Below are positions 1-60,976 of a stretch of 60,976 nt of DNA, piece by piece. The notes under the pieces were generated by a model, which saw only the letters and a program-made list of their open reading frames with translations, was not told the DNA's origin and ran no database searches. The stretch is taken from positions 1-60,976 of IMG/VR virus record IMGVR_UViG_3300042922_000323, one strand, 5' to 3'. Made by a program: the position numbers and the translations under genes. How positions within the stretch are numbered: the stretch's first letter is position 1; each line of letters begins with the position of its first letter. Source of the DNA: a virus. Lineage: Duplodnaviria; Heunggongvirae; Uroviricota; Caudoviricetes.

Positions 1-59
1 TTGGTAGTTGGGTTTCTCACCTTTGCTACCACACAGAACTTATAAGAGATGCGTCAGCA

Positions 60-329
60 GTGGACGCGCAAAAAATAAAAGTTAAAAAAGTCGGAAGGTT
101 GGCAGATTGTACATTATGGCTTGGGGTATGCCCTGTATGTTCTAAGTACGTAATCGGTGTACAAAAGGCTGAACCTTATGTATCTAAGAAATCCGCAGGA
201 ATGTTACTACATAGAGACTTGTCCCACTATGAAGCTGTTCGTAAAAAAGCGGATTATGAAGCAAGCGGACGTAGAGTAAGATGTGTCCGTGCTACAGACG
301 GGTCATATAAATTATATCTTATTGAATAG
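60..329 (+). CDS. hypothetical protein (CxxC)
   Basis: ORF track, 89 aa, CPVC motif. Confidence 0.6.
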   Translation: MDAQKIKVKKVGRLADCTLWLGVCPVCSKYVIGVQKAEPYVSKKSAGMLLHRDLSHYEAVRKKADYEASGRRVRCVRATDGSYKLYLIE

Positions 330-348
330 TGTGAGGAGGTAAAGTAAA

Positions 349-774
349 ATGGTTGATATTAGGGAATCACTTAAAAAAATAATTACTGAATGTGGCGGGG
401 TTAAGATTATTGACAAAGGTAATGACAACGCTTTCTCAGTGCTCTTCGGCGTAGGTGCTTGTAACAAAAAGCCTGTAGCTGATGATGATTCGTTCGGAAA
501 GCATGTGCTACTTGAAAGATTCTACAAAAAAGGTAAAGAATCAGATGCAAAGGCTAAGCTGTACCCTATGCCATCAGAAAGATATGAGAGTGCTTATTTA
601 CACTACTCTAAGACAGCTAAATCAATGTTAGAGTTCTTCTACAGAAACGGTTATCATGATGCGTTTGGTGTGAGTGATGGTCTGGTAAGCCCTAGACTGG
701 CAATAGTCGAAACTGATGACTATTATGACCTGTACGCCTACTATGCATACATTTCTAAGGAGGGGATAGCATGA
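349..774 (+). CDS. hypothetical protein
   Basis: 141 aa, RBS GAGGAGG, stop overlaps next start. Confidence 0.7.
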   Translation: MVDIRESLKKIITECGGVKIIDKGNDNAFSVLFGVGACNKKPVADDDSFGKHVLLERFYKKGKESDAKAKLYPMPSERYESAYLHYSKTAKSMLEFFYRNGYHDAFGVSDGLVSPRLAIVETDDYYDLYAYYAYISKEGIA

Positions 775-1196
775 GTAGCTGCGTGATTAGAAATAAAAGG
801 TGTTTTGGTGATTTCAAAGATGATAGAGTCTGCGATATGTGTGAACTTGTTAGACCAGAAGCATATGTAGGGTGCAAAGAACTCCATGAAGTGGCAAAGA
901 AAATGGACACATTCCTGGCAAGTGTAGAGAGCCAGTGTCCACATAGAGTTCTAGGTAAGATAGGTAATGAATCTTACTGCAATTGTACCCTTAACAATAA
1001 AAATACAGGTAAACTTGGGGTCACCTGTGATTCAGCTTTGAAGTGCTATAAATATAGTCGCTTTAAAGGAAAACTTGAAAAGGTAATCTGCCCGACATGT
1101 AAACAAGTGGCTGTTTGGAATCCAGAAGGCAGGAATTTTGTATGCCCTGAGTGTGGGTTTGAAAGTAAGAACTTTAAAGTACTTAATCAGGATTAG
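771..1196 (+). CDS. Cys-rich protein with C-terminal zinc ribbon
   Basis: CxxC pairs (CDMC, CPTC...CPEC); RBS GGAGGG. Confidence 0.7.
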   Translation: MSSCVIRNKRCFGDFKDDRVCDMCELVRPEAYVGCKELHEVAKKMDTFLASVESQCPHRVLGKIGNESYCNCTLNNKNTGKLGVTCDSALKCYKYSRFKGKLEKVICPTCKQVAVWNPEGRNFVCPECGFESKNFKVLNQD

Positions 1197-1210
1197 GGGG
1201 GTGAGGTACA

Positions 1211-1681
1211 ATGCCAAGTGCGTCACGAGCACCGTTACCAAACGAATCATTTTATGAGTATACACAGAGAATGAATAGGACATCAAGAACACCTGTAGGT
1301 ATGGTAAGTAATGTTCAGATATTTTCAATAGACCCTGAAACTAATACACACATACCGTTAGGTTCAGTGGAGAAAGGATTTATGACTATGGGTTACTTTG
1401 ATGAAATGCCAGAGGAAGAAGAGCCGTCAGGAGATATACCTATACATCTTCGTGATTCTGACCCGTTCCCGCCATCTGTGGCTAAAATAACACAAGGTTT
1501 CGGAACTAGACAGCGTGAATTTAAAGAAGGTTATAAGGTAGAAATAGTACAAACATTCTATGACCCGACTAAGGAGGATAAACGCTCTATTGTAATCCGT
1601 GTAATAGATGAACGAGCACCTGACAACGTCAAAGGAGCAGTGGCTTGTGTATCTTCTCACAGATTAAAGTTGGTAGGGTGA
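1211..1681 (+). CDS. hypothetical protein
   Basis: 156 aa, RBS GAGG. Confidence 0.65.
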   Translation: MPSASRAPLPNESFYEYTQRMNRTSRTPVGMVSNVQIFSIDPETNTHIPLGSVEKGFMTMGYFDEMPEEEEPSGDIPIHLRDSDPFPPSVAKITQGFGTRQREFKEGYKVEIVQTFYDPTKEDKRSIVIRVIDERAPDNVKGAVACVSSHRLKLVG

Positions 1682-1686
1682 TAATT

Positions 1687-1875
1687 ATGAGAGCCACAGG
1701 AATTGTAAGAAGGGTTGAGGATATGGGTAGGATAGTTATACCAAGAATGATAAGAGAGCAACTAGATATAAACGAAGGAGACCCTATGGAGTTGTTTATT
1801 GAAGGAAATAGTGTTATATTTAAGAAGTACAATTCCTCGGAACTGTCCCCTCCGTCTGCTGATGAGTATGAATAA
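1687..1875 (+). CDS. abrB: AbrB/SpoVT-family transition-state regulator
   Basis: MRATGIVRRVEDMGRIVIP..IREQLDINEGDPMELFIEG matches the AbrB N-domain; start moved to ATG 1687. Confidence 0.9.
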   Translation: MRATGIVRRVEDMGRIVIPRMIREQLDINEGDPMELFIEGNSVIFKKYNSSELSPPSADEYE

Positions 1876-1920
1876 CTTATCAGGGAGTAATGCTCTAGGA
1901 TAAGAAAGGGTGGAAACTAA

Positions 1921-2091
1921 GTGGAAAGTCAGGATAGATTAATTATATGCCCATGCTGTAAAAAAGAATTCTGTGTGGATTCCGATGGACTTTGGCTTTG
2001 CCCTTTTTGTGAGGGGGCTGTGGAAGTAAACCAAGAAAACATAATCGACCATTTTAAAAAACTTAGGGAAGAATTAGGAAAGGAACTTTAA
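1921..2091 (+). CDS. small zinc-ribbon protein (56 aa, not in ORF track)
   Basis: Own translation VESQDRLIICPCCKKEFCVDSDGLWLCPFCEG...; RBS AAAGGGTGG. Confidence 0.65.
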   Translation: MESQDRLIICPCCKKEFCVDSDGLWLCPFCEGAVEVNQENIIDHFKKLREELGKEL

Positions 2092-2112
2092 AGAGTCCAT
2101 TATTATGTTTAT

Positions 2113-2141
2113 TTGACTTTTTATAGGGTATACTATATAAT
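2113..2141 (+). promoter_or_regulatory. SigA-type promoter of putative antitoxin sRNA
   Basis: TTGACT-N17-TATAAT with no downstream plus-strand ORF before the terminator. Confidence 0.8.
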
Positions 2142-2147
2142 GTAAAT

Positions 2148-2235
2148 AAATTAATTAAACTTTTGTGTTGACATGTTTGCCACTATGTCACAATAAAAAC
2201 CCTTGAGAGATTCTAGTCCACTCAAGGGTTTTTTG
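2148..2235 (+). ncRNA. putative antisense antitoxin sRNA (~88 nt)
   Basis: Promoter plus terminator, no ORF; three segments (2158-2166, 2175-2183, 2185-2191) identical to + strand over the start region of the opposite peptide gene. Confidence 0.65.
2195..2235. terminator. bidirectional intrinsic terminator
   Basis: AAAAACCCTTGAG-loop-CTCAAGGGTTTTTT. Confidence 0.85.
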
Positions 2236-2240
2236 ATTGG

Positions 2241-2363
2241 TTAAAGCTTTTTCATCAGTTCAACAAGTAAATAAATAATCGCTGTTACCAGTGGAACTAG
2301 ACTTTTCCAATCACGTTGCTTTGGTGCTTTTAAATTTTTTAACTTTTGTTTTCCGTTTGCCAC
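2241..2363 (-). CDS. 40-aa basic/hydrophobic peptide, candidate type I toxin (not in ORF track)
   Basis: MANGKQKLKNLKAPKQRDWKSLVPLVTAIIYLLVELMKKL; RBS AAGGAGGTGA 7 nt before GTG. Confidence 0.8.
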   Translation of the reverse strand: MANGKQKLKNLKAPKQRDWKSLVPLVTAIIYLLVELMKKL

Positions 2364-2416
2364 AAAAATGTCACCTCCTTCCAGTTAAGAAGGCAGACAC
2401 ACCAAGCAACATAAAT

Positions 2417-2445
2417 ATTATACCATATTTTGGTTTTACTGTATA
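2417..2445 (-). promoter_or_regulatory. SigA-type promoter of the peptide gene
   Basis: TATACA-N17-TATAAT with extended -10 TG. Confidence 0.7.
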
Positions 2446-2511
2446 TGAGTTAGTACAAGATTATGGTAGCTGATACTGCATGAGGTTGAAGCCACCAATA
2501 CGTAAGAAGGG

Positions 2512-2934
2512 GTGATTACCCTGACACTATTTGCAGTACAAATTAATTTCTCTTATGGTTCGCAGACAATATACTTCGTTGCCGGTGATAAGGAGGAAGC
2601 TCTAAAACGAGCAAAATTGCTAAAGTTTAACCCCTTCCACCCTCTAGGCTTTGAAGTAAAGCCCTTGGATTTTGTTGACGGACATTGGATAACCTGCAAG
2701 TCAGAGTTTGATATTAATGTCAATCGGCTAATCCTTACAGAGCTTTTTGATTCTCCCAACCATGAGTACTACTACAATAACGGTATATCTTACGATAGCT
2801 TACACGAGATAATCCAAAATAAGCTACCAACCATACTAACCTATGACCAGTTTGAGGAGGGTTTGTCTAACAACCCAAGAATATTCTGGAATAGAAACAG
2901 AGGGATGATATACCCTGACCCAGGAGGTTGTTAA
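2512..2934 (+). CDS. hypothetical protein
   Basis: 140 aa, RBS AAGGGG. Confidence 0.6.
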   Translation: MITLTLFAVQINFSYGSQTIYFVAGDKEEALKRAKLLKFNPFHPLGFEVKPLDFVDGHWITCKSEFDINVNRLILTELFDSPNHEYYYNNGISYDSLHEIIQNKLPTILTYDQFEEGLSNNPRIFWNRNRGMIYPDPGGC

Positions 2935-3231
2935 ATGGCAAGAGTGAAGAGAGTGAAGGCTAGAGTCTTCACAATCCATTGTGAAAGGAATGATGCTTAT
3001 GAACACGAGCTAGAAACAAGATTTGTAGCCCATAAGTACCACGGGTTTGATTTTTTCGTGCCTGTTGAACTTGATACGCAGACCGTAACCACACATATAA
3101 TGGGTTGTTTGAAAAAATGCGGGTTGCCACTCATAAGCATAGACTGCTCAAAATTCTTTAAGCCCTTATCAAACAATGCCTGGGGGCTTGCTGAAATAGA
3201 GCATAGCATTGAATTAGGTTACCATAGGTAG
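2935..3231 (+). CDS. hypothetical protein
   Basis: 98 aa, RBS GGAGG, abuts previous stop. Confidence 0.6.
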   Translation: MARVKRVKARVFTIHCERNDAYEHELETRFVAHKYHGFDFFVPVELDTQTVTTHIMGCLKKCGLPLISIDCSKFFKPLSNNAWGLAEIEHSIELGYHR

Positions 3232-3239
3232 GTGATATT

Positions 3240-3572
3240 ATGTCGGAAATGAGTAGGGAGGAAGAACTTCTTGTAATAATTGAGCGGAGAAGAAGACAAC
3301 TTCTAGTACATTCGTGTATTTATTATCACATGGATAGAAACCTTATTAGCGATAAACAGTGGGATATGTGGGCTTACGAATTGGCAGAGTTGCAAGCTAC
3401 TTACCTCGAACTGGCTAAGAAAGGTGTATTCGCAGAAGCATTTGAAGGATTTGATGGTACTACAGGTTTTGACTTACCAATCACTGACCCGTGGGTTGTG
3501 CGGAAAGCTACATACCTATTGAGTATAAGCAAAGGTAAACCTAAAAACCTAAAGAAAGGGGAGAACACATGA
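3240..3572 (+). CDS. stand-alone NAD-dependent ligase domain Ia-like protein
   Basis: H..IYY..D..LISD.QWD....EL..LQ resembles LigA subdomain Ia (YY..D.P.ISD.EYD.L..EL..LE). Confidence 0.65.
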   Translation: MSEMSREEELLVIIERRRRQLLVHSCIYYHMDRNLISDKQWDMWAYELAELQATYLELAKKGVFAEAFEGFDGTTGFDLPITDPWVVRKATYLLSISKGKPKNLKKGENT

Positions 3573-3823
3573 TAAGACAGATGAAAGAGTTTTCGACCAA
3601 TGACGATGTTCATGGGGAGATAATATCGGTTGATACCTTTATGTACGTTCTCAGAGAGGAGTTCCATAAGTTCGGGATTATAGTTGAGCGAGATGAACTG
3701 CCAGGTAAAGAATATTTGCCTACGGATGAAGCTATAATGATGGCGGCTGACATATTGCAAAGTTCCGCCCTGGTACGGATGAATAAGCATGGGCTTGCGG
3801 CTATGCTTGTTAATCACGCATAG
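3569..3823 (+). CDS. hypothetical protein
   Basis: 84 aa, RBS, coupled start. Confidence 0.6.
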   Translation: MIRQMKEFSTNDDVHGEIISVDTFMYVLREEFHKFGIIVERDELPGKEYLPTDEAIMMAADILQSSALVRMNKHGLAAMLVNHA

Positions 3824-3833
3824 GAGGGGTTCT

Positions 3834-4004
3834 ATGGCAAAGGTTGATTGCGCCTACTATGTCTGGTACAACGGAGACAAAATTCTCACAGACCGTTTCT
3901 GTGAGCAATGCCCTGAATATGACCGTTGTTCAGGGTTTCTCGAAGAAATTGAAATGAAACGGTTATTATTAGAGGATGGTTGGAAACTTCAACCTATCTC
4001 TTAA
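3834..4004 (+). CDS. small Cys-containing hypothetical protein
   Basis: MAKVDCAYY..FCEQCPEYDRC; RBS AGGAGG, start moved to 3834. Confidence 0.6.
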   Translation: MAKVDCAYYVWYNGDKILTDRFCEQCPEYDRCSGFLEEIEMKRLLLEDGWKLQPIS

Positions 4005-4030
4005 CTTTCAATGCCCCGTTCCGTATAAGT
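4001..4030 (+). promoter_or_regulatory. phage-specific (middle) promoter motif
   Basis: TTAACT-N15-CGTATAAGT. Confidence 0.8.
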
Positions 4031-4064
4031 ATTACGTAAGACAGAGAGGAGTTAACTACGAATC

Positions 4065-4093
4065 TTGACATCTTTCACGATGCCATGTATTAT
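4065..4093 (+). promoter_or_regulatory. SigA-type promoter
   Basis: TTGACA-N17-TATTAT. Confidence 0.65.
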
Positions 4094-4118
4094 TTTAAAT
4101 ACAGAACGGGGGTATAAT

Positions 4119-4532
4119 ATGCAATATTTACCACTCTTTGTCTACGGAACACTTAGACGGGGTTTCGGAAATTATAATAACTACCTTAGAGGTAAGGTTG
4201 CTGATATTGTTCCAGGCACAATAAAAGGAGAAATGTTCGACGTAGGGGCTTTCCCTGCTGTGGTTTGTGGAGAATACACAGTTGTCGGAGAACTGATGTA
4301 TATTGATCTCGCTGACTATGTGGACACTATGAAAAACTGTGATATACTTGAAGGTTATAACCCTGATGCCGACTTCAATATGTATGAACGGCAGATTATA
4401 GAGGTGAACACAGAAGATGGTATAAAACACGCATGGGTCTACATTTGGGAAATGACCCCTCCAAGTAACTATCGAAAGGTAGCAAATGGAGACTGGGCAG
4501 CATACTACCGTAATAGACAGTATGTTGGTTAG
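4119..4532 (+). CDS. gamma-glutamylcyclotransferase (GGCT/AIG2-like)
   Basis: LFVYGTLRRG, V.GELM, D.LEGY, MYER, AWVY motifs. Confidence 0.9.
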   Translation: MQYLPLFVYGTLRRGFGNYNNYLRGKVADIVPGTIKGEMFDVGAFPAVVCGEYTVVGELMYIDLADYVDTMKNCDILEGYNPDADFNMYERQIIEVNTEDGIKHAWVYIWEMTPPSNYRKVANGDWAAYYRNRQYVG

Positions 4533-4564
4533 ATATATGTGTGGGAGACTATGGAGGATGAAAT

Positions 4565-4831
4565 ATGTATACTGAAAAACAAGTCCAAGCTGTCGCACAT
4601 GAACTCCGAGACAGATTTATTAAGCTAAGTGTTAAGGACTATGAGATAGTAATTACCCTGCTATCAATGGAGAAGGCGGGTAAAATCACAGCAGACAATA
4701 TAGCACAAATTTTACTTTACGTCTACTTTGGAAACAAAGGCGGAGTGCTAAAAGCATTGGAGAGAGCAAAACCGCTAGTAAGTGACGCTCTAATTGATGC
4801 GGTTATAGCCGAAGTCAAGGGTAAAGATTGA
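4565..4831 (+). CDS. hypothetical protein
   Basis: 88 aa, RBS GGAGG. Confidence 0.65.
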   Translation: MYTEKQVQAVAHELRDRFIKLSVKDYEIVITLLSMEKAGKITADNIAQILLYVYFGNKGGVLKALERAKPLVSDALIDAVIAEVKGKD

Positions 4832-4934
4832 GAAGAGAAGAGCTGAGACTAGATGAACTTTATGGGTGAACCCACGTTCAAAGCACCTTAACGGCGATTA
4901 AGAATATCTATTACCATTTAAGGAGGTATGATGA

Positions 4935-6797
4935 TTGGTAAACGCCGAAAAAGTTGTCACACCCAATGGGAAACAGTGGATTAAGGTTAGCCTGACCCCA
5001 CACCCCATTGTAATTGACGCTATGAGCAAAGTTAAGGGTGCTTTGTTTAACACCAAGACCAATTTTTGGGCTGTACCATATGAGTATGTCAACGATTTTG
5101 TTAGCAAGATGGCTGACTACCTTATTGTATGGAAAGGTGAAGACGAACCGCTGATTTACACACAAGGGATTACGGAAGATGATATTCCCTCCTCCCCTGT
5201 AGTGCCAGGTTACACTGTCCAATATGACAGTGAAGGTAATATCACAGGTTCAACAGGTTTTAAGACCACCCCGTGGGGCGAGTTCCAGGTCAAGGGCTTT
5301 AACTTGATGGTTAGTAGAGACTTCTTAATCCTAGCTGATGATGCGGGTCTTGGAAAGAGTTGGCAGGTTGCCAATGCAATGGAAGCAAAAAAGAGACTAG
5401 GAGCTGTTAAGCGAGGTGTTGTAGTATGCAAAGCTTCACTGCTATTTAACTGGCGTGATGAAATACATATGCATACCCACCAAAAGGCTGTTGTAGTCGC
5501 AGGTTCTCAAACACAACGAAATGCCGCATATAATCAACTGACTTACTCAGATGATTGGACGTTTATTGTTGTGTCCTATGAAACTTTCCGTTCTGACATA
5601 AATAACTTCCAACTACTTGACAATATGAAACCGCTAGATTTTTGTATTCTGGACGAAGCACATAAGATAAAGAACCCGCAGAGCAAGATAGGGGCTTATA
5701 TCCACAGAATACCTTTTAGGTGCAGATACGTTCTTACAGCTACACCGTTGCCTAATAGTCCCCTTGAATCGTACAATTATTTGTACTGGGGCAATGTAAT
5801 ACAGTCCAACTGGTGGAGTTTTAGGAACAGATATGCTATTATGGGCGGGTACAACAAAAGAGAGATTATAGCCTACCAGAACATTAGAGAGCTACGCTCT
5901 TGGATTCAATACAACATGCTTAGACGACTCAAAAAGGACAAGCTTAAAGAGTTGCCTGATGTTGCTTTCAAGAGAGTAACAATACCCATGTCGGCTAAAC
6001 AAGCTTATTATTATAAGGCTGTTAAGCAGGAGATTATGGAAGACTTGAAAGACACTTCACTTGAACGTGTTCCGACTGCTCTTACTAAGTTGCTGAGACT
6101 ACAACAGGTTACTGACTCACCTGAGTTAATCGGTGTTGAGGATGGAAAGCCCGCCAAGATTACAGCATTAGAAGAAATGTTGGAAAACATAATAGATGAA
6201 AGTGGAAATAAGGTTATAGTGTTCTCTAGGTTTAGGGGAATGGTTGAACTTATTACAAAGAAATTTGAGAAGTACAACCCCGCAATTATTCATGGTGATG
6301 TAGATGCTAACGGTATGTCTATTCTATCGGCTTCAAAGGTACTGCGAGACCGATTGGGTGCTGATAAATGGGCACTCCTTACTCAGGAAGAGCGAGAGAA
6401 GTTACTAGAAGAAGCAATGACTTCCGAGAGACAGCGGGAGGTCTACAAATTCCAAAATGATGACACATGTAAACTCTTTATTGGGTGTACCCCTGCATGT
6501 AGAGAAGGACTTACACTAACCGCCGCCACCCACGTAATCTTTTTAGATTGCGAGTGGTCGCCCGCTTATGTGGAACAAGCTTACAGCCGTGCCCATCGTA
6601 TTGGTCAAAAAGACGCTGTAACTGTGTATTACTTGGTATGCGAAAATACCATAGATGAATATGTTCAAGATGTCCTTGAAAGAAAGGACGAAATGGCTCA
6701 AACAATGCTTGATAATGGTGTAAAAGCCTTTGGAGAGCAGAGAGCTAGAAATTTAATAGCACAGATGATTGGTATGGCATTGGAGGAGGTCGCATAG
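4935..6797 (+). CDS. SNF2-family (SF2) helicase/ATPase
   Basis: LADDAGLGKS (I), LDEAHKIKN (II), LTATP (III), QAYSRAHRIGQ (VI). Confidence 0.95.
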   Translation: MVNAEKVVTPNGKQWIKVSLTPHPIVIDAMSKVKGALFNTKTNFWAVPYEYVNDFVSKMADYLIVWKGEDEPLIYTQGITEDDIPSSPVVPGYTVQYDSEGNITGSTGFKTTPWGEFQVKGFNLMVSRDFLILADDAGLGKSWQVANAMEAKKRLGAVKRGVVVCKASLLFNWRDEIHMHTHQKAVVVAGSQTQRNAAYNQLTYSDDWTFIVVSYETFRSDINNFQLLDNMKPLDFCILDEAHKIKNPQSKIGAYIHRIPFRCRYVLTATPLPNSPLESYNYLYWGNVIQSNWWSFRNRYAIMGGYNKREIIAYQNIRELRSWIQYNMLRRLKKDKLKELPDVAFKRVTIPMSAKQAYYYKAVKQEIMEDLKDTSLERVPTALTKLLRLQQVTDSPELIGVEDGKPAKITALEEMLENIIDESGNKVIVFSRFRGMVELITKKFEKYNPAIIHGDVDANGMSILSASKVLRDRLGADKWALLTQEEREKLLEEAMTSERQREVYKFQNDDTCKLFIGCTPACREGLTLTAATHVIFLDCEWSPAYVEQAYSRAHRIGQKDAVTVYYLVCENTIDEYVQDVLERKDEMAQTMLDNGVKAFGEQRARNLIAQMIGMALEEVA

Positions 6798-6808
6798 ACC
6801 TCCTTTTT
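6784..6808 (+). terminator. intrinsic terminator
   Basis: AGGAGGTC-GCATA-GACCTCCT then TTTT. Confidence 0.7.
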
Positions 6809-6896
6809 AATGCTATCAGGAGGTGGAATAGTATTAAGATATTAAATGAGATATGGGAGCACATGCCAAAAGAGCACAAAGGGGGAAATAACACTA

Positions 6897-7334
6897 ATGC
6901 AATGGAATAAAATGACACGAGACCACCAACACATAAGACACCTTGGGGGTAGAACTTTTGAGGTAATTGATATTCAACAAGGACTAACTCGTAATAATGA
7001 CGAAGTGTATTTCTTGACGGATATTCAATATGACCTTGATAGCTACTCCACAGACTGTCTATTCGACTACGTCAGACTTTTCGGGTATTCTTCACTGGAA
7101 GATTTAAAGGAACAGCACCACGACGACCCTGACATGTACATTGTGGAAGCTATAGCAACAGTTACAGCAAGCTTTAATAGGGACTCTGACCCTGGTTTTG
7201 ACTCCATTGATGAAGCCGTAGACCACATGAGCAGAAGATGGTTGGGTAAAGCTAAGAAGATAAAACGTGAGACAACACTCTCAGATATGTTTTCTTCTTC
7301 GGTACAACCATCTTGGATGGTTGAATCCGATTAA
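6897..7334 (+). CDS. hypothetical protein
   Basis: RBS AGGGGG before ATG 6897. Confidence 0.65.
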   Translation: MQWNKMTRDHQHIRHLGGRTFEVIDIQQGLTRNNDEVYFLTDIQYDLDSYSTDCLFDYVRLFGYSSLEDLKEQHHDDPDMYIVEAIATVTASFNRDSDPGFDSIDEAVDHMSRRWLGKAKKIKRETTLSDMFSSSVQPSWMVESD

Positions 7335-7338
7335 TAAT

Positions 7339-7368
7339 TTAACTATTGGTTAATCACTTCGTATAAGT
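7339..7368 (+). promoter_or_regulatory. phage-specific (middle) promoter motif
   Basis: TTAACT-N15-CGTATAAGT. Confidence 0.8.
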
Positions 7369-7389
7369 ATATCGGAAGGGGTGATTAAC

Positions 7390-7833
7390 ATGAGTTTAGC
7401 GGATTACGCAAACAACAAAGAAGTAGTTAAAGCCATAGATGTTTTCGACGAGACAAAGGATATTGACAAAGAACTCGTTGAACAGTACTACGAGATTAAC
7501 GAGAGGAAGAAGGCTGACGAGAAATGGTTAAAAGCAAACAAACCTGCTATCGAGAAAGCTCTCGATCTCCTTAACAGGGACAAACTAGATGTGGGCAGTC
7601 TACGTGTGTCTGTAGCAGTACCTGATACCTCCCATTTTGATATGGACAAAGTGCTTGAATACCTTATAACCAGTGATGTTGAATGTACAAAAGTGGTTGT
7701 AGATGAACAGGCACTTGAAAAAGCCCTTGAAGATGGGCTTATTGATATTGATAAGTTGAAAGAAGTTGCATGGGTTGAGTCAAAGGGTACTCCTAGATTA
7801 ACTATAAACAAGGTGAAGTCTAGTGAGATTTAA
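7390..7833 (+). CDS. hypothetical protein (N-terminal coiled coil)
   Basis: RBS GGAAGGG; first gene after the motif. Confidence 0.7.
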   Translation: MSLADYANNKEVVKAIDVFDETKDIDKELVEQYYEINERKKADEKWLKANKPAIEKALDLLNRDKLDVGSLRVSVAVPDTSHFDMDKVLEYLITSDVECTKVVVDEQALEKALEDGLIDIDKLKEVAWVESKGTPRLTINKVKSSEI

Positions 7834-8116
7834 TATTGGTGACTGGGTGGTTATCCACCCTCGTTACTCCCTTAGATTTGCCCTACGTCTTGGGAGGATA
7901 ATTGATATTGCTGAGTCAGACGATGCTCTGCCATTTAAAATAGCTTTTCATAAGGAAGGTAGTTTGTACGGCTTTTCTTATCAAGAGTTAATAAGTAAAA
8001 CAGAATTTGAACGTGAAGTTATAAAGCCTGTTTCCTGTTACTATTGTGGTAAGGATATAACAGGGCAGTTTTCACTCTACTGTGAAGAGTGTGAATATCC
8101 TATTGAGGGGGAATAG
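7823..8116 (+). CDS. hypothetical protein, SH3/KOW-like N-part and CxxC pairs
   Basis: FNIGDWVVI..LGRII; CYYC..CEEC. Confidence 0.6.
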   Translation: MRFNIGDWVVIHPRYSLRFALRLGRIIDIAESDDALPFKIAFHKEGSLYGFSYQELISKTEFEREVIKPVSCYYCGKDITGQFSLYCEECEYPIEGE

Positions 8117-8117
8117 T

Positions 8118-8387
8118 ATGCCATACGAGAGTGAAAGAGCTAGGAGAGATCGCACCACAGTCGATGAACAGCTTAAAATTGCTTATGAATATTTACTAGC
8201 CTGTATAATGGCAAATGGCGGTTCTATTACTATTAGTGATTTGACAATGAGAAAACTATTGCGTGGAAACGTGCAAATTTGTGCAGAAGAAGACGTATAT
8301 AGTCATTCCACTCGATTGTTTTTAACAGGGCACGAAGGTATAAAAGCAGAGGAGAACTCGTATGAGAGACAAATACTCAACGAATAG
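8118..8387 (+). CDS. hypothetical protein
   Basis: RBS GAGGGGG. Confidence 0.6.
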   Translation: MPYESERARRDRTTVDEQLKIAYEYLLACIMANGGSITISDLTMRKLLRGNVQICAEEDVYSHSTRLFLTGHEGIKAEENSYERQILNE

Positions 8388-8556
8388 TCGTGGTACTCCT
8401 GACTCTATACTGATTAAGAAATACATGGATAACAAAATGCGTCGAGACCTGATTGACCCTAAGATTGAGGACGGCACAGCCACCGATGCAGAACGAAAAG
8501 AATATCGTGAATTAGTCCACGAACAACTTGCACTATCAGAAAAGATAGTCCAATAA
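8362..8556 (+). CDS. hypothetical protein
   Basis: 64 aa, RBS GAGGAG. Confidence 0.5.
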   Translation: MRDKYSTNSRGTPDSILIKKYMDNKMRRDLIDPKIEDGTATDAERKEYRELVHEQLALSEKIVQ

Positions 8557-8572
8557 TAAGGGGGAAACCGTA

Positions 8573-9172
8573 TTGCTATACACATTCATTGATTTTGAGA
8601 CCACGGGTTTAGACCACGAAAGAGACCAGATAATTGAAGTTGGGATGGTCAAGTCAGACCTTACTGACGAGAACGTGTTCATGAAACAATTCTTCGTTAA
8701 ACTCGAAGATGGAAGAACATTGTCTGACTTCATTCAGCAACACACTGGACTTTCAGACTCTGACCTGATTGGCGGTCTGAGTAATAAAGAAGCAGAACAA
8801 GAAATTAGGGAGTTTATTAATGGCACTACCATTGTAGCTCACAACGCTTCATTTGACCTTGGATTTATTAAAAATATTGAAGTACCCAGGTTCTACTGTA
8901 CTCGCTCGATATGTAAGGTAATCGAGCCTGACAAAAAGGCGAACCTTGAATTTATTTGTAAAAGGTATGACATACCTCTCGATAGAGAAAAGGGTCACAG
9001 GGCTGTTGATGATGCCTTTGCGTGTATGAAAGTATTCGACCAATACAGACGCATGTTAGGAGGATATAACGGATTACGAATGTTTATGAACAAAATGGTC
9101 GGAAGTCCCGATAGACCTCTAACGTACATTCCAAGCAACGCCACAGTTCTTAACTTCTCACCCACAACATAA
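8573..9172 (+). CDS. DEDDh 3'-5' exonuclease (DNA pol III epsilon-like)
   Basis: FIDFETTGL, AHNASFD, HRAVDDA. Confidence 0.92.
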   Translation: MLYTFIDFETTGLDHERDQIIEVGMVKSDLTDENVFMKQFFVKLEDGRTLSDFIQQHTGLSDSDLIGGLSNKEAEQEIREFINGTTIVAHNASFDLGFIKNIEVPRFYCTRSICKVIEPDKKANLEFICKRYDIPLDREKGHRAVDDAFACMKVFDQYRRMLGGYNGLRMFMNKMVGSPDRPLTYIPSNATVLNFSPTT

Positions 9173-9243
9173 TAACCCCGCCCTGCGGCGGGTAGGCTTT
9201 ACGTAAATCTTTGCATCATTCTGACCTATAAGGAGGGATAGAG

Positions 9244-9456
9244 ATGGCAAAAGTAAAGGAGATTTACGTAGAAGCTTCGTTCACAAAAAACCTTGGTAAC
9301 TACCAAAGTTTCAAGCCTACCGCAGGTGTTACTATAACACTTGAACCAGGTGATGATGAAGCAGAAGTATACAAAAAAGCATGGGATTTAGTAGGAGACC
9401 AAGTTGAAGAGCAATTGAAATTGTTCGAGGAAGACCTGAGAGCCACTAAAAGGTAG
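9244..9456 (+). CDS. conserved phage hypothetical protein
   Basis: SFTKNLGNYQSFK motif typical of Firmicute phage proteins; RBS GGAGG. Confidence 0.7.
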   Translation: MAKVKEIYVEASFTKNLGNYQSFKPTAGVTITLEPGDDEAEVYKKAWDLVGDQVEEQLKLFEEDLRATKR

Positions 9457-9464
9457 GTGATAAT

Positions 9465-9773
9465 ATGTCTACAGATGTCGGTTCATTCTACATGAAGGAT
9501 GACCCAAAGATTGCCCACCAAGTTGCAAAACTTGTAAGTGATGAAATGGTCAAAATAGGATTTGGTGAAAGTATTAAATTCAGAATACGCCTAGAGACCA
9601 CGGTAGAAGTCCGTGAACGAATATTTTTCATGGACTTAGACAGGAATTTATTCATTGAATTGGAAGCTTGGATTAAGGATAACACATTTAACAAAGAGAA
9701 CGAAGTAATGAAGATTACAGTATTTAAAGAAGGTGTAATACCTAATCCTAAAGCTTTTGCAGGAGTCCAATAA
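9465..9773 (+). CDS. hypothetical protein
   Basis: 102 aa, RBS AGGTG. Confidence 0.65.
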   Translation: MSTDVGSFYMKDDPKIAHQVAKLVSDEMVKIGFGESIKFRIRLETTVEVRERIFFMDLDRNLFIELEAWIKDNTFNKENEVMKITVFKEGVIPNPKAFAGVQ

Positions 9774-9790
9774 TTTGGACTCCTGTTTTG
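9760..9790 (+). terminator. intrinsic terminator
   Basis: CAGGAGTCCAA-TAAT-TTGGACTCCTG then TTTT. Confidence 0.8.
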
Positions 9791-9807
9791 TATTACAGTG
9801 TATATAC

Positions 9808-9836
9808 TTGACGCAAGTTTATAATACTTGTATGTT
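9808..9836 (+). promoter_or_regulatory. possible SigA-type promoter
   Basis: TTGACG-N17-TATGTT; an alternative TATAAT at 9820-9825 makes the register ambiguous. Confidence 0.45.
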
Positions 9837-9850
9837 AGGAGGTTAGTGTG

Positions 9851-9973
9851 GTGAGTAAAGTTGATGAAGAACGTATGCGTGCGGTTCTTAGAGATTTGGA
9901 TTGTCAAAGGTTGTCAGTAGATAGAGCTTTCGCAATAATACGAAACTTATTAGAAGACAATGAGGAGGATTAG
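9851..9973 (+). CDS. 40-aa hypothetical protein (not in ORF track)
   Basis: MSKVDEERMRAVLRDLDCQRLSVDRAFAIIRNLLEDNEED; RBS AGGAGG. Confidence 0.55.
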   Translation: MSKVDEERMRAVLRDLDCQRLSVDRAFAIIRNLLEDNEED

Positions 9974-9979
9974 CTGATT

Positions 9980-10219
9980 ATGATAGTACGGTTAGGTGAT
10001 AAGGAATTTGAAGTAAGCAACGAAAAACTCGAAACAACTATGAAGATACAGAAATCACAATTCAATGACATTATAGTACATCATAGAAGTACAAACAATC
10101 TGCAGGGACTTATTTTCACACTATTTTGCATGAAGCAACTATCCGAGGGTATAATCGAGGACATGCTCGCAGAAATAGGTGTAGATAAGATGGGAGAAAT
10201 AGTAACAAAAACTAATTAA
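9980..10219 (+). CDS. hypothetical protein
   Basis: 79 aa, RBS GAGGAGG. Confidence 0.6.
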   Translation: MIVRLGDKEFEVSNEKLETTMKIQKSQFNDIIVHHRSTNNLQGLIFTLFCMKQLSEGIIEDMLAEIGVDKMGEIVTKTN

Positions 10220-10244
10220 TTTGATAATTATAGGAGGTATAATT

Positions 10245-10502
10245 ATGCCAGATTTTACAATGTGTGCGTCAGATAACTGCCCTAATAAGGCTAATTGCTA
10301 TAGGAAAAATGCAAAACCAAGTAAATCACAGAGTTTTGCATTGTACGAAAGTGTTTGTAATGAAGTTGTGGGTTTTGTTCATTTTATTGAGCAACCTGCA
10401 CCTAAATCATTCTTAGAGAGGAGGGCTGAGAAACATGCCATCAATGCAACTAACAGAAGGGAGCGTGGCGGCGGACGAGTCGGTTACACTCCAAGACGGT
10501 AA
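10245..10502 (+). CDS. small Cys-motif phage protein
   Basis: MPDFTMC...CP....CYR; RBS AGGAGG. Confidence 0.6.
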   Translation: MPDFTMCASDNCPNKANCYRKNAKPSKSQSFALYESVCNEVVGFVHFIEQPAPKSFLERRAEKHAINATNRRERGGGRVGYTPRR

Positions 10503-11004
10503 TTTTTCAGGCGGTACTGTGATACCTTTTATCACCCGTGTCTTTAATGAAGCTACTAAGAGACACGAAAGTATTTATAACTGGACTGTGCCTGTGAGTG
10601 AATTGGGTCTCAAACTTTTAGATGTGAAACTTAAAGAGTATCATAAGGTAGTTGAGAACAAGATAGGTCATAAGTTAATTGCCATAGACCCTCGGGTGAT
10701 AACAGAACTTCTTATAGAGAGTGGTTACATACCTATAAAAAGACAGTGGTGGGGAAGACATTCAGTAGTTCCTTTTAAAGAGTTGGAAAAACTTGCAATA
10801 GCAGGTACTAACGAACTCGCAAAGTTACTGTACTTACACTACAGTACTAAGAGAGAATCGTACTATTTAAAGAGTACATTAGACAAGCAGAAGATGGAGG
10901 ATGGGGAGTTATGGCGTAAGTTAAAGAAAAAGGCGAAAGATCAGCCCGCCTTAACCGCCATTATTCAAGGTATAGAGGAAGAAGCACTTGTGGGCGGAGG
11001 ATAG
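10435..11004 (+). CDS. hypothetical protein
   Basis: 189 aa, RBS GAGGAGG. Confidence 0.65.
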   Translation: MPSMQLTEGSVAADESVTLQDGNFSGGTVIPFITRVFNEATKRHESIYNWTVPVSELGLKLLDVKLKEYHKVVENKIGHKLIAIDPRVITELLIESGYIPIKRQWWGRHSVVPFKELEKLAIAGTNELAKLLYLHYSTKRESYYLKSTLDKQKMEDGELWRKLKKKAKDQPALTAIIQGIEEEALVGGG

Positions 11005-11007
11005 CAT

Positions 11008-11667
11008 ATGGCTGCTAAGATAACAACTCTTGAAGTCGAAAAAGTGTTTAATGAAGATGTTAGAGAGAAGAAGATTTCTGGTCGTGGAATACACAATAGG
11101 GCTTTACGGAAGAAGGGATTCCGAGGGGGAGTTCGCTTTCCTTCGGATTCTCTAAAGCCGAGTCAGATAAAGAAACTAAGTGGGGAGGTGAGGATATACA
11201 ATATGTATGATAAAGTACCGCCGTATTCAGAGTTTAAATCTATGGCTGATGAAGAGCGTGTTGTAGCTATGAACCATTGGATTAATGAAATGCACCTAAC
11301 AAAGGAAGATATTTTGGAAGGGTGGGGGTTTACTGGTAAACAGCACATACATTATTATTTTGATAATGTAAGACGCTTAAAGCTTTATGGCTTAAAAGTT
11401 AACACCAAAAATAGTAAACCTAAAAAGCAAAAAAGCAATCAGCCTAAAACTCCTAAGAGTCAGGCTGTAGATTTAACACAAACTTTTCAGGTACAACCGC
11501 TCAAATACCAAGAACCAAAACCATCAACAGTATTCAATATTTCTTGGAATGACACAGCGGGAATTATAGGAGAAGAAGTTTCTGCTAGACTTGTAGATAT
11601 AGGTTCAATCATCAACAAGGGTAAGAAATATATTATTACTGTTGAAATCGGTGAACTTAGGGAGTGA
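11008..11667 (+). CDS. basic hypothetical protein, possible DNA binder
   Basis: 219 aa, Lys-rich. Confidence 0.65.
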   Translation: MAAKITTLEVEKVFNEDVREKKISGRGIHNRALRKKGFRGGVRFPSDSLKPSQIKKLSGEVRIYNMYDKVPPYSEFKSMADEERVVAMNHWINEMHLTKEDILEGWGFTGKQHIHYYFDNVRRLKLYGLKVNTKNSKPKKQKSNQPKTPKSQAVDLTQTFQVQPLKYQEPKPSTVFNISWNDTAGIIGEEVSARLVDIGSIINKGKKYIITVEIGELRE

Positions 11668-11894
11668 TTGTTATTGGTACAACCCTCTATAGGGACGTGT
11701 TGTTAGATGATAGTGAGTGTATGGATATGCTAATCTTATTAGACCTTGAAATTATCCGTATACGCTCTGCACTTGCAAACACAAATAACCGGGGAGCTAA
11801 GCAGATGTATATGCAGAAGCTAAAGAGCTATGGTGGCATAGCTGACCGAATTAGGTTCTCCCATGAAACAACAACGGTGGGGCTAGATGTTTAG
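11664..11894 (+). CDS. hypothetical protein
   Basis: 76 aa, coupled GTGA overlap. Confidence 0.55.
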   Translation: MIVIGTTLYRDVLLDDSECMDMLILLDLEIIRIRSALANTNNRGAKQMYMQKLKSYGGIADRIRFSHETTTVGLDV

Positions 11895-11927
11895 CCCCGC
11901 CACTTTTTATTATTAGGAGGAATACTG

Positions 11928-12302
11928 ATGGAGAAACAATACATGTTATGCGTTAATAACACAGACTATGAAGACTGTATGACTATAGGTTGGCATTACT
12001 GGGTAGAAATTGAAAATATCGAGGGCGGTCATAAGATGTACAAGTTCCACGATGACTATGACGAGCCACTACAATCTATGGTTGAGCGATTCATCCCTAT
12101 TGAAATAAAGAAGAATGATGTTATTCAAACAAATCCCAATATAGAAGGGTGCGGCGGTTGTCTATGTCAGGTTACAGATGTGAGCTATTGGGGAGTGACG
12201 GTGTTACTTAAAATACCTTATAGAGGTGACACTTTCATGCGGGTGCATAACGGAGATTTTGAACTTGTAGGTGATGCACCTTTTAATCTAAAGGAGGATT
12301 AA
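11928..12302 (+). CDS. hypothetical protein
   Basis: 124 aa, RBS AGGAGG. Confidence 0.7.
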   Translation: MEKQYMLCVNNTDYEDCMTIGWHYWVEIENIEGGHKMYKFHDDYDEPLQSMVERFIPIEIKKNDVIQTNPNIEGCGGCLCQVTDVSYWGVTVLLKIPYRGDTFMRVHNGDFELVGDAPFNLKED

Positions 12303-12304
12303 AT

Positions 12305-12514
12305 ATGAAGAAGTTATACATTAACGATAAGCCCGCTGTAAAGGGGCAGGAAGTAACTACATTTAGGGGTGAGAAATTAACCCTCACGGGATGGAGAGAA
12401 CCTCACAAGCCCTCTAGCACTGGTAGAGTGTTTGTCACGGGAAATTATGTCGGTGAGTTCTTTCCAAGTGTAATTGGTGGAGAATTTAGAGAGGAGAATG
12501 AAAATGAAGTTTAA
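12305..12514 (+). CDS. hypothetical protein
   Basis: 69 aa, RBS AGGAGG. Confidence 0.65.
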   Translation: MKKLYINDKPAVKGQEVTTFRGEKLTLTGWREPHKPSSTGRVFVTGNYVGEFFPSVIGGEFREENENEV

Positions 12515-13082
12515 AGGTGATATAATCATTACAGACCCTTGTTATCTTATGAAGGATAAGGAAAATAACCCTAATAATCCTAGACCTAAAATGGGTGATT
12601 ACCCAATTCTAGCAGGAAAGGGAAGTAAGAAATTTTCCGACTTTACAGAAGAAGAAAATAAAGCGTATGCTGAATATGAAAAAGCACAAAAGAAGTGGGA
12701 TAGGGAAAATCCTGATGATTGGGACGTTTGCGGAAATGGTGAAAACTTGCAAGCACTTGGATTTAATACCTACTTATGTAGGGATACTTTATATGGGGAC
12801 TGGTCATGTACTACATACAACGCCGACACCAAGGCAGTTTTAGGTAAATTCTGTGCTGATGCAGGTATGGTAATAGTATGTCTGTTAGACGAAGTTTTGA
12901 AGTACAATCCTGACTTTAGTTACCATATCAAAAGACCGTGGACTACTACTTGGATTAAAGATTTTGATGGGGATATAACACTTTCAGAAGTTGATGTACA
13001 TGACGATGAAGGTAATGATTGGGAAGTCAGAGCCATAGGAAAAGGCAATATTAACTTCTTTACTACTCAGACAGGACTATAG
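12504..13082 (+). CDS. conserved hypothetical protein
   Basis: GDIIITDPCY, TLYGDWSC, GKFCADAGMV motifs. Confidence 0.75.
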   Translation: MKFKGDIIITDPCYLMKDKENNPNNPRPKMGDYPILAGKGSKKFSDFTEEENKAYAEYEKAQKKWDRENPDDWDVCGNGENLQALGFNTYLCRDTLYGDWSCTTYNADTKAVLGKFCADAGMVIVCLLDEVLKYNPDFSYHIKRPWTTTWIKDFDGDITLSEVDVHDDEGNDWEVRAIGKGNINFFTTQTGL

Positions 13083-13171
13083 AATAAAGCAAATAACTCC
13101 ACTAAATTATGTGAAAAATATTTTTAAAAACATTTTTAAATGATAAAACAGTTTTCTACCTCTATATTTCG

Positions 13172-13217
13172 TTCACGTTTCCGTGATATAATTATATAAT
13201 AATTCACGTTTGCGGGA
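13172..13217 (+). promoter_or_regulatory. SigA-type promoter with two TCACG-N4-CG(T/G)GA operators
   Basis: TTCACG-N17-TATAAT; palindrome TCACGTTTCCGTGA 13173-13186, near-copy at 13204-13217. Confidence 0.65.
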
Positions 13218-13232
13218 AAAGAGGACAAAACA

Positions 13233-13619
13233 ATGGGGAAGAAAATTAAGATAGCAGAAATAACTATCAAGAAGGGCGATAAGCTAACGATTCGTAACAT
13301 AAATGGAAAAAGTCTGTCAGGAGAGATAATAAACATAAATGAAGAAACAGCTGAAGCGATGTTGTTTGAAACATATACTGATTCAAATATCAGGGTTCAT
13401 CACATTGAAATTATGGCTCAAGCCAGTCTTCCCTCTTTCTATAGCATTTCAGAGGTGCTGACTTTCTCGGAGGCGGCAGAAATTTGGGATATAGACCCCA
13501 GTACACTGCGACATCGGGTTACGAGTGAAGAACTCCAAGAAGGGGTAGATTACAGAAAAAGCAGCAAAGTATGGCTAATCACGAAAAACGCTATGGAAAG
13601 GTTGTATGGAATGAAATAA
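13233..13619 (+). CDS. C-terminal helix-turn-helix DNA-binding protein
   Basis: VLTFSEAAEIWDIDPSTLRH...DYRKS.KVWLIT..AMERLYG. Confidence 0.85.
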   Translation: MGKKIKIAEITIKKGDKLTIRNINGKSLSGEIININEETAEAMLFETYTDSNIRVHHIEIMAQASLPSFYSISEVLTFSEAAEIWDIDPSTLRHRVTSEELQEGVDYRKSSKVWLITKNAMERLYGMK

Positions 13620-13636
13620 CTATATTATTTGAAGAT

Positions 13637-13674
13637 AAAAAACCACACTCCATAAATGGCTGTGTGGTTTTTTT
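13637..13674. terminator. bidirectional terminator at the strand switch
   Basis: AAAAAACCACAC...GTGTGGTTTTTTT. Confidence 0.85.
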
Positions 13675-13703
13675 ATTTAGTTTGCGTGTCGGCAGGTGTA
13701 TTA

Positions 13704-13943
13704 TTATTCCGCCTTTTCGTAGTGAGTAGATGTAGAAGTAATATTAGCTTCTGCCGCCTTACCATCCACATATGCTTCACCCAGTATATACACTGCTACA
13801 GAGCCGATAGCTCCGATGATACCAACCACTTGTGCGGTATCGTTGCCAGAAAGTCCTACAATCGCCCCTATAGAGGTGGCTACACCTGCTATAAGTGCCC
13901 AAAACTTTCTACTTCCTAACTTGCTTGCCCAATCAATTTTCAT
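13704..13943 (-). CDS. putative holin (2 TM)
   Basis: MKIDWASKLGSRKFW...YILGEAYVD, typical clostridial phage holin pattern. Confidence 0.75.
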   Translation of the reverse strand: MKIDWASKLGSRKFWALIAGVATSIGAIVGLSGNDTAQVVGIIGAIGSVAVYILGEAYVDGKAAEANITSTSTHYEKAE

Positions 13944-13956
13944 AATTAACACTCCT

Positions 13957-14136
13957 TTACTTTCCAAGGTATTTAAGCATACTACAGACTATACCTGCCG
14001 CCTGTTCCCTAGTGAGTTCATCCTTCGGATTAAACTCTCCATTACTACCTACCATAATACCTAGCTCTTTACATTTGAGGACTGCGTCTTTAGCCCAGTT
14101 TGCTACTTCATTCCAGTCTACATAAGGTTCTGCCAT
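13957..14136 (-). CDS. stand-alone single SLH (S-layer homology) domain protein, 59 aa (not in ORF track)
   Basis: MAEPYVDWNEVANWAKDAVLKCKELGIMVGSNGEFNPKDELTREQAAGIVCSMLKYLGK; RBS AAAGGGGG. Confidence 0.85.
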   Translation of the reverse strand: MAEPYVDWNEVANWAKDAVLKCKELGIMVGSNGEFNPKDELTREQAAGIVCSMLKYLGK

Positions 14137-14153
14137 CTGATTCGCCCCCTTTC

Positions 14154-14681
14154 TTAACCTGCTACATTACTATCGTCCTTTGGTGCACCTTCAACTGTAC
14201 CGCCTTCATCTTCAATAATCTTTTTCTGTCTTCTTCTAAGGACTGGTAATAACCAACTTAGTTCATCATGCCCTGCATCTAACAAATTCTCTACACAGCT
14301 TTGTGCTTCTCTTAAAAACATTACTGAGTAGGCTAATGTTGATAGGAATACAGCCGCCCCTGCTACTGGTGCTACCCTCACGGATAAGCCACACAAAATC
14401 ATAAGTACTAAAAAGCTAATTAACTTTTTCCTAGTTCCTCTATAAAAATTATCAGAACTAATACTACCTGCCGCTATTGCTTTCTTTATTGAGCCATGTG
14501 GTTTACGTAGAGCATAATACTTGGTTAGAATATCAAGTATCATAGCCCCGCCTAATCCTATTGCGGCGGTATAATACGCATCACTGGGGAATAAAATGTA
14601 ACTAATAACTGACCATAGTAAGGCGAGAAATGGTTTCATTCCCGAGCATACTTTGCCCAAATACTCTAAAATCTCATTCAT
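14154..14681 (-). CDS. holin, toxin secretion/phage lysis holin family
   Basis: TM helices, LDILTK, G.RKKL, EAQSCVEN. Confidence 0.8.
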   Translation of the reverse strand: MNEILEYLGKVCSGMKPFLALLWSVISYILFPSDAYYTAAIGLGGAMILDILTKYYALRKPHGSIKKAIAAGSISSDNFYRGTRKKLISFLVLMILCGLSVRVAPVAGAAVFLSTLAYSVMFLREAQSCVENLLDAGHDELSWLLPVLRRRQKKIIEDEGGTVEGAPKDDSNVAG

Positions 14682-14714
14682 CTTATTGTCCTCCTCATTA
14701 CTCGTCTACTCTAT

Positions 14715-14724
14715 TAGAATAGAC
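14715..14724 (-). promoter_or_regulatory. candidate late promoter motif GTCTATTCTA
   Basis: 34 nt before holin start; identical 10-mer before starts at 49243 and 53604. Confidence 0.5.
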
Positions 14725-14758
14725 TAAAATGAGGAGAGCACTATGTACTCCCGTCATT

Positions 14759-15571
14759 TTATACATCTGTGTACTTATCAATTAATTTAGCTATCTTCTT
14801 AATAATTCGGCTTACCCTCATTTGTGAGATGTTGTATTCCCTGGCGGTCTGTGTCTGTGAATTACCTTCCATCTGAGAGTTTAGTACATTAACCTCAGTG
14901 TCGGTCAACTTAGCCCTTATAGAATCTATTATTGAATCTACATACACCTTATCAACCACATCTATTTCAACATTTTCATCAGCGTGTAATAAATCCATAA
15001 GACAGGTGTCTGGTACATATCGCTGTTTCTCAACTAGTGGGTATGTTACCTTCCCCTCTAATGACTTTACAGGTTGTCCAATCTGTAGCACCTTTGTAAT
15101 CTTTTCTTCCTTCTCGTCAAGCAGCATTGCTAAATCTTCAACAGAAGGCATATATCCGAAATCGTTCTCGACTTTTCTAATATCCATTAGAAGTGAGTGA
15201 GCCGTTCTTGTAAGTCGAATTATATTCGCTGTGTCCCTCAGAAAACATCTAATTTCTCTCACAATAGCAGTAACTGCAAAGGAAGAGAACTTTATACCTC
15301 TTGTAGTATCGAAGGCTTTAATTGCCTTTATATAACCCATACGTCCCAGTTGTAATATATCTTCTTTTTCAAGACCGTTGTTGTCAGCTATTGTTTCGGG
15401 TTTTCCAATGTACTTATGAACGGAGTGCCAAATCAAATTCTCGTTAACTAATAGAACATCGCCCAAATAAGCGGGGTCTTCTTTACAGCGTTCAATGTTA
15501 TCCATTCGGTACATAGAGTAGTAGGTTTTGTCTTTACTGAGGTTTTCCTTTATGTGTTTTGGGAAATCCAT
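14759..15571 (-). CDS. SigB/F/G-like RNA polymerase sigma factor
   Basis: NENLIW..., EDILQLG.MG.IKA...FD..RG.KFSSFA...I..EIR.FLRD, SQM.VSRI. Confidence 0.92.
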   Translation of the reverse strand: MDFPKHIKENLSKDKTYYSMYRMDNIERCKEDPAYLGDVLLVNENLIWHSVHKYIGKPETIADNNGLEKEDILQLGRMGYIKAIKAFDTTRGIKFSSFAVTAIVREIRCFLRDTANIIRLTRTAHSLLMDIRKVENDFGYMPSVEDLAMLLDEKEEKITKVLQIGQPVKSLEGKVTYPLVEKQRYVPDTCLMDLLHADENVEIDVVDKVYVDSIIDSIRAKLTDTEVNVLNSQMEGNSQTQTAREYNISQMRVSRIIKKIAKLIDKYTDV

Positions 15572-15615
15572 TTTAACCCCTCCATATGAGGAGAGCGGGG
15601 TTTAACCCGCCCTCG

Positions 15616-15717
15616 TTAGAAAATAAGCTTTATCAAGTACTCTACAGCATCTGCAAGCATATACCCAAGGAATATGCACAATCCCATCACAACAGGTTCT
15701 TTTACCTCTTTTTTCAT
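15616..15717 (-). CDS. 33-aa hydrophobic peptide (not in ORF track)
   Basis: MKKEVKEPVVMGLCIFLGYMLADAVEYLIKLIF; RBS GAGG. Confidence 0.5.
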   Translation of the reverse strand: MKKEVKEPVVMGLCIFLGYMLADAVEYLIKLIF

Positions 15718-15723
15718 ACACTA

Positions 15724-16011
15724 TTACCTCTTTCCCTGTATTCTATCCTTCAAAGGCTTAGTCATTCTTGCAACTACTGTAGTAACTGCGGGAATGGTCA
15801 TAGGCTCTTTTGTTATTGGGTTCTTACCATCTTTAGCATCACGGTGTTTCACGAAGAAGTTAAAGAAGTTATTAACCTTCACATCATCACCTGCTACTAA
15901 GTAGCCTGTAATCAATCCAAGTATATCTTCTAATCTCTTCTCGGCTTCAACCTTGGTAATACCTTCTTGTACAGCATAGTCAGCAATAATCTCGTTCTTA
16001 AATTTTGTCAT
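15724..16011 (-). CDS. HU/IHF-family DNA-binding protein
   Basis: MTK.., G.F..K.R.A..GKNP.T.E.MTIPA. Confidence 0.92.
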   Translation of the reverse strand: MTKFKNEIIADYAVQEGITKVEAEKRLEDILGLITGYLVAGDDVKVNNFFNFFVKHRDAKDGKNPITKEPMTIPAVTTVVARMTKPLKDRIQGKR

Positions 16012-16035
16012 GTAAAATATCCTCCAAATAAGTAT

Positions 16036-16689
16036 TTATACTAATTCTCTGCTCATGTTACCGTTAGTGTCATACACTGTCTTAAAAAAGCCAAGGCTAA
16101 CCAAATCAAACACTTCTTCATGAACAGCATCAGGGTCTCTATTAGCGTCAACAACATAAATTAGTTCATCATCTTTATCTATCCTGCGGTATATATCAGC
16201 AAGCACGTTATACGCCATCCTTGCTCTATTAAGTAAGTCTGTGTCTAACTCATGCATATCATCACGCACAGCTTTACGTTTCATTGACGTTTCGGCTGAA
16301 ATATCAAGAACCACAGTCATATCAGGTTTTCTAATCTTATCTTGAAGACCTTTAACCCACTCAACATCTATCCCTTTCGCCATACAATATGCATGGTTTG
16401 AGAGTGTATATCTATCACAAACCAAAAAGTCTATCCCACATTGTTCCAGAACTTCTATATCTTTTTGGTAGTCTTGAACATCAACCTGCATCAGCATGTG
16501 TAATGCTTCTTTTGAAAGGTTAACATCACCCTTTAATACTGACTTTATCCACTGTCCTGTAGACCTGTTATATCTTGGGAAAGCCACCATCGCTACTTTG
16601 TAACCTCTAATAGCTAATGCTTGTGTGAGCATTGTGACTTGGGTCTCTTTACCCGAAGCATCAATACCTTCAAATGCAATTATCCTCAC
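16036..16689 (-). CDS. tmk: thymidylate (dTMP) kinase
   Basis: IAFEGIDASGKETQ, CDRY..S..AY, KPD. Confidence 0.93.
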   Translation of the reverse strand: MRIIAFEGIDASGKETQVTMLTQALAIRGYKVAMVAFPRYNRSTGQWIKSVLKGDVNLSKEALHMLMQVDVQDYQKDIEVLEQCGIDFLVCDRYTLSNHAYCMAKGIDVEWVKGLQDKIRKPDMTVVLDISAETSMKRKAVRDDMHELDTDLLNRARMAYNVLADIYRRIDKDDELIYVVDANRDPDAVHEEVFDLVSLGFFKTVYDTNGNMSRELV

Positions 16690-16868
16690 ACTGTCGCCCC
16701 CTCTAAAGGAACGCCAACTTCTTCAAAGCCCACTAAGTCATATCCTTTGAAGTGCTGAGTAGCCACAGCTATAGCAGTACCTTCATCTTTAGCCTGTACA
16801 ACTACTTTTCTTTCACCAGTGTTTTTATACTTCGACAAGTCCTTTAAAGTAATCTCAAACTTCCTCAT
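16686..16868 (-). CDS. hypothetical protein
   Basis: 60 aa, coupled. Confidence 0.55.
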   Translation of the reverse strand: MRKFEITLKDLSKYKNTGERKVVVQAKDEGTAIAVATQHFKGYDLVGFEEVGVPLEGATV

Positions 16869-17088
16869 TAAAATCTACCCCCTCGGTATCTAAAATCCAA
16901 TTACCATCACTTCCGTATGGTTTTGGTTCTGTCATTGCTTTGAATACTGTGCTACCATCTGAATCCCTAACAGGAGTCATTTCTGGTGGGTCGAACATAC
17001 GAAATAGTTCGCCCACCTTAATTTCATTCATATGAGCATCGACCCATTTACCATCACGGTAAATTTCAAGCTTTCTAAAAATCGCCAT
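16855..17088 (-). CDS. hypothetical protein
   Basis: MAIFRKLEI..., RBS GGGGG. Confidence 0.6.
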   Translation of the reverse strand: MAIFRKLEIYRDGKWVDAHMNEIKVGELFRMFDPPEMTPVRDSDGSTVFKAMTEPKPYGSDGNWILDTEGVDFNEEV

Positions 17089-17092
17089 ATAA

Positions 17093-17374
17093 TTACCCCC
17101 TAACAGGAATGAACTCATTAAGTTTTGTCAGAAGTGCTCCGTTCTGTTCTACGGCGGACTGAGCCTTGTTCTTGGTCTGCTTTGCTTTTGCAATGCTTTC
17201 CATGTACTTGTTAATCTTGCTATCGCTATCAGCAATAGCCTTTGACAGTTCTGCGTTGGCAAGTTCAACATCTTTTGCCGCTTTAGCAAACACGTTCATA
17301 GTTCTGTAGACCTTTTTCTCAGCCTTTGCTATCCTTGCTTCTGCATCTTTTACGTCATCAAATAATTTAGACAT
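17093..17374 (-). CDS. coiled-coil hypothetical protein
   Basis: Ala/Lys heptads, RBS AGGGGG. Confidence 0.65.
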   Translation of the reverse strand: MSKLFDDVKDAEARIAKAEKKVYRTMNVFAKAAKDVELANAELSKAIADSDSKINKYMESIAKAKQTKNKAQSAVEQNGALLTKLNEFIPVRG

Positions 17375-17424
17375 ATTAAATTCCCCCTAATCTTTCTGTA
17401 GGATATTACCTACTCACATCATTT

Positions 17425-17586
17425 TTAATCTATTTCGACGGGCATTGGAATCCCTAATAACCCGCTAATAACATTAACCCCGTCATAGGTTATCTCGACC
17501 CTACAATGAGGATCAAAATTAACTATTAACCAATCCTGTAAAGGCTTTGCAAGTTCCTCTAACTCGTTGAAACGTTTAGTATCCAT
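17425..17586 (-). CDS. 53-aa hypothetical protein (not in ORF track)
   Basis: MDTKRFNELEELAKPLQDWL...; RBS GGAG. Confidence 0.55.
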   Translation of the reverse strand: MDTKRFNELEELAKPLQDWLIVNFDPHCRVEITYDGVNVISGLLGIPMPVEID

Positions 17587-17587
17587 G

Positions 17588-17767
17588 TTACTCCATCTCC
17601 TCAACTTCTACACATTTACCAACATCACCAAAAGGCACGACTTTTCTAGCTGTAAATACACATGAACCATCATTTGCAGTAATAACATTACCGTCACTGT
17701 CTACGATTCTGAACTTAGCACCTTTTACTACTTCACTACCATTCAAAACTTCTATAAAAAATTTCAC
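17588..17767 (-). CDS. 59-aa hypothetical protein (not in ORF track)
   Basis: MKFFIEVLNGSEVVKGAKFRIVDSDG...; RBS GAGGTG. Confidence 0.55.
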   Translation of the reverse strand: MKFFIEVLNGSEVVKGAKFRIVDSDGNVITANDGSCVFTARKVVPFGDVGKCVEVEEME

Positions 17768-18226
17768 TTATTTCACCTCGGTTGCATTGTCATAGGAAGT
17801 TCCAAATCCTCCCCTGTCTTCATTTCCAAGTTCGTCTTTTTCTACCAAACCCAACGCTAAAAGTGGGACGAATACTGCCTGACACAGCTTGTCCCCAGGC
17901 TTAATAGTAATGGGCTGTTTTGTTTCATTCTTGAACTCTGCTTGCCACTCGTCACCATCACCACAGTAAAGACAATCTATAACTCCTACACCGTTAGTAA
18001 GTTTAATGCCCCACTTCTTGTATGTAGAAGACCTTTGAAACACAAGCCCCACGCCATATACAGGAATTTCTGTTGCTACATTGAGTGCTATTCTTGCGAC
18101 TTCCCCAGGGTATAGCTGAAAAGGTTTCTCCAATCTTGCGAATAAATCGAACCCTGCGTTTCGTTCATCATCTTTAGACAGTGCGGGTATGTTCTTGTCA
18201 AATCTTCTATAGTTCATATCAACCAT
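17768..18226 (-). CDS. dut: trimeric dUTPase
   Basis: AGFDL, RSS, NGVGVIDCLY.G, QAVF, RGGFGTS. Confidence 0.93.
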   Translation of the reverse strand: MVDMNYRRFDKNIPALSKDDERNAGFDLFARLEKPFQLYPGEVARIALNVATEIPVYGVGLVFQRSSTYKKWGIKLTNGVGVIDCLYCGDGDEWQAEFKNETKQPITIKPGDKLCQAVFVPLLALGLVEKDELGNEDRGGFGTSYDNATEVK

Positions 18227-18663
18227 TAGAAATCCCTCCCAGGAAGTATAATCTTCTTTTCTTTTTTCTCAGGTAGTATAATATCGCTAGTAACCTGTGC
18301 GGCAGTAAATTCTGCTACCAGAGCGGCAAATTCATCCTCAGTAAGCTCTTTAATTTCAAGGTCACTACAAGATAGTGTGTATGCCATTCCATCTGTCAGT
18401 AACATTTGGAACTGTACATTTGCCACATCAAGTACCTTATCTCCAATGTAGTCATAAGCTAACACTGCTTTTTGGTATCCCGCCACAACCCCTGCGAACC
18501 ACACATTGTGCTCATTTCCTTCCCTGTCTACTAACTTATTAGTTGTAGCATGAATTGTTTTTCCTACCAGACCTAACAAGACTTCCTCCGCTATCGGATA
18601 AACCTCGTCCTTGCTATTCCATACTGAACCATCCAATTCTTTAACAGTTTTCATTTTATTCAT
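18226..18663 (-). CDS. hypothetical protein
   Basis: 145 aa. Confidence 0.65.
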   Translation of the reverse strand: MNKMKTVKELDGSVWNSKDEVYPIAEEVLLGLVGKTIHATTNKLVDREGNEHNVWFAGVVAGYQKAVLAYDYIGDKVLDVANVQFQMLLTDGMAYTLSCSDLEIKELTEDEFAALVAEFTAAQVTSDIILPEKKEKKIILPGRDF

Positions 18664-19136
18664 CCTTTCGTTTTTGTTTTATTAGCTCTTACAGTGTACT
18701 TATACGTTGAGGTCTTACCAGAGTTAAATGAACTTTTAACTTTTTCTAAAACATTTAATGTTGCATCGTAATCACTCATGTCTGAGTTCGGGTGGTTATT
18801 TAAGTAGTAGTTCTTGTAAGCGGTTACCACGATATTGTTATTAATATCAACTACTACACAAGTTACTCTATCCCTAAATGGAACTCTACCTCTCAGAAGT
18901 ACTCTACTTTCTTCGCCATTAATTAAATGGTACTCGATAATATTCCCATCATTAATGGTCTGATTAACTTCCTCGACAGTTATCCTTCTCTCTTTCATTC
19001 TTTGAAGACTGTGTTGTGTCACTTGGAATTTACCTCGAATCAACATCTTCAAGACATTCTTTTCCTCGGCAGTCATCTGAGTATGGTGCTTTCTTATTCC
19101 CCTAACTTCATCTATTGCCTTTAGCACTTCCGCCAT
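18660..19136 (-). CDS. DUF4258-like (RelE/BrnT-fold) putative RNase
   Basis: TQHSLQRM.ER.I....V...I..G.IIE...RVLLRG...VVV...VVTAY; start moved to 19136. Confidence 0.75.
   Translation of the reverse strand: MAEVLKAIDEVRGIRKHHTQMTAEEKNVLKMLIRGKFQVTQHSLQRMKERRITVEEVNQTINDGNIIEYHLINGEESRVLLRGRVPFRDRVTCVVVDINNNIVVTAYKNYYLNNHPNSDMSDYDATLNVLEKVKSSFNSGKTSTYKYTVRANKTKTKG
18698..18727 (-). promoter_or_regulatory. phage-specific (middle) promoter motif
   Basis: TTAACT-N15-CGTATAAGT, inside the 3' end of the DUF4258 gene. Confidence 0.75.
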
Positions 19137-19157
19137 GCTATCACCTCTTTTCGTAAT

Positions 19158-19187
19158 ACTTGTACGTGGAGGTGTATTCTCAGTTAA
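19158..19187 (-). promoter_or_regulatory. middle promoter motif variant
   Basis: TTAACT-N15-CGTACAAGT. Confidence 0.7.
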
Positions 19188-19188
19188 A

Positions 19189-19217
19189 TAAAAAAGGCAA
19201 CTTTTTTCAAAGTTGCC
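19189..19217 (-). terminator. terminator after nrdD
   Basis: GGCAACTT-loop-AAGTTGCC then T-run on minus strand. Confidence 0.7.
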
Positions 19218-19229
19218 CAAACTTGCTTA

Positions 19230-21137
19230 TTATTCAACTATCTTGAACTTCCTTCGTGGGTATTCGTAGTTCTTACGTACATCACCCCAACTAGAAATCT
19301 TAGTAAAATATCCTATAATTCTCGTGAGCCAGTCCTCAATCTTACCACCACATATCGGACATGTTGTACCATTACCGACTACGCATGTATGACCATGCTC
19401 ACAAGTTCCAAATCCATAGTTAATGGCAAAGTGTGGAACGCCCGCCTTTAGGGTCATTCTAATAAGCTTCTCCATCACTTCTTCATTTTTAATTTGGTCT
19501 TGAACATTCAAGTGAACAATACCACCACCTGAAACAATGTTCATGAATCTACCTGACAGCTTCACTCTTTCAACAGGACTAACATCAGCTATTACAGGGA
19601 GGTACTGGTTACTATAGAGTTTAAACGGCTGTTCCTTACCATACTTCATGCGGTCTTTGTTAGCAAAAATAACGGCTGTAGACTCCCCAGGAATCTCCTC
19701 AGTATTAAAGCTATAACCACATTCTTTTGTGAACTGTAACGCCATTTTCTCAGTAAACAGCAATACATCTTCTACAAGTTCTGCTCCATCATCTTCTGTA
19801 ATTTCTGTTCCCATGAAATGACACATTTCATAAAGACCATTAATTCCAATAGTGGAGAACAGCATCTTCATATCGAACCAGTGTAATGGTTTAAAAAATT
19901 TCAAGAATCCTGCGTTAACTCTTCTTTGGAGAATTTCTTCTCTATGTACAATCAGAAGGTCTCTACACAATTCAAGTCTCTCTTTAAGTAAATCCCAAAA
20001 CTCTGTCATGTTGTTAGAATCTAAAGCGAGTCGAGCATAATTTATAGTGACAATTCTATGTGAGCCAATATTAAGTCCGCCATTACCGAATGAGTCTGCT
20101 CTGTAGCCCATACGTTCCATGTCATTAATGAAACGGCAACACATAGCAATCTTATTGCCCTCATTAGCGTATATATTATAAACACCTTTGGTAATATTCG
20201 TCTTTGCTACAAACTTCAAAAAGTCTTCATCAAGCGGGTTTCTATTCTCGTCAACTGACATATTAGTTGTCATGACAGGAAATCTATAAGGTAAATTAGT
20301 CGAAGGGTCTCCATTACTAAAGAAACCTGCTACTAACTTCTGAACCTTCATTGTGTACTCAGTATCTACCTGTGTTCCATCAGGAAAATAGGTATGTTCA
20401 AAAATCTTACTTATATTTGCCCTGTCAAATACAGAAATATTGGTGAATGGTGACTGACCTGACACTCTAAATTTGTTATTCATAACGTGAACAAATTTCT
20501 GCCACTGGTTAATAATATAATCAGCACCTTCCTCACTATCAGGGTCTATTCCTTCTTTCTTCAAGTAATAACAAAGGTTTACAAGGAAGTCAGACGGTGC
20601 TACTGCTCCTACAAATTCCTGCGACAAGTCCATAGTAGTTTCTATAACTTGTGCCACAAAACTATCTGAGCGTTTAGGTGGGGCACTGTGTAATTGTCCA
20701 TATGGTCTACCTTCAAGCATAATAGGAGTAGTGCTGTAGGCAAAACAATAAGGCACTTGTATACCGTGACCCGAAGCATCATGGAAATAGAGTATTCCAT
20801 CCCATATTGCTTTCATTGCTCTATTGGCTCTTGCTAATCCAAATCTTTTCTTTGTGTACTTCCATAAGAGGTAGTACCCTTCTAATTTGAGTAATCCCTT
20901 CGTAACTTCTGCTTGGTAATTATTAGCACTCAATTCCTCGTTAGCATTTGCGTTCATATCTACGCTTGTGTCTGCCAATCGTTGAGTGAAATACTTATGG
21001 CTCATTGCCCCCACATCTATCTTCTCGGGGCTAATACCCTCTAACTCCAACAATTTAAGTCCATTAGGGTCGCTCGAATAGTTTGTGTAAAGTTCATCAA
21101 AACCTTTTTCAAAAGTGACATTATACTGCATAATCAA
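19230..21137 (-). CDS. nrdD: anaerobic (class III) ribonucleoside-triphosphate reductase
   Basis: YFHD, MCCR finger loop, C-terminal C..GH...CPICG and RIIGY glycyl-radical loop. Confidence 0.95.
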   Translation of the reverse strand: MIMQYNVTFEKGFDELYTNYSSDPNGLKLLELEGISPEKIDVGAMSHKYFTQRLADTSVDMNANANEELSANNYQAEVTKGLLKLEGYYLLWKYTKKRFGLARANRAMKAIWDGILYFHDASGHGIQVPYCFAYSTTPIMLEGRPYGQLHSAPPKRSDSFVAQVIETTMDLSQEFVGAVAPSDFLVNLCYYLKKEGIDPDSEEGADYIINQWQKFVHVMNNKFRVSGQSPFTNISVFDRANISKIFEHTYFPDGTQVDTEYTMKVQKLVAGFFSNGDPSTNLPYRFPVMTTNMSVDENRNPLDEDFLKFVAKTNITKGVYNIYANEGNKIAMCCRFINDMERMGYRADSFGNGGLNIGSHRIVTINYARLALDSNNMTEFWDLLKERLELCRDLLIVHREEILQRRVNAGFLKFFKPLHWFDMKMLFSTIGINGLYEMCHFMGTEITEDDGAELVEDVLLFTEKMALQFTKECGYSFNTEEIPGESTAVIFANKDRMKYGKEQPFKLYSNQYLPVIADVSPVERVKLSGRFMNIVSGGGIVHLNVQDQIKNEEVMEKLIRMTLKAGVPHFAINYGFGTCEHGHTCVVGNGTTCPICGGKIEDWLTRIIGYFTKISSWGDVRKNYEYPRRKFKIVE

Positions 21138-21601
21138 ATCCTCCTATTGTCTATAACTACTTGGTTGGAACTAGCGGGGAAACCACCTGTCTTTAATTCG
21201 TCTATATACGCTCCTGCTACGACCACAGTGCATAAATTCTTTATCTCTGAAGGAATCTTATCCTCTGCGTAGCCTGTATACAGCCATACGCCAAGTCCTA
21301 ACTTCTTTACCTCGTTAACCAACATGAGTAAAGGAAGTATTGGTTGGTCTAAAGGTTCACCGCCGAGAAGTACTACATTGTCGTACCAGTCTCTGGACTC
21401 CGCAATCTTGTCAATTAAATCCTTCGGGTTGTAAAGTTCTCCACCTTCAAAGGATTGTAACTCTGGATTATGACACCCTTTACAGTGAATACTACAGCCT
21501 TGAAAGTATATAGCGAAACCTACCCCATCAGAATCAATAGTGGATAGCTCGTTAAAGCCACCCACTCTTAATCTGCACTCTATATAACCTGTATAATCCA
21601 T
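21134..21601 (-). CDS. nrdG: class III RNR activase (radical SAM)
   Basis: FQGCSIHCKGCHN, LGGEPL, WLYTGY, SSNQ. Confidence 0.95.
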   Translation of the reverse strand: MDYTGYIECRLRVGGFNELSTIDSDGVGFAIYFQGCSIHCKGCHNPELQSFEGGELYNPKDLIDKIAESRDWYDNVVLLGGEPLDQPILPLLMLVNEVKKLGLGVWLYTGYAEDKIPSEIKNLCTVVVAGAYIDELKTGGFPASSNQVVIDNRRI

Positions 21602-21602
21602 A

Positions 21603-21989
21603 CTACAACCCCCTATAGTTAGCCCTTATGTGGTCTAACGCTTCCACAAAGGAGTCAAATCTATTTAGAACGACATCTGTAAGAAACTGGTTTCCATCCA
21701 CTTTTCCCACCCCGAAAATTGGGGTACTAATAGTATAGGCAATCTGAATAAAAAGAGCTTCTTCAACACTCAATTCATCCTTATGTAAACCTGTATTAAC
21801 TAAGATAGCATCAGCATTTTTGGCTATCCTTTTTATGGCAAAAATTATTTCTCGAAGTTCAATGTCTTTTGGTAATCTATCAAGAAATAACACTGTTTCA
21901 ACATCATCATCAAATTCATAAAATGGTTCAAACCCTATACAAATGAGCCTTAATTTAGCCATTATTTTCAACCTTCTTTCTGAGTTCAA
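21603..21989 (-). CDS. hypothetical protein
   Basis: 128 aa; start uncertain. Confidence 0.6.
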   Translation of the reverse strand: MNSERRLKIMAKLRLICIGFEPFYEFDDDVETVLFLDRLPKDIELREIIFAIKRIAKNADAILVNTGLHKDELSVEEALFIQIAYTISTPIFGVGKVDGNQFLTDVVLNRFDSFVEALDHIRANYRGL

Positions 21990-22323
21990 TTAATTCTCCG
22001 ACCATTGCTAAGAAGTCTCTTTCTTCTAGTGAATAGTAGTTTTTTCCATCACAGAATGAGTAAACAAGTATCCCTATCTTATTAGTTTCCAAGGCTTCTT
22101 CAAGAATTTTGTCATGCCACTCTTTATGTACTGTCATTGTTTTTGAAGGCTTCACTTTAGTCTTTGCTTCTACTCTGAACATCTGTGATACCACATCGGA
22201 CTTGGCATACCACATAGCCCCCGAAGCTATTTGGCGTTTAGCGGCATCACCGATGTCACTCAAACTCTTTGTAATTCGTTTCTCTTGCAGTTTAGAGACC
22301 CTTTGGTTAATCGTGGACATCAA
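21955..22323 (-). CDS. PD-(D/E)xK nuclease, Holliday-junction resolvase-like
   Basis: ASGA...KSDV...VEAKT..K..K.W..KI..EA. Confidence 0.7.
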   Translation of the reverse strand: MMSTINQRVSKLQEKRITKSLSDIGDAAKRQIASGAMWYAKSDVVSQMFRVEAKTKVKPSKTMTVHKEWHDKILEEALETNKIGILVYSFCDGKNYYSLEERDFLAMVGELIELRKKVENNG

Positions 22324-22495
22324 TATCTACCTCCTTTGCAACTAACTCACTCACTCTATTTTCTACTGCTCTCTCAACTGCTATCTCTATAGCCTTGCTA
22401 TAGGTTTTGTGTATCTTGTATTTCACATATGAGTGGTAAGAAATAGCAAGCGAGATAACCACGCTTGCTATAACCACACTATTCCCCCCGGTCAT
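22307..22495 (-). CDS. small membrane protein
   Basis: N-terminal hydrophobic helix. Confidence 0.55.
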   Translation of the reverse strand: MTGGNSVVIASVVISLAISYHSYVKYKIHKTYSKAIEIAVERAVENRVSELVAKEVDIDVHD

Positions 22496-22499
22496 ATAA

Positions 22500-23651
22500 T
22501 CATCCTCTCAAAGCGGTCTGTACTAACTCCATCATCTTGCAGTACAAATCACCATTGCCGTTAGTAATGTCATCATTCAGTGCTTCAACTGTCTTGCCCG
22601 CCCCATTATACTTAATAGGACTTCCATCAGCATTGGCTTGGTATTCTCCTGTAGTAGGGTCTACTAACGTAAGCCATGAAGTTCCTTGTAGCACTCCTAC
22701 TGCTTTTGCTACATTTACAAGTTCTACAATCTTATCAAGTCCAGTGTCATAGTATAAGTCAAGTGTAGCTTTCTTGTGAGGTGCGGCTATCTTATTTTTA
22801 GCTATTTTTACCTTTATCTGTTGACCAAGAACATTTCTCGAATCACCTGTACCTTTAGCAAACTGTTCGCCTACAGCTACATCTAACTGGTGTGTGTAAG
22901 CAAATTTTAAAGCCCTACCACCAGGAGTGTCTGTGGGAGTACCAAACGGTGAGAACGCTCCTATCTTATCCCTCAACTGGTTAACACATATCAGTGTAGT
23001 ACCTGAATTGGTAAGCAGACCTGTGTTAATAATTTTACGTACAGCCTTGGCATTAATCTGAGAATTACCACCGACTCTACTCGCTTTATCCCAATCAGTC
23101 TGTTCAAACTCGTCCTTACTTACAAGAGCCGCTACAGAGTCAATACCTATAATACTGAACCTTCCCGTAGCTACTAAGTACTCAACCATGTCAAATACTT
23201 TTTCTGCATATGTATCGGGCTGAGAGAAGAATAGTCTGTCAGTATCAACACCTAATGTTCTTGCCCATTCAGGGTTATAGGTGTATTCAAGGTCTAAAAT
23301 TGCACATTCTTTGTCAGGTTCATTTCTCTGTGCTTCGGCTATAGCCATATTAAGCAGAGTAGTTTTACCAGACCGCTCTACGCCCCTCAACTCTACAAGT
23401 CTTCCGTGCGGGTAACCACCACCAAGAGCCAAGTCAAGTTGTAATGAACCAGAGCCACGAACTTTTATATCCATCAGCTTCTCATTGCTACCAAGCCTAC
23501 ATATCTTTCCTGCCCCGAACTCTCTAGCAAAGTCTTCTTCCAAAGAGCCACTTACTTTACCTTTTGGTTTAGGCTTCGTAACCTTGACTTCTACTTCCTC
23601 GAAATCTTCGTCGGGCAATCCATCACCCATGTATTCAGCGTCTAAACTCAT
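22500..23651 (-). CDS. recA: RecA/UvsX-like recombinase
   Basis: LDLALG.GYP.GRLVEL.G..SGKTT, DSVAAL, NQLR.KIG, TPGGRALKF, KNKIA.P. Confidence 0.96.
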   Translation of the reverse strand: MSLDAEYMGDGLPDEDFEEVEVKVTKPKPKGKVSGSLEEDFAREFGAGKICRLGSNEKLMDIKVRGSGSLQLDLALGGGYPHGRLVELRGVERSGKTTLLNMAIAEAQRNEPDKECAILDLEYTYNPEWARTLGVDTDRLFFSQPDTYAEKVFDMVEYLVATGRFSIIGIDSVAALVSKDEFEQTDWDKASRVGGNSQINAKAVRKIINTGLLTNSGTTLICVNQLRDKIGAFSPFGTPTDTPGGRALKFAYTHQLDVAVGEQFAKGTGDSRNVLGQQIKVKIAKNKIAAPHKKATLDLYYDTGLDKIVELVNVAKAVGVLQGTSWLTLVDPTTGEYQANADGSPIKYNGAGKTVEALNDDITNGNGDLYCKMMELVQTALRG

Positions 23652-23815
23652 TTACCATTCTCCCTTGTACACGTTATTTTAACCTTATAAAATCCGTGCT
23701 TATCCTTGGTCACGCTAACCGAGTTTCCGCACCCATCAGATGCGGATAGAGTGGCTAACTCTTCGGCTTTCATGAAATCGCCCATCTTGTCTGCAAGTGC
23801 TTCAAACTTATCCAT
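23648..23815 (-). CDS. 55-aa hypothetical protein (not in ORF track)
   Basis: MDKFEALADKMGDF...; TAATG and ATGA coupling on both sides. Confidence 0.6.
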   Translation of the reverse strand: MDKFEALADKMGDFMKAEELATLSASDGCGNSVSVTKDKHGFYKVKITCTRENGK

Positions 23816-24210
23816 TAGTCACGACCTTTCTTCTGCTTTTTAATTACAGAACGTACTGTAATAAATTCGCAAGGGTTTCTTTTAAGGTACTTCGCTACAT
23901 CATAAGCATGTAGTTTGCCCTTCTCTGTAAACTCTGCAATGCCTGGGTAATCAAGCTTATCAAGTTCCAAGTCAAAGTCTGTTGAAAGACTGCTCTTATC
24001 AAATGCTTTTGTAGTTCTCTTATTGTTCTTAAATATTAATAGTTGTTCTTCGCCAAGTTCTACATAAGCTATGTCTTGATTGAGGTCTTTGAGAATACCT
24101 GCAATCTCGTCCTTAGTCTCTAATTTCTTCTCCTCAATATCCCTTGCCTGTTCATTAAGCTCAACTAAAGTAACCCCCAGTGTCGCCAGTCGCATCATCT
24201 TATCTTCCAT
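23815..24210 (-). CDS. hypothetical protein (N-terminal coiled coil)
   Basis: RBS GAGGGAG before MEDK. Confidence 0.65.
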   Translation of the reverse strand: MEDKMMRLATLGVTLVELNEQARDIEEKKLETKDEIAGILKDLNQDIAYVELGEEQLLIFKNNKRTTKAFDKSSLSTDFDLELDKLDYPGIAEFTEKGKLHAYDVAKYLKRNPCEFITVRSVIKKQKKGRD

Positions 24211-24376
24211 CTTCGTTTTCTCCCTCATAGAAATTCAAAACTGTAGTAAGTACTACATCAGCTAATACCTTTAAGTAATTCAGAAAGTCTAGTTTCTCAA
24301 TATCAGTAAGACTATCATCTTCTATAACTTCTTGAATAAAGTCCTTGGCTTTTTTAGCCATCTCTTGCTCTCCCAT
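24200..24376 (-). CDS. 58-aa hypothetical protein (not in ORF track)
   Basis: MGEQEMAKKAKDFIQEV...; RBS GGAGGGG. Confidence 0.6.
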   Translation of the reverse strand: MGEQEMAKKAKDFIQEVIEDDSLTDIEKLDFLNYLKVLADVVLTTVLNFYEGENEDGR

Positions 24377-24386
24377 TTAACCCCTC

Positions 24387-24953
24387 CTATGCTTGGTTAC
24401 CTCTATTTACAGTTCGCCTTGTATCTAAGTTATCATTGCCACGTCTAGTTATCTCCCTAGAGATTGCATTGACACGCATTTCATAACCTTCCCTTAGTTG
24501 TCTAACTGCTTTGTAGTTCATAAATGCGGTAGTATATTTTAAGTTCCATTCAATGTACAAGGGTTCTGCATATACCGCCGCATCACGCATTTCTCTATTA
24601 GTTCCTGTTTGTACAAGGTATAGCTGTTTCTTTATATGGTCTCTTATTTCAAGAGATAAAGTTGACTCTATATCAGCTTCGGCTTCTAACCATCTAGCAA
24701 AAGAAACAACTCCTGTCCATCTATCGAGGAAATCACCAAGCATAGCGAATGGAACATTACATATTCCACCTGCTCTTCTTACAAGTGAATCCCATTCATC
24801 TTGAATGTAATTCATTTCAGGTGGGGCGGTAGGTATGGGAAGACCTGCCCGCCTAACAAATGCTAATGCCTGCTCCTTGGTTGTAAAATCATGTATCCCA
24901 TTTTCAATTTGGTCTCTTGTTATCGAGACTGTAGTTGGCTCACTTCTAGGCAT
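24387..24953 (-). CDS. helical protein, possibly UvsY-like recombination mediator
   Basis: Long helices ending AISREITRR, near recA. Confidence 0.45.
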   Translation of the reverse strand: MPRSEPTTVSITRDQIENGIHDFTTKEQALAFVRRAGLPIPTAPPEMNYIQDEWDSLVRRAGGICNVPFAMLGDFLDRWTGVVSFARWLEAEADIESTLSLEIRDHIKKQLYLVQTGTNREMRDAAVYAEPLYIEWNLKYTTAFMNYKAVRQLREGYEMRVNAISREITRRGNDNLDTRRTVNRGNQA

Positions 24954-25519
24954 TATCCATTCACCACCTTATTACGAAGTTCATAATATCTGTAAATAAA
25001 TGCATTACCAACTTCAATATGGTCTTCTACTTCGACTACTTTTTCTCGTGTTATCGGTTCGTACTCAATCCAACAGTGTTCTCTTGTTAAAGTGAGTGCT
25101 TCTGCATATAATGCATCTTTGTCACACCCTTTTACAACTGCCCATTCAAGTTCTGTAGGAAGTTTACCTAACAAAGCCTTGTATACAGTATCTTGTAATT
25201 TAGACTCCATTTTTTGGTATTCAGGTAACATCAATTTAACAGGTGTTGGAATATCACATATGTAAGCTTCCGACCCGTCATGTAGCAGACCTATCAAACA
25301 AATAGATGGTGAATACCCTTTGTGCTCTAACTCCTTACTCACAAATAACGAGTGCTGTGCCACACTATAAAAGTTTTTTGTATGCCCATTAAATCTACAT
25401 ATGTTAGAAAGTGCTTGTGCTACGTCTATAAGGAGAACTTCATCTTCCCGAGGGTCTAGTGGGTAGAAATGAATACCTGAGAATGTGACAACCCAATTAC
25501 CCTCCCTTTGTTCAACCAT
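24953..25519 (-). CDS. HD-domain 5'-deoxynucleotidase (YfbR-like)
   Basis: ALSNICRFNGH..FYSVAQHS, LLHDGSEAYICDIPTPVK. Confidence 0.9.
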   Translation of the reverse strand: MVEQREGNWVVTFSGIHFYPLDPREDEVLLIDVAQALSNICRFNGHTKNFYSVAQHSLFVSKELEHKGYSPSICLIGLLHDGSEAYICDIPTPVKLMLPEYQKMESKLQDTVYKALLGKLPTELEWAVVKGCDKDALYAEALTLTREHCWIEYEPITREKVVEVEDHIEVGNAFIYRYYELRNKVVNG

Positions 25520-25540
25520 AATATTTCCCCCTTGAATAAC

Positions 25541-26032
25541 TTACGCTTCGGCTGAGAAGGCCACCTGTAAAGCTGTGCTTTCGGTTTCCCCTGCACCTGT
25601 TCTTGTAACGAAAATACTTCCTGCTGTTGCCCCAAGGTCTCCCACAATTAAATCGAGTTCGGTCTTACCTGGAACTACAGTACCAATAGCAATTTCTGAG
25701 GTAAGAGCACTATCTGTATAAACTTTGACGGTGTCGCCTTCTTTAAGAGTTTCAACTGTCACAATGTCAGGTACTATAGCAACATTGTTTGTTACAATAA
25801 CATCACCTACTGCTATCGGTGTGGACTGTTGAGCTACTTCTGTAACAAGTCCAACAGTTAATCCAGTCACCGCCCCTCCGAGTATCTGCGAAGTTAATAT
25901 GCTCAACTTCGGTAGTTTCGGTGAAATTACACCTACAGAAGCACTTTCAAGTAACCCTTTTAGAAGTAATCTTTCTTCTGCGTCATCTGTAGTAAAGCTA
26001 ATGGTGTTCAAATCATTAAATAAAGCCTTCAT
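25541..26032 (-). CDS. protein with C-terminal Ig-like surface-protein module
   Basis: IVVTNN..DIVTV..L..GD.VKVY...G....IV..LG.TAGSIFVT.T..GETES. Confidence 0.55.
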   Translation of the reverse strand: MKALFNDLNTISFTTDDAEERLLLKGLLESASVGVISPKLPKLSILTSQILGGAVTGLTVGLVTEVAQQSTPIAVGDVIVTNNVAIVPDIVTVETLKEGDTVKVYTDSALTSEIAIGTVVPGKTELDLIVGDLGATAGSIFVTRTGAGETESTALQVAFSAEA

Positions 26033-26556
26033 ATCTTTCCTCCTCTAAACTTAGTAAGAATGTCAGTTACTACTTCTCCTAAAGTTGCGTTAGCATCTAT
26101 GACGAAGTCAACTTCTTGTTCTATATCTTTAAAAACAATCCTGTCCTTACGAATCCTGTCCATAGCATAATCCATGCTATCATTTCGTCCACTTGTCATT
26201 CTCTTGAATCTCTCAGCTTCATCAGCCTTTAAGTAGAACGACATTGTTTTAAGGTCAGGGTTCTCTTGTAGCTGTTTCAAACCTTCAGGTTCTACTACTA
26301 TAACAGCATCATCAACACAGTCTCTTTTGGAAGTGCCATAGTAATTACCGTTATACTCAACCCATTCAGCAAAATAGTTATCATATATAAGTCTTTTGAA
26401 TATGCTCTTTGAAATGTAGCGGTAGTTTACACCTTCTATTTCTCCACCCCTTTTGGGTCTCGTAGTATAACTAATAACTCTATTGAAACCCATCATTTCA
26501 AGAATCTTCTCAGCACTTGTCTTACCGCTTCCTGACTCCCCCACAAGTATAATCAT
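26029..26556 (-). CDS. gmk: guanylate kinase
   Basis: GESGSGKT, ISYTTRPKRGGE.EGVNY, YNGNYYGT. Confidence 0.93.
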   Translation of the reverse strand: MIILVGESGSGKTSAEKILEMMGFNRVISYTTRPKRGGEIEGVNYRYISKSIFKRLIYDNYFAEWVEYNGNYYGTSKRDCVDDAVIVVEPEGLKQLQENPDLKTMSFYLKADEAERFKRMTSGRNDSMDYAMDRIRKDRIVFKDIEQEVDFVIDANATLGEVVTDILTKFRGGKI

Positions 26557-26558
26557 CT

Positions 26559-26777
26559 CTATACCTCCTGTGCTCCAATAGCATCAAGCGACTGTTTAAA
26601 AATGAACTTAGCCTGTGCTTCCATCAAAAATGCCATAAATAACATTTTCCCTGAATCACCGTAGGTATCTTGCTTAGCATTAAGAAAGTCTGCAAGGTCT
26701 TTACCTACTGCTTCTAATTCCTCATTGCTATACTCTTCACGTATAGCTTGCATAAACATTAACTTAAATTCGTCCAT
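26559..26777 (-). CDS. hypothetical protein
   Basis: 72 aa. Confidence 0.6.
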   Translation of the reverse strand: MDEFKLMFMQAIREEYSNEELEAVGKDLADFLNAKQDTYGDSGKMLFMAFLMEAQAKFIFKQSLDAIGAQEV

Positions 26778-27106
26778 TATAATCCCGCCTTTTCTTTCAT
26801 ATCAACGAAATCCTTCCAGTGCATACAGACTAGAGTATCTTGGGTATCTCCTACTTCCTTCATAATCAACACTGGTATCTTGTTTGCATCTTTGGCTTCT
26901 TCTTTGAGCTTATCCCACCAACGGAAGATGGCTATTGCCTTATAGCACTTACACTCGATAGTGAACTTATCGTGTATAACATCTCCCGCTCTTGGTGTTC
27001 CGTCATCACAAGAATTAATCTTTCCAGAGCCTATGTTCCGCTTAGCTCCTCCAAATATGTTCTTGCCTACCCAACGCTCAAATGCTTTCCAGGTCTTATC
27101 ACCCAT
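26777..27106 (-). CDS. Hjc-like Holliday junction resolvase
   Basis: WK.FER.V...., GDV.H..FTIECK, IPVLI. Confidence 0.8.
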   Translation of the reverse strand: MGDKTWKAFERWVGKNIFGGAKRNIGSGKINSCDDGTPRAGDVIHDKFTIECKCYKAIAIFRWWDKLKEEAKDANKIPVLIMKEVGDTQDTLVCMHWKDFVDMKEKAGL

Positions 27107-27281
27107 TTATTGACCCCACCTTTTCCCATATAACGAGGTTTGGTGAAAATCGTGCTCTACGTAGTCTTTCAGGTTCGTTATCAAAAACGAAAGTCCAATT
27201 ATCGAAACTATTGTATGCTACAACAGTGCCATAGTCTTTGTGCTTTGCTGAATAAAACCTATCACCTGACATAATGTTCAT
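27099..27281 (-). CDS. hypothetical protein
   Basis: 60 aa. Confidence 0.5.
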   Translation of the reverse strand: MNIMSGDRFYSAKHKDYGTVVAYNSFDNWTFVFDNEPERLRRARFSPNLVIWEKVGSING

Positions 27282-27296
27282 AATTGAACTCCTCCC

Positions 27297-27575
27297 TTAC
27301 ACAAGAGCCTTAAATTCGCTCTTATACTCTCTCACTTTTTCCTGTCTTGCTTTTAATGTTCTTTCAGGTACTTTCACCATTCCAAGTTCAACCAACTTAC
27401 GGAAGTTTCTTGTAATTGTCTCTGCGGAGGTTGCCGCCGAAACTGCTTCGACCGAGGTAGCATTGTCATACACTACCCAGTAGTGAGCACACAAGTCATT
27501 ATAGTTCTCAGCTAAGCTTGGAAAAGCTTTCAACATGTCCAATAAATTCCTTTTTACATTTTTGTGGTCTGTCAT
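27297..27575 (-). CDS. hypothetical protein, possible winged helix
   Basis: SAETITRNFRKL motif. Confidence 0.6.
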   Translation of the reverse strand: MTDHKNVKRNLLDMLKAFPSLAENYNDLCAHYWVVYDNATSVEAVSAATSAETITRNFRKLVELGMVKVPERTLKARQEKVREYKSEFKALV

Positions 27576-27612
27576 TATTAATCCCCCTTATCGGTTATCA
27601 TCTTTACATAGT

Positions 27613-27642
27613 ACTTATACGCAACCGTGTATCCCCAGTTAA
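27613..27642 (-). promoter_or_regulatory. phage-specific (middle) promoter motif
   Basis: TTAACT-N15-CGTATAAGT. Confidence 0.8.
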
Positions 27643-27650
27643 ATGAAATT

Positions 27651-28481
27651 TTAATCTTTTTTATCTTGGTCTTTCTTACAGTACTTCTTATAAGCACAGA
27701 ACCTACAATTTTCCTCAGACTCCTCTTTTGGAGGTAACTCTCCTCTGAGGTAGTAATCCTCAATCGAGTTAATTCTCCTAACTACCCAATCAAGTTGTTC
27801 CTGTGTATATTCAATGAAGAAAGTCTTCCAGTGTTGCGTATTCTTGTCTATGTAGTGGAACATAACTGGAAGTCCCCCCAAGCATAGTGAGTATATTGCT
27901 CCCTGCTTAATGTGGTCTTTCATTGGGTATATCAATGGGTCATATTTCTCATGTTTAGCTGTCTTAAACTCATATAGGAAGTCTCTTCCCATAAAATTCA
28001 TACAGCCATCTATCATAGCTGAAATTGGAATTTCTTTAGTCCACCGTCTATCAACAAACTTAATTTCTATCGGTGAGTTTTGGTGTTCTGTAATAAACTC
28101 AATACCATCTTTACCATATACCGATAGTTCTTCTTTAGGGACAAGAGAAAGCTTGTATCTCTTATCTTTACTCATTGGAGTCAGTATATCGTCTTGAATC
28201 CAACTATGTGTGTTAGAACCAATCTCTGTCCACCGCTCACTTATAGGTGTTGGGTTATCCGTGAACGAAAACTGGTTTAAAAAATACCATACATTTCTCT
28301 GACAGTGGTAATAGGAGGAGGGCTGAAATGCAACCCTCTTTTTCCTATTCTTCTCTGTCCTAGCTTCTACCCTTGACTTAACTAGGTAGCTATCTATCTC
28401 TGAAAGGAATTGCAGGTTAAAAGGTTCATCAGCCTTCGCCTGTTCCTTCTTAACTTGTTTAGCTAGGTTCTTTAAACTCAC
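27651..28481 (-). CDS. Cas4-like / PD-(D/E)xK exonuclease with 4-Cys motif
   Basis: PSS..CQR, G...H, IDG..EFKT, QG.IY, C.FC.YK.YC. Confidence 0.85.
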   Translation of the reverse strand: MSLKNLAKQVKKEQAKADEPFNLQFLSEIDSYLVKSRVEARTEKNRKKRVAFQPSSYYHCQRNVWYFLNQFSFTDNPTPISERWTEIGSNTHSWIQDDILTPMSKDKRYKLSLVPKEELSVYGKDGIEFITEHQNSPIEIKFVDRRWTKEIPISAMIDGCMNFMGRDFLYEFKTAKHEKYDPLIYPMKDHIKQGAIYSLCLGGLPVMFHYIDKNTQHWKTFFIEYTQEQLDWVVRRINSIEDYYLRGELPPKEESEENCRFCAYKKYCKKDQDKKD

Positions 28482-30787
28482 GCTACATTCTCCTCTTCTT
28501 CATCATCTGTTTCCTCGTCACCGAGAACCATGAGTCTTGCGAGGTCATCTTCTGACATTTTCTGACCCCACTTAACGCCAACTTCAATATCAGACTTCAA
28601 CCCACAATCAAGTGGCAATGCAGTACACATAATATTTGAAAGTTTACGTAAGTTGTCAATGCCAATGTTCTCAGGAACATCAAAAATAATTTCATCATGC
28701 ACCCAAAGAACTATATGGCAGTCCATTTCTGCAAGTAGTGGTTGTAACTTAATGGAAGCCAGTTTTACCATATCTGCGGAAGAGCCTTGTATAACGGCAT
28801 TTATACCCATTCTCCAACCACTTTCCATCATCCAACGCTTGCCAGAATCCATTTCGTTATACACTCTGCGCTTACGTCCTAGCATAGTTTCGGTGTACTT
28901 AACTTTCAGCATTTTTTCCCTCTGCTCTTGCATCCACTTTTTAACACCTGGGTAACTATCGAAGTACCCTGCTACGTATAACTCAGCTTCTTCCAAGGAA
29001 ATTTCAAGGGTATCCGCCAACCTTGGAGCTTGCATACCGTATATAATACCGAAGTTAACAACTTTAGCGTTCTTACGTGTCTTTTCAAAGTCATGACCTA
29101 CATCAGCCCATCTTTGCAGTCCGCATATGCCTTCTTTAGAGACAAATTCTGCATCAAGTTTACCCTGTTCTACAAGGTGAGCTACGTACTCGTCTGTAAA
29201 CCGCTCTTTTAGGAGGTTTCCGTCTGCATCTCTAAATAAGTCGCTTACTTCTCTACCCAACTGGAATTGCTCATAAGTTACAACAAACTCAGGGTTCTTT
29301 CTGTTCCACATACCGGTAGCTGTCATGGAGTGAATATCCCCGCCGCTACGGTAAATGTTAAGCATAGTTTCGTCCTGAGAAACATGAGCTAGTACTCTTA
29401 ACTCTTGCTGAGAGAAGTCACAGCTTGCCAGTAGTCTTCCAGGTCTAGCAACAAAGGCATTTCTTATTAAGCCACCTACCTTCGCAGGTATCTGTTGAAG
29501 GTTAGGGTTATTACAAGACATACGACCTGTCTTTGTGCCTACTGGGTTAAACGAGGTATGAATCAGCCCATTTACAATCATTTCAGGCAACTTATCAGCA
29601 AAGGCAGTTTTAAGCTTAACCTTTTCTCTGAAAGCAAGGAGCATACCCGCTACAGGGTGTTCCTTTTTAAGTTTCTTCAAAGTTTTCTTATCAGTGCTGC
29701 TAGGCTTGTCTTTATTAACCCTTGGAAGTTTCAACTTAATATACAGTGCATCAGACAACTGTGCAGGAGAGTTAATATTAATCTCGCCTGTGTAAGCCCA
29801 AATCTTCTGCCTTAACTCCTCAACATCTTTCTTCAACTGAGTAGCTACAGCATCTTTAAGATAAGGAGCATCAAGCGGAACACCTCTCGCTTCTGCGTTA
29901 TGAACCACCTTCACAAAAGGCATTTCAATGTTGAACATGAGGTTATTAATTTTTTCAAGTTGTGTCTTCTGCAAGAACTTAATTTGGAACTCGTACATTC
30001 TATAAGTAAGTTCTGTATCTTTAGTCGCATAATATGTTGCAAGGTTTCCTGTGTTGGTAAACTTATTCAATAATATAGGTACTTTATTGAATGTAACCTT
30101 ACCAAACAATGCTCCGAACTTATCAGCTTCAACCTTTAGATAGTATGGTGCTATGTCTTTTAGGGCTTTACTTTGGTTTTCATCAAGTAAAGCTTGTGCA
30201 ATCATAGTATCGTAATAAGGGATAACCATAATGCCCATCCATAATCTAAGAACATGCATATCGAACTTGGCATTATGAAACAGGTACTTCTTGCCCCCAT
30301 CTTCTAATAAGGGTTTTAAAACTTCGGCAACTATATCTCTAGGCAGACAACTTACAAAATCAATACCTACTACCTTGTCAGCTATGTCCCCTATACCAGG
30401 TAACTTCTCAACAAGACCGTACTCATGATTACGAATATCCTCGTCATGCTTCAAAGGTATGTAGTAACCTTGATGTGGGGCGTAGAATGAGATACCAACT
30501 ATTTCATGTATCCAAGGGTTTACACCCATTGTTTCGGTATCTACTGCCACCATATCTTGTTTAGAAAGCCATTGAGTTAACTCAGCAAGGTCTTCCATTG
30601 TCCATACTGTTTTATAATGGTCAGGCAAGATTGTATTATTTGCCATTTCTTTTATCTGTTGTTCTTTCTTTGTAAGCTTGTGTACAGCTTTGGTCTGTAC
30701 ACCTTCTTTAGCCTTACGCTTTTTCTTTTGAGCTTTCTCCTCCCTACTATCAAGGAGACCACTAATATCAGCGAGTACTTCCGCCAC
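28478..30787 (-). CDS. polA: family A DNA polymerase with 3'-5' exonuclease
   Basis: VDTET, HNAKFD, TGRMS..NPNLQQIP, DFSQQELRVLAH, RKNAKVVNFGIIYG, VHDE. Confidence 0.97.
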   Translation of the reverse strand: MAEVLADISGLLDSREEKAQKKKRKAKEGVQTKAVHKLTKKEQQIKEMANNTILPDHYKTVWTMEDLAELTQWLSKQDMVAVDTETMGVNPWIHEIVGISFYAPHQGYYIPLKHDEDIRNHEYGLVEKLPGIGDIADKVVGIDFVSCLPRDIVAEVLKPLLEDGGKKYLFHNAKFDMHVLRLWMGIMVIPYYDTMIAQALLDENQSKALKDIAPYYLKVEADKFGALFGKVTFNKVPILLNKFTNTGNLATYYATKDTELTYRMYEFQIKFLQKTQLEKINNLMFNIEMPFVKVVHNAEARGVPLDAPYLKDAVATQLKKDVEELRQKIWAYTGEININSPAQLSDALYIKLKLPRVNKDKPSSTDKKTLKKLKKEHPVAGMLLAFREKVKLKTAFADKLPEMIVNGLIHTSFNPVGTKTGRMSCNNPNLQQIPAKVGGLIRNAFVARPGRLLASCDFSQQELRVLAHVSQDETMLNIYRSGGDIHSMTATGMWNRKNPEFVVTYEQFQLGREVSDLFRDADGNLLKERFTDEYVAHLVEQGKLDAEFVSKEGICGLQRWADVGHDFEKTRKNAKVVNFGIIYGMQAPRLADTLEISLEEAELYVAGYFDSYPGVKKWMQEQREKMLKVKYTETMLGRKRRVYNEMDSGKRWMMESGWRMGINAVIQGSSADMVKLASIKLQPLLAEMDCHIVLWVHDEIIFDVPENIGIDNLRKLSNIMCTALPLDCGLKSDIEVGVKWGQKMSEDDLARLMVLGDEETDDEEEENVA

Positions 30788-30804
30788 AATACCACCCCCA
30801 TGAA

Positions 30805-30834
30805 ACTTATACGTTTCAACCTGTTATGAGTTAA
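30805..30834 (-). promoter_or_regulatory. phage-specific (middle) promoter motif
   Basis: TTAACT-N15-CGTATAAGT. Confidence 0.8.
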
Positions 30835-30865
30835 AAAGTCCCCCAAGTATCACAAGGGGGACTTT
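30835..30865 (-). terminator. terminator after ssb
   Basis: AAAGTCCCCC-loop-GGGGGACTTT. Confidence 0.8.
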
Positions 30866-30886
30866 AGGTGTACTGCTAATTAAAGC

Positions 30887-31432
30887 TTAGAACGGTGGCT
30901 CGTCATCTTCGTTATTACTAGTTCCACCAGTAATTCCTGAGTTCATAAGAGCCAAAATAGACTCTTTAGTTGAAGGTGTTACCATTGCTTCAATATCAGG
31001 AAGTTCAACTTCTTCAAAGTCAAATGCTTCAATATCTCTAGCAAAGAACTCATATGTAGTATCGAGTTTCTCACCACTACGAACAATTTTGAAATCTCTC
31101 TTTGTTACATCACCATACTCTTCAACCTGAGTAAGTAGTCTCTTAAAGGTCTTCTTAGAAGCCTTAAAAATCTTGACCTTTCCATCTGCTCTATCGAGCA
31201 CTGGAATGTATGCTTTAAATGAAGGGTACTTACCTGCTGCACATATAGGGCAGTTGTTTTTACCTGGGCAACATACTGTCTTCCAATTTCCTGCGAACTG
31301 TTCCGTGTGTTCATAAGCCGCCATCACTTCATCAATGGGCACAAGTATTCTTACCACAACACTTTTGTTGTTCTCCAATTTCAGAAAGTTTGCACTGTTT
31401 TTAAGTGCTTCGGTCATTGCGTTAAAAGCCAT
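30887..31432 (-). CDS. phage single-stranded DNA-binding protein (gp32-like)
   Basis: FLKL..VRIL, C.CPIC, acidic aromatic tail DDEPPF. Confidence 0.8.
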   Translation of the reverse strand: MAFNAMTEALKNSANFLKLENNKSVVVRILVPIDEVMAAYEHTEQFAGNWKTVCCPGKNNCPICAAGKYPSFKAYIPVLDRADGKVKIFKASKKTFKRLLTQVEEYGDVTKRDFKIVRSGEKLDTTYEFFARDIEAFDFEEVELPDIEAMVTPSTKESILALMNSGITGGTSNNEDDEPPF

Positions 31433-31489
31433 AGTCTCATTCTCCTTTTAATTTGTTATTCGTATTTGGGTTATCTTCCCTTACAAAGT

Positions 31490-31598
31490 ACTTATACGTG
31501 CAAACCAGTCCCCAGTTAAATGCTTTTTAAAATGTTTTTCGACAAATTCTGCACAGTATTTTCATAGTACTTATACGCAACAAAAAAGCCAGAGTTAA
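31490..31598 (-). promoter_or_regulatory. tandem middle promoters with a Spo0A box between
   Basis: Motif at 31490-31519 and 31569-31598; TGTCGAA (minus) at 31538-31544. Confidence 0.75.
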
Positions 31599-31626
31599 GT
31601 GCACTCTGGCTTGTTATATGTAAAAT

Positions 31627-32199
31627 TTAAGCGTCTTCATATTTCTTAATAACACCTTTCCATAACTGACTAATGCGAGCCTTGGTTAGTCCAAGCATTG
31701 TAGCTATTTCGGTAAACTCATACCCCGCACAACGGAGTTTGAATATCTGTTTCTCCCTGTCATTGAGACCAATGTTCTCCATAAAATCTATCTCATACTC
31801 AGAACAACCATAATCTCCGTCAACGCTTTTTAATACAGCATTGCTTTTATGGGTACTGCCACTATCATTACTAATATCTTCGGGAGATTCAACTAGCTCA
31901 ACAGCTAAACAAAGTGGCATGTTGGTCTTTGCTTTCCTAAGACAATCCCTTATTCTATTATTAATAACATTCTCAAAGAATGTACTGGCTTTAGCCCTTG
32001 AACTGTCATATGCATCTACTGCTCTATATACAGAGAGTAGTACTTCTTGAACTACGTCTTCCTTTTCCATACCTACGAAGTCTGTAGCATGTATTTTAAC
32101 CTCGCACATTTCCTTTGCTTTAGTTAAAAATTTGTCCATATCACCGACTGCAAGTAATTCATCATAACCCATCGACACAGTATAACTCACAAAATACAC
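31627..32199 (-). CDS. ECF/SigH-like RNA polymerase sigma factor
   Basis: EDVVQEV.L..Y.A...YD....STF...I.NRI.D.LR; L.DREK.IF.L...GY...EIA.MLG. Confidence 0.85.
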   Translation of the reverse strand: MYFVSYTVSMGYDELLAVGDMDKFLTKAKEMCEVKIHATDFVGMEKEDVVQEVLLSVYRAVDAYDSSRAKASTFFENVINNRIRDCLRKAKTNMPLCLAVELVESPEDISNDSGSTHKSNAVLKSVDGDYGCSEYEIDFMENIGLNDREKQIFKLRCAGYEFTEIATMLGLTKARISQLWKGVIKKYEDA

Positions 32200-32209
32200 T
32201 CTCCTTTAA

Positions 32210-33277
32210 TTATTTAATATTATATAAAAATTCCTTATTAAGCTCACTTCTATATTCTTCAAATGTTATCTTTTCAACTTGTTTTAGTAAGCCCGCTTTT
32301 AATAAGTCATTTGCATCTTTGAACTGGATTTCTTCCTCGTCCAGTGTGTCAATACCATACCTGGCACATGGATACTTAATTACATTCACCCTTATTGGAG
32401 AATGTGTAGTAATCATGTTGTATGCTTGTAGGTTTGCTCTAACACCCCAGTAATCATTATCTAGGAACAGGTTAACAGTCTTTATATCTGCTTTCATAAG
32501 TTCTTGTACTTGCTCTTTAAATACTATCCTTCCAAGGATAGCCCCCGCAGGTATTCCTCCTTGGTAGCAAGCCATTGTGTCTGTTTCTGACTCATTTAAT
32601 GCAATCTCGGTAATATGTATGTTTGCCTGTTTAATATAGTATAGACCGTATACTATATCTTTCTTATCAAGGTTCTTCTCATTTAAAAAACCTTTTCTAC
32701 CGACAAACCTTCTTTTAACAAATCTTATTCTGCCATCAGAGGTTCTTATAGGAATTACCATAGATTGAGTTTGTTCATCAAACCCTATCTCGTACTTATC
32801 AAGTACCCTATCCTTAAATCCTCTGCTGTACATATAAGGGTGTCTCTTTCCTATATATTGTGCTATTTCTTCTTCTAAGTGGGAGCACCTTCTATCTTGA
32901 CTCTTCTTATCCAGTATAGCTTCAAGGTCAAGCTTGGGTCTCTGCTCTGCTGATAAAACTACGAAGTTTTTAAGGAGGAATTGCTCTCCCACAACTTCAT
33001 TTTTAAACCCACAGCAATGGGCTACTAATTGGGGCAAATTTCCAGTTTTTCCACAACTGAAACATTGGAATGTGTAAGGATAACTTGTCAGTATTCCAAA
33101 AGAAGGAGTACTCTCTTCTTCATAAGGACAACAACACATTAAGTTATCTCCGCTTGCTTTTACTTTGGTAAGAGCCGTTGTATTGCATTTGGCTTGACCA
33201 GACTCTTCATAATAAAGTCTTAACTCTTGTATTACTTCATCGATGTCTAAATATATTGTTGATAATATTGTGCCCAT
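32210..33277 (-). CDS. dnaG: DNA primase (CHC2 Zn finger + TOPRIM)
   Basis: CCPY...PSF...CFSCG, ESETD, FLDND. Confidence 0.9.
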   Translation of the reverse strand: MGTILSTIYLDIDEVIQELRLYYEESGQAKCNTTALTKVKASGDNLMCCCPYEEESTPSFGILTSYPYTFQCFSCGKTGNLPQLVAHCCGFKNEVVGEQFLLKNFVVLSAEQRPKLDLEAILDKKSQDRRCSHLEEEIAQYIGKRHPYMYSRGFKDRVLDKYEIGFDEQTQSMVIPIRTSDGRIRFVKRRFVGRKGFLNEKNLDKKDIVYGLYYIKQANIHITEIALNESETDTMACYQGGIPAGAILGRIVFKEQVQELMKADIKTVNLFLDNDYWGVRANLQAYNMITTHSPIRVNVIKYPCARYGIDTLDEEEIQFKDANDLLKAGLLKQVEKITFEEYRSELNKEFLYNIK

Positions 33278-33298
33278 TTTTTTCCACCTCTCGCCATT

Positions 33299-33344
33299 AT
33301 ATTACAACTTTCGACAAATAGTGTCAACCCTTTTTCGACAAATT
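33299..33344 (-). promoter_or_regulatory. SigA-type promoter flanked by two Spo0A boxes
   Basis: TTGACA 33323-33328, TAATAAT -10 region ~33299-33305; ATTTGTCGAAA at 33310-33320 and 33334-33344. Confidence 0.75.
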
Positions 33345-33490
33345 ATGGAATATTTTTTCTAAAGATTGGAAATATAGGAATATGGGAAGCCCCAAACGCA
33401 GTGGGCTTCCCTGTAGACAAGTAATAAGAAATTTTTTTTATCTTTCTCACCTACTAGAATACCCTGCCGTAATAGGTAAACCAATGTCAG

Positions 33491-34051
33491 TTATTGGTTT
33501 ATCAAATAGCGGTAAGCATCTAGCTGTCTTTGGTATTCTTCTGTCTTATGAAACCCGCACGACTTATACTCAAAACAGTGACCCCTGTATATGCAGTCAG
33601 GTACACTTACGCTGTATAATTCGGGTTGTTCTTCCTTTATACTTTCAAGTACTTCCTTCCATGCTTCCCGTGTCTCAGGTGAAGCCAGAAAGCATAATCT
33701 CTTCCTTGAAATATTTATAAATGCCTGCGGGTTCGCTGCAAACTCATGTTCAACAGGAGCACCCTGTGGTATTACATCTCTATTCTCACCCGTTCGGTCA
33801 GTTCTCTGAGTTCGCACCCAATGGATAATACCAAGCCAGTGTCTGACAAAATGAACACTTACCCAATAAGGTATTTCATACCATTTACACTTTAAATTTA
33901 ACTGCCTTATAGGAGAATGTTCACATAATAACATTCTTCTTTTCCACTCAGAGGAAGGTTCACCTTCCCCTGCTTCTTTATGTATAGTAGTTCTGGCAGA
34001 ATCAGCAACGTCCCGCCATGTTCCATTCATACCAAGAAATTTAACCCGCAT
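33491..34051 (-). CDS. thyX: flavin-dependent thymidylate synthase
   Basis: EHSPIR, H..RH..., TQR.DR, SRKRLC, C.YRG.C.E. Confidence 0.88.
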   Translation of the reverse strand: MRVKFLGMNGTWRDVADSARTTIHKEAGEGEPSSEWKRRMLLCEHSPIRQLNLKCKWYEIPYWVSVHFVRHWLGIIHWVRTQRTDRTGENRDVIPQGAPVEHEFAANPQAFINISRKRLCFLASPETREAWKEVLESIKEEQPELYSVSVPDCIYRGHCFEYKSCGFHKTEEYQRQLDAYRYLINQ

Positions 34052-34229
34052 TTACTTTAGCCCCCTTGTTTAAGAAGCTAAAAGCAATCATTTTCTTCCA
34101 TGACCCAACACCGTGCTGTTCAGTAACATACTTCTTAGCAATGTACATCAAGTCCTTATTATCAATAGCTTCTAATAAGGTTGTAAAAACATCGTCCCTG
34201 TCAAATGCATAAGTAATCCTATAGGTCAT
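34041..34229 (-). CDS. hypothetical protein
   Basis: 62 aa. Confidence 0.5.
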   Translation of the reverse strand: MTYRITYAFDRDDVFTTLLEAIDNKDLMYIAKKYVTEQHGVGSWKKMIAFSFLNKGAKVNAG

Positions 34230-34573
34230 AATAAATTTCCTCCGCTTATATTAAGTATGTACCTTGACATGTATGCTACAGGCTTGTCTGTCTTTTCAGC
34301 ATAGGCAATCTCACGTTTAGTGCTTTCGCCAATATAACCATCCTTATCAATAACAAATATACCATCTGAAAGGTCAATCTTTCTAAGGTGTAATTCGTCA
34401 AGCATTTCTTTTACAGAATCATCAATAGTTACTCCGTATTCACCATCAGCGTGACCAAACAATCCCACGCTAATAATTATGTGCCCCATCAATGTAAGCA
34501 ATTTCTGCCACTGCATAAACTCTTCTTTAAACTTAGTAGAACCACACAAGGTAACAACCTTTGGCTTATCCAT
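34226..34573 (-). CDS. Rossmann-like protein, nucleoside deoxyribosyltransferase-like (DUF4406-type)
   Basis: TLCGS.KF, H.RKIDLSD.IFVI...GYIGEST.REI.YA. Confidence 0.6.
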   Translation of the reverse strand: MDKPKVVTLCGSTKFKEEFMQWQKLLTLMGHIIISVGLFGHADGEYGVTIDDSVKEMLDELHLRKIDLSDGIFVIDKDGYIGESTKREIAYAEKTDKPVAYMSRYILNISGGNLL

Positions 34574-34585
34574 TATATTTCCCCC

Positions 34586-35839
34586 TTAAAATACCAGTGT
34601 CTCAGGGAAATTTTCTTCCCATACACCTGTGTCTAAATTAGCTTTCATAAATATATCTTGGTCTTTCTTTCCGCCCCTGTTCTTCTTTAGAGACATCTTG
34701 AAAGTGTCAGTAAGTAATCTCAGAGTCAGTACCCTTGTAGCTTTCTGAGCAGGGTTGTCAGACTCTTGTATATCAAACAGTTCAGGAGTAGCATTTGGGT
34801 CTTTCTTAGCTTCCTTCGCCGCATTTCTTCCCGCCTGTGCTATGAGCATCATAGGTGTTTGTGTATAAAGGTTGGTATCTCTAACACCATTGGTAACCCT
34901 GACTATTCTCTTACGAATGTCACTTTCGCTCGTACCATCGGACAGGTCATACAACTGGTCAATCACTATGAAACCAGGTCTCTCAGACTCTATGACTGCT
35001 CTTATATCCAATGGAGTAAATGGCTTACCCCCATTAGCTTCCTGAGAAAGGATTAGGAAACTTGTGTCCTTCTTCTTTAGCTCATTTAGATATTCAAGAT
35101 ACAGCTCATGGTCTGGTAACTTACCATCATTCAGTGCTCTGTTGGAGAAATGTGCTCTCAGTGTGTCCAAACGGAACGATACTTCTAACTCGGGCATTTC
35201 TGTGGTTATGTATATAACAGGAGCATTTACATTTGCTATCTGTAAAGCTCTCCATGCGTGGTATGCAAAATACCCGCCCACCATAGATTTACCTTCATTA
35301 GTTCTAGCCGCTAACAGTACAAGGTCATCGTTTCTCCATCCACCTGTTAAATCATCAAGGGTTCGTATACCTGTAGGTAACCCCCACAGTCCTGTGTGCC
35401 CATGACGTTTCATGTACTCTGTGTATCTGTCATCTGCGTTCTTAACCCAGTCATACCTTGACGTTTTACCTGTGAAGTTCTTTAGCATACCATCAAGGTC
35501 AGTCTTCATTTTCATCATGGCTTCAATGGTCTTGCCATCTGAAACCAATCCTGCGTTCTCCGTGAGCAGTGGTCTATACTCCATGTACGCCTTTTGCTCT
35601 TTTAACACATTAACTAAGTAGCTTATAGGTTCAAGACTAGTTAATGGTTGGAAATCATCAAACTCTAACGCTACGGTGTTCGATGTTGGTAACTGCCCGT
35701 GCTGTTTATGGAATCTATCAATCCATTCATACTCGTCTTTAAGGACTATGAAGTATGAATTGTCAATCCCATTTTTCATAAGGAAGCCGTAATCTTGCGA
35801 ATTTAACCAATGGTTAAGTAATTGTAATTCCTCTATCAA
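34586..35839 (-). CDS. dnaB: replicative DnaB-like helicase
   Basis: LPTG..LD..TGG, AARTNEGKS, ITTEM, IDQL, QAGR, IQESD. Confidence 0.92.
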   Translation of the reverse strand: MIEELQLLNHWLNSQDYGFLMKNGIDNSYFIVLKDEYEWIDRFHKQHGQLPTSNTVALEFDDFQPLTSLEPISYLVNVLKEQKAYMEYRPLLTENAGLVSDGKTIEAMMKMKTDLDGMLKNFTGKTSRYDWVKNADDRYTEYMKRHGHTGLWGLPTGIRTLDDLTGGWRNDDLVLLAARTNEGKSMVGGYFAYHAWRALQIANVNAPVIYITTEMPELEVSFRLDTLRAHFSNRALNDGKLPDHELYLEYLNELKKKDTSFLILSQEANGGKPFTPLDIRAVIESERPGFIVIDQLYDLSDGTSESDIRKRIVRVTNGVRDTNLYTQTPMMLIAQAGRNAAKEAKKDPNATPELFDIQESDNPAQKATRVLTLRLLTDTFKMSLKKNRGGKKDQDIFMKANLDTGVWEENFPETLVF

Positions 35840-36555
35840 GTTCTCAACTCCTTACTCCGCCTGTCTGAGCCGTTCACTTCTATCACCATACCATTGCTTA
35901 GCAGACGAGATACGTTTCGTTTCCCTAGATTACCCCCATCTGCTAAATCCTTTAGGCTCAGATTGGACGTAGTCACGGTGGATAATACGTTATTGAACCT
36001 ATGGTTGAGTAATAAGAATGTCTGTTCTCTTGCAAAGTCTGACATTGTTCCCGCACCTAAATCATCAAGCATCAGGAGTGGAACATTCATTATATTGTTG
36101 AAACGCTCTTGTGTTCCTGTATCATCTTCCAAGTATCTTAAATCATCAATCAACCTGGCATAGTCTACATACATTGCTAGTGGGTGCTCAAAGTCAAACC
36201 TTGTTCCGCATGTTCTATAAATGTAGTGGTTTACAAATAAAGCCGCCGCATGTGTCTTTCCTGTTCCAGTATTACTGCCCTGAAAGAATACATTCAGCCC
36301 ACCATCAACTTCTTCAACTATGTTGTCTAGCAATGGCTTTATCTTTTCAAACACTTCCCTGTTCTTATCATCTACTTTGTAGTTGTAAAGGTTTGCTTGG
36401 AGATACCTTTTGGGTATCTCCGAAAACGCAAGAGCCTTATACATTCTAGCGTGCATACGGCAAAAGGAACTGTCTGTCTTCTCCACCTCGCCTTTGTATC
36501 GTGGACAAAATGCTTGTGCTAGGCACTTTGTACATTCCTCATAAGGTGCTGTCAT
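35836..36555 (-). CDS. DnaC/IstB-like AAA+ helicase loader
   Basis: G.NTGTGKT, LMLDDLG, HRFNN.LST..TSN. Confidence 0.88.
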   Translation of the reverse strand: MTAPYEECTKCLAQAFCPRYKGEVEKTDSSFCRMHARMYKALAFSEIPKRYLQANLYNYKVDDKNREVFEKIKPLLDNIVEEVDGGLNVFFQGSNTGTGKTHAAALFVNHYIYRTCGTRFDFEHPLAMYVDYARLIDDLRYLEDDTGTQERFNNIMNVPLLMLDDLGAGTMSDFAREQTFLLLNHRFNNVLSTVTTSNLSLKDLADGGNLGKRNVSRLLSNGMVIEVNGSDRRSKELRT

Positions 36556-37607
36556 TACAATCCCCTCTTTCTTAAAAAGTTCATTAAATCATCATCTTCA
36601 TCACTCTGTACTGGTTCATCAGGTTCTTCCCCTTTATCATCAAACCTAGTATAGAACTTACCAGTTGTCATGAAAGCTGTAATGGAGTTCTGAACATAAG
36701 TTCCGCAGAATCCACTAACGTAGTGTTTGGAGAACGCTTCGCCATGCTCAAAATAAATATCCATCATTGCTTTCAGTAACTCGTTGTTTCCCCTTTTCTC
36801 AATCGCTACACTAAGAGAACGTAAATCCCACCGTTCAGTGAAGTAAGGTGTTTTATACTTAGCTACATATAACTGCTCAAAGTACTTCATAAAATAATGA
36901 CAGTTCCATGTAAGCACAGGGTCATTCAAGTCAACCTTCTTTTTCTTCGGCTTGCTTACCTTATCTACATCTGCAACCTTATCAACTTCTTGACTCTTGC
37001 TTGGCTTAACATTTAGCTGTCGTCTTGGTGGTTCAGCAGGTAATGGTTCTTCTACTAGTTCCTCAGATTCCATCTGTTCACTACTTGCAAAATCCGAAAA
37101 CCATTGAGCTAATGTAGTCATGTAATGTTCGGGCTTAGTACAGCTATTTAAAGACTTGTACAAATCCGTTTTTTCATACTCAGCTACAGCCCTGTAAAAT
37201 TCATCCACTTGCTCTGTCCCTACAGGTTTAAGTGAATGAACCATTTCTGAATGTCTCAGCATTGGTATCCTATGTAATTCAATTAAGTGGTAAGTGTCTA
37301 CCGAATTTGCTGACCCCTTCTCAATGATTATGAAACCCTTATCCACAAGCTCCTTTAAATAGTTAAGCAACGTCTGCCTACTACATCGGAGTTTCCCCCT
37401 AAGAGTAGCCTGACTTGGGTGACACTCTTGTTTCTCCCAAGCATAAGCTTTTAAGCAGGTGTATAATTGCTTTGCCCCTAATGAAAGGAACATACAATCT
37501 GTTACCTTATTAGGAATCATTGAAAAGCCCTTATTTTCACCGTAATGCATCATAAAGCTTTCTTGTTGGTCACAAAGTTCAACCCTAAATTCCCCCAATA
37601 GCATCAC
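36555..37607 (-). CDS. replication initiator with N-terminal winged HTH
   Basis: LS.GAK.LY..L..YA...CHPSQATL...L.EL..KGFI; directly upstream of dnaC/dnaB. Confidence 0.75.
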   Translation of the reverse strand: MMLLGEFRVELCDQQESFMMHYGENKGFSMIPNKVTDCMFLSLGAKQLYTCLKAYAWEKQECHPSQATLRGKLRCSRQTLLNYLKELVDKGFIIIEKGSANSVDTYHLIELHRIPMLRHSEMVHSLKPVGTEQVDEFYRAVAEYEKTDLYKSLNSCTKPEHYMTTLAQWFSDFASSEQMESEELVEEPLPAEPPRRQLNVKPSKSQEVDKVADVDKVSKPKKKKVDLNDPVLTWNCHYFMKYFEQLYVAKYKTPYFTERWDLRSLSVAIEKRGNNELLKAMMDIYFEHGEAFSKHYVSGFCGTYVQNSITAFMTTGKFYTRFDDKGEEPDEPVQSDEDDDLMNFLRKRGL

Positions 37608-37629
37608 TCCCGTTTTACTTTTTCAAGAG

Positions 37630-37659
37630 ACTTATACGCACGGTCACGTACACAGTTAA
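37630..37659 (-). promoter_or_regulatory. phage-specific (middle) promoter motif
   Basis: TTAACT-N15-CGTATAAGT. Confidence 0.8.
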
Positions 37660-37682
37660 ATAAAATTTTAAAAAATTATTTA

Positions 37683-37712
37683 TTGACAATATTATCCTGG
37701 TGGGTTTATAAT
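37683..37712 (+). promoter_or_regulatory. SigA-type promoter of the recombinase
   Basis: TTGACA-N18-TATAAT. Confidence 0.8.
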
Positions 37713-37739
37713 ACGCTCATAATATAAATTATGGGCGGT
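37712..37739. other. dif-like tyrosine-recombinase site (11-6-11)
   Basis: TACGCTCATAA TATAAA TTATGGGCGGT; arms 8/11 inverted. Confidence 0.7.
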
Positions 37740-37745
37740 GATATT

Positions 37746-38588
37746 ATGAGTGCTGTGGATGACTTCAAACGCTACTTAGAAGTGGAACGCAGGGCATCGG
37801 CACATACTGTTGAAGGGTATATGACTGACCTAGTGCAGTTTTTCGACATTGTTAAGAAGGATATTGATAAGGTTGAGTCTGACGATATAACCCTATTTTT
37901 GGAGAAACTTGTAGAAAAAGGTCTGATAGTTTCTACTACTAATAGAAAGTTATCTTCGGTCAAAACTTTCTATAAATATCTTGTATTACATAAAGTATTG
38001 AAGTATGACCCCTCCTCACTGATACAGAGCGGCAAGCTAGAACAAAGACTTCCAAAACCTGTAGACTTAGAGGATATTAACTTAATTATTAACATAGTAG
38101 ATAATCTACGAGACAAGCTAATGTTTGAATTGCTGATCGGGTTGGGTGTAAGACGTGAGGAACTGGCGGGAATAAGGAAGAGTAACATTAATTATAGACG
38201 TGGGTATGTACGTGTGTTTGGTAAAGGAAACAAAGAGCGTATTGTTCCTGCCTATAAGAAAGCTCTGGACTTAGCACTAGAATATGGGAGTTCCCATAAT
38301 AGTCCGTGGTTGTTCTCAGGGCGTGACCCTTCTAATCATATCTCGGTAAGAAGGGTGAATGAACTGGTATCCTACTGGGTAGATAAAGCAGGGCTTTCAG
38401 GTAAGGGGATAACCCCTCATAAGTTTCGTCACTCATTTGGAACTTACCTATATGAAAATGGTGCTGATATAAGGGCAATACAGGACATGATGGGGCACGC
38501 TTCGATAGATACAACTAACAGGTACACCAAAGTATCCCTAAAACGTAATATAGAAGAATACAAAAAGTACCATCCAATGGCAAAATAA
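37746..38588 (+). CDS. XerC/XerD-like tyrosine recombinase
   Basis: S..T..GY, G.RREE, GKG.KER, TPHKFRHSF, GH....TT..Y; all catalytic residues present. Confidence 0.95.
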   Translation: MSAVDDFKRYLEVERRASAHTVEGYMTDLVQFFDIVKKDIDKVESDDITLFLEKLVEKGLIVSTTNRKLSSVKTFYKYLVLHKVLKYDPSSLIQSGKLEQRLPKPVDLEDINLIINIVDNLRDKLMFELLIGLGVRREELAGIRKSNINYRRGYVRVFGKGNKERIVPAYKKALDLALEYGSSHNSPWLFSGRDPSNHISVRRVNELVSYWVDKAGLSGKGITPHKFRHSFGTYLYENGADIRAIQDMMGHASIDTTNRYTKVSLKRNIEEYKKYHPMAK

Positions 38589-38620
38589 AAGAGAGGAGTC
38601 ACGCCCCTCTCTTTTATTTT
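38587..38620. terminator. bidirectional terminator
   Basis: AAAAGAGAGG-loop-CCTCTCTTTT. Confidence 0.8.
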
Positions 38621-40716
38621 GGAATGAAATTTGACCTTATCCAAACTCTTGGTAACTTTCTATCTTCGTAATCAAGTTCACCTTCATAATTAGGTCTCCA
38701 CCATCTTGCCCCCGTCTTAACTGTAGCACCACAGGAGAAGTGTGACCACTTAGCTTGTATAAATGCCGAAGACACTTTGTGGCTTCTGTAAAAACCATTT
38801 GCTACAAATGCTTGCCAATAACTATAGCTTGCATCAAACTGTCTTAAGTAAACTGAGCTTACCAGTGAACGGTTTTGGTAAACGTTAGCTTCACCGTAAA
38901 TATTTCTAGTTCTGGCTATCTGTGCTGAACCGTAATTCCCAGTAACATCACTACGTCTTCTAGTGACATACGCTTTTATGTCTTTATAATCCGAACGTCT
39001 TATAATACCGTTACCATATAGACCGAAGTAAGAACTAGCTACATCAATGCTACCAATCGTATCCTTTATATCTCCACGTCTTACTGTTGCTCTATCTTTA
39101 AAGTCTTTATCTCCGAACTGTCTTATTACCGCCGAAGCATAGTTCCAAGATGCCTGAGTCAAATCAGCAGTACCTGTAATGTTATTATTTACTCTCAGTG
39201 AGTAGTGACCAGGCAACCAAGCTTTCTGAGCCTCCGCACGTGAAGCAATATCTTTTGGAATGTATGCTCGTTTAAATGCCGTTGACACCATATCCACTGA
39301 CTTTCGGAGACTGTACTTGCTGTACACCCAAGGTTTATCTAAATAAGCCTTTGAACTTTTGTCTTCTTTAAAGCTATCTCTTACTATAACGCTACCTATT
39401 AGGTGGTCATCATGCAATCTAAGCGTAGCCTTACCTCGTAATGAAGGGTTAATGTAACCTTTACCACTCTCGTCTGAGTTGTCCAACCTTCTAATGACAA
39501 CACTGTTGAATGTGTAATTAGAGAATACTTTTTCTGCGTATGAAATCCAGTTATATCTAAGTACATAAGCACTACCATTCTTATCGTCAGTACCTTGGTC
39601 TGGTGGTATTATTGCAATACCAAACATATCTCTTCTAGCTAATATGTTGGCTGAACTGTTTCCTAAAGAAGTATTTTTAAAACCTGAACCCTGTAAATCA
39701 CTTCTCGCTTTGATGAAAGCACTACCAGTAGTATAGCTACTTACAACAGTTTCAGCTATACCAGTCATGAATGGTCTGTTTTTCCAAACCGCCGACTCTA
39801 CCAGTGAAGGGTCTCTCTTTAGAGCATAACCACTCAAATAGGACTTTTCACGTAAGCGGTAGCTGTTATAGAAATCCTTATATTGTCCTGCCACGATTGT
39901 AGCATGACCTGCTAGGAAAGATTCACTAGTGTAACCTGTCCAAGAAGGGTCAGTATACCTAGCTATTACTCTTGGTGAAGTTCCAGACTCTTTGGAATTA
40001 AGAAGTATAAAGTCATCACTCTTAATAACTATATTAAACTTGGTTATACCCTTAACGACTAGCTCCCTTATGTAATCAACTACATCTATTTCTACCTGGC
40101 TACCTGTAACTTGCTGAGTAAACACTGGTTGGGTAGAAAGTGACGTTGAATTTATCCACATAAGGTAATTTTCATGCCATGTAGTGTAGCACTCATAGAT
40201 TTTAATTGTTCCATTGGTTGTTGCCTGTTTTCCTATTAGGAACTTTATAGAAAGTACATTCATATCAGTCGTAAGTAGCTCTGCAATATCAGCTATGTCA
40301 ATCTCAATGAATGTATTATAAGTCCCGTCCGCCGCCTGTCCCGCAACTAGAGTTTGAGAACTGCCGTAGTTAAGTGTTGGTTTCGCCTGTCTTGTATAAG
40401 TATCTTTCAGAGCACTTTCAACTATTTCTAATACGGGTGGTTGGATAAGCGACAGCTTAATGTCCATCTGGTTGCTGTCGGAAACTTTAGCAATACCCCG
40501 ATGTGCTTGGTCTATATAAGGGTTATAGGCATTACCGAAGAACCTGTCATAATGAACAGGTTCAACGAAGGCAGTGCCTATTACATCTCTAAATCCTAAT
40601 TTGTATGCTTCTGCTGTAATAACATTTTCTGCTAAACCATAGGGGACATTAAACTGTATGTCCATGGTATTAACTTCTCGTATTACAGCAGAACACACAA
40701 AGTTCTTATCCGCCAT
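38614..40716 (-). CDS. virion protein with DNRLRE-like domain and repetitive beta-rich tail
   Basis: KDTY...PTLNYGSS..L..G...TFI.ID; periodic G.A.V/I segments. Confidence 0.65.
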   Translation of the reverse strand: MADKNFVCSAVIREVNTMDIQFNVPYGLAENVITAEAYKLGFRDVIGTAFVEPVHYDRFFGNAYNPYIDQAHRGIAKVSDSNQMDIKLSLIQPPVLEIVESALKDTYTRQAKPTLNYGSSQTLVAGQAADGTYNTFIEIDIADIAELLTTDMNVLSIKFLIGKQATTNGTIKIYECYTTWHENYLMWINSTSLSTQPVFTQQVTGSQVEIDVVDYIRELVVKGITKFNIVIKSDDFILLNSKESGTSPRVIARYTDPSWTGYTSESFLAGHATIVAGQYKDFYNSYRLREKSYLSGYALKRDPSLVESAVWKNRPFMTGIAETVVSSYTTGSAFIKARSDLQGSGFKNTSLGNSSANILARRDMFGIAIIPPDQGTDDKNGSAYVLRYNWISYAEKVFSNYTFNSVVIRRLDNSDESGKGYINPSLRGKATLRLHDDHLIGSVIVRDSFKEDKSSKAYLDKPWVYSKYSLRKSVDMVSTAFKRAYIPKDIASRAEAQKAWLPGHYSLRVNNNITGTADLTQASWNYASAVIRQFGDKDFKDRATVRRGDIKDTIGSIDVASSYFGLYGNGIIRRSDYKDIKAYVTRRRSDVTGNYGSAQIARTRNIYGEANVYQNRSLVSSVYLRQFDASYSYWQAFVANGFYRSHKVSSAFIQAKWSHFSCGATVKTGARWWRPNYEGELDYEDRKLPRVWIRSNFIPK

Positions 40717-40730
40717 TACTTATCTCTCCT

Positions 40731-42560
40731 TTACACAGGTCGCCCCGATAGGGTAATCTGGAAAGTATCGTTACCTACAGTAGTTAGAGTAGGCTTCACT
40801 CTTATATAGATTAGCCTTTTTTCACTAGGTCTTAACCTAAATGAGAGTGGGTAAACAGGGCTAAAATGTTCATCTGGTGTTAAGCTCATTTCAACTATGG
40901 TCTTTTCATTATCTACTGGCGCATCTGGTAGAAGGGCGTATGTAGATAATTCTTTTGCGGGAGCACCATTTTTAGTAGCCCTAAGTGCTACATCGAAGGT
41001 TTCGTTTTCGTATGAGTTTATAACCTCAAAACCATATATAGGGGAAGTCTTACCACCTATACAAGTACCCATTGTAAGCGGCTTTAACTTTATACGATCT
41101 GGCGTTGTGTAAAAGTCGTAGTCTACAACTTCACTATCGTAAGATAGTCCTTCTGCCAATTTTAAAGTGTACGTATCATTAACTAATACATTTCTATACC
41201 CTAAATCTGGTACTGGTATGTTTATACTTGTTGTATCAGTGGACTCCACAATAGCTGTGTAATCAATGTTTATATGGTCAACACTTGGAGAAGAATCTAA
41301 GTTTGTGTTCATCAAATAAATAATCACATCTAAAGTATTCGAGGAATTTTCCCATATCATTAAGTCCCATTGCCCCGAAATTATTGATTGTACTTGGGTT
41401 CTAGTCATCCCTCTCGTGGCTAATTCGTCCAGGGTGATATAAGTCCAACCATCTTCATATACTTCCCACGAAGTCTTACCATCCCGTGAAAAAGCGTATC
41501 GTATATCAGCCCCCACAGGCACAGTTTGCTGAATAGTTACACTATTTATTCTTATCCAGTCCCTAGTATCATAATGGTTAGCGTAAGTTTGTATATAGTA
41601 ATTCCCCAACTGGAATGTTTCGGGGAGCGTAACACTAATGGAATCCACATATGAAGTATTTAAATAGTAATTTGACTTTAAAGCAATCTTAATATGCAGT
41701 GTCCCCGCTACAAATACTTCTCTAAATTGTGCCAGTGAAATTGCTTCTAATTGGCTTTTAGTCATTCCTTGATTATATACATCAGTTACTGGAAGCCATC
41801 CGCCAGAAGCTCTTGACATAAATGTTACCCCACCATCAAAAGATACGGCATAAAATACCTCATTTGTATATACAGTAGTATTAATTTGTCTAGTATTACT
41901 ATCTGCCATAACCAAAATCTGTGGTGAAGATAACAAATTCACATATGACATAGCTGGTATTTCTAACATACCATAACTATCAAACATAACTTTAGTAACG
42001 GGGGCGTTTCCTGCGTCTGCCCAAGTAGTACCGTTTAAATACTTTATCTTAGTTCCTTCCTGGAGTAGACACAAAAAAGCTAACTCTTTAGTGTAAACGG
42101 TTTTAATGCTTGTGTCAGCAGCCTGTCCCGAAACTGTATATGATTTTAACAAGGCGTTATTTTCATCATAGACTTCCATTACAAAACCACTAACACCACC
42201 ATAGCCACTAGCATAGTTACTAAACTCTACTTTAGCGAGGGCTTTTAACGGAGTAGTAAATGTAACTGTAATTACCCCAGTCCCCGCCGCACCTTGCGTC
42301 AACCAGTGGTTATATATTCTAATATCTGAACCAACAGTATGCGTAAAGGCATGTCCCAAGAAACCATATGAAGCGTAATATGCCGCAACACTGGAAGTAG
42401 CAGTAATATTAGGAGAGACATATGTGGAATTATTAATGGTCTCAGTACCACCAGGCACTACAACGGATGTTGGTGTAGTATAAAATTTACATTGTCCAAA
42501 TGCAATCATATTACTATAATTTATTATCCAAGATTTTAGAACTATTTTCTTTATAGCCAT
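40731..42560 (-). CDS. tail/baseplate-associated protein
   Basis: Duplicated YAVSFDGG.T/YAFSRDGKTSW...GMT..Q units; structural module. Confidence 0.6.
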   Translation of the reverse strand: MAIKKIVLKSWIINYSNMIAFGQCKFYTTPTSVVVPGGTETINNSTYVSPNITATSSVAAYYASYGFLGHAFTHTVGSDIRIYNHWLTQGAAGTGVITVTFTTPLKALAKVEFSNYASGYGGVSGFVMEVYDENNALLKSYTVSGQAADTSIKTVYTKELAFLCLLQEGTKIKYLNGTTWADAGNAPVTKVMFDSYGMLEIPAMSYVNLLSSPQILVMADSNTRQINTTVYTNEVFYAVSFDGGVTFMSRASGGWLPVTDVYNQGMTKSQLEAISLAQFREVFVAGTLHIKIALKSNYYLNTSYVDSISVTLPETFQLGNYYIQTYANHYDTRDWIRINSVTIQQTVPVGADIRYAFSRDGKTSWEVYEDGWTYITLDELATRGMTRTQVQSIISGQWDLMIWENSSNTLDVIIYLMNTNLDSSPSVDHINIDYTAIVESTDTTSINIPVPDLGYRNVLVNDTYTLKLAEGLSYDSEVVDYDFYTTPDRIKLKPLTMGTCIGGKTSPIYGFEVINSYENETFDVALRATKNGAPAKELSTYALLPDAPVDNEKTIVEMSLTPDEHFSPVYPLSFRLRPSEKRLIYIRVKPTLTTVGNDTFQITLSGRPV

Positions 42561-42561
42561 A

Positions 42562-43305
42562 CTATATTACCTCCATCTTTGTAGCATGTTTATTAACAGG
42601 AAAAGTCCATAGCTGTTTTGTACCTAACACCCCGCCATCATTCATATTATCATTTAAAACTATTGAGTTTGTTGTAGTACTATCCACAATTGTGATACTT
42701 GTTATTGTATATTTACCCGAAGTATTTACTGGCAGCGTTACTATCTCCTGAATATCAAGGGGGTAAGTATAGCTTAAATCTGGCGTGCTTAATGTCTTTA
42801 CATCTGTAACTTCTGTTAGCCCTGTTAGCCTTTCAGACTTTAACAATATATTATATTCATCATAAAATTCTATTGTAACGGCAGTAAACCCTCCGTAAGT
42901 TCGTGTATATGCAAAATTACAAAACTCTACTTTAAATAGTAAAGGTATCGGGTTTGTAAACGTTACAGTGTGGGTTGTTGCTCCCGACCATGTACACCAT
43001 GCTCCCCATCCAGGTTCAAAATCTGGACTACCCTGGGGTGCTTGAGGCTCATTAGTATTAAATCCTTTAAGTACACTCCATCTGGCATCCGAAGTATCTG
43101 TGTTAGCGTAGTAAATATTTGTACTTGTAATACTCATATTACTCGCAACACCAGAAAGTCTGGTATCAGATGAAATAGTACCTATTGGCAAGAATGAGGT
43201 AGGGCTGTTATAAAACCTTACCCCATTCAAATAACCAAAGTCTCCTTTACCATTATAGTTACCAACATTAGTAAAGTTTTTAAAAATGACCTTTTTAACA
43301 CTCAT
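42562..43305 (-). CDS. tail-associated protein
   Basis: N-terminus parallels the 40731 gene (M..KK......N...; VTFT.P..L.KVEF.N). Confidence 0.6.
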   Translation of the reverse strand: MSVKKVIFKNFTNVGNYNGKGDFGYLNGVRFYNSPTSFLPIGTISSDTRLSGVASNMSITSTNIYYANTDTSDARWSVLKGFNTNEPQAPQGSPDFEPGWGAWCTWSGATTHTVTFTNPIPLLFKVEFCNFAYTRTYGGFTAVTIEFYDEYNILLKSERLTGLTEVTDVKTLSTPDLSYTYPLDIQEIVTLPVNTSGKYTITSITIVDSTTTNSIVLNDNMNDGGVLGTKQLWTFPVNKHATKMEVI

Positions 43306-43306
43306 C

Positions 43307-46300
43307 TTATATGACCTCCATTGGTTTCACAGCTAATTTTCCATCTTTTAACCAAACTAGACTTGTTGTTGTATAGCCATCCATTGTTGAGAAGTCCAAT
43401 GAGGTATCAGTCATGTAGGGTGATGAAGCAAGCTTAACAACACCACTAACGAATACTGTCTTACTATCATCTTGTTGTGTAAACAATGGTTCATCAACTG
43501 TATCAAAGTCTAGCAAATCGCTCTGGTCTTCAATCTGTATATAGTGTATAACTACTTTATAGTAGTAAGTACCTTTAGTTACCGTGTTATCTACAAAGGA
43601 AGTAACATTCCTATTTGTGGTACTGAACACCTCGGTAGCATTTGAGAAATTTGCTGTAGTTGACCTTAATACAACTGTTTTACTATATGCATGTGTCTTA
43701 ATTAGTATAAGCGGTCTCCACTCAATAATAACCCTATTACCAAATACTTGTGCTGGCTGACTTAATATTGTTGACTGGTATTCAACGTCAAGCTTGTTGT
43801 TAAATAGGTCAATATCTAAAGAGAATCCCGCTGAGTAAATTGCTATCCCAAAAATCTCACTGCCTAAAATTTTACTTATTAATGCTGTTGCATCAATATC
43901 TGTTAGCCCTGTGTTATTTGTAACATTGACTGTAACTGCATTATTTATATCAATATTAGGTAATGAATTCATAGTTACGGTATTTGAAGACCAATTAGTA
44001 ATAATTGGTGCAACTTTCATACTTCCTGTTGTACCATTACCATTTATTAAATTGAGCATCAGGGATGAACCCCTAATATAGCCTTTAGACAAATCAGCAT
44101 TTTCAACTTTAATATAAGCTACATACTCCCCGCCAGCCTTTAAGGAAGTGGTGTTATTAAAACACTGTGCATTGGAAATATAAAAGCTATCCATATCCTT
44201 ACGAATAACTTTTATTGTTGTCCAGTTTTTGATTCCAGACGTAACATCTTTACATTCCACTTTAATTGTATTACTGCCTATATTAAATACTTCTTTAGGT
44301 ATTTGCTTGTTAATTAAAGCAGGTGTAGGTATAGAATCTGACCAATTGTACACTATAGAACCATTGATTAAAATTCTATACATTATATCATCGTTTTCAG
44401 TATCCGTTATTGTTCCTGTAACAGTAACATCATCATAGAAAGCTGAGTTGTCTACTACTAAAGATAACTTTGGCAGGGCATTTAGCATTTCTACAACAAG
44501 CATTGGTCTTAAACCATATGCCGAAGATAATGAAGTTGTAACAGCTTCAACTCTATAAGATGCTGTTGAATTTCCTCTAGCGGCTCTATAATTAGTATTG
44601 GTGGAAGAAGTTGTCGAAGTCCATGAATATAATCCACTCCAATTCCATACTGTATTGTCACCTGCGGGAATCTTACCATCTAAAGTTGATTCAACAATTA
44701 TTTTATCCCATTCGTTGCTTTTATCCGTTGCTGAAATTCCCCCAGACAGTAACCTCGTAGTGAACTTATACCGTGGAGTATCTTTGTACATAATTAATTC
44801 ACCTACAATTAAATCAACTGTGCCATCATATCCTCCGTTAGCTGTTATATTTAATCTATATTTTGAGTAGTCCGAAGGGTTTGAAATTTCAAATTCTTTT
44901 TTCGCTCCTACTGTCCAAGTAATACCTACTCTTGTGTCTAATACAACCCACTGGCTACCATCCCATCCTTCAAATGTCCAGTCTTTTGGAGATGCTGTCG
45001 GATAGTTTGTGTTATCCCATATTTCATAAGAGGTTACTTCTGTTGGAATCTTAAAATCATAACCTATGTACCCACTTTTATTTACAGATGCCCACGTATC
45101 GTTGTTTGAATAAACACTTCCACCATTGAAGGCTCTCCATCCTGCCGTATTAGCCGAATAAGCATCACTCACTATAACATTACCATCATCTGCTGTCAGT
45201 ATGGGGTTTACTCGAAACTTAGTAGGTAATCCGCTTATTATTCCAACAGAATTCAATGTATCCCAATTAATTGAATGTTGTAAGTTTCTATCAGCAACAA
45301 ATAACTTCCTACCTAAATGGTCATATCCAACAAATACCCAATAAAAAGCGCCATTAGGTGTGGCAGTAGGAGTAAGGGGAAGAACTGGCTTTAATCCATC
45401 ACCAATCAATTCTAGCTCAGTTATACCGACATGATTATAACCACCATTTGCGGTAATATATATTCTATAATACTCAAATGTTTGAGGTGAAGCGATATTG
45501 AATGTTTTTGTTTCCCCAGCCACAGTGCTCGAACCAAAACTACTATAAGTTATATCTGTTCTAACATCTAAATCTATCCAGTCTACATCATTGTTCGAGC
45601 CTTGCAATTTAAAGTCCTTCGGGCCACTTCCAGTACCCCAATAAGGCGTTATCTTATAGGAATTTATAGTTCTTGGTTTAGTAAATGCTACTTTTAACCA
45701 ATGATACCTGGCGGCAGCCATGCCACCACCAACCCAAGCACTTTCACCTACATTATTTCTGTTAAAAGCTAAATAAGCCATATAACCTGTGTACTCGTTA
45801 CTTGCGGACACTACTACCTCTGGACTTGAAGTATTTGAAGTCAGGACAGGAACACAGCTAGAATTCGGTGCTATACCCATCCCTGTCCCTAATTCTCCAA
45901 AACTTCCAAAAGCTCCTGAAGATGCGGCATAGTGGCATGAAATCAAATCACCAATATCAGTAACTTCTTCTAAAGAATTTTTTACTGGTAGCATATCCGT
46001 AATCAATCTTACGAGTTTACCATTATCATCTATGTCGATACAGTCAAAATACAAAGGATTGAATGACCCATTAGTACCTTGGTTAATAGTGACTGTATGA
46101 AGTCCAAAAGATAGGTTGAGCTTCTCATATGCTATTCCAAAATTTGTAAGAGCATACTGACAAGTAAATTTCTCTGTTGCCCCGTCTATTACAATAGTAC
46201 CATTATCAAAATAACCAGGGTGTAAATAAGAGTAAACCCTTAATTTTGAACCTATAAATTTGAAAGAAACACTTGACGTAGAGTAATTATTAGAGCCACT

Positions 46301-46441
46301 ATAATGCACAGTTCCACCAGAAGGTGTTCCAGATGTAGGCGTAAACAATGACATAGTAACAAATGTAAATCCAGATGCATTATTTTCTACTCTTCTCCAT
46401 CCTACTTCTGGTGTAAGTAATGCTTGTCCTACTATAGCCAT
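43307..46441 (-). CDS. adhesin/receptor-binding protein with two discoidin (F5/8 C)-like modules
   Basis: PKDFKLQGSNND.DW.DLD, PKDWTFEGWDG..W..LD; GLRPML scaffold end. Confidence 0.75.
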   Translation of the reverse strand: MAIVGQALLTPEVGWRRVENNASGFTFVTMSLFTPTSGTPSGGTVHYSGSNNYSTSSVSFKFIGSKLRVYSYLHPGYFDNGTIVIDGATEKFTCQYALTNFGIAYEKLNLSFGLHTVTINQGTNGSFNPLYFDCIDIDDNGKLVRLITDMLPVKNSLEEVTDIGDLISCHYAASSGAFGSFGELGTGMGIAPNSSCVPVLTSNTSSPEVVVSASNEYTGYMAYLAFNRNNVGESAWVGGGMAAARYHWLKVAFTKPRTINSYKITPYWGTGSGPKDFKLQGSNNDVDWIDLDVRTDITYSSFGSSTVAGETKTFNIASPQTFEYYRIYITANGGYNHVGITELELIGDGLKPVLPLTPTATPNGAFYWVFVGYDHLGRKLFVADRNLQHSINWDTLNSVGIISGLPTKFRVNPILTADDGNVIVSDAYSANTAGWRAFNGGSVYSNNDTWASVNKSGYIGYDFKIPTEVTSYEIWDNTNYPTASPKDWTFEGWDGSQWVVLDTRVGITWTVGAKKEFEISNPSDYSKYRLNITANGGYDGTVDLIVGELIMYKDTPRYKFTTRLLSGGISATDKSNEWDKIIVESTLDGKIPAGDNTVWNWSGLYSWTSTTSSTNTNYRAARGNSTASYRVEAVTTSLSSAYGLRPMLVVEMLNALPKLSLVVDNSAFYDDVTVTGTITDTENDDIMYRILINGSIVYNWSDSIPTPALINKQIPKEVFNIGSNTIKVECKDVTSGIKNWTTIKVIRKDMDSFYISNAQCFNNTTSLKAGGEYVAYIKVENADLSKGYIRGSSLMLNLINGNGTTGSMKVAPIITNWSSNTVTMNSLPNIDINNAVTVNVTNNTGLTDIDATALISKILGSEIFGIAIYSAGFSLDIDLFNNKLDVEYQSTILSQPAQVFGNRVIIEWRPLILIKTHAYSKTVVLRSTTANFSNATEVFSTTNRNVTSFVDNTVTKGTYYYKVVIHYIQIEDQSDLLDFDTVDEPLFTQQDDSKTVFVSGVVKLASSPYMTDTSLDFSTMDGYTTTSLVWLKDGKLAVKPMEVI

Positions 46442-46454
46442 CTATATCTCTCCT

Positions 46455-48485
46455 TTAATACCAGAAATTTGTTTGGTGAGTGCTGCCATCTGGTTCTACA
46501 TACTGCAATACAGGTCTGAATCCCAAGTAAGTCCCATTTGTAGATGATGCTGTAAAGAAGAACTTGGTTAAGCTCAGGTTAGTAGTTAACTCTAATGACC
46601 TTGCTGCCCTATATCCACTTGTAGCAGTAGTTGTATCTGTATTTCTCGCTGTTCCATTAATAGGAGTGTCCTTGCACCATGAAGCGACTTTACTCCAATT
46701 CCAAATTGAATCATTACCTGATGTTATTTTTAAATCTAAGTTACTGTTCACTATATATCTATCCCATTCGTTGGAGTCTGGATAAACACCTAACCCTTTA
46801 TCGAGTGTTGATATGCCATCTCTAAAACACAAACCAGATTCATAAAACTCAATTGAACCTAATGTGACTAATCCAGAAGAATAACCATTATTAGCAGTAA
46901 CATAAACTCTGTACATCTTGTATGCTGTGGTATTTGAGAACATAAAATATCTTTTATGATTAGAATATGTAAAAGACATATTATTACGCTCGTCTAAGTC
47001 TACCCAGTCAGAACCATTATTACTTCCTTGGAACTTCCAATTTCTTGGTGCTGTTGGTACATCGTTTACATTAGCTGTTCTTGTTTCCAACATATATCCT
47101 GATATTACAACGGGAGTGGGAAATTCATAACCTATATATTGGGGTGTTGTCGCATCAGTACCATACCAAGAAGTAGCCGAAGACTGGTCAAAACAAGTGT
47201 AAGCATCTGTTTCTGTTCCTACTGCATCACTGCTGAATACTCTCCCAAAAGGTGCTGTATTGCTCGTCATCTTTGGTACTGCTGTAACAAGTGGTGCATT
47301 GTAGTAGCCACACCCGCCAGTCATGGAGCGAATAAACATAAACGACTTATAATACCTTATTGTTTTAATAGCCATATCGTTAGAACCAGAATTTGTTGCT
47401 GTGACATTAATACGGTATTTTTTGTACTCTTTGGAATTAGCGACTGAGAAGGTTTTTACTTCGGCAGCTGTCCATGTTACATTTGTCTGTACGTTTAAAT
47501 CGTACCATGTTGTCCCATCATTACTAGCTTGGAATATCCAAGCTTTTGGACTTCTTGTAGCAGTTGTTAAATGCCCTTGAATAGAGTATATATCAACGCA
47601 TTTTGGTGTATCAAATTCGTACTGAATCCATTGTGGTAAAGGTTTAGCTTGGTCATTAAGCCAATAATCTCCATCACTAGCGGTGACCCCTCTAAAAGCC
47701 AACCATGGATAATAACCTGTCGAATATGCACTAGCAGTTACTACATCTCCTTCGGTATTATCACTAGTCATATTTTTATTTATAGTATCTGCGACAAGTT
47801 TTCCATCAATAAATCCTGCACTATTTAAAACATCCCATGTAATTGAGTGTTGTATAACCCTATCAGCTATTAATAATCCACTAGCTACCTTGATAAAATT
47901 AAATTTTCCGTCAGGAGTAGCTGAACCTGTAAAAGGAATGTCATCAGCAGTGCAAGTACCAAACTCACTAAACTCGCCAACAGTGTTCGAGGTTGTTGTT
48001 TTATATCTACAAGGAATGTAATCACCTATTTCCATATCCGCAAGAGATGTTTTTGGGTTTCCTAATATTAAAGCGATAGGACTTACTAAATACCCATCAA
48101 TATCCAAGGCATCAAATATCATCGGATTATCATTTTTCCAAGTTATAATCACACTATGAATATCATCTGGTAGACCTAATTTCTCAAAGATTAAACACTG
48201 ATATGTATTTCCAGTAGTAGGTCGAGATACAGTAGATGTTTCACTATCTATTTTGACATACACTTCACTCGTATAACCGCCCCCACCATAACTGATAAGT
48301 CTAAATTTTGTTCCTTTAAAAAGTAAATTTATAGAACCGTTACTTGAAGAAGCGTAATATGAGCCATAACAATTGGCATTGCTAGTTAAACCCCAAGTCC
48401 CTGCCAAGTTAATATTTACTGCATTATTATCATATCTTCTCCATCCAGTCTCAGGGGCTGTCAACGCTTGTCCTATCGTAGCCAT
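46455..48485 (-). CDS. adhesin/receptor-binding protein, paralog, two discoidin-like modules
   Basis: PKAWIFQASNDG.TW.DL, PRNWKFQGSNNG.DW.DLD; GFRPVL end. Confidence 0.75.
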   Translation of the reverse strand: MATIGQALTAPETGWRRYDNNAVNINLAGTWGLTSNANCYGSYYASSSNGSINLLFKGTKFRLISYGGGGYTSEVYVKIDSETSTVSRPTTGNTYQCLIFEKLGLPDDIHSVIITWKNDNPMIFDALDIDGYLVSPIALILGNPKTSLADMEIGDYIPCRYKTTTSNTVGEFSEFGTCTADDIPFTGSATPDGKFNFIKVASGLLIADRVIQHSITWDVLNSAGFIDGKLVADTINKNMTSDNTEGDVVTASAYSTGYYPWLAFRGVTASDGDYWLNDQAKPLPQWIQYEFDTPKCVDIYSIQGHLTTATRSPKAWIFQASNDGTTWYDLNVQTNVTWTAAEVKTFSVANSKEYKKYRINVTATNSGSNDMAIKTIRYYKSFMFIRSMTGGCGYYNAPLVTAVPKMTSNTAPFGRVFSSDAVGTETDAYTCFDQSSATSWYGTDATTPQYIGYEFPTPVVISGYMLETRTANVNDVPTAPRNWKFQGSNNGSDWVDLDERNNMSFTYSNHKRYFMFSNTTAYKMYRVYVTANNGYSSGLVTLGSIEFYESGLCFRDGISTLDKGLGVYPDSNEWDRYIVNSNLDLKITSGNDSIWNWSKVASWCKDTPINGTARNTDTTTATSGYRAARSLELTTNLSLTKFFFTASSTNGTYLGFRPVLQYVEPDGSTHQTNFWY

Positions 48486-48496
48486 CTATATCACCT

Positions 48497-49243
48497 CTAT
48501 ACTAAAGTTAACATCTTGGGTATGAACTTCTGTTCTCCTGGATAAAACTCTATCGGGTTAGCCATTCTCTGCCCACCAAACACTATATACAAATTACCGT
48601 TCATATGTTGGTCTGCCGAGATTATTGTATTCAATAGTACACAACCCTTCATAACATCAAATATAATATTATGAGAAATCTTGAAAGTTACAAGCTCATG
48701 TACATGCTCTTTTTCATAACCGAGAGCATAGCTAGTTACATAGTTCAACTTTTTAGTAGGGCTTCCAGAGTTCATAAAAAAATCTTCGTTATTTGTTACT
48801 ATATATTTAAAATCGTTATATGGTGGTTGGTTTACAAACGGAATATCTACATCGTCATGTGTCACAAATCCCATATAAAAAGGCTGTCCACTTATGTAAA
48901 ACTGACCTGTCTGGTCTAGTTCCATATAAAAGTAATCTCTTTCATCATTGAGTATAAGGTCTGACATCAACTCACGTGACTTTTCACCCAGTTTAAATGT
49001 CTCAGACTCCTTATCGTAAACAAAAACTAACTTCTCCCCACCATTTAAATCCATAAGCTTTTGGTAATCTAAGTTAGCAAACTTAATAACGCCACTGTCA
49101 GAACTAAACTGTGCTACCGTATCCCCGCTAGTTTCTGTTACTTTGAATTTAACTACTTTGCTTTTATCCAGTTCGGCAGATGAAGAAAACTTTTCATACT
49201 GTCTTATTACTGAACCGTCTTTCATTGTTGCAACCCAAATCAT
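48497..49243 (-). CDS. hypothetical structural-module protein
   Basis: 248 aa, RBS AGGGGG. Confidence 0.7.
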   Translation of the reverse strand: MIWVATMKDGSVIRQYEKFSSSAELDKSKVVKFKVTETSGDTVAQFSSDSGVIKFANLDYQKLMDLNGGEKLVFVYDKESETFKLGEKSRELMSDLILNDERDYFYMELDQTGQFYISGQPFYMGFVTHDDVDIPFVNQPPYNDFKYIVTNNEDFFMNSGSPTKKLNYVTSYALGYEKEHVHELVTFKISHNIIFDVMKGCVLLNTIISADQHMNGNLYIVFGGQRMANPIEFYPGEQKFIPKMLTLV

Positions 49244-49273
49244 AATACAATCCCCCTTTATATCTCATAACCA

Positions 49274-49283
49274 TAGAATAGAC
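49274..49283 (-). promoter_or_regulatory. candidate late promoter motif GTCTATTCTA
   Basis: Just after a terminator, 31 nt before start. Confidence 0.5.
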
Positions 49284-49322
49284 AAAAATAATAACACTCC
49301 CACATAAGAAGTGTTATTATTT
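49284..49322 (-). terminator. intrinsic terminator
   Basis: ATAATAACAC...GTGTTATTAT with T-run. Confidence 0.7.
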
Positions 49323-49329
49323 AAGGTTG

Positions 49330-49962
49330 TTAGCCTTGGTACTGGTAAGAGACTCTGGTTATCCACTCTACCTTACCTGCCGTTGCATTAGGTTTAACAT
49401 ATAACCTCATTTTTATCTTAGCGTAATTAGCTTTATCTGTAGCTAAGTTAGCAGTATTAGCTAATCCCTGTATAGTGCCTTTAGCACCTGACATTGAAAC
49501 GACTGGTGACTTATCATTACCACCTACTTCTCTCCAAGTAGTCGGCTTCCACGTTGTATTTGTAGAATCGTAAGTACCCCATTGTCCCGCCCCGCTATTC
49601 TTGGAACTATCAAAGAATACAACCTGTACAACTGCTTCTGTCTTACCTGCAACCGCCCCACTTGGCTGATAGGACAGGTTAGGGTCAATATTACCATTAA
49701 CGTCACGTACTAATGATAGTGTTGTAATTGTAACATTGGTCATATCACTTACAGCAGTGGTATTTCCTGTCGGGTTAGACGTTGCATCATATCTGTTATT
49801 CCAAACTAAGAAAGTTGAAGGAAATGTTGCATCATCAGGGGTGGTCGGGTCGTCAGGTCTACTGTAACTACCTGCATCAACAACACCTGCGTTCCATTCT
49901 GTTGCTTCTATTGTTGGAGTAAGCTCTGAATACCATTTAACCTTTGGTGGTTCTAGTGCCAT
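49330..49962 (-). CDS. virion structural protein
   Basis: P.V.WY...GVVDAGS..F.VWNNR pattern; beta-rich. Confidence 0.65.
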   Translation of the reverse strand: MALEPPKVKWYSELTPTIEATEWNAGVVDAGSYSRPDDPTTPDDATFPSTFLVWNNRYDATSNPTGNTTAVSDMTNVTITTLSLVRDVNGNIDPNLSYQPSGAVAGKTEAVVQVVFFDSSKNSGAGQWGTYDSTNTTWKPTTWREVGGNDKSPVVSMSGAKGTIQGLANTANLATDKANYAKIKMRLYVKPNATAGKVEWITRVSYQYQG

Positions 49963-49968
49963 ACATTA

Positions 49969-50433
49969 TCATCCTTTCGTTATGTATAATTGAAGTAAGA
50001 AGCTACTTGCCGCCCCTTTGTTTTCTATAGTGACATAGACTTGTCTTTCGCCACTTTCGTCGGTAAAAGGAATGTCCATAATGTCCCACAATACATTTAC
50101 AACTTTACCTGAGTAGTAGACGTAGTAGCCGCCATTCTCTGGATATTTAGTATATATTTTTAAATTAAATTCGCCAGTAAACTGGTTACCAGTACATTTA
50201 ATACCTCTAATAAAGCAGCTACCTGTGAACGGAAGCCAGAACGCCCTCACTTCATCGGTATCAACATTGAGGATAGTTGTTTCAATGACCTCTGGTGCTG
50301 AACCAGTAACCATCCCATTTTTAATCTCATTTATAGCTTCAACTGTATTGTCTTTGGCATCTGTTTGAAGTTTAGTTAAGTCACCGACAGCTTTTTTCGC
50401 TTTCTTTGCTTCTTGAACCGATATAGCGTCCAC
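49969..50433 (-). CDS. hypothetical structural-module protein
   Basis: 154 aa. Confidence 0.7.
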   Translation of the reverse strand: MDAISVQEAKKAKKAVGDLTKLQTDAKDNTVEAINEIKNGMVTGSAPEVIETTILNVDTDEVRAFWLPFTGSCFIRGIKCTGNQFTGEFNLKIYTKYPENGGYYVYYSGKVVNVLWDIMDIPFTDESGERQVYVTIENKGAASSFLLQLYITKG

Positions 50434-50487
50434 TTAAATCCCCCCATTCATACGTAGTGTAGACACCTAAAAGTAAATAGTAACACC

Positions 50488-50523
50488 AAACAAATAAACC
50501 CACCTGTGTTAGGTGGGTTTATA
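50488..50523. terminator. intrinsic terminator
   Basis: TAAACCCACCT-GTGTT-AGGTGGGTTTA. Confidence 0.8.
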
Positions 50524-50533
50524 ATAACTATGG

Positions 50534-51238
50534 TTAAGCTACGACAGCCGCTACTCCTGTCAGCTTGCCAGAAGTTCCATTGTAGGTGAAAGTCTTGGTA
50601 GTTGTCTTACCATCTTCCTGAACTGCTTCTGTATCAATCTTACCATTGGGGTTGTAAGTGTAGGTAATTACCCTTGCAATATCGCCAGTATATGTTACAG
50701 TCTGAATCCTGCCCAAATCATCACCTGCACCATAGTAAGTAATTACTGTGTTATAGTTGAGCTTAGTTGCATTACCGATAATAAAGGTAATAACATCACC
50801 TACCTCTAAAACATCGGCAGTATACTGAATGGTAGTTGGTGAAGCTTCAGTATAGTCACCGTTAGCTAAAATCTGAGGTACACCTTGTCTCAGTACTAAA
50901 AGGTTACCTTTACCTACTTTATATGACTTACCATTAGGTACTGTTACAACAGTGGGTTGCCCTGCTGTAATATCGGCTAACAGTATAGTATAAGTCTCAA
51001 CATCATTAAAGATAGGTGTAGTTACAGGAGCACTAGCCATAGCCATAACAGCTTCATTAACTCTCAAAATTTCGACTTCTTTAGCCACCAATTCGCCAGT
51101 AATGTCAGAGTTCATGTTTGTAATGCTAGTGTTTAAATTACTTATTGCAGTATCTGTGTTATCAAGTCTAGTTCCGAGGTTAATAACACCTTCTTTCCCA
51201 GACCCGACCTGCTTTACACTTATAGGTTTTTGAGCCAT
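50534..51238 (-). CDS. tail-fibre/baseplate protein: coiled coil, beta module, YD-like end
   Basis: G.GNLLV.RQG..Q...DYTE....IQY; YTYNPNGKI. Confidence 0.6.
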   Translation of the reverse strand: MAQKPISVKQVGSGKEGVINLGTRLDNTDTAISNLNTSITNMNSDITGELVAKEVEILRVNEAVMAMASAPVTTPIFNDVETYTILLADITAGQPTVVTVPNGKSYKVGKGNLLVLRQGVPQILANGDYTEASPTTIQYTADVLEVGDVITFIIGNATKLNYNTVITYYGAGDDLGRIQTVTYTGDIARVITYTYNPNGKIDTEAVQEDGKTTTKTFTYNGTSGKLTGVAAVVA

Positions 51239-51301
51239 TAGTCAACATCTCCTTTCAAAATCTACATGTCATATCAACCTTAGTATAGGGAAGTTCCATC
51301 T

Positions 51302-52195
51302 TTATCTAACTACGATTACAGTAATTTTCTCTATGTTACCTGCCGTATCGTATTGGTAGTCCTTGATAATAGTCTTAGACCCCTTTACCACAGTCTCCTT
51401 GGAAATATTACCTGCACTATCATAATCATATGTGGTCTCTTTAACTACACTACTATTTATAGAAACAATTTCTTGCTTTATATTACTTTGAGAATCGTAT
51501 ACATAATCTACAACATGACTAAAGCAATCCTCCCAAGAATCTGTATCTGCCGCTAAAAACTCAATTTCCTGAGTACCAACAGGTTGCGGGTCATTAAATA
51601 CTATAGTGTGACTATCCACCTCAATATACTCGGAAGGGTCAACCTTCTTACCATCTCTAAATACTAGCAGGTTCTGCATACCAGGCTGATAACTAATATC
51701 AGTCAGACTGTAGGATACCTGTGTAATATCTGTAACTGAAATAACCTCAGACTGGAATAATACTCCTATATTCTGAGTAGTAAATGGAATTACAAAGCTT
51801 TCCCAACCACTATCTTTATGTATGTAGAATGTCTTACTACCTGTAACTATGGCTATCTCATTAAATATGGGATTAGCCACCGCTAACAGTTGAGCGTATG
51901 TTGGAACAACTCTAATATTCCCAAGGCTCACATTCGTAGGTCTATACCTAATAGATATTACAGTATCTTTTTCAAGTGGGTGTTCAGTATCTAAATACTC
52001 TATTGAGTAGGGAGTTAATTCTCTAAATGCATTCTTTTGTGCAAAGACACCATTTATATACACATCTAACATTCCAAGTCCCATTATATATGGGGTGTCC
52101 CATGTTATTTGAGTTTGACCATCTACAAGTATTGGTATATCTATTCCGTACAGGGAGGCAGAATCGGTATTACCACTTAACCATTTAAGAGCCAA
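51302..52195 (-). CDS. tail-associated protein with two beta modules and YD-like end
   Basis: G.GMLDVYING, GMQNLLVFRDG; YDYDSAGNI, YQYDTAGNI. Confidence 0.6.
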   Translation of the reverse strand: MALKWLSGNTDSASLYGIDIPILVDGQTQITWDTPYIMGLGMLDVYINGVFAQKNAFRELTPYSIEYLDTEHPLEKDTVISIRYRPTNVSLGNIRVVPTYAQLLAVANPIFNEIAIVTGSKTFYIHKDSGWESFVIPFTTQNIGVLFQSEVISVTDITQVSYSLTDISYQPGMQNLLVFRDGKKVDPSEYIEVDSHTIVFNDPQPVGTQEIEFLAADTDSWEDCFSHVVDYVYDSQSNIKQEIVSINSSVVKETTYDYDSAGNISKETVVKGSKTIIKDYQYDTAGNIEKITVIVVR

Positions 52196-53239
52196 TTATA
52201 CCACCTCCAAGAAAAAGCTACATTCATCTTTCCTGAAATTAAAATCCCCGAGGTTGAAACTCGCAGGTCTTTCAATCCTTAACCAAAATAGTGTTTCACC
52301 TAAAGATTCTAGGTCAACTGTAATCGAGCTACTATACTCACCAGGGGCATATCCGAAATCATTAGATAGAGAAGCCCAGTCAGCAAATACACTATACTCA
52401 GCTACTTTTATGGTGACAGTCACAGCACCATTACCCATGTTTTTTGCTTTAAAACATTTCTCAATAACGGAATTCTGTAGGTTTCCTAAATGAGAAACTT
52501 CATCGTCTGTTAAAGGTATGTTATCTAAAGTAAATAACTCCACATTAGTAGCACAAACATATTCATCTCCGCCCCACACTCCATCAGAGCTATCCAGTAC
52601 TGTTACTAGTTCCTCTGCATCATTATAAATTTCTACGTTGCCTACAAATGGGTATAGCGGTAACACTGCATACATAGTTTCAGATGTTGCCACAGTACTC
52701 GCAAATAATGAGCTACCATTTTTAAAATCAGCACGCCATCCAGGTTGAACCGAGTATATGGTTACGGTTTCGCTCTTATATAGTCTGAGACTGTTAATAG
52801 GGTAAGGACTATCACCTTTGAGAGATATTCCTATAGTCTCTGCATTGGGAAAATGTACATAACCTTTATCACTCCACGCTCCACCATTTTCAGAACCATA
52901 CCCTGTATAGACATCCCCGTGTTTGGTAAGCTTAACAAATGGTACTTGCGAGTGGTCATTCTGCTGATAATATTCGTATAACTCTTTTTTATCAGTACCT
53001 CTAACTAAGCAAATTCCACCCATATCATATGAATATGTGGGTATGTAGGAGTTCTCAACAACTAGAATACAGTCATTAAAAGAGAAAGCGTCGAACACGA
53101 CGCTCCCTCCATTAATTATGAATTGTCCACCATCTAGCATGTAGTTGGCGTTAATTCTGAAAGGCTCGGTCAGAGTTCCCCCGCTCGTAAAGTTATTATA
53201 AGCTATACAACCACTGCTAATCCTCTTTAAAGCCTTCAT
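52196..53239 (-). CDS. virion protein, concanavalin-like beta sandwich
   Basis: Beta-rich, structural module. Confidence 0.55.
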   Translation of the reverse strand: MKALKRISSGCIAYNNFTSGGTLTEPFRINANYMLDGGQFIINGGSVVFDAFSFNDCILVVENSYIPTYSYDMGGICLVRGTDKKELYEYYQQNDHSQVPFVKLTKHGDVYTGYGSENGGAWSDKGYVHFPNAETIGISLKGDSPYPINSLRLYKSETVTIYSVQPGWRADFKNGSSLFASTVATSETMYAVLPLYPFVGNVEIYNDAEELVTVLDSSDGVWGGDEYVCATNVELFTLDNIPLTDDEVSHLGNLQNSVIEKCFKAKNMGNGAVTVTIKVAEYSVFADWASLSNDFGYAPGEYSSSITVDLESLGETLFWLRIERPASFNLGDFNFRKDECSFFLEVV

Positions 53240-53253
53240 TATACCACCACCTC

Positions 53254-53604
53254 TTACTGATTAGGCAGTACTTCGTAGTCGATAGGTACATAAATCGAGC
53301 ACCTAACATTATCAGTACCGTATACTGCAATAACCGATTTAAGGTTGGCTCTAAATTCATTATAACTGGAATATACGCTGTGTAAGAACCACGGGTCGCT
53401 ATCAAACTTACCGTTCTTATTTATCTTATTCGGGGAGGTATCAGTACTCCCGCTGTTATTAGTAACAAGTTCATAGCGAGTTCCATTACCACTAACAACT
53501 AAATCTCCATATACTTTTCCACTGTAAAACGTCTTATTACCTGTAGAGTTAATGTAATAAGGTCTTACATGAATCTGAAACATCTTTTGAAGTAAGTCAG
53601 CCAT
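53254..53604 (-). CDS. hypothetical protein
   Basis: 116 aa, RBS AAGGGAG. Confidence 0.65.
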   Translation of the reverse strand: MADLLQKMFQIHVRPYYINSTGNKTFYSGKVYGDLVVSGNGTRYELVTNNSGSTDTSPNKINKNGKFDSDPWFLHSVYSSYNEFRANLKSVIAVYGTDNVRCSIYVPIDYEVLPNQ

Positions 53605-53641
53605 CTTATTTACTCCCTTCGTAAATTAATCCTTCAACAAA

Positions 53642-53651
53642 TAGAATAGAC
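53642..53651 (-). promoter_or_regulatory. candidate late promoter motif GTCTATTCTA
   Basis: Intergenic, 38 nt before start. Confidence 0.5.
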
Positions 53652-53653
53652 CA

Positions 53654-54439
53654 TTATGGTATGTTCTCCTCAGTTTCAATAAGGAATTTCAGGTCTGTTT
53701 CGTCTAATCCATATTCTTCTTTCATCTGCCGACGCTCAACTGGTCTATGAGCATAACCATGTTTCTTGGTACGAACCCTATCTAGGTAGCTCCTGTCCTT
53801 AGAATAAGAGAACATTCCATCAGCCCCGTACTCAACAATGCGTTTACCCCAACGACTTTCAAAGTAATTAACCATGTTATCTCTTATAGTGTAGAGTACT
53901 TGAAGTCCGTTAAGCTCCATATCCTCGTTGTGCTTTGCTCTTTCACCTTCCGCCCACCATTTAAACCACCTAACAAGGTACTCATACTCCTGGGGTATTT
54001 CCTCGGTAGGTCTGCCCTCAATTAGCCATTCATCCAGAAGCCTAATCATATCATTTATAGCTGTAACTGCTCTGCTTGCCGCATAGAACCCACGGTTAAT
54101 ATGGTATAGCTGTTCAACGAACAGGATAAAGTCAAGCATAGCCTTAAATGAAATCTTCGCTTCCACGGTTAGCTCACCTTTATCATGTTCATAAGGTAAT
54201 AAATACTTAGGACGTAACTCAGCTATAGTCTCACTAAGTATACCTTGCAGACTATCTATCAAGGCTCGTTCCTCGAACTCTTCCCCTGCATGGTCATAAG
54301 AGAAGAGTTCAAGTTTAGACAAAAATAGCTTAACAACTTCATCAAGTCTTCCACGGTCTGAGCAATTACTCATGAGCCAATGTTGTATTTCATATGTTAG
54401 GGGGCTGTACAAAGTATCTAATAACATTACCATCATCAT
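53654..54439 (-). CDS. hypothetical helical protein
   Basis: 261 aa; exact start uncertain. Confidence 0.65.
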   Translation of the reverse strand: MMMVMLLDTLYSPLTYEIQHWLMSNCSDRGRLDEVVKLFLSKLELFSYDHAGEEFEERALIDSLQGILSETIAELRPKYLLPYEHDKGELTVEAKISFKAMLDFILFVEQLYHINRGFYAASRAVTAINDMIRLLDEWLIEGRPTEEIPQEYEYLVRWFKWWAEGERAKHNEDMELNGLQVLYTIRDNMVNYFESRWGKRIVEYGADGMFSYSKDRSYLDRVRTKKHGYAHRPVERRQMKEEYGLDETDLKFLIETEENIP

Positions 54440-57353
54440 CCTTTGCCCATACTTTTATATCTATATAACTAATATAGAATGTGTACTCGTAATCTCTGCT
54501 TGGTTCACCTACAGGGTAATTCCAAGGCTGTTCCATATAGCTAGTTCTACCGCTGTAACCCGTAGCTAAATAGGTAGGAACAACTGAATTATCCACACCA
54601 TCTATCACGAAGTGTGCTGTAATAGGTTCTTCATCCAGAACGTCTTCAATGTACACTATTTGAGAATCAAGTAAAGGTTCGTACTGAGAATAGCCCCATG
54701 CCCACAAATTGTTTAATTTGAAAGGTGCTACGGTAGGAACTACAGTTACAGTCTCTGTTTTGCTCTGTCTATTTTCAGGTGTACCATATTCAAACCTAAC
54801 TGTACCTGTACCTACCTGCTTAAATTTTAACTTATTAGTGCCCACTGACTGTGCAATTAAAGGTATCGAGGTAAAGTGTACTGTATCAGAAATATCTTTA
54901 GTAAACCCGCTATTGAATGTAGCCATTACTTGGTATTCTCTTGTATCGGTAATAAATCTCTTTGCGTTACGCCTTGGAAAGTCAGTATAATTAACCGTAT
55001 AACTTACTGCTATAAGTTGGTATATCCACAAGTACTTTTCAATAGTCCCACCATCATATGTAGCTGAAACCTTTTCCATCCCTGTAGTATTAGCAGTAAT
55101 CATATTGCCATTACAAGTAGCAAAATCTCCTGTGGTAAAGAACGTAGTATCAGATGATACATCTACCTCTGTATCATCATCCCAAACCTGTATGAGGGAC
55201 ACATACAATACATCTCCCGTGTATACACTGCTTTGGGAATATCTTATTTCGTAAGCCTTAACTTTTGGGGGTTGTGGTGGCATCAACACATTGACTGTAA
55301 CTACAGTTGTAAAATCCCCGTACATTACCCCGATAGAACCTGAACCGACAGCTACGCCCTTGACTGTATTATCTTCTAAATTAAAGGTGTTAGTGCTAAT
55401 AACATTAAATGTGCAACCATCAGTGACCTCACTAATTGTACCGTCTGAGTAAGTACCCATTACAATTAAATCTATTGAGTCACCTCTGTAAATATCATCC
55501 ACTGGTTGAACCCATATGGAAACAAGAGTTGGTTTCGGCTTGTCTTCCTTACCTACAGGAACTATTGGGACGTATATTCTGTGAACAATAGAAGGTACTG
55601 CTCTTCTAAATTCATCCAGTAATTTGACCCTAATATCATACTCTTCGGTTAACTCACCTTTTCTTGGGTTTAACCAAATTTTATCGTAAGCACTTCCAGT
55701 CTTAAACCTCCAACGTCTACCCATTCTTAACTGTCTATATCTTAATTTTGAAGTATCAATTCTTGGTGTAGCTCCTTTATGAGACTGCTTTGCAGTAGTA
55801 ACTAAGGCATCTACGAACTTCTCTTTGTCTCTGTCCACATTAACAATCGGTTCTACATCTCGTCCTTTACTACGACCTAGCTCTTTGGCGGACTCCGTAT
55901 GTTCCTGACCTACAGAATCAATACCAACACCATTAAGCTCTGTACCGTTCGGTGTTCTGGACTCACCTTCGACTATTGGTGGCATAGCCCCGCCCTTAAT
56001 GTAGTTAGACATTATATCTAATACAGGGGCGTTAGCTCCATTCTTTAAGAAATCAGACTGTGCTTCAATCCTTAGTGTGTCTGCTCCTGTTCTGTTTTGT
56101 AGCTTAGAACCAATCTCAATCTTATCATTCTTTGACAATTCCTTCTCAGAAGGGTTCTTGTCAATAATTAATCCGCCCGTCTGTATCTGTTTTTTATGCA
56201 AATCAGAAAATACTTCTGCAAGCAATCCTGAAACCCCAGGTCGCTGACTTCTTATACTGGTGTCCCGTTTGTTATCCGTTTCCATTTGTTCAGAACCACT
56301 TCTGGTTATATCATTATTAACCAGTTCTACCATTGGTCTAAAATATTCAAGAACTTCTACTAACGGTGTAATAATCCTCGGGCTTTCTTTACTTGTTTCT
56401 ACAACTGGTGTAACAATTCTTGGTCTCTCTACTGTTGTTTCTACAACCGGTGTCGCAATACGTTCTTTCTCGAAGTCAGCTTCTCTTTTAATATCAGCAT
56501 CTACCGCCGCCAAGTTGTGTCTGGTTAAACCAATAACGGCAGTAGCGACTCTTCTAGCAAATTTACCTATACGCTTAATCATACTTTTATCTGTTGACTT
56601 TTGAGTTAAAGGTTTATTTAGCCCTGTGGCATTGGACGTATCTACCAACTTATGACGTTTAACGTTAACATCACTGGAAACTAAGAGGTGCTTCTGTTCC
56701 TCTGTGTATCCTATTTCCCTCTGGTTTACTCTCTCCACCTGACTGTAACTACGATACAAAATCTCACGCTCAGTAATAGGTTCTACAAAGAATCCATCGT
56801 AACTACCAATGAACTTAACCATTTCAGTATACTTGGCGTTGGGTTGTTTATGTACTTCGTCATTATAACCATCATACTCAATGCTAAGAGATGCTGTACG
56901 AGAACCGCCGCTTGTAATGCTCTGTACATTTTTCCATAACCTCTTTATATTCGAGGTCACAAAAAGCCCCTCGACATACTTTGTAATCCTGCTCTTATTG
57001 TTATTATCAATAGCACCAAGGCTCTCAACAAGAATCTTTGCAAGGGTATCGACAGGCACAGTTAGGCTAGATATTAAACTGAGGTCATTTGTGGTGACCT
57101 CAGTATATGCATCTGCTAACTTCTTAGCTTTCTTCAAATATTCATTTGTTATTTCATCTGAAATTAAAAGCTTATAGACAATAGCTTCACGTTCTTTATC
57201 AGTAAACTCTGCATACCTTACTGTGTACCTAACTACCTCCAACAGGTTAAACCCGAAGAAGAATAGTTGGTACACATTAGTATTTGGTGTATTAAATGTA
57301 AATCTGTAAGCTATCCCGTCACTAATAAGCTTGAAAGTAAAAGCATATGCCAT
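54390..57353 (-). CDS. large virion protein with Ig-like (BIG2-type) domains and internal repeats
   Basis: LVSI.V.P..G....L.V.GTYSDGT..VT; Q.WDDDTE.DVS; ATFNSG...DIS. Confidence 0.7.
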   Translation of the reverse strand: MAYAFTFKLISDGIAYRFTFNTPNTNVYQLFFFGFNLLEVVRYTVRYAEFTDKEREAIVYKLLISDEITNEYLKKAKKLADAYTEVTTNDLSLISSLTVPVDTLAKILVESLGAIDNNNKSRITKYVEGLFVTSNIKRLWKNVQSITSGGSRTASLSIEYDGYNDEVHKQPNAKYTEMVKFIGSYDGFFVEPITEREILYRSYSQVERVNQREIGYTEEQKHLLVSSDVNVKRHKLVDTSNATGLNKPLTQKSTDKSMIKRIGKFARRVATAVIGLTRHNLAAVDADIKREADFEKERIATPVVETTVERPRIVTPVVETSKESPRIITPLVEVLEYFRPMVELVNNDITRSGSEQMETDNKRDTSIRSQRPGVSGLLAEVFSDLHKKQIQTGGLIIDKNPSEKELSKNDKIEIGSKLQNRTGADTLRIEAQSDFLKNGANAPVLDIMSNYIKGGAMPPIVEGESRTPNGTELNGVGIDSVGQEHTESAKELGRSKGRDVEPIVNVDRDKEKFVDALVTTAKQSHKGATPRIDTSKLRYRQLRMGRRWRFKTGSAYDKIWLNPRKGELTEEYDIRVKLLDEFRRAVPSIVHRIYVPIVPVGKEDKPKPTLVSIWVQPVDDIYRGDSIDLIVMGTYSDGTISEVTDGCTFNVISTNTFNLEDNTVKGVAVGSGSIGVMYGDFTTVVTVNVLMPPQPPKVKAYEIRYSQSSVYTGDVLYVSLIQVWDDDTEVDVSSDTTFFTTGDFATCNGNMITANTTGMEKVSATYDGGTIEKYLWIYQLIAVSYTVNYTDFPRRNAKRFITDTREYQVMATFNSGFTKDISDTVHFTSIPLIAQSVGTNKLKFKQVGTGTVRFEYGTPENRQSKTETVTVVPTVAPFKLNNLWAWGYSQYEPLLDSQIVYIEDVLDEEPITAHFVIDGVDNSVVPTYLATGYSGRTSYMEQPWNYPVGEPSRDYEYTFYISYIDIKVWAKDDDGNVIRYFVQPPNI

Positions 57354-58609
57354 TAAATATCAGTCCTTATCGCAAAGCCTAATAATACGTCTGACGAGGT
57401 ATTGAACGGTGTGTACGGAGCATTTATATTTAAGAAAATATAAGTTTCTTCCTCACCTGAAATATACCTGTTGTAAATCAACTCTGTTCCATGTTCCTTT
57501 GCAACTCTTGGTACTGCTAAGCAGTGGTTTAAAATACCTCTGTCATTTTCATGAACGTCTGAGAGAACAATATCACTAACTGCATGTTTATCAGTATGCG
57601 AAGACTGTCCATTGAAGGTCTTCTCTCTAAATTCATCGAATCCGAAAGTACCCACCTTGTGAGCTTGGAATGGTCTTCCTGACTTGGAAGCCGCCAGTAT
57701 AACGTCAGTTACACCAGTTCCTGTATAGTCACCATAAGTTTTTGCCAATGTAGGTTCAGTGTAAGAACCTGCAAACCCTGCAAAGTTACCTGTTAAGTCG
57801 GTTTCCAAAGCACCCTCAATCTGTTTTAACTGACCGAAGTAGAATGGCGAACTCAGCCATTCTGAAACTGAAAGTCCAGGGTCTCCCATAACTACACCAG
57901 TGCAAGCATTGTTATCAAAGCTCAACCAATATTCTATAGGTAACCAACCATGAGCAATAGCCTGTGCCGCAGTTCCCTCTTTGAACCAGTTACATTTACC
58001 AGACATACTCTCATGGTCAGCAGGGTACGTATCTGTTGTCCCATTATAGTTAGTACCCATTGTCCAATTAAAGAAATAATGGTTTGTAACCCCCGCAGCT
58101 ACTGTGGCAGGTTTGTCAAAACTTACGTAATACTCAGTTGTAATATCCACAACCTTTTCGTAGTCCACAAGAACCTGCTTACCATTTAAGGCTACATTTA
58201 CCTCAATCTCTGTGGCAGTATTTACCTTATACTCCATAAGGTCAAGACTCGCTACTGTGCTATCTTTCTGTAAATACAGAAAATACTTTTTATCTCTTAC
58301 GTAGACTCTAGTTCCGCCACCTGCAGCTATCGAATCGGAAAGAGTAATTTTTCCGTTAGTAACTATGAAAGGGGCTTTCTTTACCCACTGTTTCTTAATA
58401 GTTGGGCTTGCCTTTACAGTTGCCTTAGTTGTTATACTAGCTAAAGCGTTAGCCAATTTAGCCGCCGCATCAGCACCTGTCGCAGTAGTTGGGTCAGGGT
58501 TTACAAGAGTCCAGTTATTTGTATTAACCAACTTATCCCCTGTACACATCTGAGTCACTAAATCTTTGACTATATTATCCGCAGTCGTAAAACCATGAAT
58601 GTATGCCAT
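57353..58609 (-). CDS. virion structural protein
   Basis: 418 aa, IEYW, MGDP, ININAPY..F; structural module. Confidence 0.65.
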   Translation of the reverse strand: MAYIHGFTTADNIVKDLVTQMCTGDKLVNTNNWTLVNPDPTTATGADAAAKLANALASITTKATVKASPTIKKQWVKKAPFIVTNGKITLSDSIAAGGGTRVYVRDKKYFLYLQKDSTVASLDLMEYKVNTATEIEVNVALNGKQVLVDYEKVVDITTEYYVSFDKPATVAAGVTNHYFFNWTMGTNYNGTTDTYPADHESMSGKCNWFKEGTAAQAIAHGWLPIEYWLSFDNNACTGVVMGDPGLSVSEWLSSPFYFGQLKQIEGALETDLTGNFAGFAGSYTEPTLAKTYGDYTGTGVTDVILAASKSGRPFQAHKVGTFGFDEFREKTFNGQSSHTDKHAVSDIVLSDVHENDRGILNHCLAVPRVAKEHGTELIYNRYISGEEETYIFLNINAPYTPFNTSSDVLLGFAIRTDI

Positions 58610-58624
58610 CTTTATATCCCTCCA

Positions 58625-59593
58625 TTAATTTTGTACTCTATTATTGACTACCCCTTTTATGCCCATCTCTATTGAGTGTGGCACTGTAGTTCCAGTCTGG
58701 TTTATATTCTTAAACACAATCTGAATGTTTTTATCAAATCGTGTCACAGAAACTATTGCTACACCACCTGTTCTTGCTAATAGCCCCATTGAAGCATACG
58801 AAGGTTCATGTTCAATATAATCAGAAGTCACAACCCCCGCCGAATTACATTCGATACGAGCTATTACACTTTGTAAATTCAAATCAGTTACTTCTAAAGT
58901 AAATGACTCTATTGTTGAATCCATGTTAACGTAGTTAGGTTGGTTGATAACCAAGTTGCACGTATCCTGTTCTGCCACCTGTTGCGTAGGGTCTTGCCAA
59001 TCAAATGACCAACTAAGCATATCTGAGGTATTCATATTAGTTACGTCAACTAGTGTAACAAACTCATATAGCAGGTACTTCTCTAGCCCACTATTGTTAT
59101 AGTACTGAACAACTATAGGCGTATTAGCTATAACGTCTTCATACACCTCTAACATTCTATACTCTGACATCTCCTTAACATGTGAACCTTGGCATATGTA
59201 CCTTGAACCTATCATAACGTCATAAGTGTCTTCTATGTTGTAACTTGTAAAACAAAGGTGAATACCTTTAAATTCACAATCAAATGGAGGTATGAAAACT
59301 GCTTGGTACATATTCTGAGTTGTAGTAATATGAACCATTCCGCCTGGTTGGAAGTTATATTTCTTTAGTGGGAAGTATGGGTGAGGAAGTTTACGAACAT
59401 CATGAACAGTATTCACATTGTCCACTGTCTCAACCCATGTAACGTTATCTACTTGCTTAACATCATTAACGGTGTCTACGACAACAACTTCATCCACTTT
59501 AGTAACTTCATCTACAGAGTTAACCTTTTTAAGAAGCTCAATGTTGTCAACATTCTCAACATTAGGCACATATGAAATTACAAATCCTGGCAT
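58625..59593 (-). CDS. virion protein with V-x-x periodic repeat
   Basis: VNSVDEVTKVDEVVVVDTVNDVKQVDNVTWVETVDNVNTVHDV. Confidence 0.65.
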   Translation of the reverse strand: MPGFVISYVPNVENVDNIELLKKVNSVDEVTKVDEVVVVDTVNDVKQVDNVTWVETVDNVNTVHDVRKLPHPYFPLKKYNFQPGGMVHITTTQNMYQAVFIPPFDCEFKGIHLCFTSYNIEDTYDVMIGSRYICQGSHVKEMSEYRMLEVYEDVIANTPIVVQYYNNSGLEKYLLYEFVTLVDVTNMNTSDMLSWSFDWQDPTQQVAEQDTCNLVINQPNYVNMDSTIESFTLEVTDLNLQSVIARIECNSAGVVTSDYIEHEPSYASMGLLARTGGVAIVSVTRFDKNIQIVFKNINQTGTTVPHSIEMGIKGVVNNRVQN

Positions 59594-60795
59594 TAATTCA
59601 CCCCCGTTACCGATGTTACTTTATCTAACTTGCCATTACTATCATAGATTAGACTTATTAGAATATTAAATAACACTTTCTCGCTATATACATCAGCGGG
59701 TTTAGGCAGGTAAGGTTTCAACTTATCAAGGCTATCATCCCACCCTGTCGTTGGACTATCAATGAGTGCAAAATTATCATTCCTCAGTCCAACATTCTCT
59801 TCCACTATTTGTTGCATTTGAGCTTTAGCCGCATCAAGTTCTTTCTGTAAATCCACTAACTTAACGGGGTCGGTTTCTGCGGCAATCTTAGCTTCAAGGT
59901 CTGGTACTGTGACGGTATTAAGCTTTATATAATTTTCTTTATTAGTTACATATGTAACAAAATCTTCATCTGTAAAGCCGGGAGGGTTAGGTAAGAACTT
60001 CTTTAGCTCTTTGTATGTATAGGTATTATCATCTTCCTCAATAAAGTACCTTGCCCTAAGTTTCTTGTTATCATCTGAAGCTTTTGTAACCATTGCAGTG
60101 GTTACGTCAGGGTGCTCTTTCAGAGCTATACGCAAGTTTCTCATGTATAGAACAAAATCAGTTTTATCCATAGCAAGTGGATTTTGCAAGTACTTTAAGA
60201 GTTCGTCATATGGCAAATCGGATAGCGGGTCTATCATGTAAACATTTCTTAACTCTTCATTCCTTATTTCTGCATAGTTCATCTGCTGTTTAGCGTTATC
60301 TCTGACTTCCTGTGAGTTCGAGGTATCCGCCTGAATATGCATATAGTACTCCCACTTACGTTTATTCCTTACATATTCAGCAAAATCAAGCCCACTCATT
60401 CCGTAAGGGTTAGGAGTAATTTCAGAAATAGGCTCAATCTTCATAACTACAATCTTAACAGAAGTAAGTTTTGAACCAGTTCTTATAAGGTTAACCTTTT
60501 CCTTCAAAAACTGCCCAAACATAAGTACAACCGCAGTAAGTAACTTTGGGTTTGAAGGGTCTTTATGTTCAAAGGTAACCTCGTAGTCATTGGACTCTAA
60601 GGCATTGAGTACGTTTTTATCGTACACAATATTGTTATTTCCTTCACCAGGGTCGGATATATAACCCGACCCCGTTGAATTGTTTACAGACTCTATAAGT
60701 TTTGCAAGCTGAGTACCGTTAAGTGCTTTCTGAACCTCTTTATTAACTATCTCCAATATTGGAAATATAAGCATTTCACTGGTAGACCCTAACAT
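59593..60795 (-). CDS. structural-module protein with helical repeats
   Basis: 400 aa, RBS AGGGAGTG. Confidence 0.7.
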   Translation of the reverse strand: MLGSTSEMLIFPILEIVNKEVQKALNGTQLAKLIESVNNSTGSGYISDPGEGNNNIVYDKNVLNALESNDYEVTFEHKDPSNPKLLTAVVLMFGQFLKEKVNLIRTGSKLTSVKIVVMKIEPISEITPNPYGMSGLDFAEYVRNKRKWEYYMHIQADTSNSQEVRDNAKQQMNYAEIRNEELRNVYMIDPLSDLPYDELLKYLQNPLAMDKTDFVLYMRNLRIALKEHPDVTTAMVTKASDDNKKLRARYFIEEDDNTYTYKELKKFLPNPPGFTDEDFVTYVTNKENYIKLNTVTVPDLEAKIAAETDPVKLVDLQKELDAAKAQMQQIVEENVGLRNDNFALIDSPTTGWDDSLDKLKPYLPKPADVYSEKVLFNILISLIYDSNGKLDKVTSVTGVN

Positions 60796-60799
60796 TAAA

Positions 60800-60976
60800 T
60801 CACTCCCTATACCAGAATAAATCTAGGAACGTCAAGTATCCTTGGTCAACATTGTATGTATCTCGAATACCTTTAATAACGTAATTATCTTTAGTTGCTG
60901 TCTGCATGTCCTCTATAGCAACAGTGTCGAGAAGTTCTACAAATGGGTTACCCTCAACACATACCTGTAAAGTTCT
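60800..60976 (-). CDS. partial C-terminus, baseplate hub/tail protein-like
   Basis: Open frame to the window edge: ..VEGNPFVELLDTV.IED..T...YVIKGIRDTY...GYLTFLDLFWYRE*. Confidence 0.5.
   Translation of the reverse strand, partial: RTLQVCVEGNPFVELLDTVAIEDMQTATKDNYVIKGIRDTYNVDQGYLTFLDLFWYRE

What the first reader, a model, noticed from the sequence alone, without database searches (positions are those of the whole stretch)
33299..33344. Two extended Spo0A boxes flank the -35 of the promoter feeding primase and the ECF sigma
Seen: the 11-mer ATTTGTCGAAA (minus strand) occurs twice, 24 bp apart (33310-33320, 33334-33344), on either side of a perfect TTGACA; one copy lies in the -35/-10 spacer. 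Known: TGTCGAA is the 0A box, TTTGTCGAA its extended high-affinity form, and Spo0A represses phi29 early promoters and replication. Inference: Spo0A~P could shut off primase and the downstream sigma factor, halting lysis in sporulating cells and favouring packaging of the genome into the spore.
Basis: partly seen in the sequence, partly recalled or inferred. Interest (0 to 1): 0.8.

Follow-up and report, generated by a model that had tools for sequence, protein, structure and literature searches.

The report
Spo0A-type boxes on phage master promoter
A 125-kb soil phage carries two perfect copies of the DNA motif bound by Spo0A, the bacterial sporulation master regulator, on the host-type promoter that drives its primase and its own sigma factor; this probably lets it stop its programme when the host prepares to sporulate, a known trick of phage phi29 seen here in a new phage family.

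Summary
ATTTGTCGAAA occurs three times in the 124,976-nt phage genome, all on the minus strand within 1.8 kb. Two copies (33333-33343, 33309-33319) flank TTGACA. The second fills the 17-nt spacer before TAATAT.

This is one of about six strong sigma-A-type promoters in intergenic DNA, and the only one in the replication module. It drives primase plus an ECF-type sigma, whose presumed promoter motif occurs at 12 or more sites.

The two closest relatives (primase 78-79% identical) keep both boxes at the same 24-bp spacing. In one of them the flanks of box 2 have diverged and only TGTCGAA, the Spo0A core, survives. More distant relatives carry the core at other positions and orientations near the same promoter. 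Among 630 same-composition 7-mers it ranks first.

About half of the relatives carry a LexA box in the same promoter instead, so a host regulator reads this slot. I read the boxes as Spo0A operators that repress (confidence 0.55). There are no binding data and the host is unknown.

The spore-packaging part has no support: no parS sites and no partition genes. The third copy is not conserved.

This scan has noted Spo0A boxes on other phage DNA many times. I class this as a new member of a known kind.

The parts
33333..33343 (-). Box 1, ATTTGTCGAAA (core TGTCGAA at 33334-33340). It ends 5 nt upstream of the -35 hexamer, about -51 to -41 from the predicted start, in the UP-element position.
   Evidence: Eleven invariant columns (TTTGTCGAAAA) in the alignment with L027 and L028.
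33322..33327 (-). -35 hexamer TTGACA (6 of 6). In the two closest relatives it is preceded by TG, which gives TGTTGAC, an imperfect 0A-like box (5 of 7) 11 bp after box 1.
   Evidence: invariant.
33309..33319 (-). Box 2, ATTTGTCGAAA (core at 33310-33316), inside the 17-nt spacer, about -27 to -17.
   Evidence: Only the 7-mer core is invariant across own, L027 and L028.
33299..33304 (-). -10 hexamer TAATAT (4 of 6). The predicted start is near 33292, giving a leader of about 15 nt with GAGGTGG at 33284-33290.
   Evidence: The start site is inferred, not mapped.
33384..33411 (-). GC-rich hairpin after the upstream ThyX-like gene. It probably insulates the primase-sigma unit from upstream transcription.
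   Evidence: Sequence. An equivalent hairpin followed by a T-run is present in L027.
32210..33277 (-). DnaG-type primase gene (355 aa), first gene of the unit.
   Evidence: Pfam Zn_ribbon_DnaG and Toprim_2 above cut-off; 87 homologues.
31627..32199 (-). ECF-type sigma factor gene (190 aa), 10 nt after the primase stop.
   Evidence: Sigma70_r2 and r4. TIGR02937 at 61.4 bits against a cut-off of 42.9. It lies directly downstream of primase in all relatives.
31586..31612 (-). Intrinsic terminator after the sigma gene. Its loop holds the -35 (TTAAC) of the first ECF-type promoter.
31537..31547 (-). Box 3, the third exact ATTTGTCGAAA. It lies between two tandem ECF-type promoters: about +18 to +28 from the first and 17 nt upstream of the -35 of the second. 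Both are ahead of the SSB-like gene and polA.
   Evidence: Not conserved in L027 or L028.
31490..31598 (-). Two tandem ECF-type promoters (TTAAC, 16 nt, CGTATAAGT): 31598-31569 and 31519-31490.
   Evidence: The same motif occurs at 12 or more sites in the genome, always ahead of genes.

Best explanation
The two boxes are operators for the host's Spo0A (0A boxes) on the promoter of the primase-sigma operon.

This promoter is one of the few that the host sigma-A RNA polymerase can read. It makes the phage's own ECF-type sigma, which in turn is needed for a dozen or more phage promoters of replication and nucleotide-metabolism genes, including the operon that ends in a second, SigF/G-like sigma.

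When Spo0A~P rises in stationary phase or at the onset of sporulation, it would bind at three places:
- box 1, at -51 to -41, the alpha-CTD/UP-element position;
- box 2, at -27 to -17, inside the spacer;
- probably the imperfect box that overlaps the -35.

Binding would keep RNA polymerase off the promoter. Without new primase and sigma, the whole downstream programme would stay silent.

Shown here: the motif, its position, its conservation, and the cascade layout.
Inferred: that Spo0A binds, that the effect is repression, and that the ECF-type motif is read by the phage sigma.
For: 1. Both boxes match the 0A core TGTCGAA exactly and have T-rich 5' and A-rich 3' flanks. The literature gives the core as TGTCGAA, with protein contacts at G2, C4 and G5 and A/T flanks, and the same specificity in Bacillus and Clostridioides (PMC3485338, PMC2731898).

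2. Phylogenetic footprint. In the alignment of own, L027 and L028, the conserved islands are box 1, GTTGACA, box 2, the -10 and the Shine-Dalgarno sequence. The rest of the intergenic region is poorly conserved. In L028 the flanks of box 2 have changed and exactly the 7-mer core remains.

3. Recurrence with turnover. L029 (primase 64% identical) has a reversed box 18 nt upstream of the -35. L032 (57%) has tandem boxes between the -10 and the Shine-Dalgarno sequence. L007 (49%) has a box 8 nt upstream of the -35 plus a reversed copy. L009 and L011 have one each.

4. In 200-nt windows upstream of primase in 30 loci, TGTCGAA ranks first of 630 same-composition 7-mers: 8 loci and 13 hits against a mean of 0.43 loci. 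It ties in loci only with GTTGACA. After dropping the two close relatives it is still first. Density in a -200 to +20 window is 2.1 per kb, against 0.16 per kb in the rest of the loci.

5. The slot is read by a host regulator in the relatives. LexA (Cheo) boxes occupy the spacer of the same promoter in 13-14 of 29 loci, at 3.1 per kb against 0.28 per kb elsewhere.

6. The position gives leverage. Only about six intergenic regions hold a promoter scoring 10 or more of 12 against the sigma-A consensus, and this is the only one in the minus-strand replication module at 14.7-37.6 kb. The other promoters there are of the ECF type.

7. Host range of the family. Named relatives come from Paenibacillus, Brevibacillus, Cytobacillus, Solibacillus, Bacillus and Clostridium. 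Three Paenibacillus genomes that carry relatives each encode Spo0A.

8. The phage shows no Spo0A_C domain and no HTH_3 (CI/Cro-type) domain in a six-frame search.

9. Precedent. Spo0A represses the early promoters of phi29 and Nf through 0A boxes at or beside the core promoter (PMC2731898).
Against: - There are no binding or expression data.
- The host is unknown. The DNA comes from a soil metagenome.
- TGTCGAA is not enriched genome-wide: 8 copies in 125 kb. By contrast phi29 has 6 copies (PMC2731898) in a far smaller genome.
- The consensus boxes are 24 bp apart. In abrB and phi29 the boxes are separated by 3 bp, and here the neighbouring imperfect boxes are weak.
- The three copies are identical over 11 nt, more than Spo0A is known to need. 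This would also fit a factor that reads a longer site, or a recent duplication.
- The third copy is not conserved.
- 22 of 30 related loci lack the box.
- The phage encodes at least one DNA-binding protein of its own, an AbrB/SpoVT-N type protein.
Confidence: 0.55

Rival explanations
1. The boxes are operators for a phage-encoded regulator. It could be a middle protein that shuts off the early promoter, or a lysogeny-type repressor. The match to the Spo0A box would then be coincidence or mimicry.
For: - The three copies are identical over 11 nt and all lie in the regulatory DNA of the replication module.
- Shut-off of early promoters by phage proteins is common (general knowledge).
- The phage encodes a 62-aa AbrB/SpoVT-N DNA-binding protein at 1687-1875 and many small proteins of unknown function.
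- The family includes plasmid and prophage forms that need a repressor.
Against: - Phage repressor-operator pairs usually diverge together. Here the same 7-mer recurs at new positions and orientations in relatives down to 47-49% primase identity, and flanks vary while the core stays.
- Most relatives lack the box altogether and use a LexA box in that slot.
- No HTH_3 domain is found anywhere in the genome.
- The site is not palindromic.
- Only three sites exist genome-wide.
Confidence: 0.2
2. The boxes bind another host global regulator whose site overlaps this sequence. CodY is the obvious candidate: the real CodY site in B. subtilis bcaP contains ATTTGTCGAAT.
For: - PMC5314169 lists a bcaP oligonucleotide that contains AAATTTGTCGAATTTTC.
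- Each box matches the 15-nt CodY consensus at 10 of 15 positions.
Against: - That is five mismatches per box when the W position is counted. Three of them are in the central TTCWG core, at exactly the positions (G, T, C) that are invariant in the relatives.
- Box 2 of L028 matches CodY at only about 7 of 15 positions (my count).
- I recognised no TnrA, cre or LexA pattern by eye, and a scan found no LexA box in the own promoter.
Confidence: 0.08
3. The boxes are Spo0A sites, but Spo0A~P activates or has no net effect. Alternatively the repeats are promoter architecture (UP element, spacer) with no dedicated factor.
For: - Box 1 lies where class I/II activators and UP elements sit (-51 to -41).
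- Spo0A activates sigma-A promoters such as spoIIG through boxes near the -35 (textbook knowledge).
Against: - The promoter has a perfect -35, a 17-nt spacer and an adequate -10, so it needs no activator.
- A box that fills the spacer is a repressor position.
- The GTCG centre is not UP-element-like, yet it is the most conserved part.
Confidence: 0.1

Closest known systems
0A boxes of Bacillus phages phi29 and Nf (Meijer, Castilla-Llorente, Salas; PMC2731898)
   Same: Consensus TGTCGAA boxes lie at or beside the core of early sigma-A promoters of a phage that infects a spore-former. Binding excludes RNA polymerase or its alpha-CTD and blocks the programme from the top.
   Different: - That phage is a small podovirus with protein-primed replication. 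This one is a 125-kb Jenst-like phage with a DnaG-type primase and PolA.
- phi29 has six boxes, some at the replication origins, plus parS sites for Spo0J. Here only three extended boxes exist, none is shown to lie at an origin, and there are no parS sites.
- Here the controlled product is a phage sigma factor, so the effect would spread through a sigma cascade.
Cellular Spo0A-repressed promoters (abrB) and the 0A box defined in B. subtilis and C. difficile (PMC3485338)
   Same: The same 7-bp core with A/T flanks. The G2, C4 and G5 positions are conserved.
   Different: In abrB the boxes lie downstream of the start site, in tandem with a 3-bp spacer. Here two consensus boxes lie 24 bp apart and bracket the -35.
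Host LexA as the direct repressor of a phage lytic promoter (B. thuringiensis tectivirus GIL01; recalled from memory, not read here)
   Same: A host global regulator, not a phage CI, sits on the promoter that starts replication and regulatory genes. Relatives of this phage carry Cheo boxes in the same spacer slot.
   Different: The window's phage has no Cheo box in that promoter. The signal sensed would be sporulation or stationary phase, not DNA damage.
CtrA-binding sites in promoters of Alphaproteobacteria phages ('lytic deferment', PMC9437464; title and abstract only)
   Same: Phages place sites for a host developmental master regulator on their promoters to time infection.
   Different: A different regulator, host clade and motif.
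Phage-encoded sporulation-type sigma factors (PMC9429907; title and abstract only)
   Same: Phages of spore-formers carry sigma factors related to SigF/G. This phage has one at 14759-15571.
   Different: That work concerns the sigma proteins altering host dormancy, not host control of the phage sigma genes.

Membership tests
Spo0A binding site (0A box) | Exact or near match to the 7-bp core TGTCGAA | tested here: met
   Three exact cores within the 11-mers.
Spo0A binding site (0A box) | The contact positions G2, C4 and G5 are kept under selection | tested here: met
   All seven core columns are invariant in own, L027 and L028 while the flanks of box 2 vary. The core recurs in L029, L032, L007, L009 and L011.
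Spo0A binding site (0A box) | A/T residues flank the core | tested here: met
   TTT on the 5' side and AAA on the 3' side in all three copies. By my count, T at -1 in 8 of 13 family boxes and A at +1 in 8 of 13.
Spo0A binding site (0A box) | A second (imperfect) box 3 bp away, for a Spo0A~P dimer | tested here: inconclusive
   After box 2, TGTAATA (4 of 7) follows with a 3-bp gap. After box 1 in L027 and L028, TGTTGAC (5 of 7) follows with a 4-bp gap. In the own sequence that position reads GGTTGAC (4 of 7). Read.
Spo0A binding site (0A box) | The host encodes Spo0A | tested here: inconclusive
   The host is unknown (soil metagenome). Three Paenibacillus genomes that carry relatives each have Spo0A_C. 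All named relatives come from endospore-formers.
Spo0A binding site (0A box) | Spo0A binds, and regulation depends on spo0A | not testable with these tools
   Needs EMSA or footprinting and reporter assays.
phi29-type spore-entrapment strategy | parS sites for Spo0J, or a partition system that carries the genome into the forespore | tested here: not met
   No parS-like site within 2 mismatches; one site at 3 mismatches, at 71806. No ParB_N hit, and no AAA_31 hit above cut-off.
phi29-type spore-entrapment strategy | 0A boxes at the replication origin | not tested
   The origin is not identified.
Sigma-A (sigma-70 type) promoter | TTGACA, 16-18 nt, TATAAT | tested here: met
   6 of 6, a 17-nt spacer, and 4 of 6. 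Conserved in L027 and L028.
LexA (Cheo) box operator | GAAC-N4-GTTC in the promoter | tested here: not met
   None in the own promoter. Present in 13-14 related loci.
CodY box | AATTTTCWGAAAATT with few mismatches | tested here: not met
   Four mismatches per box without counting W, five with W, including the centre of the motif.
ECF (group 4) sigma factor | Regions 2 and 4 only, and a match to the ECF superfamily model | tested here: met
   Sigma70_r2 and r4. TIGR02937 at 61.4 bits against a cut-off of 42.9.

The most novel reading that the evidence does not exclude
In this family of 100-126-kb Jenst-like phages and phage-plasmids, the sigma-A promoter that fires the phage's own ECF sigma cascade works as an exchangeable sensor slot. 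Different lineages have placed operators for different host master regulators in or next to its -35/-10 spacer: LexA in about half, Spo0A in the clade of this window and a few others, and both in one locus. The same cascade would then be triggered or held by DNA damage in some lineages and by the sporulation decision in others, with no phage CI-type repressor involved.
Probability: 0.4. Interest if true: 0.7.

Novelty: new member of a known kind. Interest (0 to 1): 0.55.

Why it matters
Experimental proof of Spo0A control of phage development rests on the phi29 group. Elsewhere, 0A boxes have only been counted in genomes, for example SPO1 in PMC12991052.

Here the boxes sit at a defined control point: the promoter that makes a phage sigma factor. 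They carry a clear comparative footprint. The promoter fragment is short (33290-33350), so it gives a clean, testable case in a large, uncultured phage family of soil and fermenter spore-formers.

If the case holds, sensing of host dormancy by phages is broader than the phi29 paradigm. The apparent LexA/Spo0A exchange in one promoter slot would show how phages rewire to host signals.

Tried and rejected
- DNA search of GenBank phages with 31300-34100 found no match.
- The exact two-box design with extended boxes has 0 hits in IMG/VR. A looser design (core, 6-12 nt, TTGACA, 3-9 nt, core) gave 9 loci, all coding sequence or tandem repeats and none a promoter.
- A primase search in IMG/VR with the single protein found nothing. 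The search with an alignment worked.
- The extended 9-mer shows no clustering in five complete relatives. The 10-mer occurs 13 and 19 times in two Paenibacillus genomes, close to the reversed-pattern control, which is uninformative without annotation.
- Using the upstream ThyX-like gene to find more promoter copies failed. It is a very widespread gene, 70-76% identical in Clostridia, and the contigs fetched were cellular or too short.
- The other TGTCGAA copies in the window (16831, 37842, 44612, 47718) lie inside coding sequence. I set them aside.
- An antisense-promoter reading of the boxes (TCGACA as a -35 on the plus strand) was rejected. Boxes 1 and 2 have no usable -10 and no gene to drive. 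The scan flags only box 3, and weakly.
- An iteron or origin reading was considered. Two copies bracketing a -35, with the core recurring at shifting positions in relatives, fit a transcription factor better. This was not formally excluded.
- No Spo0E-like gene is present.
- No RNA holder was listed among sequencing runs, so expression could not be examined.
- I could not find an open paper that states an extended TTTGTCGAA(A) consensus.

Full report
**Setting**

The window is the first 60,976 nt of a 124,976-nt IMG/VR phage record that is rated complete. The DNA is held by soil metagenome runs.

The finding lies in a minus-strand replication module. In order, the genes are:
- a DnaD-like initiator, a DnaC-like loader and a DnaB-like helicase;
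- two small ORFs and a ThyX-like gene;
- a gap of 213 nt;
- a DnaG-type primase (32210-33277);
- an ECF-type sigma (31627-32199; TIGR02937 at 61.4 bits against a cut-off of 42.9);
- a terminator;
- an SSB-like gene, PolA and a Cas4-like nuclease.

The cultured relatives are Brevibacillus phages Jenst and SecTim467, with primase 35% identical. Jenst has the same order: helicase, primase, sigma-24, a hypothetical gene, polymerase.

**The observation**

On the minus strand the intergenic region reads, in order:
- box 1 ATTTGTCGAAA (33343-33333);
- five bases;
- TTGACA (33327-33322);
- two bases;
- box 2 ATTTGTCGAAA (33319-33309);
- four bases;
- TAATAT (33304-33299);
- GAGGTGG;
- ATG at 33277.

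It sits between two tandem promoters of the form TTAAC, 16 nt, CGTATAAGT that follow the sigma terminator.

The three copies are the only ones in the whole genome, and all are on one strand within 1.8 kb. Only five 11-mer families in the genome have three copies within 2 kb. Twenty Markov-1 simulated genomes gave 0 or 1 each.

The bare core TGTCGAA is not enriched. There are 8 copies in 125 kb, and the other copies I examined lie in coding sequence.

**What the promoter controls**

A genome-wide scan finds few sigma-A-type promoters. About six intergenic regions reach 10 of 12 consensus matches. In the minus-strand block from 14.7 to 37.6 kb, the primase-sigma promoter is the only one.

The other intergenic promoters of that block carry the ECF-like motif. 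The motif occurs at 12 or more sites in the genome, at 4001, 7339, 18727, 19187, 27642, 30834, 31519, 31598, 37659, 85132, 89724 and 107584, always ahead of genes.

The unit that starts at 18727 ends in a second sigma (14759-15571). Its best match is the SigB/F/G subfamily, below the curated cut-off.

It is an inference that the phage ECF sigma reads the ECF-like motif. If it does, this single promoter gates the replication programme and, through the second sigma, probably later genes too.

**Comparative evidence**

The primase has 87 homologues. I collected about 30 independent loci from IMG/VR, GTDB genomes, metagenomes and exact-protein look-ups. Every locus with enough sequence has the sigma gene directly after the primase gene.

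The two closest relatives, L027 and L028 (primase 78% and 79% identical), keep the whole design with the same 24-bp box spacing. In the three-way alignment the invariant islands are TTTGTCGAAAA, GTTGACA, TGTCGAA, parts of the -10 and the Shine-Dalgarno sequence. The rest of the intergenic region is poorly conserved.

In L028 the flanks of box 2 have changed (tcg on the 5' side, tat on the 3' side) and exactly the 7-bp Spo0A core is retained.

Further out, the core reappears at other places around the same promoter:
- L029 (64%): a reversed copy 18 nt upstream of the -35.
- L032 (57%): TGTCGAT followed directly by TGTCGAA, between the -10 and the Shine-Dalgarno sequence, and a degenerate copy before the -35.
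- L007 (49%): a copy 8 nt upstream of the -35, with a reversed copy further up.
- L009: a reversed copy 6 nt upstream of a TTGCAA.
- L011: one copy.

In windows from -200 to +20 around the primase start, the core density is 2.1 per kb, against 0.16 per kb in the rest of the loci.

In the 200 nt upstream of primase, I counted hits for all 630 permutations of the seven letters. TGTCGAA ranks first, with 8 of 30 loci and 13 hits against a mean of 0.43 loci. It ties in loci only with GTTGACA, which is the -35 itself. It remains first after removing L027 and L028.

A fixed short core that moves and flips in position is what turnover of sites for a host factor of constant specificity looks like. It is not what co-diverging phage repressor-operator pairs look like.

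**A host regulator reads this slot in the relatives**

In 13-14 of 29 related loci the promoter upstream of primase carries a LexA (Cheo) box, GAAC-N4-GTTC. It is typically placed exactly in the -35/-10 spacer, for example in L014, L012, L016, L018, L024 and L025. The density is 3.1 per kb against 0.28 per kb elsewhere.

Loci with 0A-type boxes lack Cheo boxes, except L009, which has both.

Many LexA-type loci come from isolate genomes. They include a 120.9-kb Paenibacillus plasmid, two Paenibacillus genome assemblies (one a complete chromosome) and an IMG/VR provirus. They are therefore probably resident elements held silent by LexA.

The window's phage has no Cheo box in any promoter.

**Which factor binds**

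The literature I read gives these points:
- The 0A box is TGTCGAA. Spo0A contacts G2, C4 and G5. The core is flanked by A or T. Specificity is shared by B. subtilis and C. difficile Spo0A (PMC3485338).
- In phi29 and Nf, Spo0A represses early promoters through boxes at or beside the core promoter, in one case by excluding alpha-CTD from the UP element (PMC2731898).

Here box 1 occupies the UP-element position and box 2 the spacer. The promoter has a perfect -35 and a 17-nt spacer and needs no activator. Repression is therefore the likely outcome.

All named carriers or hosts of relatives are endospore-formers. Three Paenibacillus genomes that carry relatives each encode Spo0A.

The actual host is unknown. 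Two features hint at an anaerobic or facultative Firmicute, possibly a member of Clostridia:
- the phage's NrdD gene;
- its ThyX-like gene, which is 70-76% identical to cellular genes whose named sources are all Clostridia.

This would not change the reading, because Spo0A and its box are shared by both classes.

Six-frame searches of the phage find no Spo0A_C, HTH_3, ParB_N or Spo0E-like domain, and no ParA-type (AAA_31) hit above the curated cut-off. They do find a 62-aa AbrB/SpoVT-N protein at 1687-1875. That protein keeps a phage-factor rival alive.

CodY is a weaker rival. Each box has five mismatches to its 15-nt consensus, three of them at the very positions that are invariant here.

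**What is not supported**

There is no parS-like site within two mismatches and no partition gene.
- The third copy is absent from L027 and L028. Its role is open; one possibility is a roadblock at about +18 to +28 of the first ECF-type promoter.
- The 24-bp spacing differs from the tandem boxes with a 3-bp spacer in abrB and phi29. The neighbouring imperfect boxes are weak.
- Most relatives lack the box.

**Verdict**

The feature is real and non-random, and it is conserved as a Spo0A-type core on a promoter of high leverage. The best reading is repression of the primase-sigma operon by host Spo0A~P (0.55). The rivals are a phage-encoded factor (0.2), another role of the same sites (0.1) and another host factor such as CodY (0.08).

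In kind it is the phi29 mechanism in a new, large phage family, so I class it as a new member of a known kind. Earlier notes of this scan report Spo0A-type boxes on many other phage and prophage promoters, including one upstream of a phage sigma gene. Those are unchecked notes and I do not count them as evidence.

The more novel possibility is that LexA and Spo0A operators are exchanged in one promoter slot across the family. I give that about 0.4.

Noticed in passing
Loci L008, L009, L012-L016, L018, L024, L025, L026, L041 (upstream of primase): In about half of the relatives, the promoter ahead of the primase-sigma operon carries a LexA (Cheo) box, usually exactly in the -35/-10 spacer. Density is 3.1 per kb against 0.28 per kb elsewhere. 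This suggests that host LexA directly holds the phage sigma cascade in these plasmid or prophage forms.
   Followed up: partly
window 1687-1875 (+): A 62-aa protein that consists of an AbrB/SpoVT-type swapped-hairpin DNA-binding domain (TIGR01439 at 40.1 bits against a cut-off of 28.3). It is a phage copy of a transition-state-regulator fold, and a candidate regulator or a manipulator of the host.
   Followed up: partly
window 31586-31612 (-) and 31594-31598: The loop of the intrinsic terminator after the sigma gene contains the -35 (TTAAC) of the next ECF-type promoter, so termination and re-initiation overlap. L027 and L028 keep this arrangement.
   Followed up: partly
window 33491-34051 (-): A short (186-aa) ThyX-like protein that only weakly matches Pfam Thy1. 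It is 70-76% identical to more than 2,800 proteins. The named ones are all from Clostridia, and one fetched contig (L047) has a cellular gene context. This hints at a recent gene acquisition and at the host lineage.
   Followed up: partly
window 35347, 36057, 36138, 36584 (-): TTGATGATTTAA, exact or with one mismatch, occurs four times within 1.3 kb inside the helicase, loader and initiator genes. It is one of only five clustered 11-mer families in the genome. It could be origin iterons or a coding coincidence.
   Followed up: no
window 14759-15571 (-): A second phage sigma factor (270 aa) whose best match is the SigB/F/G subfamily (113 bits, below the cut-off). It lies at the end of an operon headed by an ECF-type promoter at 18727.
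   Followed up: partly
window 37608-37730: A perfect-consensus sigma-A promoter (TTGACA, 18 nt, TATAAT) drives a Xer-like tyrosine recombinase (37731-38588). It lies back to back with the ECF-type promoter of the initiator operon. A homologous recombinase sits at the same place in L032.
   Followed up: no
L027 2985-3010: At the 3' end of the upstream gene in the closest relative, a second TTGACA is followed by TGACGAA and TGTCGTA, both one-mismatch 0A-like boxes. The window has no clear counterpart.
   Followed up: no

Follow-up and report, generated by a model that had tools for sequence, protein, structure and literature searches.

Candidate operator and distant candidate resolution site of a single Xer-like recombinase in a large Jenst-like phage

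A 28-bp dif-like element over the promoter of a Xer-like tyrosine recombinase gene in a large phage genome is probably an auto-repression operator of that gene, and a perfect palindrome with the same arm sequence elsewhere in the genome is, in the same reading, the probable resolution site of this single recombinase. The DNA analysed (the window) covers positions 1-60,976 of an IMG/VR virus record of 124,976 bases that is rated complete. In the scheme that we favour, the element would serve as a low-affinity binding site of dif geometry for the recombinase encoded just downstream; as the recombinase builds up, two monomers would come to sit on the arms, from the -10 box across the transcription start, and RNA polymerase would be blocked. 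The main recombination site would be the palindrome at record positions 92986-93013, where an Xer-like enzyme acting as a homomer would resolve the multimers that a Jenst-like phage of ~125 kb forms in its circular replicating or plasmid state, and the two sites would not be recombined with each other. Binding, repression, recombination and the biological role are, throughout, predictions from sequence.

The recombinase gene and its surroundings

The recombinase gene (37746..38588, + strand, 280 aa) is the sole + strand gene between a minus-strand replication module, with HTH_36 initiator, DnaC-like and DnaB-like genes, and minus-strand structural genes. It shares its upstream intergenic region with the divergent HTH_36 replication initiator gene (36555-37607, minus strand). 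The ORF finder placed the start at an in-frame upstream ATG at 37731; that ATG is missing in the relative L027, and the closest homologues, P0002 (78% identity) and P0003 (73%), each of 280 aa, start at the position matching 37746, which is the start adopted here. Upstream lies a sigma-A-type promoter with a 12/12 match to the consensus, composed of the -35 hexamer TTGACA (37683..37688, + strand), an 18-bp spacer and the -10 hexamer TATAAT (37707..37712, + strand); most relatives likewise have a -35 of the TTGAC type. Between the recombinase and the convergent gene there is a perfect 16-nt inverted repeat with T-runs (38581..38621) that is terminator-like, though the consensus terminator scan did not call it. 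As a separate observation, the intergenic regions of nearly all relatives have a conserved TTATACG or TATACG motif, ~25 nt ahead of the divergent minus-strand gene; the window copy is located at 37632-37638 (CGTATAA in the minus-strand sense).

The protein contains the Pfam Phage_integrase domain (PF00589; 3.2e-37, 128.4 bits against a cut-off of 27.1) together with SAM_1, and has the R-K-H-R-H/W-Y catalytic residues of the tyrosine recombinase superfamily. In a 31-sequence family alignment the invariant columns include R141/R142, K165, H230, R233, H256 and Y265, in the numbering of a 285-aa gene call. Its best PDB match is E. coli XerD (1a0p, 4.3e-41), and its best NCBIfam match is XerC, at 229.6 bits against a cut-off of 335.15 (TIGR02224); the scores for XerD (208.9 against 329.6, TIGR02225), archaeal XerA (200 against 220) and XerS (78.6 against 267) are also below threshold. 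As these scores fall under the equivalog cut-offs, the recombinase is, judged by its profile matches, Xer-like but not an XerC/XerD equivalog.

The recombinase family comprises about 64 homologues at 41-78% identity, many of them on contigs of 87-125 kb, and one is encoded in a plasmid record of 120,923 bp from Paenibacillus sp. S-38. When 37400-38800 was searched as nucleotides against the phage collection, no match was obtained, and the best named phage relative of the protein is that of Brevibacillus phage Jenst (36% identity), annotated as 'putative recombinase XerD'. Such an orphan 'XerD-like' recombinase appears in the annotation of many large phages of Bacillales and of many plasmid prophages. 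The Jenst paper lists the XerD gene without a function (PMC4909266), and in the literature searched no site or role is described for the orphan enzyme of the Jenst-like family.

The 28-bp element at the promoter

The element occupies 37712-37739 and reads TACGCTCATAA-TATAAA-TTATGGGCGGT, with a left arm at 37712..37722, a central 6 bp at 37723..37728 and a right arm at 37729..37739. The sequence description in the original prediction is accurate: the layout is 11-6-11, the arms are complementary at 8/11 positions, with 10/10 inner bases as in CATAA/TTATG, and our recount against E. coli dif, as printed in PMC3025954, again gives 17/28 identical bases. The first base of the element is indeed the last base of the -10 box, and its right arm overlaps the Shine-Dalgarno (SD)-like sequence GGCGGTGAT (37734..37742, + strand), which lies within and just beyond that arm, 7 nt ahead of the conserved ATG at 37746; the element itself ends 6 nt before this ATG. 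The left arm is a degenerate half-site whose outward reading is TTATGAGCGTA. An inverted-repeat search fits the element better as 10-4-10, with 9/10 paired. We also observed a perfect 10-nt inverted repeat, CTCATAATAT / ATATTATGAG (37716-37725 / 37741-37750), which pairs the left arm with the start codon and is not kept in L027 or L026.

Taken alone, the inverted repeat is not beyond chance, since 11-6-11 repeats of at least 8/11 number 130 in the window (and 280 in the whole record, compared with ~190 in block shuffles). The significance of the element comes only from the comparison with relatives and from the second site in the same genome. One could regard the element as an AT-rich near-palindrome that arose by chance out of promoter and SD sequence and is functionless in itself, a reading that the 130 equally good repeats and the use of the outer right arm as SD would favour. 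We regard it as very unlikely, given the 13 nt that are identical in a perfect palindrome in another part of the genome, the conservation of the half-site across proteins only 40% identical and a significant covariation test, each of which is described below.

A perfect palindrome elsewhere in the same record

Outside the window, at record positions 92986-93013 (L189 4987-5014), there is a perfect 11/11 palindrome, ACCGCCCATAA-TGTGTC-TTATGGGCGGT, ~55 kb from the recombinase gene and the promoter element. The right arm of the promoter element equals both of its arms, and the 13-mer TTATGGGCGGTGA is common to the two sites. The 9-mer TTATGGGCG occurs in 5 copies in the record, against ~0.65 expected from base composition, and two of these copies form the palindrome; a perfect 11-6-11 repeat of any sequence arises in only 7% of shuffled genomes. 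Both sites have the make-up of a dif-type core (28 bp, 11-6-11 inverted arms, inner CATAA/TTATG with 10/10 bases in each). The palindrome is located between two small + strand genes, with no informative Pfam or PHROG family among its neighbours, and the two small flanking proteins gave no matches as synteny queries. No T-run follows it, and as its arm is not used there as an SD, the arm is more than a ribosome-binding sequence. The original prediction stood to be undercut by a different att site mapped elsewhere, and this palindrome is, by prediction, such a site.

Two further observations concern similar sequences in the record. Lone arm copies occur in coding regions, TTATGGGCGG at window positions 5839-5848 (+ strand) and TTATGGGCG at record positions 76037-76045 (minus strand); neither has an inverted partner, and chance or extra binding sites could both account for them. 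Record positions 98000-123000 hold ten 11-6-11 palindromes of at least 10/11, compared with 1.6 in shuffles; their sequences are unrelated and mostly followed by T-runs, so that they look like terminators between small early genes.

Counterparts of the distant site in relatives

The record of the window (G000) was compared with seven related records in full (G001-G007), the eight genomes being of 100-125 kb. Each of the eight has one CATAA-N6-TTATG palindrome away from the gene, with arms matching at 8-11/11. The counterparts are found at 87967 in G001 (TCCGCTCATAA - TGGGTA - TTATGCGCGGT), 8785 in G002 (ACCGCACATAA - TATACA - TTATGAGCGGT), 82910 in G003 (ACCTCTCACAA - TATACA - TTATGAGAGGT), 20482 in G004 (ACATCACATAA - TACGGA - TTATGTGCAAT), 23060 in G005 (CGTTCACATAA - TAAGCA - TTATGGGAACA), 116119 in the plasmid G006 (AGTGCCCATAA - TGTCAA - TTATGTGCACC) and 10487 in G007 (ACCTACCATAA - TGCGTA - TTATGGTAGAT). 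Measured downstream from the start of the recombinase gene, the distance to the site is 53-63 kb in 8/8 genomes, with G005 counted round the circle. On the scale of the larger neighbouring genes the site is syntenic, lying between a homologue of gene 84393-84998 and the early + strand block, and it falls near the minimum of the cumulative GC skew, at the point from which the two transcription arms run apart (in G000 the skew minimum is at 92161 and the site at 92986). No conserved gene adjoins it among the genomes compared.

At loose thresholds, one dif-like palindrome per genome is found by chance in 10-55% of shuffles, and the case therefore rests on arm quality, synteny and covariation. With a strict pattern, neither Jenst nor any of four phages with a 34-35% identical recombinase gave a distant site. 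In G005, direct copies of a ~38-nt hairpin-forming element, gacatatatcggttttcc...ggaaaaccg, stand on either side of the distant site (L191 1440-1600, about 23000-23160 of G005), an arrangement that we note as a feature of that genome.

Half-sites at recombinase promoters and their covariation

The sequence TTATG-N-G, or a one-base variant of it, is present at or next to the -10 box of the recombinase (-10/+1) in 15/17 lineages, a count that overstates independence because the lineages are related; the half-site consensus is TTATG-N-G-[C/A]. The arrangement of half-sites differs between lineages. Inverted pairs in the 11-6-11 layout are found in the window, L026, L027, L117/G001 and L255, while direct repeats 15 bp apart, with one copy inside the spacer and the other directly behind the -10 box, are found in G003, G005, L115 and L116. 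Both direct-repeat copies follow the -10 box in G004, and the Paenibacillus plasmid (G006) has two direct half-sites 17 bp apart. Single half-sites are present in L109, L256, L238 and G007/L257, and in Jenst the inverted half-sites CACATAA and TTATGAT flank the -10 box at a distance of 17 bp (L252 2434-2480, KT151955.1). The remaining 2/17 lineages, G002/L110 and L254, have no promoter half-site, though the distant site or the gene is present.

Within the clade of the window, the leader is conserved far better than the promoter spacer when the window is compared with L027. Relatives whose proteins are 73% (L027) and 40% (L117/G001) identical keep the left-arm sequence GCTCATAA but not the promoter spacer. 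In this clade the right arm also serves as the SD, and the SD role alone could conserve part of that arm. Comparison with relatives, in which sequences, conservation, synteny and covariation are matters of direct observation, shows that the element is real.

Covariation with the distant site was scored over all 5040 pairings of promoter half-sites with distant arms, summed over seven genomes. The outer six half-site positions match the distant arms of their own genome best, with a score of 35 that is the maximum of the 5040 permutations (mean 24.4). As examples, the promoter of G007 has TTATGGCAGAT where the distant arm has TTATGGTAGAT, and that of G006 has TTATGTGCACT where the arm has TTATGTGCACC. 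Position 6 of the arm is free to vary and can differ even within a single site, from one arm to the other, whereas TTATG and G7 are nearly fixed. Such freedom suits a base that the protein leaves untouched in its DNA site and is awkward for a pair in the middle of an RNA stem.

That distinction bears on the proposal that the palindrome acts as a hairpin in the 5′ leader RNA, hiding the SD and controlling translation. A transcript from 37712 would fold into a stem of 10 bp, one of them G-U, in which the SD is taken up (-14.1 kcal/mol, z -2.4), but the start is expected near 37719, where the 5′ half of the stem is lost (z +0.65), and the hairpin needs a start upstream of 37714. Neither is the hairpin retained in L027 (z +1.0), and it cannot arise in relatives that have direct repeats or single copies. 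On these three grounds (folding from the expected start, L027 and the non-inverted relatives) the hairpin was rejected as the main explanation, and we consider it extremely unlikely.

The recombinase is the only gene that always accompanies the half-sites, which argues for the recombinase as their binder. It is quite unlikely, in our estimate, that the half-sites belong instead to another DNA-binding protein, such as the HTH_36 initiator or a phage repressor, with the distant palindrome as an origin or operator. The intergenic region is common to the recombinase and initiator genes, and the distant site is at the GC-skew minimum, a possible place for an origin. However, the half-sites stay with the recombinase where the divergent neighbour is no initiator but encodes unrelated small proteins (A. 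soli L236, L257 and Jenst), and they hug the -10 box of the recombinase rather than the promoter of the initiator. The 11-6-11 layout, the inner CATAA/TTATG and the likeness to a XerC arm point to an enzyme of the Xer type, and there is the lack of a conserved gene next to the distant site.

Operator or recombination core

If the recombinase binds the half-sites, the promoter element could still be a working recombination core itself, with sister copies in a dimer recombined at TATAAA instead of, or besides, at the distant site. The element has the full 11-6-11 layout, an asymmetric centre, an intact inner CATAA/TTATG and one perfect arm; the inverted arrangement is retained in the clade of the window (L026, L027, L117, L255), and XerS/difSL demonstrates that a recombination site can abut its gene (PMC5357621). 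Arm quality, on the other hand, separates the two sites: the promoter arms are degenerate (8/11 in the window, 6/11 in L027, 7/11 in L117), compared with 9-11/11 for the distant site of that clade. Other clades have directly repeated half-sites or a lone one at the promoter, neither of which could serve as a recombination core. The original prediction had looked to reads split at the TATAAA core; among Logan contigs of soil metagenomes, which alone are weak evidence, one that is the likely source contig spans the site, and no joints and no informative variants were seen there. We judge it unlikely that the promoter element is the working core, while a second, weaker recombination site at the promoter is possible in the clade of the window.

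The operator reading of the promoter element, with resolution at the distant palindrome, is further informed by the centres of the sites. Tyrosine recombinases need central-region identity between recombining sites. The centres at promoter and distant site are TATAAA and TGTGTC in G000 and TAAATA and TGGGTA in G001, and the two sites should therefore not recombine together; for the same reason, a 55-kb inversion or deletion between them was set aside. Of the self-encoded system that had been proposed for the promoter site, the first part stands, in that the arms look like half-sites of a single Xer-like recombinase, conserved in the family over -10/+1. The second part, in which the promoter site was the recombination site, probably gives way to the perfect same-arm palindrome 55 kb off, with its counterparts in 8/8 genomes. 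The proposal that the recombinase autorepresses its own gene fits the half-sites kept over -10/+1 across the family, which would be suitably placed for such repression.

Integration

An attP role had also been suggested for the promoter site, and the integrated relatives speak against it. G004, G005 and G007 encode a large serine recombinase, which is located at the record edge in G004 and G007, both classed as proviruses. G007 is an Aneurinibacillus soli prophage found in contigs of 417 kb and 4.1 Mb, with the Xer-like gene internal. In both G007 and G004 the promoter half-site and the distant palindrome are intact. Intact sites in integrated relatives, together with a separate serine integrase, make an attP or integration role unlikely for the Xer-like system; as judged from the contigs and records themselves, the sites are whole and the gene is internal, unlike an attP/integrase pair, whose site would be split at the prophage ends and whose gene would lie near the junction. 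The record of the window encodes a second tyrosine recombinase (a 385-aa frame, record positions 86466-87005, + strand; Pfam PF00589, 2.8e-30) that is absent from G001, G004, G005 and G007 and may be the real integrase of the phage. G001 has neither a serine recombinase nor a second tyrosine recombinase.

A proposed resolution system for large soil phages

Plasmid prophages commonly carry XerCD-like recombinases that are 'believed' to resolve dimers (PMC8026635). In the present family the plasmid state is documented by the record title of one relative only (Paenibacillus sp. S-38), and a search for a ParA/AAA_31 partition gene gave none over the cut-off. A wider generalization, which we put forward tentatively and with more doubt than confidence, is that every Jenst-like large siphophage, be it lytic, integrated or plasmid-borne, has a single-recombinase 'dif' system of its own, with the core about half a genome from the gene, where the transcription arms diverge, and a feedback operator made of the same half-sites, whose geometry (inverted, direct or single) has been rebuilt repeatedly. 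If so, multimer resolution would be a core function of phage replication and not an accessory of lysogeny.

The assignments give a concrete candidate site pair for one such family of large soil phages, and they separate the likely regulatory copy from the likely recombination core. With the enzyme argued to be a resolvase and not an integrase, such genes should not be used in annotation for calling a phage temperate. For Gram-positive genetics, the enzyme and its sites may also provide a compact recombination pair of natural origin.

Comparison with known systems

The XerCD/dif system of E. coli and B. subtilis has the same 28-bp, 11-6-11 layout, the same inner CATAA/TTATG and a centre of the T...A type. 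The arms here resemble the XerC-side arm of E. coli dif (the G006 arm GGTGCACATAA matches GGTGCGCATAA at 10/11, with dif taken from PMC3025954) and are unlike the XerD-side arm; there is one recombinase, and both arms are alike. Chromosomal dif is single-copy, FtsK-dependent and found at the terminus, at the GC-skew maximum, whereas the distant site is in a phage record and near the cumulative skew minimum, and it is thus not a chromosomal dif. The arms of the plasmid site also differ, beyond TTATGT, from the candidate host dif sites of Paenibacillus S-38. In that chromosome we observed three dif-like sites within 50 kb near mid-chromosome (G006:C1 3742763, 3784196 and 3792330; L231-L233), two of which end in TTATGTAAACA, as does B. 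subtilis dif; these may be dif and elements integrated at dif, and their arms differ from those of the plasmid's site.

The XerS/difSL system of streptococci and lactococci, and XerH/difH, share with the present system a single Xer-family recombinase, a near-symmetric site and linkage of gene and site (PMC5357621). The difSL site is 31 bp with an 11-bp centre, abuts xerS, is located at the chromosome terminus and is FtsK-dependent, whereas here the layout is 11-6-11 with a 6-bp centre, in a phage, with the full site far from the gene and a degenerate copy by the gene. The module is thus not of the XerS/difSL type. In Cre/loxP of the phage-plasmid P1, too, the phage encodes a tyrosine recombinase that acts on a palindromic site, a pair believed to maintain the circular prophage as a monomer; loxP has a 13-8-13 layout, however, and the sequence of Cre is not Xer-like.

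The TnpI/IRS systems of Tn5401 and Tn4430 (Bacillus thuringiensis) are similar in that a single tyrosine recombinase is combined with motifs that form an inverted core pair and direct repeats (PMC7157771, PMC2847244). In Tn5401, TnpI binding in irs modulates tnpI expression (PMC7157771), the promoters being inside the site, and the same modulation of its own expression is predicted here, where the motifs overlap the -10/+1 region of the recombinase's own promoter in all but two of the 17 lineages. The Tn4430 site has accessory DR motifs (PMC2847244), to which the direct-repeat promoter versions in relatives may be analogous. In TnpI/IRS, core and accessory motifs are combined in one 116-bp site by the gene and act in transposon cointegrate resolution, whereas here the full core is ~55 kb off, with weak or partial copies on the promoter, and the protein is Xer-like, being likened to TnpI by layout and not by sequence. 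The system is thus of a familiar kind and leaves the current understanding of tyrosine recombinases unchanged; what is new is that a target site is assigned in a family of large soil phages.
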